Source: Ilumatobacteraceae bacterium
GTDB taxonomy: Bacteria; Actinomycetota; Acidimicrobiia; Acidimicrobiales; Ilumatobacteraceae
Direction of reading: 5' to 3'
Length of the DNA stretch: 24,000 bases
Assembly: GCA_963774765.1 (NCBI GenBank)
Contig: CAVZGP010000010.1
Location: 177,282-201,281 of the forward strand
In this document: positions 1 through 24,000 of the stretch, piece by piece
How the letters are laid out: each line of letters starts with the position of its first letter
How positions within the stretch are numbered: the first letter of the stretch is position 1
The notes under the pieces: model-generated
Database searches by the model: none
What the model was told of the DNA's origin: nothing
What the model saw: the letters and a program-made list of their open reading frames with translations, nothing else
Translations under genes and position numbers: made by a program

Positions 1-2242
1 GGAACCGCTGGCGATACTCCCAGGCGAGGTCGGCGACGCGAACGCACGCTTCGGGATCGTCACCGTTGACATGGAAGATCGGCGCCTGAACGGTCTTCGC
101 GACGTCGGAGCAGTACAGCGACGAACGGGCGTACTGCGGCGCCGTCGTGAAGCCGATCTGGTTGTTGATGATCAGATGGATCGTGCCACCGATGCGGTAG
201 CCGCCGATGTCGCTCATCGCCAGCGATTCAGCGACAACGCCCTGACCGGCAAATGCGGCGTCACCATGGATCAGCACCGGCAACACGCTGAACGCGCCAG
301 CCGGCTCGATCTGGTCCTGAAGCGCTCGAGCCACGCCCATCACGATCGGCCCGACCGTTTCGAGGTGGCTCGGATTGGCCGCCAACTCGACGGCGACGTC
401 GGCGCCCGACGGGCTGACGTACTTGCCCTTGATGCCGAGGTGATATTTCACGTCGCCGGAGCCCTGCACGGACGACGGGTCGATGTGGCCCTCGAATTCG
501 GAGAAGATCGCCTCGTAGCTCTTGCCCATGATGTTCGACAGCACGTTGAGCCGGCCGCGGTGCGCCATCCCCAACAGAGCGCCGTCGAACTCGGTGTCGG
601 CAGCATGCGACAGCACGGCGTCGAGAATCGGGATCGCCGACTCGGCGCCCTCGATGCCGAAGCGCTTCGTGCCGACGTACTTCGTGGCGAGAAACTTCTC
701 GAAGCTCTCCGCCGCGTTCAGCCGTTCGAGGATCCGGTGCTTGCGGTCCTTGGACACCGCCGGCTGGACACTTTCGAACTGCTCCTGGATCCACTGCTGC
801 TCGTCGGTGTTCTGGATGTGCATGTACTCGACGCCGATTGTTCGACAGTACGCGTCACGCAACACACCGAGCAGGTCGCCGAGACGCATCTTGTCGACGC
901 CACCGACGCCGTCGGTGAGGAACTCGCGATCGAGGTCCCAGATGGTGAGGCCGTAGGTGGCCGGGTCGAGCTCGCGCGGAGTCAACGGCTCCTTCCAGCG
1001 CAGTGGGTCGAGGTCGGCAATGAGGTGGCCGCGCACCCGGTAGACCCGGATCAACTTGGCGACTGCCATCTGCTTGGCGAGCATCGCCTCTTCGCGGTCG
1101 ATCGCGAACGTGTCGGGGCGCCACTTGACCGCCTCGTACGGCATGTCGAGCGCCTGGAAGACGTCTTCGTAGAAGTCGTGTTCGCCGAGCAGCAACTCGT
1201 GCACGCGCTTGAGGAACAAGCCGGACTCGGCGCCTTGGATGATCCGGTGGTCGTAGGTGCTCGTGACCGTGACGACCTTGCTGACGCCGAGCGAGCTGAG
1301 GTTGCGCCGATCCGAACCCTCGAACTCGGCGGGATAGTCGATGCTGCCGACGCCGACGATGACGGCCTGGCCGGGCATCAAGCGTGGCACCGACTGCACG
1401 GTGCCGATCGTGCCCGGGTTGGTGAGGCTGACGTTGGCGCCCATGAAGTCGTCGACGGTGAGCTTGTTCGTCTTGACCTTGCGGATGATCTCCTCGTAGG
1501 CAGCCAGGAAGCCGTTGAAGTCGAGCGTGTCGGCGTCGCGGAGAACGGGCACGACGAGCGTCCGGCCACCCGCCTTTTCGACGTCGACGGCGAGACCCAT
1601 GCTGACGTGCTCGTTCTCGACGACGCGGGGCTTGCCGTCGGCGCCTTCGGCGTAGGTGTTCTTCATCGCCGGCACGGCGTCGGCAATCGCGCGGACGATG
1701 GCGTAGCCGATCAGGTGCGTGAAGCTGACCTTGGTCTGGCCGGTCCGGGCACGGAAGCCATTGATCACCTTGCGATTGACCTCGAGCAGCTTGGCCGGAA
1801 CGTTGCGGAAGCTGGTCGCCGTCGGAACGGTCAGACTGCGCTCCATGTTCGCAGCGATCGCGGCACCAGCCCCGCGGATCGGCTTGCCGGGCTCGTCGGC
1901 GGGCGCGTCAGCAGCGCCAGGCGCCGGAGCGGGTGGCGCGGTGGACGCTGGTGCGGTTGCCGGGGCAGGTGCGGGCATCGGGGGCGCCGCCGCCGCAGCA
2001 ACGGTGCTGCCAGTGGAGCGGACGTCATCGGTCGACGCGCGGTGGGCATCCGCGACTGCCTGCACCGCCGGCGACGTGGCGGCTGCCGCCGCGATGCTGG
2101 GCGCCTGGGAGTGGTAGTCGGCGAAGAACTCCTGCCACGATTCGCTCACCGACGCCGGATCGGCGACGAACTGCTCGTACATCTCCTCGACGAGCCACGA
2201 GTTCGCCCCGAACCCCGACCCCTGACCGTCTGGTGCTACCAC
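1..2242 (-). CDS. kgd: 2-oxoglutarate dehydrogenase/decarboxylase of the actinobacterial fused E2-like/E1 type (Kgd/OdhA). N-terminal ~747 codons only; the C-terminus lies beyond the left window edge.
   Basis: Absent from the ORF track because it runs off the edge. My minus-strand translation from GTG (2242-2240) gives MVAPDGQGSGFGANSWLVEEMYEQFVADPASVSESWQEFF. This is followed by an Ala/Pro-rich linker, an acyltransferase block containing DHRIIQGAESGLFL, and the ThDP E1 core VLIHGDAAFAGQGVVAESL...GGTIHLIINNQIGFTT...APIFHVNGDDPEA. The 751-aa plus ORF at 71..2326 is its antisense shadow. Confidence 0.93.
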   Translation of the reverse strand, partial: MVAPDGQGSGFGANSWLVEEMYEQFVADPASVSESWQEFFADYHSQAPSIAAAAATSPAVQAVADAHRASTDDVRSTGSTVAAAAAPPMPAPAPATAPASTAPPAPAPGAADAPADEPGKPIRGAGAAIAANMERSLTVPTATSFRNVPAKLLEVNRKVINGFRARTGQTKVSFTHLIGYAIVRAIADAVPAMKNTYAEGADGKPRVVENEHVSMGLAVDVEKAGGRTLVVPVLRDADTLDFNGFLAAYEEIIRKVKTNKLTVDDFMGANVSLTNPGTIGTVQSVPRLMPGQAVIVGVGSIDYPAEFEGSDRRNLSSLGVSKVVTVTSTYDHRIIQGAESGLFLKRVHELLLGEHDFYEDVFQALDMPYEAVKWRPDTFAIDREEAMLAKQMAVAKLIRVYRVRGHLIADLDPLRWKEPLTPRELDPATYGLTIWDLDREFLTDGVGGVDKMRLGDLLGVLRDAYCRTIGVEYMHIQNTDEQQWIQEQFESVQPAVSKDRKHRILERLNAAESFEKFLATKYVGTKRFGIEGAESAIPILDAVLSHAADTEFDGALLGMAHRGRLNVLSNIMGKSYEAIFSEFEGHIDPSSVQGSGDVKYHLGIKGKYVSPSGADVAVELAANPSHLETVGPIVMGVARALQDQIEPAGAFSVLPVLIHGDAAFAGQGVVAESLAMSDIGGYRIGGTIHLIINNQIGFTTAPQYARSSLYCSDVAKTVQAPIFHVNGDDPEACVRVADLAWEYRQRF

Positions 2243-2291
2243 GGCGCCAGCGTACCGGTCGTGTCGTCGCGTGGACGGCCGCTGCCGACGT

Positions 2292-2304
2292 GGGTTCAGA
2301 CCCC
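2292..2304. repeat. Degenerate copy (12/13 match) of the GGGGTCAGACCCC palindrome core.
   Basis: The sequence is GGGTTCAGACCCC. It overlaps the stop codon of the membrane-protein gene (KPGV*) and lies about 50 nt upstream of the kgd start. The arms outside the core barely pair. Confidence 0.45.
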
Positions 2305-2748
2305 CGGCTTGAAGACCATCAGGTAGAGCGTGACCAGCAGCAATGCGGTCAGGATCATCCCCCCGGTGTCGACCCGCTTGGCTGCACTCTCGTCACCGTC
2401 GGCCACCGCACGCTCGGCCGGGAGGAGCATCGCGTGCAGGACCCCGTTCATCGCGACCCAGACCAAGATCGCCAGCCAGAACCATGTCTGCCCGAATTCG
2501 ATCACACCATCGGACATCCCCTGCATGGCGAATCCGAACAGCCCGGTGAGGATCAACGCCGGCGCGTAGATCCGTCGCCCGTTGCCCGCGAGCATCCCGA
2601 GGACCTTGCCCCGATTGCCCGCATCGAGCGCCTTGGTCTGACTGGAGAGCAATGGATGAACGAATGCCGGCGCCATCGCGGCCAGTGCCGTCAGGATGTG
2701 CAGGAAGAGCATGACGTTGTACCCGGTGTCCCGGTATGCGGCGAACAT
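2296..2748 (-). CDS. Small integral membrane protein of about 150 aa with four predicted TM helices; function unknown.
   Basis: Listed as ORF 2296..2883. I trimmed the start to the internal ATG at 2748-2746 (MFAAYRDTGYNVMLFLHILTALAAMAPAF...). The upstream 45 codons are Arg/Ser/Trp-rich and run across the intergenic palindrome. Four hydrophobic segments are visible (LFLHILTALAAMAPAF, YAPALILTGLFGFAM, WFWLAILVWVAMNGVL, GMILTALLLVTLYLMVF). Confidence 0.6.
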   Translation of the reverse strand: MFAAYRDTGYNVMLFLHILTALAAMAPAFVHPLLSSQTKALDAGNRGKVLGMLAGNGRRIYAPALILTGLFGFAMQGMSDGVIEFGQTWFWLAILVWVAMNGVLHAMLLPAERAVADGDESAAKRVDTGGMILTALLLVTLYLMVFKPGV

Positions 2749-2849
2749 GCCCGCAAGAGTACGCCAATGACGTGACGATCTCTTGACCAGACCTTGACCT
2801 GCGTACGTTGACCACGCAGGGTGTTGTCGGGCTACGTTCGGTGACCAGT

Positions 2850-2882
2850 TGTTCCGTCTGGGGTCAGACCCCGGACGGAACA
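2850..2882. repeat. 33-nt near-perfect palindrome of the GGGGTCAGACCCC family, located in the 5' region of the FtsH-like gene.
   Basis: The sequence is tGTTCCGTCTGGGGTC-A-GACCCCGGACGGAACa. It has 16-nt arms centred on A2866, with one T/G (wobble) position. It lies between the divergent starts at 2748 and 2913, 30 nt upstream of the ATG. Confidence 0.85.
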
Positions 2883-2912
2883 CCGTGACACCAGCGACCG
2901 AAGGGGATCCTC

Positions 2913-4697
2913 ATGGAGATGGCACGACTGAGCACCGGCGAGATGCTGTCCGGCAAGGACATCGATGCCAACGCCAACCGCGAGCGCACCCGCCAGAAGC
3001 GCCTCACGAAGTGGCTGGTGATCCTCACCCTCGTGCTGACCTACCTCCTGTGGCGTCTGGTCAACGACAACCCGATCCGCCTCGGGATCCCCGGCTGGCT
3101 GATGGGCAACCCGGAAATCATCATCGCACTTGGTCTCATCGTGATTCTCGGCACGGTCATCTTCATCCCGTTCCTCACCGCAGGAAAGTCACCTCACACC
3201 CTGCTGCGGTCCTCGGATTCGAACATCCGTCTCGACGACGTGGTCGGCGCCGACCAGACCAAGCGCGAGGCGATCGACTCGATGAACCTGTTCCTGGCGT
3301 CGGAGACGTTCCAGCGCGAGATGGGCGGCAACGCTCGCCGCGGCGTGTTGTTCGAAGGTCCGCCCGGCACCGGCAAGACGTACCTCGCCAAGGCGATGGC
3401 AGCCGAGGCCGGTGTCCCGTTCCTGTTCGTGTCGGCAAGCGAGTTCCAGTCGATGTACTACGGCCAGACCAACAAGAAGATCCGCTCGTTCTTCAAGGCG
3501 CTCCGCAAGGCCGCACGCGACGAGGGCGGCGCGATCGGCTACATCGAGGAATTCGATGCCATCGGCGGGGCCCGCAGCGGCATGAACACCGGCTCACAAC
3601 GCGAGGGCATCGTGGGTGTCGTCAACGAACTGCTCGTGCAGATGCAGAGCTTCGATCTCCCCACAGGCCGTCAGAAGTTCAAGGCGAACTTCATCGACTG
3701 GTTCAACGGCTTCCTGCCCGACGACAAGCGGCGTCCACGGCCGAAGCGCACCGAGGCCAACATCCTGATCGTGGCGGCCACCAACCGCGCAGCCGACCTC
3801 GACCCGGCGCTGCTGCGACCCGGCCGGTTCGACCGCATCATCGGATTCAACCTTCCCCCACGCGCCGATCGCGTGGCGATCGCGCAGTACTACCTCGACC
3901 GCAAGAACCACGAGGAGAAGGTCACCGCAGCGTTGATCGCGGATCTCTCGGCCGGCTACACGCCGGTGAAGATCGAGAAGCTCCTCGACGAGGCGCTGGT
4001 GATCGCACTGCGCTACAGCCGCACCTCGATGACCGTGACCGACGTCCTCCAGGCTCAACTGGTCACCGAGGTCGGCGTGGCCCACGAGATGGGCTACCAC
4101 CCCGACGAGCGCCGTCGAATCGCGATCCACGAGGCGGGCCACGCGCTGACCGCCGTGCTCACGCGCCGCGATGTGAAGATGGCCTCGATCCTGCGCCGGT
4201 CGGCGGCTCTGGGTCTGGTCGCGCACGGCGATGTCGAGGAACGGTTCCTGAAGACCCCCAGCGACGCCCGCGACCTGATCTGCGTGGCGTTGGCGGGTCG
4301 GGCCGCCGAGCTCCAGGAGTACGGCGAGGCGTCGAGTGGAATCTCCTCCGATCTCGCGGTCGCCACCAATCTCGCCTCCCAGCTCGTCGGCCAACTCGGT
4401 CATGGCCCTGGGTTGTTGAGCCTCGAGGCGGCCGGCATGCCCACAGCTGGGAATCTCGTCGCCAAGGTGCTCTCGGACGAATCGAGCCGTGAAGCCGCCG
4501 AAGCCCTCATGACCGAGGGCTCCGAGCGCGCGGCCTTGATGACGTCGAAGTACCGCGACGCGCTGTTGCGGATCGCGGACGGGCTCTGCGAGAGCGACGA
4601 ACTCGAAGGCGATCAGATCAAGGCGATCGTCGCCGAGTACGCCGACGTCGCCGAGCGCCGCGGCCCCGTTCGCATCGCCCCTGTAGCCAGCATCTGA
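2913..4697 (+). CDS. FtsH-like membrane-anchored AAA+ ATPase / M41 zinc metalloprotease; atypical paralogue of 594 aa.
   Basis: The sequence shows Walker A GPPGTGKTYLAKA, a Walker B-like GYIEEFDAIG, second region of homology AATNRAADLDPALLRPGRFDRII, and the zinc site IAIHEAGHAL. There are two N-terminal TM segments (LTKWLVILTLVLTYLLWRLV and IIIALGLIVILGTVIFIPFL). A GAAGGGGA Shine-Dalgarno sequence sits 6 nt before the ATG at 2913. Confidence 0.88.
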   Translation: MEMARLSTGEMLSGKDIDANANRERTRQKRLTKWLVILTLVLTYLLWRLVNDNPIRLGIPGWLMGNPEIIIALGLIVILGTVIFIPFLTAGKSPHTLLRSSDSNIRLDDVVGADQTKREAIDSMNLFLASETFQREMGGNARRGVLFEGPPGTGKTYLAKAMAAEAGVPFLFVSASEFQSMYYGQTNKKIRSFFKALRKAARDEGGAIGYIEEFDAIGGARSGMNTGSQREGIVGVVNELLVQMQSFDLPTGRQKFKANFIDWFNGFLPDDKRRPRPKRTEANILIVAATNRAADLDPALLRPGRFDRIIGFNLPPRADRVAIAQYYLDRKNHEEKVTAALIADLSAGYTPVKIEKLLDEALVIALRYSRTSMTVTDVLQAQLVTEVGVAHEMGYHPDERRRIAIHEAGHALTAVLTRRDVKMASILRRSAALGLVAHGDVEERFLKTPSDARDLICVALAGRAAELQEYGEASSGISSDLAVATNLASQLVGQLGHGPGLLSLEAAGMPTAGNLVAKVLSDESSREAAEALMTEGSERAALMTSKYRDALLRIADGLCESDELEGDQIKAIVAEYADVAERRGPVRIAPVASI

Positions 4698-4703
4698 CCG
4701 TTA

Positions 4704-4726
4704 CATCTGGGGTCTGACCCCTGGTG
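4704..4726. repeat. Palindrome of the GGGGTC(A/T)GACCCC family at a convergent gene junction; terminator-like position.
   Basis: The sequence is CATCTGGGGTC-T-GACCCCTGGTG, with 11-nt arms containing one mismatch and one wobble. It starts 7 nt after the FtsH-like stop (4697) and ends 14 nt before the stop of the convergent chaperone gene (4740). No T-tract follows it on either strand. Confidence 0.8.
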
Positions 4727-4739
4727 AAATCGCGCCGGC

Positions 4740-5462
4740 TCAGAGCAGGAGATCGTCGGCGACGACGTCCTCGCAGGCCAGGATCGCTTCTTCGTCGACG
4801 GGAACTCCGGCATCAGCCTCCAGCAACGCCGAGGTGCGAAGGGGAATCACGTTGCGTTTCGCCGACTCGCTCCGCGTGAGATCGGCGGCGATCGCCGCGT
4901 AGGGGGCCCACGGGGCGAGTTCGTCGATCTCGTCCACCCTCGCCGCCCAGGCATCGATCCAGCCGCCGAGGTGATCGCGAAGGAACGCCCGGATCGCGTC
5001 GGCCACGATCGCGGCCTGGTCGTGGTCTCCGCGCTCGATCGCCTCAGCCTCCAACAACAACGCCATGGCGACGAACTCGAGTTGGGCGACGACGTGATCC
5101 GGCCGATCGTGCTTCACGACGGCGTTGAACGCCTGGTAGAAGCCGGCGATGTCGGCGAGGCGTGGTGTCACGCCGCCGACCGTCGTCACGACATTCGATC
5201 CCTCGTACGGCGCCACCCGACCGAGATCGAACCACCGCACCCAGCGTCCCGCAAGTTGTTCAGGCGACGCGAGCGGGACCTCGGCGGGGCGCTCCAGCCG
5301 TCGTCGCGCCGCGTCCTCCCCCGCCGCATCCAGCGCCGCCTTCAGTGTGTCCACCGCGTCGGTGTCGGTGAGCCAGGTCGTGTCGGGGCCGAGCAGCCGC
5401 GCCACCGACGCAAAGCCGACCGAGCGGGCTCGCAGTACCGATGTCGGTGGCGCGGAGCCCAT
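4740..5462 (-). CDS. TorD/NarJ-family redox-enzyme maturation chaperone; delta subunit of the adjacent molybdoenzyme.
   Basis: Listed as ORF 4740..5705. I trimmed the start to the ATG at 5462-5460, which sits 1 nt after the gamma stop (5464-5466). The upstream 81 codons overlap the gamma gene and are Arg/Pro/Ser-rich. The body has the TorD-like pattern RLADIAGFYQAFN...DHVVAQLEFVAMALLLEAEA, and the gene is last in an alpha-beta-gamma-delta operon. Confidence 0.75.
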   Translation of the reverse strand: MGSAPPTSVLRARSVGFASVARLLGPDTTWLTDTDAVDTLKAALDAAGEDAARRRLERPAEVPLASPEQLAGRWVRWFDLGRVAPYEGSNVVTTVGGVTPRLADIAGFYQAFNAVVKHDRPDHVVAQLEFVAMALLLEAEAIERGDHDQAAIVADAIRAFLRDHLGGWIDAWAARVDEIDELAPWAPYAAIAADLTRSESAKRNVIPLRTSALLEADAGVPVDEEAILACEDVVADDLLL

Positions 5463-5463
5463 C

Positions 5464-6378
5464 TCAGGCCGCCACGTGCAGAGTGTGGACCGTGGTGGAG
5501 GGTTGTTTGCGGCTTCCGGCGTCCTGGTCACCGCCCGACCAGACGGCAAAGGCACAGGTGCATGTGCTGGCCGGTTTGATGGCGATCTCACCCGGTTCCG
5601 TCGGCGACAGTGGCTTGGTGATGATGACCCGCCAGCCGGACTCGGTGCGTTCTCCGCGTCCGAACACGTCCTGGACCGACGCGGTTTCCGTCGTACTGAA
5701 GCCATAGGCGATCGCCTTTTCCACGGGCGTGATCCGAAGCGCGGCCGACATCGGGTTGGCGACGTCGACCCCCGGCAGCCACTGAGTGGCGTCGACCGCC
5801 TCGTAGGACTCGATGGTCACATCTGCCGGCGCGACGTCGTACACGATCGGATAGACGTCGATGCTGCGGTTGGGATACACCGCATCGAGGCCTTGGCGAC
5901 CCTCGTTCACGTCGCGTTGCCAATCCGCTTTCCAGTGCAGCAGCGTCGAGGGACGCGTCGCCGAACCCATCGTGCGCAGCGATTCATCCTCCGCACCGGC
6001 AACGAGCATCACCGCACAGGCGTCGCGGAAGTCGTCGACACGCACGGTCAGGTCGTTCACGTCGGCATCGTCCCACTCGAGGAGGAACCCGAGCATGGCC
6101 TCGTCGTGAAGTGCGGTCACCCGCATCGACGTCACCGACGGGACGAGCTTCTGCGGCAACACGAGATCCTGAGGGCCGAGATCGATCCGACTGTGCAGCC
6201 CGAGCGCCCATGCCGCAGCATCGAAATCACCGACAGGAACCTTCTCGACCCGCCCGGCGAGGATGCCGGGGCCGTCGTACACGTCGGGCCCGCACGCGAA
6301 GAGCGCCGAGGCGCCCGCACCGAGCACGGCGCCTTGCAGGACACGGCGCCGGGTGAGGCCTTGCGAGACGATCGTCAT
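5464..6378 (-). CDS. Gamma subunit of a type II DMSO-reductase-family enzyme (ethylbenzene-dehydrogenase-gamma/EB_dh-like heme-b protein). Has a Tat signal and a possible lipobox.
   Basis: The N-terminus is MTIVSQGLTRRRVLQGAVLGAGASALFACG, which contains a twin-arginine motif and then LFAC. The size (304 aa), the soluble all-beta-like composition and the C-terminal FAVWSGGDQDAGSRK block resemble EbdC/SerC/DdhC/NxrC-type subunits. A GAGGAG Shine-Dalgarno sequence precedes the ATG. The gene lies between the beta and chaperone genes. Confidence 0.72.
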   Translation of the reverse strand: MTIVSQGLTRRRVLQGAVLGAGASALFACGPDVYDGPGILAGRVEKVPVGDFDAAAWALGLHSRIDLGPQDLVLPQKLVPSVTSMRVTALHDEAMLGFLLEWDDADVNDLTVRVDDFRDACAVMLVAGAEDESLRTMGSATRPSTLLHWKADWQRDVNEGRQGLDAVYPNRSIDVYPIVYDVAPADVTIESYEAVDATQWLPGVDVANPMSAALRITPVEKAIAYGFSTTETASVQDVFGRGERTESGWRVIITKPLSPTEPGEIAIKPASTCTCAFAVWSGGDQDAGSRKQPSTTVHTLHVAA

Positions 6379-6387
6379 GACAGCTCC

Positions 6388-7527
<1,140 letters not shown>

Positions 7528-7555
7528 GGCTTCCTTTCGTCTGTCTCAGGGGTGT

Positions 7556-10500
7556 TCAACTCACATAGCCGCCGGCCAGGAATCGTTCCATGGCCTCGTT
7601 CTCGTGTCCGGGGCGGTAGCCCTGCTCGGCCGGGGACCACAGACCGGTCCCGTCCTCCCCACCGTCTTCGGCCTTGGCGAACTTGACGAAGGACTCCTTG
7701 GGAGCGCCATCGGCGCAGTAGACGTCGAGTTCGAAGCCCTTGCCGATCTTGCGCCCGTAGGCCTCTTTGCGGTTCATCGAATCGGTCATCAGCGTGGGTC
7801 GCAGCCATGCCCGTGTCACCGACTGATGGCTGCCGTAGCGGTACCCGGACTGATAGTCGGTACGCGGGTTGCGCGCCAGGCCGTCCTCGCGGGTCTCGTG
7901 GCCCTCGACGCTGCCGTAGGACGCGACATGGAAGTGGAACCACGCCCGAGCGATGCCCATCACCACCGACGGGTTGACCCTCACGCGCACCATCCATCGA
8001 GCGACCTTGTAGTCGTCCGGGCGATCCTGCCAGCCCTTGAACGGTCGGTCGGTGGGATCGCCGTCGATCCATACGTAGTCACCGTCGGCCACGCCGAGCT
8101 CGATGGCGTCATCGGGATGGATGTCGCAATAGCCCTCGGAGACCCACGGCTTGCGCTTGTCGTGGCGATAGAAGTCGCCGAACGGCCCGAAGATCAAGAC
8201 GTCGGTGTCCGTCGAGGCACCCATCGAGTGGCACGCGTGACGGTATTTGGGAGTGATCAGCACATGGCTGAATCCATCCGACATCAGAGGATGCTGCGAC
8301 GCGACGATCTCCTCGGGCGAGCGCATCACATGGCGCACCTGGCGCACCTCGGTACTGAGATCATCGATGTCCAGGTCGTAGCTGGCGGGCTGGGCCGGCA
8401 CGAGCAGTGGGTGCGGGTTCGCCATGATGACGCCGGGTTCGTGGTGCGTGCCGTCGACCGCCTCGCGGTGCACCGGTAGGTTCTCGCCGTACTCGATGAA
8501 CTCCGGTTCGTCCCGATAGAACTCGAGACGCCCGGACTTCGTGTACCATGGCTCGCTCTCGTAGGTCTGCTCCCAACCAATGACCTTCGGCAGCGTTCGA
8601 TACATCATGTAGAACGGCGTGCCCTGCTTGCAGGACTCGTGCAGATCGTCGAAGCGATACCCCTTGGTCGTGTTGCCCGCGTCGAACACCCGCTGGATGT
8701 ACGGGCTCGGATCGCCGTCGATCACGAAACGCCAGTAGTCGGCAAAGCGTGGATCGTCGAGTTGCTCGCCGAGTGCCGTCGCGATCAGCGCGTTGCACTG
8801 CATGTCGTCGAGCGTCTCGAAGACACGCTCCATCGGAGTCGAGCACCAGGCCTGCAGGAACGGGTTCGTCACCGAGCCGTACACGTCGGGGAGTTGTCGC
8901 TCCGGCCAGGCATCGACACCGAACACCACATCCGCGTACTCGCACGAGGCGGTCCAGTACCACTCGTGATGGACGATCATCTCGATCTTCGGCAAGGTGT
9001 TCACCACGACGTCGTGGTGACCCTTCGCATTGCCGAGCAGCGAGTTCGAGTTGGCGAAGTGCATCGTCTTGGTCGGCGTGGGCATGTGCGTGTGCCCGGT
9101 GAACATCTTGTTGCCGACCTTCAGCGGACGGTCGCCGTAGTTGTAGTAGTGGGCCGATTCGCCCTTCCAGTACTTCCGCGTCGTCGACTGTTCCTCGGGA
9201 TCGAGGGTCGTGTTGAACGGATCCTCGAGCGTCCACTGCGTGATGCCGCCGAACGTGCCGAGGCGGTAGTTGCCGGAGTAGCTCCCGACCGATCCGCCGT
9301 AGTGACCGATGTTGTTGGTGAGCGCTGCCAGCAGCAGGATCGCTCGGTCCTTGTTGTCGTTGTTGAAGAAGTGGTTCGGACCCATGCCCATCGCGAACAG
9401 CGTCTTGGTCGGGTTGGCGGCGATGTCGGCGGCCAGCTCCTCGATCGCGTCCACCGGCGCCCAGGTCACGCCCGACACCTGCTCGGGCGTGTAGGTCGAG
9501 TCCAGGAGTTCTCTGACTGCGTCGAAGACCGGACGCACCTCGACAGTCGAGCCGTCGACCAACGTGACCTCGAAGGTCCCTTCGAGCGCCGCGTCGACAC
9601 CGCTGGGGAAGTGCGCCCCGGTGTCGTCGTGGGTCACCACCGCCGGAGCACCGACTGCCAGATCCCAGACCATCTGGTCGCCCCACTCCTCACGAAGGTC
9701 GCGAGGTGCGATCTGGCGCCCCTGCCCCGACGGTGTGGCCACCTTCTCGCCGGGCTCGATGAGCTGGACCGTGCGCAGCGTGGCGTTCACGTATTCGGGA
9801 ATGACATCGGATGCTCGCAGCAGGGTCCGGTCGTCGGTGCGGACCAGGAGGGGCAGGTCGGTCTGGGTCTTGACGAAGTCGGCGTCGTAGGTGCCATCGC
9901 GGATGATGGCCTGCGCCATCCCGAGCGCGAGGGCGCTGTCGGTTGCGGTACGGATCGTGAGATGCCGGTCGGACTTGCACGTCGTCGACTGGTACTCCGG
10001 CGCGATCGTGACCACCTTGGCGCCGTGCAACCGCGCCTCGGTGAGCCAGTGGCCGTCGGGCATCTTGGTGGCGATCCAGTTCATGCCCCACAACGTGATC
10101 AGCTTGGAGTTCTCCGCCGTGGCGAGGTCGAAGTCGAGTGACTGCTGCCCCGTGACCATCGGATGGCCGGGCGGGAGATCGGTGTGCCACGAGAAACTGT
10201 CCCAGTGGCGCCCTCCGTAGGCATCGTCGGCATCGACGTCGCGAACGCCGACGTCGAGCAGCGCGAGCATGTTCGCGAGCCGGTAGAACCCGCCGACCCG
10301 GAACGGCGCGTTGAAGGGCATGCCGCCTCGGAACTTCATCACCTGCGTGCCGGCGCCGTGCATCGTCTCGATCATCTCGGGCTCGTAGTAGCCCTGCGAT
10401 TCGAGGAGCGCCGCGCCGTCGTCGCCGCTGTAGGTGGTGGCCACGTCGATGTACACCTTGGCCACGATCGCGGCGGCCTCCTCGTGACTCATCTTCACGA

Positions 10501-11052
10501 AGTCCTCTTGGCCGCGACCGGCGCGGTACTCGAGCGCTGGTTGGCCGTCGGCCTCGCGCGGCATGCCGTCGTCGACCCACCGCTTGAAGCCGGCGCGTAC
10601 GTAGCAGCCCTTCACCCGTCGATCGCTGTACATGCGGCGTACGTAGGCGAGGCCGGACACACACGCCCGCGGGTCCCAGCGGCTCGACGCAGTGTTGCCG
10701 TAGACATCCGAGGTCTTGTGATACCCGAACGACGGATCGGCGTACACGGCGACACCGTTCTTGACGCTCGCCTTGAGGAGACAGCCGTGGGTGTCGTTCG
10801 GAGCGCACAGGTAGTGATACGTGCTGTCGGGGGTGTACAGGTCACGGTAGACGTGTTCCCAGTCGCGACTGGGTACGCCTCGAGTGGGTTCGTGATCGGA
10901 TCCTTCAGCGACAGCATCGTCAGGTGCTCCGCGAGCACCTCCGATCCAGCGGTCCCCACCAGGATCGCGGCCAGCGCCCCGCTTCCAGCCCCGAGAAGCT
11001 CCCGCCGAGAGAGACCTGCGCCTGATCGCGGTACTGCCGTTGGATCGACCAT
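7556..11052 (-). CDS. Alpha (molybdopterin catalytic) subunit of a Tat-exported type II DMSO-reductase-family enzyme. The reading frame is interrupted by an apparent 1-nt frameshift near 10870.
   Basis: Catalytic body, frame B (7556..10870): [40 protein letters not shown]..., followed by about 1100 aa of molybdopterin-oxidoreductase-like sequence. Tat leader, another frame (ATG 11052-11050, GGGAG Shine-Dalgarno 7 nt upstream): [61 protein letters not shown]. The total length of 3497 nt is one short of a multiple of 3. The track's start at 11146 (MCGCAGPF...) has no signal peptide and no homology-like sequence. Confidence 0.85.
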
Positions 11053-11116
11053 CACACCACTCCCTGTCACGTTCGAGCTGTCCGATGAACAGTCCAGGTT
11101 CCAGGACGGACCGACT

Positions 11117-11132
11117 AGGGCCGAAAGGCCCT
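11117..11132 (-). terminator. Candidate stem-loop downstream of mraY.
   Basis: The sequence is AGGGCC-GAAA-GGCCCT, a perfect 6-bp stem with a tetraloop, about 40 nt after the mraY stop. There is no U-tract, so termination activity is uncertain. The molybdoenzyme operon start (11052) follows on the same strand. Confidence 0.3.
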
Positions 11133-11172
11133 GCACAACCGCACAAGGCAGTGGATGTCCGCAGACATCAGC

Positions 11173-12231
11173 TCATGGCAGCGCCGCCTGATGGGTGTAG
11201 TCGGCCACGAAGATGCCGACCGCAGCGGCCACGCAGACGCCCGAGATCAGCCAGAAGCGGATGATCACCGTCGTTTCCGGCCAGCCGGCCACCTCGAAAT
11301 GGTGATGGATCGGCGACAGTTTGAACAGTCGTCGACGCCGACCCGACGCACGGAAGACCGCCATCTGCAGCCCGACCGAACCGGCCTCGATGACATTGAT
11401 CCCGCAGATCAGCAACAACAGGAGTTGTGTGTTGGTCGCCAGGGCCAGCAGGGCGAGGGCGGATCCCAGCGCGAGCGCGCCGACATCGCCCATGAAGATC
11501 CGCGCCGGTGCCGCGTTCCACCAGAGGAACCCGACGCACGCACCAGCGAACGCCGCTGCGAGCACTGCCAGATCGTACGGGTTGACGACAGCGCCGTAGA
11601 TCTCCGGGTTCCTGAGCGCCCAGAACGCGATGCCGGTGAACGCGATGAAGCCGAAGACCGCGGAGCCCGCAGCGAGGCCATCGAGCCCGTCGGTGACGTT
11701 GACGGCATTGGTGGTCGCAAAGATGATCGTGCCCGCCCAGAACACCCACACGACCGGTCCGAGATCCCAGCCGGGCAGATCGGCGCGGGTCAGCGAGATG
11801 CGTGTGTCGATGTCGGTCGACATGACGAGCACGGTCGCGATGACCAGCGCCATCCCGTACGACACCAGACCTTTGAGCTTCCAGTACACACCGCGGTTCT
11901 GACGCGAGCGCACCTTCATCAGGTCGTCGATCAGCCCCAGTGCACCCATCACCAGAATGCCGCCGATGATGATGAGCGTCTGGTCGGAGAACACGACGCC
12001 GGCGCGCACGTGGCTGAGCAGATAGCCGGCGAGTGCTGCGCCCACGATGACCAAGCCGCCCATCGTGGGCGTCCCCGCCTTGTGGGCGTGCGGCGGCACC
12101 CGTTCGTTCGCAGCGTTCTGCTGGAGTATCGGTTGGCTCGCGCCCCGTCCCGCGAGCACGCCGATCAGCGCCCGGGTACCGAACAGTGCCAGCACGCCCG
12201 CAAGCGCGCTCGCAAGCGCCAGGGCGATCAC
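11173..12231 (-). CDS. mraY: Phospho-N-acetylmuramoyl-pentapeptide transferase (MraY, polyprenyl-phosphate glycosyl-1-phosphate transferase family).
   Basis: The protein is polytopic, 352 aa, and carries MraY signature blocks: HKAGTPTMGG, NAVNVTDGLDGLAAG, PARIFMGDVGALALG and SPIHHHFEVAGWPETTVIIRFW. Confidence 0.88.
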   Translation of the reverse strand: MIALALASALAGVLALFGTRALIGVLAGRGASQPILQQNAANERVPPHAHKAGTPTMGGLVIVGAALAGYLLSHVRAGVVFSDQTLIIIGGILVMGALGLIDDLMKVRSRQNRGVYWKLKGLVSYGMALVIATVLVMSTDIDTRISLTRADLPGWDLGPVVWVFWAGTIIFATTNAVNVTDGLDGLAAGSAVFGFIAFTGIAFWALRNPEIYGAVVNPYDLAVLAAAFAGACVGFLWWNAAPARIFMGDVGALALGSALALLALATNTQLLLLLICGINVIEAGSVGLQMAVFRASGRRRRLFKLSPIHHHFEVAGWPETTVIIRFWLISGVCVAAAVGIFVADYTHQAALP

Positions 12232-12360
12232 GCCAGGTCATCCAATTGCACAGTGACACACTCTTCGACTGGTGCCTGCCCGTGCCAGGGCACAACGTCC
12301 CAGCAGAACCAGGGTCCAAAGTCCCTGAACCGAGGCGTGCGTCCGCCGTAGTCTCCAGAC

Positions 12361-13920
12361 ATGGAGATCGAGGAACTGACCGAGCGCGCCACCGAGCTGG
12401 TGCGCGCCAGCACGTTGTCGTACGACCAGAAGTTGCGACGCCTGGCGGCGCTCGCCACCGACGCGTTGCCGTATCCAGCGATCTCCGACGAATGTGCCGA
12501 GGCGCTCGAAAAGCGTGTGATCTGCGACATGTTCGAAGGGAACGCACCCTTCACCGCGCGCTACGTGCTGCCCGACTACGAACTCGCGATGCGTCAGGGC
12601 CTCGCCTACCTCGAGATGCCCGCGCCGACCGATCTCGACGACGCGTTGGCGTTCCTCCAGGTCATGTACACCTACGTCCCGAGCGTCACCACGTATCCGG
12701 TGTACCTCGGTGATCTCGACAAGGTGCTCGAACCGTTCGTCACCGACGACATCTCCGACGCCGACCTCGACGCCAAGCTGCGCCGCTTCTGGATCGGCAT
12801 CGACCGCATGCTGCCCGATGCGTTCGTGCACACCAACCTCGGCCCACACGACAGCCGGATCACCCGTTCGATCCTGCGCGTCGAGCGCTCGCTGCGCCAG
12901 GCCGTTCCGAACATCACGCTCAAGGTCGATCCCGCGCTCACCCCCGACGACCTGATCGAGGACGCAATTCGAACCGTGTTCGAGACGGGCAAGCCCCACT
13001 TCGTGAACCATCCGATGATGGTCGGCGATCACGGCGAGCGCTACGCGGCGGTCAGCTGCTACAACTCGTTGAAGATCGGTGGCGGCGCGCACACGCTGGT
13101 GCGCTTGAACCTCAAGGAGGTCGCGCTCCTCCACACCGGCGGAGCCGACGACTTCCTCAGCGACACGCTGCCCCACTACGTCGAGCTGACCGCCGAGTTG
13201 GGTGAAGCACGCGTGCGGTCTCTCGTCGAGCAGCAGCGCTTCTTCGACACGCATTGGCTCGCCGCCGAAGGGCTGATCGACATCGACCGGTTCGCGGCGA
13301 TGTTCGGGATCTTCGGCTTGGCCGAGTGTGTCAACCTCCTGATGGCCTACGAGGGTCGCGACCGCGACGGCGAAGCGCGCTACGGCCACGACGCCGAGGC
13401 GAACGAGTTGGCGGTGCGCGTCGTCGAGCGAGTCGCCGAGCTGGTCGCCGAGCGCCCGATGCCCTACAGCGAGGGCGGTGCAGGACGCTGCTACCTGCAC
13501 AGCCAGAGCGGCATCGACCTCGACGACGCGGTGACCGCCGGCACGAGGATCCCCGTCGGCGACGAACCCGGGCTGCTCGAACACATCGCCACCTGCGCTC
13601 CCCACCATCACCTCTTCGCGTCTGGTGTCAGCGACATCTTCCATGTCGACGAAACGGCGACGCGCAATCCCGAGGCGCTCGTCGACATCATCCGCGGGGC
13701 GTTCGAGAGTGGGATGCGCGACTTCACGTTCAACCTCGACAGCAACGAGTTCATTCGGATCACCGGCTACCTCGTGCGCAAGAGCGACCTCGCGGCGATC
13801 GCTGACGACGGTGTCGTACGGCACGCGAGCGATCTTCTGGCCGCCGGCAGCGAGAACGCCTACCACCTCACGCAACGAGCGGTGAAGCGCATCGGCTGTC
13901 ATGAGCGCGACCCTCGCTGA
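12361..13920 (+). CDS. Putative glycyl-radical enzyme, YjjI-like (DUF3029-type), 519 aa.
   Basis: A glycyl-radical-type fingerprint, FIRITGYLVRK, lies about 45 aa from the C-terminus (compare RVxGY in PFL and RxCGYL in NrdD). A candidate thiyl loop AVSCYNSLKIGGG lies mid-protein. The size matches E. coli YjjI (about 516 aa). The 3' end overlaps by 20 nt the start of a GRE-activase-type radical SAM gene. Confidence 0.62.
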   Translation: MEIEELTERATELVRASTLSYDQKLRRLAALATDALPYPAISDECAEALEKRVICDMFEGNAPFTARYVLPDYELAMRQGLAYLEMPAPTDLDDALAFLQVMYTYVPSVTTYPVYLGDLDKVLEPFVTDDISDADLDAKLRRFWIGIDRMLPDAFVHTNLGPHDSRITRSILRVERSLRQAVPNITLKVDPALTPDDLIEDAIRTVFETGKPHFVNHPMMVGDHGERYAAVSCYNSLKIGGGAHTLVRLNLKEVALLHTGGADDFLSDTLPHYVELTAELGEARVRSLVEQQRFFDTHWLAAEGLIDIDRFAAMFGIFGLAECVNLLMAYEGRDRDGEARYGHDAEANELAVRVVERVAELVAERPMPYSEGGAGRCYLHSQSGIDLDDAVTAGTRIPVGDEPGLLEHIATCAPHHHLFASGVSDIFHVDETATRNPEALVDIIRGAFESGMRDFTFNLDSNEFIRITGYLVRKSDLAAIADDGVVRHASDLLAAGSENAYHLTQRAVKRIGCHERDPR

Positions 13921-14671
13921 TTCGGTCCGGGGCATTCGATCGCGTTCGGGATACGTCGCCGACACGATCTCGTTCAGCAGCGTCGACGGGCCGGGCAATC
14001 GGTTCGTCGTCTTCCTCCAGGGCTGCAACTTCGATTGCATCGCGTGCCACAACCCTCAGACGATCCCAGGGCATCAGCCGCTGGAGGGCCACGACCCCCA
14101 CCACATGAGCGTCGATGAACTGCTGGTGTCGATACGGCGGGCGGCGCCCTTCATCCGCGGGGTGACCGCTTCGGGCGGTGAGGCGACGCAGCAGCCCGAG
14201 TTCCTGCAGGCGCTGTTCGACGGGATCAAACGCGACCCCGACCTGGCGAGGCTCACCTGCTTCGTCGACTCGAACGGCGCCACGGGACTCTCGGCCTGGG
14301 ACGTACTGGCGCCGGTGATGGACGGAGCGATGATCGATCTCAAGTGTCTCGATTCCGACATCCATCGAGCGATGACCGGCCAGCCGAACGATCAGGTCCT
14401 CGCGAGCATCGAGCACCTCGAACGCCTCGGCCTGCTCTACGAGGTCAGGTTGCTGCTGATGGCAGGAGTCAACGACGATCCCGACCTGCTCCGCCGAACA
14501 GCCGAGTGGCTCGCGGCAATCGACCCGGCGATGCGGATCAAGCTGATCGGGTTCCGGGCCCATGGCGCACGACCTCACGAACCGGCCCTCGTCGAGCCCA
14601 CGTGGGAGGCACTGATCGGCGCAGCGGAGCTCTTGGGCGACGTCGCACCATTCGACATCTGCACGATCTGA
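13901..14671 (+). CDS. Glycyl-radical-enzyme activating protein (radical SAM, PflA/YjjW-like).
   Basis: The N-terminal block is SFSSVDGPGNRFVVFLQGCNFDCIACHNP, containing the CX3CX2C radical SAM motif in the context typical of GRE activases. It also carries a GGEAT SAM-binding-like motif (TASGGEATQQPEF). It is translationally coupled to the upstream gene. Confidence 0.85.
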   Translation: MSATLADSVRGIRSRSGYVADTISFSSVDGPGNRFVVFLQGCNFDCIACHNPQTIPGHQPLEGHDPHHMSVDELLVSIRRAAPFIRGVTASGGEATQQPEFLQALFDGIKRDPDLARLTCFVDSNGATGLSAWDVLAPVMDGAMIDLKCLDSDIHRAMTGQPNDQVLASIEHLERLGLLYEVRLLLMAGVNDDPDLLRRTAEWLAAIDPAMRIKLIGFRAHGARPHEPALVEPTWEALIGAAELLGDVAPFDICTI

Positions 14672-14710
14672 GCGTCGACAGCGGATGAGCACATCGAGGA
14701 GACTGCCAGG

Positions 14711-15538
14711 ATGAGCACACGTCCGATCGACCCGATTCGTCACGTCTCGAACGAGATGGTCCACGACTTCTCACGGGACGGCGTCACGGTGCTTCGCGGC
14801 GCGGTCGCCCCGACCTGGCTCGACCTGCTCGCCGAAGGAGTCGAGTACAACCGCACGCATCCGAGCCAGTGGTCGCACTGGTACACCAACCCCGACGAAG
14901 CCGTGGGTTTCTGGAGCGACTACGTCACGTGGCCGGACGTCGAGCAGTACCGGCGAGTGGTGTTCGACAGCGGACTCGCCGAGGTCGCCGGCCAACTGAT
15001 GGGTTCACGGACCGTACGGTTCTTCCACGAACACGTGCTGGTCAAGGAGCCCGGTGCCGCCGAGCCCACGCCGTGGCATCACGACGACCCCTACTACGGC
15101 ATCGACGGCATGCAGAACGTCAGCATGTGGATCGCGCTCGACGCGGTTCCTGCGTCGTCGGGACTGCAATTCATCGCCGGATCACATCTGTGGGGGCGTC
15201 GGTTCGTGCCGCGCAAGTTCATCGATCAGACCCCGTACGGCGAGGCCGACGAACGTTTCGAGTTGCTCCCCGACGGCGACGAGTTGGTCGGCGATCATCG
15301 ACTCCTGGGTTGGGACGTCGAGCCTGGCGACGTGCTCGCCTTCCACTACCGCACGTTGCACGGTGCGCCCGGCAACTCGCTGTCGACACCTCGACGAGCG
15401 GTCAGCCTGCGTTGGCTCGGCGACGATGCCCGCTTCGGTGAACGTCCCTGGACCACCTCGCCACCGTACGAACCGAGTGGTCTCGTGGTCGGCGGCCCGC
15501 TCGACGGCGACCCCCGCTTCCCCCTCGTCGTCAGCTGA
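14711..15538 (+). CDS. Phytanoyl-CoA dioxygenase (PhyH) family Fe(II)/2-oxoglutarate-dependent oxygenase.
   Basis: The sequence shows FSRDGVTVLRGAV, a facial triad candidate WHHDDPYY plus the distal His in YRTLHGAPGN, and RRAVSLRW (a 2OG-binding Arg context). A GAGGAG Shine-Dalgarno sequence lies 9 nt before the ATG. Confidence 0.8.
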   Translation: MSTRPIDPIRHVSNEMVHDFSRDGVTVLRGAVAPTWLDLLAEGVEYNRTHPSQWSHWYTNPDEAVGFWSDYVTWPDVEQYRRVVFDSGLAEVAGQLMGSRTVRFFHEHVLVKEPGAAEPTPWHHDDPYYGIDGMQNVSMWIALDAVPASSGLQFIAGSHLWGRRFVPRKFIDQTPYGEADERFELLPDGDELVGDHRLLGWDVEPGDVLAFHYRTLHGAPGNSLSTPRRAVSLRWLGDDARFGERPWTTSPPYEPSGLVVGGPLDGDPRFPLVVS

Positions 15539-15570
15539 CGTACACGATGTGCCAGAGGCCTCAGCGGAGC

Positions 15571-15721
15571 GGGAAACAGCGTCTCGGGACCCGAAGGAAT
15601 CACACGCCGCTGAGGTTCTCCCACCGATGAGCGAAGCGACCGGAGACGATCATCACAACCCACGAGATCCCCCGCTCATCGCAACGCCGACTTCCGCCCG
15701 ATCCGCTGAGACCCCAGGCAC
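15571..15721. repeat. Composite intergenic repeat, locus A: the conserved left and right flanks enclose one decayed hairpin unit.
   Basis: The left flank GGGAAACAGCGTCTCGGGACCCGAAGGAATCACACGCCGCTGAGGTTCTCCCACCGATGAGCGAA and the right flank GCTCATCGCAACGCCGACTTCCGCCCGATCCGCTGAGACCCCAGGCAC align base for base, with scattered substitutions, to the flanks of the array at 17548..17864. The internal unit has lost its right hairpin arm. Confidence 0.8.
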
Positions 15722-15760
15722 ATCTCGTACGTCGAGATGTCGTGCGGCCATGATGACGGG

Positions 15761-16702
15761 ATGACTCCCCCACTGCCTGCTGCGTTCGACAACCGGGTCA
15801 GCCGCGATCTCGGGGTCGACATCCCGATCGTCCAGGCCCCGATGGGATGGATCGCCCGATCACAGCTCGCCTCGGCAGTGTCGCAGGCCGGTGCGTGCGG
15901 GATCATCGAGACGTCGTCCGGCGAGCTCGACGTCGTGAAGGACGAGATCCGCAAGATGCGTGACCTCACCGATCGGCCGTTCGGGGTCAACATCGCCCAG
16001 GCGTTCGTGCGCGACCCTGCCATCGCCGAGTTCGTGATCGACCAGGGCGTCAAATTCGTGACGACGTCGGCCGGTTCACCAACGAAGTACACCGGGATCC
16101 TGAAGGAGGCGGGGCTGACGGTGTACCACGTCGTGCCGACGCTGGTCGCTGCGCTCAAGGCGGTCGACGCCGGCGTCGATGGCCTTGTGGTCGAGGGTGG
16201 CGAAGGTGGCGGGTTCAAGAGCCCGACGCCGGTGTCGACGATGGTGTTGCTGCCACTCGTGCGCTCGAAGGTCGACGTGCCGATCATCGCCGCGGGTGGC
16301 ATCACCGACGGGATGACGATGGCCGCAGCGTTCGCTCTGGGCGCCGAGGGTGTCCAGATGGGAACGCGGATGGTGTCGGCAACCGAATCGCCGGTTCACC
16401 AGAACTGGAAGCAGACGATCGTCGACGCCGCCGAGACCGACACGCTGTTCCTCAACCAGCGCCACTCCCCCGCGCTGCGAGCGCTGCGCACCGAGCGCAC
16501 CGAGGCGCTCGTGAACGCCGAGCACAACGTGTTCGCCGACTTCGGCAACGCGCACGATCTCTACTTCGGTGGCGACATGAACGCCGCGTTCGCGCTCTCG
16601 GGGCAGGTGGCCGGCCGCATCGAGTCGATCGAGCGCGTGTCGAAGATCATCGACGACACCATCGCAGAGTTCACCGCGACCGTCGCCCGCCTCGCCGGCT
16701 GA
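15761..16702 (+). CDS. Nitronate monooxygenase / 2-nitropropane dioxygenase family FMN oxidoreductase (NMO, FabK-like TIM barrel).
   Basis: The sequence shows IPIVQAPMGWIARSQLASAVSQAGACGIIETSS, the GxEGGGH-like EGGEGGGF, and IIAAGGITDG. The start is uncertain: ATG 15761 (MTPPLPAAF...) is preferred over the track's ATG at 15737, and neither has a clear Shine-Dalgarno sequence. Confidence 0.85.
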   Translation: MTPPLPAAFDNRVSRDLGVDIPIVQAPMGWIARSQLASAVSQAGACGIIETSSGELDVVKDEIRKMRDLTDRPFGVNIAQAFVRDPAIAEFVIDQGVKFVTTSAGSPTKYTGILKEAGLTVYHVVPTLVAALKAVDAGVDGLVVEGGEGGGFKSPTPVSTMVLLPLVRSKVDVPIIAAGGITDGMTMAAAFALGAEGVQMGTRMVSATESPVHQNWKQTIVDAAETDTLFLNQRHSPALRALRTERTEALVNAEHNVFADFGNAHDLYFGGDMNAAFALSGQVAGRIESIERVSKIIDDTIAEFTATVARLAG

Positions 16703-16707
16703 GTGTC

Positions 16708-16732
16708 ACGTCTGGGGTCAGACCCAAGATGT
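16708..16732. repeat. Palindrome of the GGGGTCAGACCC family at a convergent gene junction.
   Basis: The sequence is ACGTCTGGGGTC-A-GACCCAAGATGT, with 12-nt arms containing one mismatch and one wobble. It starts 6 nt after the NMO stop (16702). It also contains the stop codon and last 5 codons (GTSWV*) of the convergent nucleotidyltransferase gene. Confidence 0.8.
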
Positions 16733-17509
16733 ACCACTCTCGACGACGGCCTCGGTGAACGCGGCGGCGTCGAGGAGGTGAGCGCGGGTCGCCTGGCCAG
16801 GTGCTGCTCTGAGGTCGACCGCAGCGTGCAGCATGTCGGCGAAGTCTGGTGCACGGCGCGCAGCCCACCTCCCAGCCACCGACTTCGATGCCACGTCGCC
16901 GGTTTCCCACGTGTACAGCATTCGGGCGACACCGAGCGCCACCCATTCGAGCACGGCACCGTCGGCGGTCTCGCTGCTCGTGTCGGCCTCGATCGCCGAC
17001 GCCAAGCGTTCGCCGACACCTCGCCAGTAGGTCTGAAGGTTCTCGCGAACCCAGCTGCGCCGTTCACCGAGATCGATGTGGACGCCGAGACGGTCGGAGG
17101 CGTCGCCACGCAGCGCTACTCCGTACGTCGCAAACGTGTACCAGACGATCGGGTTGATCTCGAACGATTCGCCGTCGACGTGGTAGTCGCCGTCGAGCAC
17201 CCACGGCCGCTGCACCGCCATCGGCGCCACGACGAGATCACCCCACGCCACGTACGGACCATCGACAGCGATCGACACCTGCTCACGGACCCGTTCTTGG
17301 GCCGCCGCGAGGTCGCCGAACAGGTCCGGGTCGGATGGGTCGGCCACGACGGCGACGACGTCGATGTCGCTGTGTGGTGTCCAGTCGTCGAGCGCCACCG
17401 AGCCCACCACGTAGAGGCCCTCGACGACACCCGGCGCCACGTCATCGTGCGCGTCGAGCCAGGCAGCGAGTGCCTCGGCGACGGGGGCCGGCAAGAGCAC
17501 GGGTTCCAT
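16718..17509 (-). CDS. Nucleotidyltransferase-domain protein, AadA/ANT(3'')-like (aminoglycoside adenylyltransferase fold with a C-terminal helical domain).
   Basis: The Pol-beta-type NTase motif is GLYVVGSVALDDWTPHSDIDVVAVV. The 263-aa length and the C-terminal helical region (LEWVALGVARMLYTWETGDVASK) resemble AadA-type enzymes. The substrate cannot be inferred. Confidence 0.7.
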   Translation of the reverse strand: MEPVLLPAPVAEALAAWLDAHDDVAPGVVEGLYVVGSVALDDWTPHSDIDVVAVVADPSDPDLFGDLAAAQERVREQVSIAVDGPYVAWGDLVVAPMAVQRPWVLDGDYHVDGESFEINPIVWYTFATYGVALRGDASDRLGVHIDLGERRSWVRENLQTYWRGVGERLASAIEADTSSETADGAVLEWVALGVARMLYTWETGDVASKSVAGRWAARRAPDFADMLHAAVDLRAAPGQATRAHLLDAAAFTEAVVESGTSWV

Positions 17510-17547
17510 CGTGCGAAGTTACGCGGTGCCAGGGGCCGCAGGGGATT

Positions 17548-17864
17548 GGGAAACAGCGTTTTTCGGGACTCGAACGAATCACGTGCCGCTGAGAACCTCC
17601 CACCGATGAGCGAACCGACCGGATACGGCGGTTTCGCTCATCGCAACCCGCGAGAATCCCCCACCGATGAGCGAACCGACCGGATACAGCGGTTTCGCTC
17701 ATCGCAACCCGCGAGAACCCCCACCGATGAGCGAACCGACCGGATACAGCGGTTTCGCTCATCGCAACCCGCGGGAACCCCGACCGATGAGCGAACCGAC
17801 CGGATACGGCGGTTTCGCTCATCGCATCGCCAACTCCAGCCCAATCCGCTGACGCCCCAGGCAC
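17548..17864. repeat. Composite intergenic repeat, locus B: the conserved flanks enclose four tandem 61/60/60/60-bp hairpin units.
   Basis: The units start at 17601, 17662, 17722 and 17782. Each contains GATGAGCGAA-N18-TTCGCTCATC (hairpins at 17605-17642, 17666-17703, 17726-17763 and 17786-17823), joined by the near-invariant linker GCAACCCGCGAGAAyCCCCCACC. The flanks match locus A. The element ends 47 nt before the ettA ATG. Confidence 0.92.
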
Positions 17865-17911
17865 CGGCGCAACCACCCGCTCGCAACGGCGCCGTTAGCC
17901 TCGGGCCCACC

Positions 17912-19583
<1,672 letters not shown>

Positions 19584-19585
<2 letters not shown>

Positions 19586-19618
19586 ATTGCACCAGGGGTC
19601 AGACCCCTGCTGCAATTC
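19584..19618. repeat. 35-nt palindrome of the GGGGTCAGACCCC family, located between ettA and cysQ.
   Basis: The sequence is GAATTGCACCAGGGGTC-A-GACCCCTGCTGCAATTC, with 17-nt arms and one mismatch. It overlaps the last two bases of the ettA TGA stop and ends 19 nt before the cysQ ATG. Confidence 0.88.
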
Positions 19619-19637
19619 CAGCTGGCAGACTGGCTCG

Positions 19638-20390
19638 ATGCCCTCCCAGGAGACCGACGGACAGCTCGCCACACGCCTGGCGACGCAGGCCGGCCACCTG
19701 CTCCTCGAACTCCGCGCGAAGATGTTCGCCGAGGGCGCCTCGACCTGGGACGTGAAGGACGCCGGCGACGCGGTCGCGCAACGGTTTCTCGCCCAGGAGT
19801 TCGCCACCCATCGTCCGAATGATGCCGTGTTGTCCGAGGAGGGCCGCGAGGACCCGCGCCGCTTCGGGGCCGATCGTGTGTGGATCGTCGACCCGCTCGA
19901 CGGCACCCGAGAGTTCGGAGAGCCAGGCCGCATCGACTGGGCCGTACACATCGCACTGTGGGCTGACGGGGGTTTCGGTGCCGCCGCCGTGAGCCTGCCT
20001 GCGGTGGGCCACACGTTCACGACCGACGACCCCACGCCGATGCCTCCGTTCGATCGTGAACGTCCGATCCTGGTCACCTCGCGCTCCCGCGCCCCCTACG
20101 CCGCCGTCCTGGTCGCCGAGGGGCTCGACTGCGACGCCGTCCGTCTCGGTTCCGCTGGTGCCAAGGCGATGTCCGTCGTGATGGGCGAGACCGACATCTA
20201 CGTCCACGACGGCGGGATGTACCAGTGGGACTCAGCGGCACCCGCCGGCGTGGCACTGGCATCCGGGTTCCACGTCAGTCGGCTCGACGGTTCGCCGATC
20301 GTCTACAACGACCGCGACCCGTGGCTCCCGGACTTCATCGTGTGCCGGCCGGAGTTGGCCGAATCCGTGCTGAAGGCGATGTGGGGTTGA
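19638..20390 (+). CDS. cysQ: 3'(2'),5'-bisphosphate nucleotidase / inositol-monophosphatase family protein (CysQ-like).
   Basis: IMPase-family motifs are present: SEEGRED, WIVDPLDGTREF and YQWDSAAPAGVA. The length of 250 aa from the internal ATG at 19638 is consistent with actinobacterial CysQ. The upstream part of the track ORF crosses the palindrome. Confidence 0.72.
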   Translation: MPSQETDGQLATRLATQAGHLLLELRAKMFAEGASTWDVKDAGDAVAQRFLAQEFATHRPNDAVLSEEGREDPRRFGADRVWIVDPLDGTREFGEPGRIDWAVHIALWADGGFGAAAVSLPAVGHTFTTDDPTPMPPFDRERPILVTSRSRAPYAAVLVAEGLDCDAVRLGSAGAKAMSVVMGETDIYVHDGGMYQWDSAAPAGVALASGFHVSRLDGSPIVYNDRDPWLPDFIVCRPELAESVLKAMWG

Positions 20391-21217
20391 GCAACGAACT
20401 CAGCGCCATCCGGTGGCAGGTCGAACACCGCGTCGCCACCGTGTGGCTGCATCGACCGCACCGCCACAACGCGTGGACCGGCACCATGCACACCGAGTAC
20501 CGCCAGGTGATGGCCGACCTCGAACACCGAGAGGACGTGCGCGTGGTCATCATCACCGGCACACCGCCGGCGTTCTGCGTGGGCGGCGACTCGAAGGCGC
20601 TGGAAGGCCACAGTGAACGTGGCGGCTACGACAGCGGACTGCCGCAGGAGCCCGCTCGCCCCGGCTGGGGTCCGGAGACCGACGAACGCCTCGACGCCGA
20701 CTTCGTGTGGCAGCTCGGCTATCGGCTGCCGATCATCGCCGCCGTCAACGGTGCGTGCGCGGGCGTCGGTCTGGCGCTCGCCCTGTGGTGCGACCTCCGG
20801 TTCGTCGCCGCCGACGCCAAGCTCACGACCGCGGCTGCCAAGCTGGGCCTACCCGCCGAGTACGCCATGAGCTGGATCCTCCCGCGCCTCGTCGGCGTCA
20901 CTCGCGCAAACGACCTCCTGCTGTCGAGCCGCGTCGTCACCGGTGCCGACACCGCCGACTGGGGGCTGTGGAACGGCGTCGAGCCCGACGGGGCTGCCAC
21001 GCTTACAGCCGCTCAGGACTACGGGCGTCTGCTCGCGTCCACCACCGGACCGACCGCGGTATCGACCACCAAGCGCCAGCTCACCGCCGACCTGCTCCGC
21101 CACGATCCCGCGACATCGATCGCGGACTCGCTCCACCTCCTCGATCGAGCGATGGGCACCGCCGAATATCGCGAAGGCGTGCGTGCGCTCACCGAGAAGC
21201 GGCCACCCAACTTCTGA
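20381..21217 (+). CDS. Enoyl-CoA hydratase/isomerase (crotonase) family protein.
   Basis: The crotonase fold pattern is present: VATVWLHRPHRHNAWT, VVIITGTPPAFCVGGD, PIIAAVNGACAGVGLALALWCDLRF and EGVRALTEKRPPNF. The start is uncertain: GTG 20381 or TTG 20387. The TTG would form a TTGA overlap with the cysQ stop. Confidence 0.82.
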   Translation: MGLSNELSAIRWQVEHRVATVWLHRPHRHNAWTGTMHTEYRQVMADLEHREDVRVVIITGTPPAFCVGGDSKALEGHSERGGYDSGLPQEPARPGWGPETDERLDADFVWQLGYRLPIIAAVNGACAGVGLALALWCDLRFVAADAKLTTAAAKLGLPAEYAMSWILPRLVGVTRANDLLLSSRVVTGADTADWGLWNGVEPDGAATLTAAQDYGRLLASTTGPTAVSTTKRQLTADLLRHDPATSIADSLHLLDRAMGTAEYREGVRALTEKRPPNF

Positions 21218-21230
21218 CGCGTCGCGTCCA

Positions 21231-21340
21231 CACGCCCCACCGATGAGCGAACCAACCGGATACGGCGGTTTCGCTCATCGCAACCCCAGCACACGCCCCA
21301 CCGATGAGCGAACCAACCGGATACGGCGGTTTCGCTCATC
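21231..21340. repeat. Locus C of the hairpin-unit repeat: two tandem copies with a 61-bp period and no conserved flanks.
   Basis: CACGCCCCACCGATGAGCGAACCAACCGGATACGGCGGTTTCGCTCATCGC appears twice, with hairpins at 21242-21279 and 21303-21340. The locus lies between the convergent crotonase (stop 21217) and CoA-transferase (stop 21362) genes. Confidence 0.9.
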
Positions 21341-21357
21341 GCGGGACCGGTCCCGCG
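21340..21357. repeat. Perfect 18-nt palindrome abutting the last hairpin unit; terminator-like position.
   Basis: CGCGGGACC|GGTCCCGCG is exactly self-complementary. It lies 4 nt from the CoA-transferase stop codon (21362-21364) and shares its first base with the end of the preceding hairpin. No T-tract is present. Confidence 0.6.
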
Positions 21358-21361
21358 TGGG

Positions 21362-22537
21362 TCAGGGCAGGTCGCGGAGTTCGGCGAGGACTTCGGCGGT
21401 GTGCTCACCGAGCTTTGGCACCGGGCCGACGTGCAGCGCGTGACCGGCGAAGTCGACTGGTGTGGCAACGGCCCGGAAGGGCTCGTTGTCGTCACGAGGC
21501 GTCATCTCGACGAAGCCGGGTTGCGCCTGCGGATCGGCGATCACGTCGACGATCGACTGCACCGGGGCCCACCACACGTCGTGCTCGTCGAAGCGCTCGG
21601 CCCACTCCGCCAGTGGACGGGTGACGAATGCTGCGTCCAGTTCGGTGATCAGGCCCGCGGCGTTCTTCATCCGGCCGGTGGCGTCGGCGTAGCGCGGATC
21701 GTCGGCGAGGTCGGGACGTTCCAGCGCAGCCAGCACCTGCGGCCAGTGCCGGTCGGCCTCGAGACAGATCAGCCAGAAGATCCGATCGTCGGCGGACCGA
21801 TAGCTGTTGATCAACGGCGCCCGACTGTTCTCGCGCGACCTCGTCGACTCGCGACGGCCGAACTGCAACTGGATGCCGAAGTCCCACGCGATCGAGTACA
21901 TGCCGGTGCGCAACAGGCTCGTCGACACGAGACCGCCACGGCCGGTGCGCGCACGTTCGAACAGCTTGGCCATCACACCTGCGACGAGCGTCATCCCGGT
22001 CTGATGGTCACCCATCCCCGACCGCAACCCCGGCGGCATCTCACCGGGCGGCACCATCGTGTGAGCGAGCCCCGATCGAGCCCAGAACGCTCCGATGTCG
22101 TAGCCCGCACGGTCGCGATCCTCGCCCTCGAGCCCGTAGCCGGAGATCGCCCCGTAGACGAGGCGAGGATGACGGGCGCACACCCGATCCGGCCCGAGTT
22201 CGAGCCGCTCCAGCGCGCCCGGCCGCATGTTGGTCACCAACACGTCGGCAGTCGACAGCAGCCGATCGAACACCGCATGGTCATCGAAGTCGCGCAGGTC
22301 GAGCAGCATCGACCGCTTGCCGCGGTTGTCGACCTCGAACGGTGGCACCGGCATCGACCCGTCGAGGCCGACCGACCCGAACACCGCCCGCTGCGGGTCG
22401 CCGCCCGACGCCTCGACCTTGATCACGTCGGCGCCCCAGTCCGCCATGATCCCTCCGGCCGCCGGACCCGCCACCCACACACCGAGTTCCACCACCCGCA
22501 CCCCTGCGAGCGGTCCCGCTCCCCCCGAGTCGCTCAT
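21362..22537 (-). CDS. Family III CoA-transferase (CaiB/BaiF/alpha-methylacyl-CoA racemase-like).
   Basis: The N-terminal signature is LAGVRVVELGVWVAGPAAGGIMADWGADVIKVEASGGDPQR. The protein is 391 aa. Its ATG overlaps the stop of the upstream VOC gene (ATGA at 22535-22539). Confidence 0.88.
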   Translation of the reverse strand: MSDSGGAGPLAGVRVVELGVWVAGPAAGGIMADWGADVIKVEASGGDPQRAVFGSVGLDGSMPVPPFEVDNRGKRSMLLDLRDFDDHAVFDRLLSTADVLVTNMRPGALERLELGPDRVCARHPRLVYGAISGYGLEGEDRDRAGYDIGAFWARSGLAHTMVPPGEMPPGLRSGMGDHQTGMTLVAGVMAKLFERARTGRGGLVSTSLLRTGMYSIAWDFGIQLQFGRRESTRSRENSRAPLINSYRSADDRIFWLICLEADRHWPQVLAALERPDLADDPRYADATGRMKNAAGLITELDAAFVTRPLAEWAERFDEHDVWWAPVQSIVDVIADPQAQPGFVEMTPRDDNEPFRAVATPVDFAGHALHVGPVPKLGEHTAEVLAELRDLP

Positions 22538-23001
22538 CAGCCCAGGGCGGCGATCACGTCGGGCGGAGCCTGCACGAGCTCGATCAACACGCCTTCACCG
22601 CTACGGGGCGTGTCGTCGTTGCCCTTCGGGTGGATGAAACACACGTCGTGGCCGGCGGCACCCTTACGGATCCCACCGGGCGTGAAGCGCACACCCTGCT
22701 CGGTCAACCAGTCGACGCACGCTGCCAGGTCATCGATCCACACCCCGACGTGGTTGAGCGTCGGAACGTGCACCTTCGGCGAACGTTCCGGATCGAGTGG
22801 CTGCATGAGATCGATCTCGACCGCGTGCGGGCCGTCGCCGAGGCGGAGGATGTCCTCGTCGACGTTCTCGCTCTCGCTGACGTAGTCGCCGACCTTCTCG
22901 ACACCGAGCAGGCCGGTCCACAGACCGGTGAGGGCTCCCTTGTCGAGACCGCCGATGGCGATCTGCTGGAGGCCGAGGACACGGAACGGTCGTGCAGTCA
23001 T
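22537..23001 (-). CDS. VOC (glyoxalase/bleomycin-resistance/dioxygenase) superfamily protein, methylmalonyl-CoA-epimerase-like.
   Basis: I trimmed the start to the ATG at 23001-22999 ([18 protein letters not shown]...). The sequence includes [25 protein letters not shown] and FIHPKG...GVLIELVQ, a paired beta-alpha-beta-beta-beta module pattern. The gene is translationally coupled to the CoA-transferase gene. Confidence 0.68.
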
Positions 23002-23055
23002 GACGCGATGTTGCCCCGCGGCGACGAATCTCCGAGAATCCGGCATCATGACGGG

Positions 23056-24000
23056 GTGACGATTCCGCCAGCGGACACCGACCGCCCCTCGGACCTCGCC
23101 TGGGGATCGTTCACCGACGAGGCCCCCTGGGTGCTCGACCGCGACGACATCCGCTGGTCACACCTCGCCGCCCGCCTGCGCGGTCAGGCCCAAGCGGAGG
23201 TCCCCGGCCTGACGAAGCCGTCGAAGCTGCCGCCCGGCTCGCGCGTGCTCACCGTCGTCGGCCACCTCGGCACGGCGATCGCCCCGTGGTTGCTGAGGAA
23301 GCGACGAGGGAAGTTCGCGTCACCCGAGGCCAGCCGCGCCGACGTGTCGCGACGCCTCCGACTGGCCGCCGAGGCGCTCGGCCCGACCTACATCAAGCTC
23401 GGCCAGATCATCTCGTCCGGCGAGGGCCTGTTCCCCGCCGAACTGGTCAGCGAGTTCAAGAAGTGCCGCGACCAGGTTCCCGCCGAGTCGTTCGACGAGG
23501 TGCGCCTCTCGGTCGAGCAGGATCTCGGCGCCCGACTCGAGGACATGTTCTCGTGGTTCGACGAGAAGCCGCTCGCGGCCGCCTCGATCGCCCAGGTGCA
23601 CGCGGCCACGCTGCACACGGGCGAGAACGTCGTGGTCAAGGTGCAGCGGACCACCGTCGCCCGCCTCGTCCGCAAAGACCTGCGGGTGATGTCGTGGCTC
23701 GCCCCGTACCTCGTCGGCCGGATTCCTGTTGCAGCCCTCGCGAACCCACCGGCGCTGGTCGAACTGTTCGCCGAGACGATCGTCGAGGAGCTCGATTTCC
23801 GGATGGAGGCGGCCAACATGCTCGACGTCTCCGCGATGCTGCACGACCTCGACCAGCACCAGTACATCGTCCCGCGGCCTCACCCACGGCTCGTCACGAA
23901 GCGCGTCCTCGTGATGGAGCGGGTGTACGGCTTCAACTTCGACGACGTCGTCGGCATGCAGGACGCCGGCATCGACACCGAAGAAGTCGTCCGCACGGCG
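23056..24000 (+). CDS. ABC1/UbiB (AarF-domain) atypical kinase family protein. N-terminal part only; continues beyond the right window edge.
   Basis: Absent from the track because it is edge-truncated. My translation gives ...[42 protein letters not shown]...[31 protein letters not shown]...[16 protein letters not shown]...[10 protein letters not shown], which is the classic UbiB/ABC1 motif set. The start is uncertain: GTG 23056 is chosen, and an in-frame ATG at 23008 is also possible. Confidence 0.85.

Follow-up and report, generated by a model that had tools for sequence, protein, structure and literature searches.

Two intergenic repeats in an Ilumatobacteraceae genome are probably copies of a modular, non-autonomous MITE seated in REP-like palindromes

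The window is the whole 24,000-nucleotide stretch of DNA analysed here, positions 177282-201281 of contig C10 in a draft genome of an Ilumatobacteraceae bacterium (4.54 Mb, 66.6% GC, 31 contigs). Its genes were called with a codon log-odds caller; a caller based on GC3 was discarded because it fused ettA with a shadow frame upstream. A PhyH-like gene is followed by locus A, the NMO gene, a nucleotidyltransferase gene, locus B, and ettA (Table 1). Locus A lies between tandem genes, locus B between divergent genes, and a further repeat, locus C, between convergent genes. The 960-aa open frame at 16703-19585, which extends from the NMO stop across the nucleotidyltransferase gene in antisense and on through locus B into ettA, was rejected as a gene: it is a high-GC shadow frame, and the true start of ettA is at 17912. 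Between the palindrome of locus A and the conserved ATGACGGGATGACTCC start region of NMO, the window has about 14 additional bases (ATGTCGTGCGGCCATG..., within 15734-15760) relative to the two nearest species, G016 and G024. These bases create the in-frame alternative NMO starts at 15737 and 15761.

Loci A and B resemble each other on both sides of their central hairpins, as a sequence-only reading of the window had noticed. The left flanks are 86% identical (15584-15648 and 17563-17627), their outer part is 82% identical (15544-15582 and 17521-17559), and the respective offsets of 1979 and 1977 between the loci give the 2-nt indel of that reading. The right flanks are again 86% identical (15673-15721 and 17816-17864). 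This similarity is far above chance. The genome holds about 30 occurrences of the same modules (nhmmer, E-values down to 1e-21). Both loci have the same orientation and end just 5' of a start codon, locus A 16-40 nt before that of NMO and locus B 47 nt before that of ettA. The four intact units seen at locus B are there, in a tandem array with a 60-nt period (17586-17826) and with hairpins at 17604-17643, 17665-17704, 17725-17764, and 17785-17824.

Other parts of the first description change. With the inverted ends included, both loci are longer than the coordinates first given and span 15537-15733 (locus A) and 17518-17874 (locus B). Locus A had been described as a single unit that has lost its right arm. 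A global alignment with a two-unit form of locus B shows instead an array of two units that carries two internal deletions. What is left of unit 1 is its left arm and a decayed right arm; after the spacer, unit 2 is represented by its right arm. The inverted copy of CCTCAGCGG is present at locus A as stated, but it is not restricted to this locus: it belongs to the left terminal inverted repeat (TIR) of nearly every copy, and its counterpart at locus B is a mutated version. The left module of locus A contains a small TTCGGGACCCGAA hairpin and the motif CCGCTGAG. Each locus is predicted to fold into a long terminal stem around the internal hairpins (z = -9.7 and -4.7).

Table 1. Genes and repeat parts around loci A, B, and C, in window coordinates.
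Feature	Position	Strand	Basis or remark
PhyH-like gene	14711-15538	+	own gene call; TGA stop 15536-15538
Locus A, older palindrome, left half (GACGTACACGAT-GTGCC)	15537-15553	+	overlaps the TGA of the PhyH-like gene; palindrome at orthologous spot in relatives
Locus A, central base W (A), left copy of putative target-site duplication	15554	+	A flanks both ends
Locus A, left TIR of the core	15555-15573	+	pairs with 15697-15715; consensus common to ~30 copies
Locus A, left internal module (A module)	15574-15624	+	86% identity to locus B; nhmmer family with 32 full matches
Locus A, what remains of two hairpin units (B modules) after two internal deletions	15625-15681	+	global alignment
Locus A, right internal module (C module)	15682-15696	+	repeat match to locus B
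Locus A, right TIR	15697-15715	+	repeat match to locus B; pairs with 15555-15573
Locus A, central base W (A), right copy	15716	+	A at both core ends
Locus A, older palindrome, right half (GGCAC-ATCTCGTACGTC)	15717-15733	+	end comparison and relatives
NMO	15761-16702	+	own gene call
Nucleotidyltransferase	16718-17509	-	own gene call
Locus B, older palindrome, left half (GTTACGCG-GTGCC)	17518-17530	+	end comparison
Locus B, central base W (A), left copy	17531	+	A at both core ends
Locus B, left TIR	17532-17550	+	two mismatches to consensus
Locus B, left internal module (A module)	17551-17603	+	repeat match to locus A; nhmmer
Locus B, four tandem hairpin units	17604-17824	+	conserved linkers of 20-21 nt
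Locus B, right internal module (C module)	17825-17839	+	repeat match to locus A
Locus B, right TIR	17840-17858	+	core length 327 nt
Locus B, central base W (A), right copy	17859	+	A at both core ends
Locus B, older palindrome, right half (GGCAC-CGGCGCAACC)	17860-17874	+	end comparison
ettA	17912-19585	+	own gene call
Locus C, pair of hairpin units of this family lacking flank modules	21236-21345	+	between convergent enoyl-CoA hydratase and CoA-transferase genes

The sequence-only reading left two possibilities for the pair, a mobile or recombinogenic composite with expandable internal modules or a leader shared by unrelated genes, and discrete ends were what a mobile unit called for. Such ends exist. 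The core is bounded by 19-nt TIRs with the consensus GGGGCCTCAGCGGATTGGG and is composed of a left module of about 50 nt, one to four hairpin units of 60/61 nt, and a right module of about 15 nt. Pairing of the left with the right end extends outward from the TIRs, through GTGCC/GGCAC and then 8-12 more bases. This outer sequence belongs to something else: the core sits at the exact centre of an older, genus-wide REP-like palindrome of the form arms-GTGCC-W-GGCAC-arms. Two arm types, GGTGACGCG and GACGTACACGAT, surround the same core. With at most one mismatch, the palindrome CGGTGCCWGGCACCG has 46-47 copies in each of G014 and G007, both without the core, and 12 intact copies in this genome (controls, 0-5). 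The target palindrome is thus an older repeat, independent of the core. The outer arms were also considered as the element's own inverted repeat, and this was rejected because the palindrome is intact at empty sites and in core-less genomes.

A putative target-site duplication is found as well: the base at the palindrome's centre occurs on each side of the core. Among the 23 copies whose ends align without gaps, complementarity between left and right end averages 78% over 25 positions. The W position is complementary in only 3/23 and carries the identical base at both ends in 14/23 (binomial p = 0.013; seven A/A, six T/T, one G/G). Copies with A/A and with T/T are interspersed in a tree of the core sequences, which are short and leave the tree weakly resolved. 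Nearly balanced and not bound to clades, the two states fit independent insertions, in either orientation, into a palindrome of which the single asymmetric base is duplicated. Since the target is palindromic, the duplication could be W, CWG, or CCWGG (1, 3, or 5 nt), and for the same reason it could be confused with part of the inverted repeat, which weighs against a transposed element.

In this genome, iterated nhmmer searches with flank profiles find 32 full left modules with matching right ends, on 12 contigs. A cruder regex classification of array flanks also gives 32, with locus A left out because its hairpin is too decayed to count as an array; a "class II" flank count of 26 is unreliable, its regex definition being loose. 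From TIR to TIR the copies measure 111-354 nt (161 nt at locus A, 327 nt at locus B), and the sizes cluster near 144, 204, 265, and 327 nt, a step of about 61 nt that equals one unit. No gene-sized segment lies between paired 19-nt ends in this genome, the maximum being 354 nt, and one weak 1,880-nt end pair is taken as chance. Divergence among the copies is roughly 10-20%, as judged by eye from the core alignment.

All 32 composites are intergenic and non-coding, and all hairpin arrays are intergenic. A table of orientation and gene context, a check that the sequence-only reading had proposed, places 10 composites between convergent, 3 between divergent, and 19 between tandem genes (7 sense and 12 antisense, not significant). 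The hairpin array is closer to the upstream stop than to the downstream start in 15 of the 19 tandem contexts. Measured against the amount of intergenic DNA in each type of gene context, hairpin arrays are enriched in convergent regions (54 observed, 25 expected) and depleted in divergent ones (28 observed, 45 expected; p = 2e-9). An orientation bias of solo arrays (p = 0.003) was discarded: arrays of indeterminate orientation had been counted as antisense, and once these are excluded the bias is not significant.

The hairpin unit is a repeat in its own right and far more abundant than the composite. A blastn-short census gives about 347 units in about 170 arrays of one to six units, mostly two. 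Most arrays have no flank modules, and the internal unit stands alone in 112 of the 170. Hairpin units are mostly solitary in this sense and lie near the 3' ends of genes. Within an array, the units stand in direct tandem, head to tail, with a single period and a conserved linker. Their identity is 96.9% within arrays, where 54% of pairs are identical, and 86.8% between arrays, where 3.8% are. Near-identity within an array indicates that arrays grow or are homogenised locally. Units of the CGATGAGCG type also occur with other flanks.

The distribution of the parts among relatives differs. The 19-nt end occurs 50 times in this genome, four times in G016, and twice in G024. In the remaining 298 genomes of the family that were searched, its counts do not rise above control level. 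Across the 24 genomes of the genus, the left module is found outside this genome in G024 only, with two matches. The hairpin stem pattern occurs at more than 112 loci; of the 80 records listed, almost every one is an Ilumatobacteraceae MAG, which also shows the lineage of the window. Flank modules accompany none of the hairpin loci of relatives among the 112 matches listed. As the unit is widespread and the ends and left module are nearly confined to this genome, the unit is old and the shell around it is a lineage-specific amplification.

The orthologous intergenic sites examined, a comparison also suggested at the outset, lack the core. It is absent in G016 and G024 at 10/10 sites, namely upstream of ettA, upstream of NMO, and at eight further composites. 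The cleanest pair is C10:235770, where both species have an intact 41-nt palindrome with the centre GTGCC-A-GGCAC; here the core is inserted exactly at this centre, with an A on each side. The site of locus A in G016, G024, and G004 carries a short, uninterrupted palindrome and no core. Its centre is an intact GTGCCAGGCAC in G004 and is altered in G016 and G024, where it can also be read as the remnant of a deletion, a point against insertion. As supporting evidence, a contig from the best-matching sediment metagenome, which represents a related organism, skips 15545-15752 and has 28 other letters with GTGCCTGGCAC instead. Two other sites, C31:132425 and C30:89560, lack the palindrome as well as the core in the relatives, which have only a TGACCGG-type sequence at convergent or terminal stops. 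For these two sites, the absence of the palindrome in relatives leads us to assume a two-step history, with the palindrome first, and this need for an extra step counts against the insertion reading.

Upstream of ettA, the element is present in 0/24 genus members with an ettA match, and the upstream gene order varies among these 24. What does recur directly 5' of ettA, with small variations and in 24/24 (loci L124-L147), is GTTAGCCTCG followed by about eight variable bases and ACCATG. In the window this motif lies at 17894-17914, outside the element, and it may be the -10-like box of a very short or leaderless transcript. A similar TAGCCTCG precedes the gene downstream of C31:135110. At this position, L126 (G024), L129 (G014), and L133 (G007) carry a different repeat, a long palindrome (CCCGAAATTCGGAGC...GCTCCGAATTTCGGG). 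The junction upstream of ettA attracts several repeat families. Upstream of NMO, the element is absent in five relatives.

Locus C shows the hairpin unit without a shell. At its orthologous site, downstream of the enoyl-CoA hydratase gene, five relatives (loci L163-L167) also have hairpins. Their lower stem is largely conserved; the upper stem has diverged and is still predicted to pair in most relatives, and in G004 one of the two units folds differently. This predicted pairing suggests constraint on structure, like that on 3'-end hairpins. Hairpin units might be selected as 3'-end RNA or DNA structures. No T-tract follows them, and no consensus terminator was called in them.

The ends and the target also enclose other interiors. 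G016 and G024 have variants with reversed units and different side modules. A second type has the same ends and the same palindrome centre around another hairpin (GTGTGAGCG..CGCTCACAC) and is found at C16:38303-38566 and C24:147008-147281; partial copies lie at C9:540462, C9:804298, and C31:77025. At C31:134880-135110, a hairpin-array insert is bounded by a 38-nt direct target duplication that includes a whole palindrome. An insert at locus L116 of G024 (about 1250-1700, minus strand) has a target duplication of about 55 nt that includes the 3' end of the upstream gene. We know of no ordinary transposase that makes duplications of 38-55 nt.

An autonomous IS with the same ends was sought in this genome, 300 family genomes, plasmids, and metagenomes, and none was found. 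The assembly is 94.6% complete, which makes an unassembled IS possible. In the metagenomes, the 19-nt end matched 37 singletons that varied in GC content and lacked paired ends; these are read as chance matches. The ends begin with GGGG and may resemble those of the Tn3 family; a Tn3-type origin was rejected because the genome has no match to the Tn3-type transposase (PF01526) and the ends have no plasmid match. The genome has five IS4/IS5-type genes (PF01609). The 19-nt ends lie near none of them, and all five were dismissed as partners since matching ends are absent nearby.

Three RAYT-like Y1 transposase genes (PF01797) are present, at C15:33282-34127, C11:789360-790109, and C11:201909-202745, and are 43-55% identical to one another. 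Their flanks carry three distinct palindromic families, of the GGACGGGGCCGGGGAGGACC, GGGGTCAGACCCC, and GGTGTCTGACACC types. The GGTGTCTGACACC family resembles the target GGTGCC-W-GGCACC and its empty-site variants. The 19-nt ends or the CGATGAGCG hairpin flank 0/3 of these genes, and no RAYT gene lies near the hairpins of relatives among the 112 loci listed. A RAYT enzyme was rejected as mobiliser of the hairpin because all three genes are flanked by other repeat families. The GGGGTCAGACCCC core also defines a second palindromic family at gene ends in the window (2850-2883, 4699-4732, 16704-16737, and 19586-19615). Its motif lies directly upstream of the RAYT-type gene C11:789360-790109 (C11:789300-789360), and it is probably a RAYT-associated REP family.

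We consider it likely that loci A and B both belong to a modular MITE of the form A-Bn-C, non-autonomous and specific to this lineage, that lies inside REP-like palindromes. The first of the two early proposals, a mobile or recombinogenic composite with expandable modules, is borne out by the discrete ends, the duplicated base, the roughly 32 copies, the empty sites, the 61-nt steps, and the homogeneity of units. The features expected of a MITE are a size below about 500 bp, no coding content, TIRs, a target-site duplication, and dispersed copies with filled and empty sites, and all of these are observed. A cognate autonomous IS, which is usual for a MITE and not obligatory, was not found in the genomes, plasmids, and metagenomes searched. 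The ends, the target, and the empty sites in related species are observed, and the enzyme and its stagger are what we infer. A transposase would have recognised the 19-nt ends and the palindrome centre and would have cut with a 1-, 3-, or 5-nt stagger, duplicating W, CWG, or CCWGG, much as REP-targeting insertion sequences do. The number of units inside an element changes by local duplication or deletion. The enzyme would since have been lost, or its gene may be unassembled, and the copies are now apparently dormant; because they have diverged, no movement is demonstrably recent. Any effect on NMO or ettA would be incidental, the result of a strongly folding insert between the upstream gene and the start regions.

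Other routes to the same structure need to be weighed. It seems unlikely that the repeat is of the REP/BIME type and was moved by a RAYT, that is, by an HUH enzyme acting on single-stranded hairpins and not by a DDE enzyme, with the core as a REPIN-like doublet grown within a REP. The three RAYT genes, each with its own palindromic family, one of them (GGTGTCTGACACC) like the target, fit such an origin, as do the lack of a DDE partner and the highly structured, REP-like elements clustered near 3' ends. The flanks of those genes hold neither the 19-nt ends nor the CGATGAGCG hairpin, however, and RAYT genes are equally absent from the hairpin loci listed in relatives. The units stand in direct tandem, whereas those of BIMEs and REPINs alternate in orientation, and the duplicated central base is unexpected from IS200/IS605-type transposition. 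To our knowledge, transposition of that type makes no target duplication. The recombinogenic option of the sequence-only reading is a poor candidate, and we rate it as quite improbable: composites would have been put together and dispersed chiefly when palindromes recombined, underwent gene conversion, or served in template switching, with no dedicated transposase. It would account for the shuffled modules (the same ends with different interiors, the same units with different flanks), for the 38-55 nt direct target duplications, and for units homogenised within arrays. It sits badly with discrete 19-nt ends at one target position in about 30 copies and with A/A and T/T states that are nearly balanced and not clade-bound, unlike the product of one donor copied with its flanks. 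The palindrome arms, at 13-17 nt, are also presumably short for homologous exchange.

The second early proposal, a cis-regulatory leader (an attenuator, a riboswitch-like RNA, or an operator array) shared by NMO, ettA, and others, does not survive and is now highly improbable. Loci A and B do lie 5' of plus-strand genes in the same orientation, the predicted fold is very stable, and related elements such as BOX can modulate neighbouring genes (PMC3049150). Yet 10 of the 32 copies lie between convergent genes with no start codon following, orientation in tandem contexts is mixed, and most tandem-context arrays are nearer to the upstream stop. At ettA, the part that recurs in the genus is the GTTAGCCTCG..ACCATG motif outside the element, while the element itself is missing there and upstream of NMO in relatives. 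Rfam gives no match at gathering thresholds and two chance-level matches at E up to 1, and neither a promoter nor a terminator consensus was called in the element. Copies without a fixed orientation or position relative to genes had been named beforehand as the result that would speak against a leader, and the context table gives that result. The nearness to two start codons comes from the element filling short intergenic regions. A separate and rather doubtful idea is that the 19-nt ends and the palindrome-centre target form a shell for different hairpin cargoes, with at least three interiors, which a host enzyme acting on extruded hairpins might move. This mover might be one of the three RAYT-type HUH enzymes or another enzyme. 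Movement by a host enzyme is conceivable because the shell carries different cargoes and no DDE partner is found in the family. If true, REP palindromes would be acquiring structured modules in their loops by a route not described before.

The preferred reading, a MITE inside REP-like palindromes, has several consequences. It removes a false lead, that of a leader RNA common to NMO and ettA. It describes layered intergenic repeats in soil Ilumatobacteraceae (Acidimicrobiia), a lineage that has received little study, with an old REP-like palindrome, a MITE shell, and a tandem-expanding unit. Such repeats break up assemblies and generate long spurious frames, of which the 960-aa frame is an example. 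Sites that are cleanly filled or empty could be used as strain markers, and the system is a test bed for how modular BOX-like elements arise. A full-text literature search found no paper on repeats in Ilumatobacter or Ilumatobacteraceae.

Mycobacterial interspersed repetitive units (MIRU) likewise form tandem arrays between genes of an actinobacterium; their repeats are 40-100 bp long and vary in copy number. They are described as lying within operons, with overlapping short reading frames, and are not known to form hairpin units inside an inverted-repeat shell. The REP, BIME, and REPIN repeats share with the present system short GC-rich hairpins in hundreds of copies, clustering, and a bias to convergent regions and 3' ends. 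Unlike these RAYT-associated repeats, the element is a composite with inverted ends, a duplicated target base, and units in direct tandem.

The BOX elements of S. pneumoniae and S. suis are the closest in architecture. They are composed of boxA-boxBn-boxC, where the end modules form inverted ends and the internal modules fold independently (PMC3049150). Their length varies by gain and loss of internal modules, and a past burst was followed by dormancy; the end modules around one and the same boxB can differ in S. suis (PMC3049150). The element described here has the same A-Bn-C build, with one to four B units and steps of about 61 nt. This resemblance is of architecture only, and the element is thus not filed as a member of the BOX family; a relation in sequence is not expected. 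Unlike BOX, it is found in a high-GC acidimicrobial host, no transposase candidate was found here while one has been proposed for BOX, the internal unit is far more often alone, and the element sits inside the centre of another palindromic repeat.

Insertion into REP-like palindromes is also known from IS1397, ISKpn1, ISPpu9, ISPpu10, and IS621, which insert specifically into repetitive extragenic palindromes, a target choice ascribed to their transposase (PMC1525189, PMC3184786). The choice of target is shared. These IS carry a transposase gene, whereas the present element is a non-coding shell of 111-354 nt, and the IS110-type members have no inverted ends.

The classical MITEs, e.g., Correia/NEMIS, RUP, ERIC, Nezha, and Chunjie, are small and non-coding, with inverted ends and a target duplication (PMC3184786). 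The element agrees with them in its highly paired structure, its intergenic location, and its filled and empty sites in relatives (PMC3184786). It differs in being GC-rich and not AT-rich, in its palindromic GC-rich target in place of a TA-type target, in the modular interior with a variable tandem array, and in that no parent IS was found. It is a new MITE family of a familiar type, and a neatly layered repeat system.

Follow-up and report, generated by a model that had tools for sequence, protein, structure and literature searches.

A hairpin array upstream of ettA as a probable local cluster of a dispersed palindromic repeat in soil Ilumatobacteraceae

To explain the four tandem hairpin units that lie upstream of ettA in a 24,000-nt stretch of Ilumatobacteraceae DNA (the whole of which we will henceforth call the window), we combined searches of the window itself with a comparison of related loci and genomes. 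The explanation that we consider likely is that these hairpins form a local tandem cluster belonging to a dispersed family of intergenic palindromic repeats; at this locus the cluster is carried by a MITE, and the repeat is a probable bidirectional 3′-end hairpin. The initial annotation, made from the letters of the sequence, was right that the array is real, but a second hairpin site, a damaged copy and the enclosing IS5-type MITE had gone unseen. For annotation purposes the array is thus a repeat or mobile-element feature and not a riboregulator of ettA. More broadly, the result adds a REP/TRIT-like repeat family for uncultured soil Acidimicrobiia for which we found no entry in Rfam 15 and no report in the literature searched (on palindromic repeats of Ilumatobacter, on the core 10-mers and on actinobacterial REP/RAYT systems, where nothing relevant came up).

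Structure of the array and its surroundings

Tandem Repeats Finder reported one strong array in the window (17586..17826, unstranded; period 60, 4.0 copies, 95% matches, score 427). A pattern search of the window for GATGAGCGAA-N18-TTCGCTCATC matched exactly at 17605, 17666, 17726 and 17786, i.e., with spacings of 61, 60 and 60, and the four tandem 60/61-bp hairpin units proposed at the outset are therefore confirmed. The same pattern yielded 0.00 matches in the dinucleotide-shuffled window, meaning that the chance expectation is nil. The units run head-to-tail, and in each the two arms of a perfect 10-bp stem (GATGAGCGAA/TTCGCTCATC) enclose an interior of 18 nt (CCGACCGGATAC[G/A]GCGGT); the inverted repeat and the G/A variation were both as first described, exact in all four units. 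All are exact matches on the + strand that were also detected by CM R1: unit 1 (GATGAGCGAA-CCGACCGGATACGGCGGT-TTCGCTCATC) at 17605..17642, with a CM R1 score of 67.4 bits (the training alignment of R1 contains unit 1 itself), units 2 and 3, whose interiors both end in ATACAGCGGT, at 17666..17703 and 17726..17763, and unit 4 at 17786..17823. The linkers are 22–23 nt long and near-identical (1–2 differing positions), in keeping with the earlier description of near-identical 22-nt linkers without spacer-like segments. A CRISPR array, in which unique spacers of ~26–40 bp separate the repeats, was rejected on account of these linkers.

The predicted fold of a single unit as ssDNA has an energy of −19.2 kcal/mol on either strand (z about −5; unit 1, z −5.0), and the whole array region, folded as RNA, is predicted to reach z = −8.2 on the + strand and −5.0 on the − strand. 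A terminator scan of positions 17400–18000 found 0 terminator-like sites at the array; no U-tract follows the hairpin, and a canonical intrinsic terminator was accordingly discarded as a candidate. Two Rfam scans, one by E-value on the array region and one at gathering thresholds on the whole window, returned no family at threshold, so that the initial failure to recognise any named RNA family was borne out. The best Rfam match was the Chloroflexi-1 RNA (RF01698), which also has a hairpin after a GGGUUGCG-like stretch (here on the minus strand); it was rejected because its scores of 22.3 and 21.1 bits (E about 0.1) fall far short of the gathering threshold of 80 bits and its core stem differs. 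A hammerhead ribozyme (criterion: a CUGAUGA ... stem II ... GAAA core with three helices) was also rejected: GAUGAG and CGAA are contiguous with no stem II between them, and hammerheads are absent among the five Rfam hits with E ≤ 10.

Between the end of the last hairpin and the start codon of ettA (ATG at 17912) lie 88 nt. This gene (17912..19585, + strand; 557 aa) has a translation that is 98% identical to homologue P0001, and some of its homologues are named EttA in their source records. On the other side of the array lies a divergent nucleotidyltransferase gene (16718..17509, − strand; orthologues match AadA_C/NTP_transf_2), the start codon of which is separated by ~5 bp from the left edge of the MITE described below. 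Gene boundaries, as well as all context statistics in this study, rest on our own codon-usage gene caller. An open frame at 16703–19585 runs through the array into ettA, and it provides no basis for a long N-terminal extension of the protein in annotation.

A second hairpin site, with two units at a period of 61, is located 3.4 kb downstream of the array (21242..21340, + strand; exact copies at 21242–21279 and 21303–21340, also found by CM R1). It lies between the convergent stop codons of an enoyl-CoA hydratase (ECH) gene (ending at 21217) and a CoA-transferase gene (from 21362), and MITE arms are absent there. Damaged hairpin units, reduced by deletions, were in addition found at approximately 15626–15690, inside a second copy of the MITE.

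The MITE and the orthologous ettA loci

The element that encloses the array, here called copy B (17514..17874, unstranded, limits approximate to a few bases), is ~360 bp long and comprises a left arm (17514–17604), the four units and a right arm (17824–17874). Its left terminal inverted repeat (CGGTGCCAGGGGCCGCAGGGGATTGGG; 17524..17550, + strand, 27 nt) is 85% complementary to positions 17840–17866, where end alignments place the right terminal inverted repeat (CCCAATCCGCTGACGCCCCAGGCACCG; 17840..17866, − strand). The arms are 81–86% identical to those of copy A, a decayed paralogue of 197 bp that lies ~2 kb upstream (15537..15733, unstranded). Copy A was first flagged by a weak CM R1 match (18.3 bits at 15618–15692, over its deletion-damaged hairpin units), and its terminal inverted repeats are 37 nt long and 84% complementary. 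It is an insertion: the gap between the PhyH and NMO genes measures 222 bp in the window as opposed to 16–62 bp in three of the four loci with close EttA homologues introduced below (L113, L114 and L116). Both copies are small and encode no transposase, and the element is found repeatedly, at sites unrelated to one another.

A metagenome scan with the right-end motif of the MITE returned ten loci, of which three were informative. Two of them (L117 and L119) hold hairpin-free MITE-like elements of 150–165 bp with the same ends as the window copies. The third (L122) holds a complete IS of ~960 bp, again with these ends, that encodes a 280-aa transposase matching NCBIfam NF033580 ‘IS5 family transposase’ at 117.6 bits (cut-off 110), together with a match to Pfam DDE_Tnp_1 and a sub-threshold one to DUF4096. 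In the alignments, the ends common to both window copies and this IS read GTGCCWGGGGC..CAGCGGAT.GGG. A third hairpin-bearing copy of the MITE was found at L064, in the MAG whose hairpins are nearest to those of the window.

The likeness to IS5-family MITEs thus consists in terminal inverted repeats, those of the 360-bp and 197-bp elements, that align with the L122 IS and with L117 and L119, in the lack of a transposase and in the insertion of at least one element relative to orthologous loci. The window elements differ from such MITEs in that they contain an internal array of an unrelated palindromic repeat and that their borders carry their own short inverted repeats instead of a direct duplication. 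Judging from these alignments, the array is best described as cargo in an apparent IS5-type MITE, and the hairpins may have entered the MITE or the MITE may have formed around the hairpins, both being possible. Direct target-site duplications were looked for at copy A, copy B, L117 and L122, and none was seen. Separately, each IS or MITE copy is bordered by its own short, copy-specific inverted repeat, an observation that we flag as worth follow-up.

Outside these elements the hairpins do without the MITE: the remaining hairpin clusters, including the second site of the window, lack its arms, and we therefore regard the MITE as the vehicle at the ettA locus and not as the general carrier of the family.

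EttA homologues with 96–98% identity led us to four syntenic loci (L113–L116). Of these, none has an array 5′ of ettA, nor do two more distant loci (L129 and L130), and the whole stretch corresponding to copy B is missing from the orthologous loci. Three of the four (L113, L115 and L116) instead carry a gene for a 165-aa flavin reductase (Flavin_Reduct) between the nucleotidyltransferase gene and ettA, while in L114 this interval contains a 57-aa flavin reductase remnant and a GGDEF/EAL gene. Copy B occupies the place that the flavin reductase gene holds in three of four close relatives. Remnants of that gene seemed at one point to flank the array; this candidate was dropped, the apparent similarity being to the MITE arm, which is common to copy A. 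In terms of mobile DNA, this is a case of a palindromic array travelling as IS5-type MITE cargo, with the native upstream regions of two genes displaced.

On the ettA side, homology of the window to these loci by blastn (to L113) reaches just 23 bp before the ATG. This segment includes TAGCCTCG (17896..17903, + strand), 10 nt 5′ of the ettA ATG, which is invariant in all ettA orthologues examined, as their alignment shows, and is also present in L130. It is the sole block 5′ of ettA that is conserved across relatives, and the inserted element ends upstream of it. We infer that TAGCCTCG is a putative −10 element (TANNNT) of a short-leader ettA promoter. The array would then probably be a bystander, upstream of the putative −10 box and outside the leader RNA.

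A dispersed hairpin family placed just past stop codons

The family scan, carried out with an exact-stem pattern in one genome per species, matched more than 112 stretches, and the matches listed came from ~35 MAGs of Ilumatobacteraceae/Acidimicrobiales; about six of those listed fall outside this group and are chance matches with aberrant loops. In the 865 kb made up of the recruited loci and the window we counted 185 hairpins in 125 clusters, of which 114 lie outside gene calls. Most clusters are single (75) or double (43), with 4 triple and 3 quadruple ones, and the tandem period equals 61 in 45 of 60 neighbouring hairpin pairs. These numbers uphold the first suggestion of a nucleic-acid-level element that is neither coding nor CRISPR and resembles BIME/REP repeats of variable copy number: it recurs in more than 112 dispersed stretches, in arrays of 1–4. 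We found the repeat to be confined to a clade of soil Ilumatobacteraceae (Acidimicrobiia); that the family is clade-limited follows from L129 and L130, which share 90–92% EttA identity with the window and yet have no strong copies in 21.7 kb each. A search of viral contigs gave 0 exact matches to the repeat, and a phage origin was rejected for this reason.

Oriented by its asymmetric interior, the consensus reads CCCCCC-AGC-GATGAGCGAA-CCG[A/C]CCGG-AT-ACGG..-T-TTCGCTCATC-GC. The stem, (GC)GATGAGCGAA/TTCGCTCATC(GC), is near-invariant and 10–12 bp long, as the outer GC..GC often adds 2 bp; a C-rich tract lies on its 5′ side and a weakly G-rich tract on its 3′ side, and a recurrent stem variant, GATGAGCCAA, has a C.C mismatch. 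By contrast with this stem, the 18-nt interior is hypervariable, and it usually prolongs the stem around a central NATN. Stem cells are paired in 97.7% of cases and five pairs are invariant, a constancy that is partly circular because the copies were recruited by an exact-stem pattern.

Covariation in the stem had been proposed as a check at the outset, and compensatory changes proved to be rare. Such changes in the core stem were seen only in two copies of L115 and in one of L114 (at 3606), against 9 hits in the reversed-sequence control, and most stem variants are one-sided changes. Given the rarity of compensated variants, we consider the stem to be conserved as sequence, without demonstrated covariation. 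As for the interiors, a fully symmetric stem running across them was dropped, as one fixed symmetric register pairs 56% of cells. A single register fits poorly because subfamilies differ in register, and the interiors were thus assessed by per-sequence folding. Compared with shuffled interiors they gave a mean z of −1.1, with 28% below −2 and 22% no better than the shuffles; as this last share, about a fifth, indicates, the inner stem is not maintained strictly. Interior identity is highest within an array (0.90), lower for different sites of the same assembly (0.76) and lowest for different assemblies (0.58), which is the pattern expected of within-genome spread or concerted evolution.

Placement was studied in the 104 clusters that lie outside gene calls and have called genes on both sides. 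The array starts shortly after a stop codon (median 23 nt, IQR 12–37), and convergent, co-directional and divergent gaps hold 38, 49 and 17 of the 104 clusters. The corresponding expectations are 15/69/20 from gap number (p = 2e-9) and 13/56/35 from gap length (p = 1e-13), meaning that convergent gaps are enriched 2.5–3-fold, while the 17 clusters in divergent gaps are near the expectation from gap number. In co-directional gaps we found 23 hairpins in sense and 18 in antisense orientation, i.e., no strand bias, which argues against a function on one RNA strand. Across the family the hairpins have no U-tract on their 3′ side, where the flank is G/C-rich. Clustering of the genes that neighbour hairpins in the ~1 Mb sampled revealed no recurrent gene family. 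ORFs bracketed by hairpins, judged by reading of their translations, look like ordinary metabolic genes.

The comparison of close relatives adds to this picture. The convergent ECH/CoA-transferase site is filled in the window, L113, L114 and L115, in differing versions: L113 has two copies of the same subfamily as the window, L114 two copies whose interiors are only ~40% identical to those of the window, and L115 a sibling hairpin, CGGTGAGAG...CTCTCACCG, in two copies and with compensatory stem changes (GGTGAGAG/CTCTCACC). The convergent gap between the PMI and GcpE genes holds a four-copy array in L114 and an unrelated 20-bp GC hairpin in L115; this swap is compatible with the two being functionally equivalent 3′-end hairpins, though it is no proof.

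From position only, we infer for the repeat a role as bidirectional 3′-end hairpin, in termination or in protection from exonucleases. With the palindrome just past a stop codon, transcripts of either strand would form a stable hairpin that could end or protect the mRNA 3′ end, and the invariant stem might be read by a conserved factor encoded by the host or by an element. The 61-bp unit would multiply locally through tandem duplication, and hitch-hiking on a MITE would be one route by which copies move to new sites. High-GC Actinobacteria largely lack canonical U-tract terminators, and this scarcity makes a sequence-conserved hairpin ~20 nt after stop codons a concrete candidate for a 3′-end mark. 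A requirement for the U-tract in intrinsic termination is reported for mycobacteria (PMC3993855), which counts against a terminator role.

A bolder proposal, which we put forward only tentatively and think rather doubtful, is that the stem GCGATGAGCGAA/TTCGCTCATCGC is the recognition site of a dedicated protein and that the units serve as lineage-wide, factor-dependent punctuation for transcription units without a U-tract, mobilised by MITEs as well. What speaks for a recognition site is that the interior is free to evolve, yet the 12-bp stem persists in dozens of species. The protein may be a hairpin-specific termination or 3′-end-processing factor, or, in Actinobacteria, the counterpart of a domesticated RAYT-like enzyme. 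The constancy of the stem across many species is a point worth follow-up, and the hairpin could be used as bait for the factor that reads it.

Known repeats and alternative readings

Among known systems, the repeat is a REP/BIME- or TRIT-like intergenic palindrome, set apart from TRIT by lineage and by its position relative to the stop codon. It shares with REP/BIME elements a short, GC-rich, imperfect palindrome in many extragenic copies, the concentration at 3′ ends and between convergent genes, the clustering and the subfamilies that differ between genomes. It differs from them in being arranged head-to-tail at a fixed period of 61 bp where REP/BIME units are alternating or inverted, in having no GTAG-like 5′ motif and no RAYT in a sample of ~1 Mb, and in its host, an actinobacterium (Acidimicrobiia), where the stem is constant across ~35 species-level MAGs and the interior hypervariable.

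TRIT (‘Tuberculosis Rho-independent terminator’) is described in the relevant passages of Gardner et al. 2011 (PMC3152330) as a palindromic stem-loop restricted to Mycobacterium, with ~147 copies near gene termini that are mostly bidirectional, and its authors inferred that a factor binds the conserved stem. According to these passages both repeats are high-GC actinobacterial stem-loops that are conserved in sequence and structure and restricted to one lineage. The lineages themselves differ (Mycobacterium and Ilumatobacteraceae), as apparently do the sequences. In addition, TRIT is centred at about −8 from the stop codon, inside the coding sequence, whereas the units studied here start at a median of +23, and the passages on TRIT make no mention of tandem arrays (PMC3152330), the arrangement in which our repeat occurs.

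Several readings compete with that of a MITE-carried cluster of a dispersed 3′-end hairpin. The one that survives best, which we nevertheless think unlikely, is a true REP/REPIN system in which a once-per-genome RAYT (HUH/Y1) reads the stem on ssDNA and spreads the units. In its favour, the palindrome is dispersed and extragenic, its stem is invariant and its subfamilies are specific to genomes; the clustering at 3′ ends is as in enterobacterial REPs, and a stem conserved across species would suit a repeat that co-evolves with a protein inherited vertically. Against it, a tblastn search with E. coli RayT gave a best E of 1.5, a weak negative from a sample of ~1 Mb, no gene family recurs beside the hairpins, and the ORFs that they bracket look metabolic on inspection of their translations. 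The units are direct instead of inverted (mixed orientation occurs in 3 clusters only), and in place of a conserved GTAG-type 5′ tetranucleotide the flank reads CCCCCC-AGC. The RAYT groups linked to REPs, 2 and 3, have moreover been described from Enterobacteria and Pseudomonas (PMC5581495).

Alternatively, the arms may be inverted half-sites of a dsDNA site for a dimeric regulator or nucleoid-associated protein, the hairpin being incidental. This would account for arms that are conserved as sequence with almost no compensatory variation and mostly one-sided variants, for a spacer (18 nt) and tandem period (61) that are fixed, and for the imperfect pairing of the interior in a fifth of copies. 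It is harder to square with copies that sit just past stop codons and are enriched in convergent gaps, not in promoter regions, with interiors that are on average more self-complementary than shuffled ones and with the sibling variants of L115 and L114, which retain stem complementarity. The half-site centres are also 28 bp apart, a non-integral number of helical turns. Taken together, we hold the prospect of such a protein-binding site to be slim.

A structured RNA in the ettA leader, which the initial annotation had offered as one of its options, is now largely refuted by the comparative data, and a cis-regulatory element in the 5′ leader or the divergent promoter region that tunes EttA strikes us as very improbable. 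The array does lie 88 nt upstream of the ettA start and its predicted structure is very stable, and genes for other ABC-F proteins are often controlled by leader attenuation. Nevertheless, the array is missing at this locus in the four relatives with 96–98% EttA identity as well as in L129 and L130, identical units occur elsewhere between convergent stop codons, the family has no strand bias, the array is situated within a transposon-like element and the conserved TAGCCTCG box lies downstream of that element.

Least credible of all is a neutral minisatellite of purely local origin, for which the likeness to other loci would be irrelevant: the 95% identity of the units within the array would fit recent slippage or duplication and copy number does vary between loci, but this would not account for a unit that recurs at over 100 unlinked positions in many species, placed non-randomly and with its stem kept while interiors diverge. 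Local amplification belongs to the best explanation, and a minisatellite alone is refuted by the dispersal of the repeat.

One further candidate, in which an older terminator hairpin had received the present hairpin in its loop, was rejected when flank pairing proved to be 5.90 of 14 positions with a flank’s own partner and 5.65 with permuted partners. The idea originated in the long flank complementarity that is visible at a few loci, e.g., L103.

Rearrangement and reading frames around ettA

We compared the interval between the nucleotidyltransferase gene and ettA (window 17510-17911) with the corresponding intervals in four close relatives (loci L113, at 9414-10000, L114, L115 and L116) and one more distant relative (L130). 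Three of the close relatives carry a 165-aa flavin reductase gene between the two flanking genes; this gene is absent from the window, and likewise from the interval in L130. In L114, the flavin reductase is reduced to a 57-aa remnant, and a GGDEF/EAL gene has been inserted. This intergenic site is a rearrangement hot spot.

Closer to ettA, TAGCCTCG (window 17896-17903), located 10 nt 5' of the ATG, is unchanged in all orthologues examined while the spacer around it is variable. It is consistent with an actinobacterial TANNNT -10 box serving a very short ettA leader. The same region is crossed by a 960-codon open frame on the + strand (window 16703-19585), which runs antisense to the nucleotidyltransferase gene, through the ettA array (i.e., the four tandem hairpin units upstream of the gene) and into ettA, and whose coding status was unsupported by codon usage. 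Some EttA homologues have database lengths of 572-744 aa vs. 557 aa, and these longer entries are possibly over-extended calls of the same kind.

Element ends and a decayed paralogue

We also considered the ends of the complete IS5-family IS at L122 (251-1245), of the hairpin-free MITE-like element at L117 (130-300) and of the two MITE-like elements in the window (copy A, 15537-15548/15722-15733; copy B, which bears the array, 17514-17523/17867-17874). Every IS or MITE copy with such ends has a short, copy-specific inverted repeat immediately outside the conserved one (e.g., CCGGCCCAAGACGACTT and AAGTCGTCATCGGCCGG at L122, beginning directly 3' of a stop codon), and no direct target duplication was seen at any of these four copies. 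Such bordering repeats can be explained in two ways: either the element targets palindrome centres, or its ends undergo concerted evolution. Copy A (window 15537-15733; 197 bp, with 37-nt terminal inverted repeats) is an insertion separating a PhyH-like from an NMO-like gene and is a decayed paralogue of copy B, deletions having disrupted both of its internal hairpin units.

Hairpin variants in convergent gaps

The stem of every unit contains GAUGAG followed contiguously by CGAA (e.g., window 17605-17614). Both motifs correspond to strands that are conserved in the hammerhead core, but a hammerhead ribozyme was rejected given their contiguity, the lack of stem II and the absence of an Rfam hammerhead match; we take the likeness as coincidence.

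A second doublet of the array hairpin is flanked by the stop codons of two convergent genes (window 21242-21340), and differing hairpin versions occupy the orthologous gap in three related genomes. At L115 (13412-13540), a sibling hairpin, CGGTGAGAG-N-CTCTCACCG, is present twice in this gap; its stem changes relative to the main family are compensated, which hints at more subfamilies beyond the reach of an exact-stem search. Weak matches to the hairpin covariance model (21 and 13 bits) were found in the convergent gap between the FtsH and aldo-keto reductase genes of L113 (1052-1115) and L114 (3594-3656), respectively; both are long hairpins retaining the stem only in its GATGAGT/ACTCATC half. 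The window has a small, unrelated hairpin in this gap (4698-4739).
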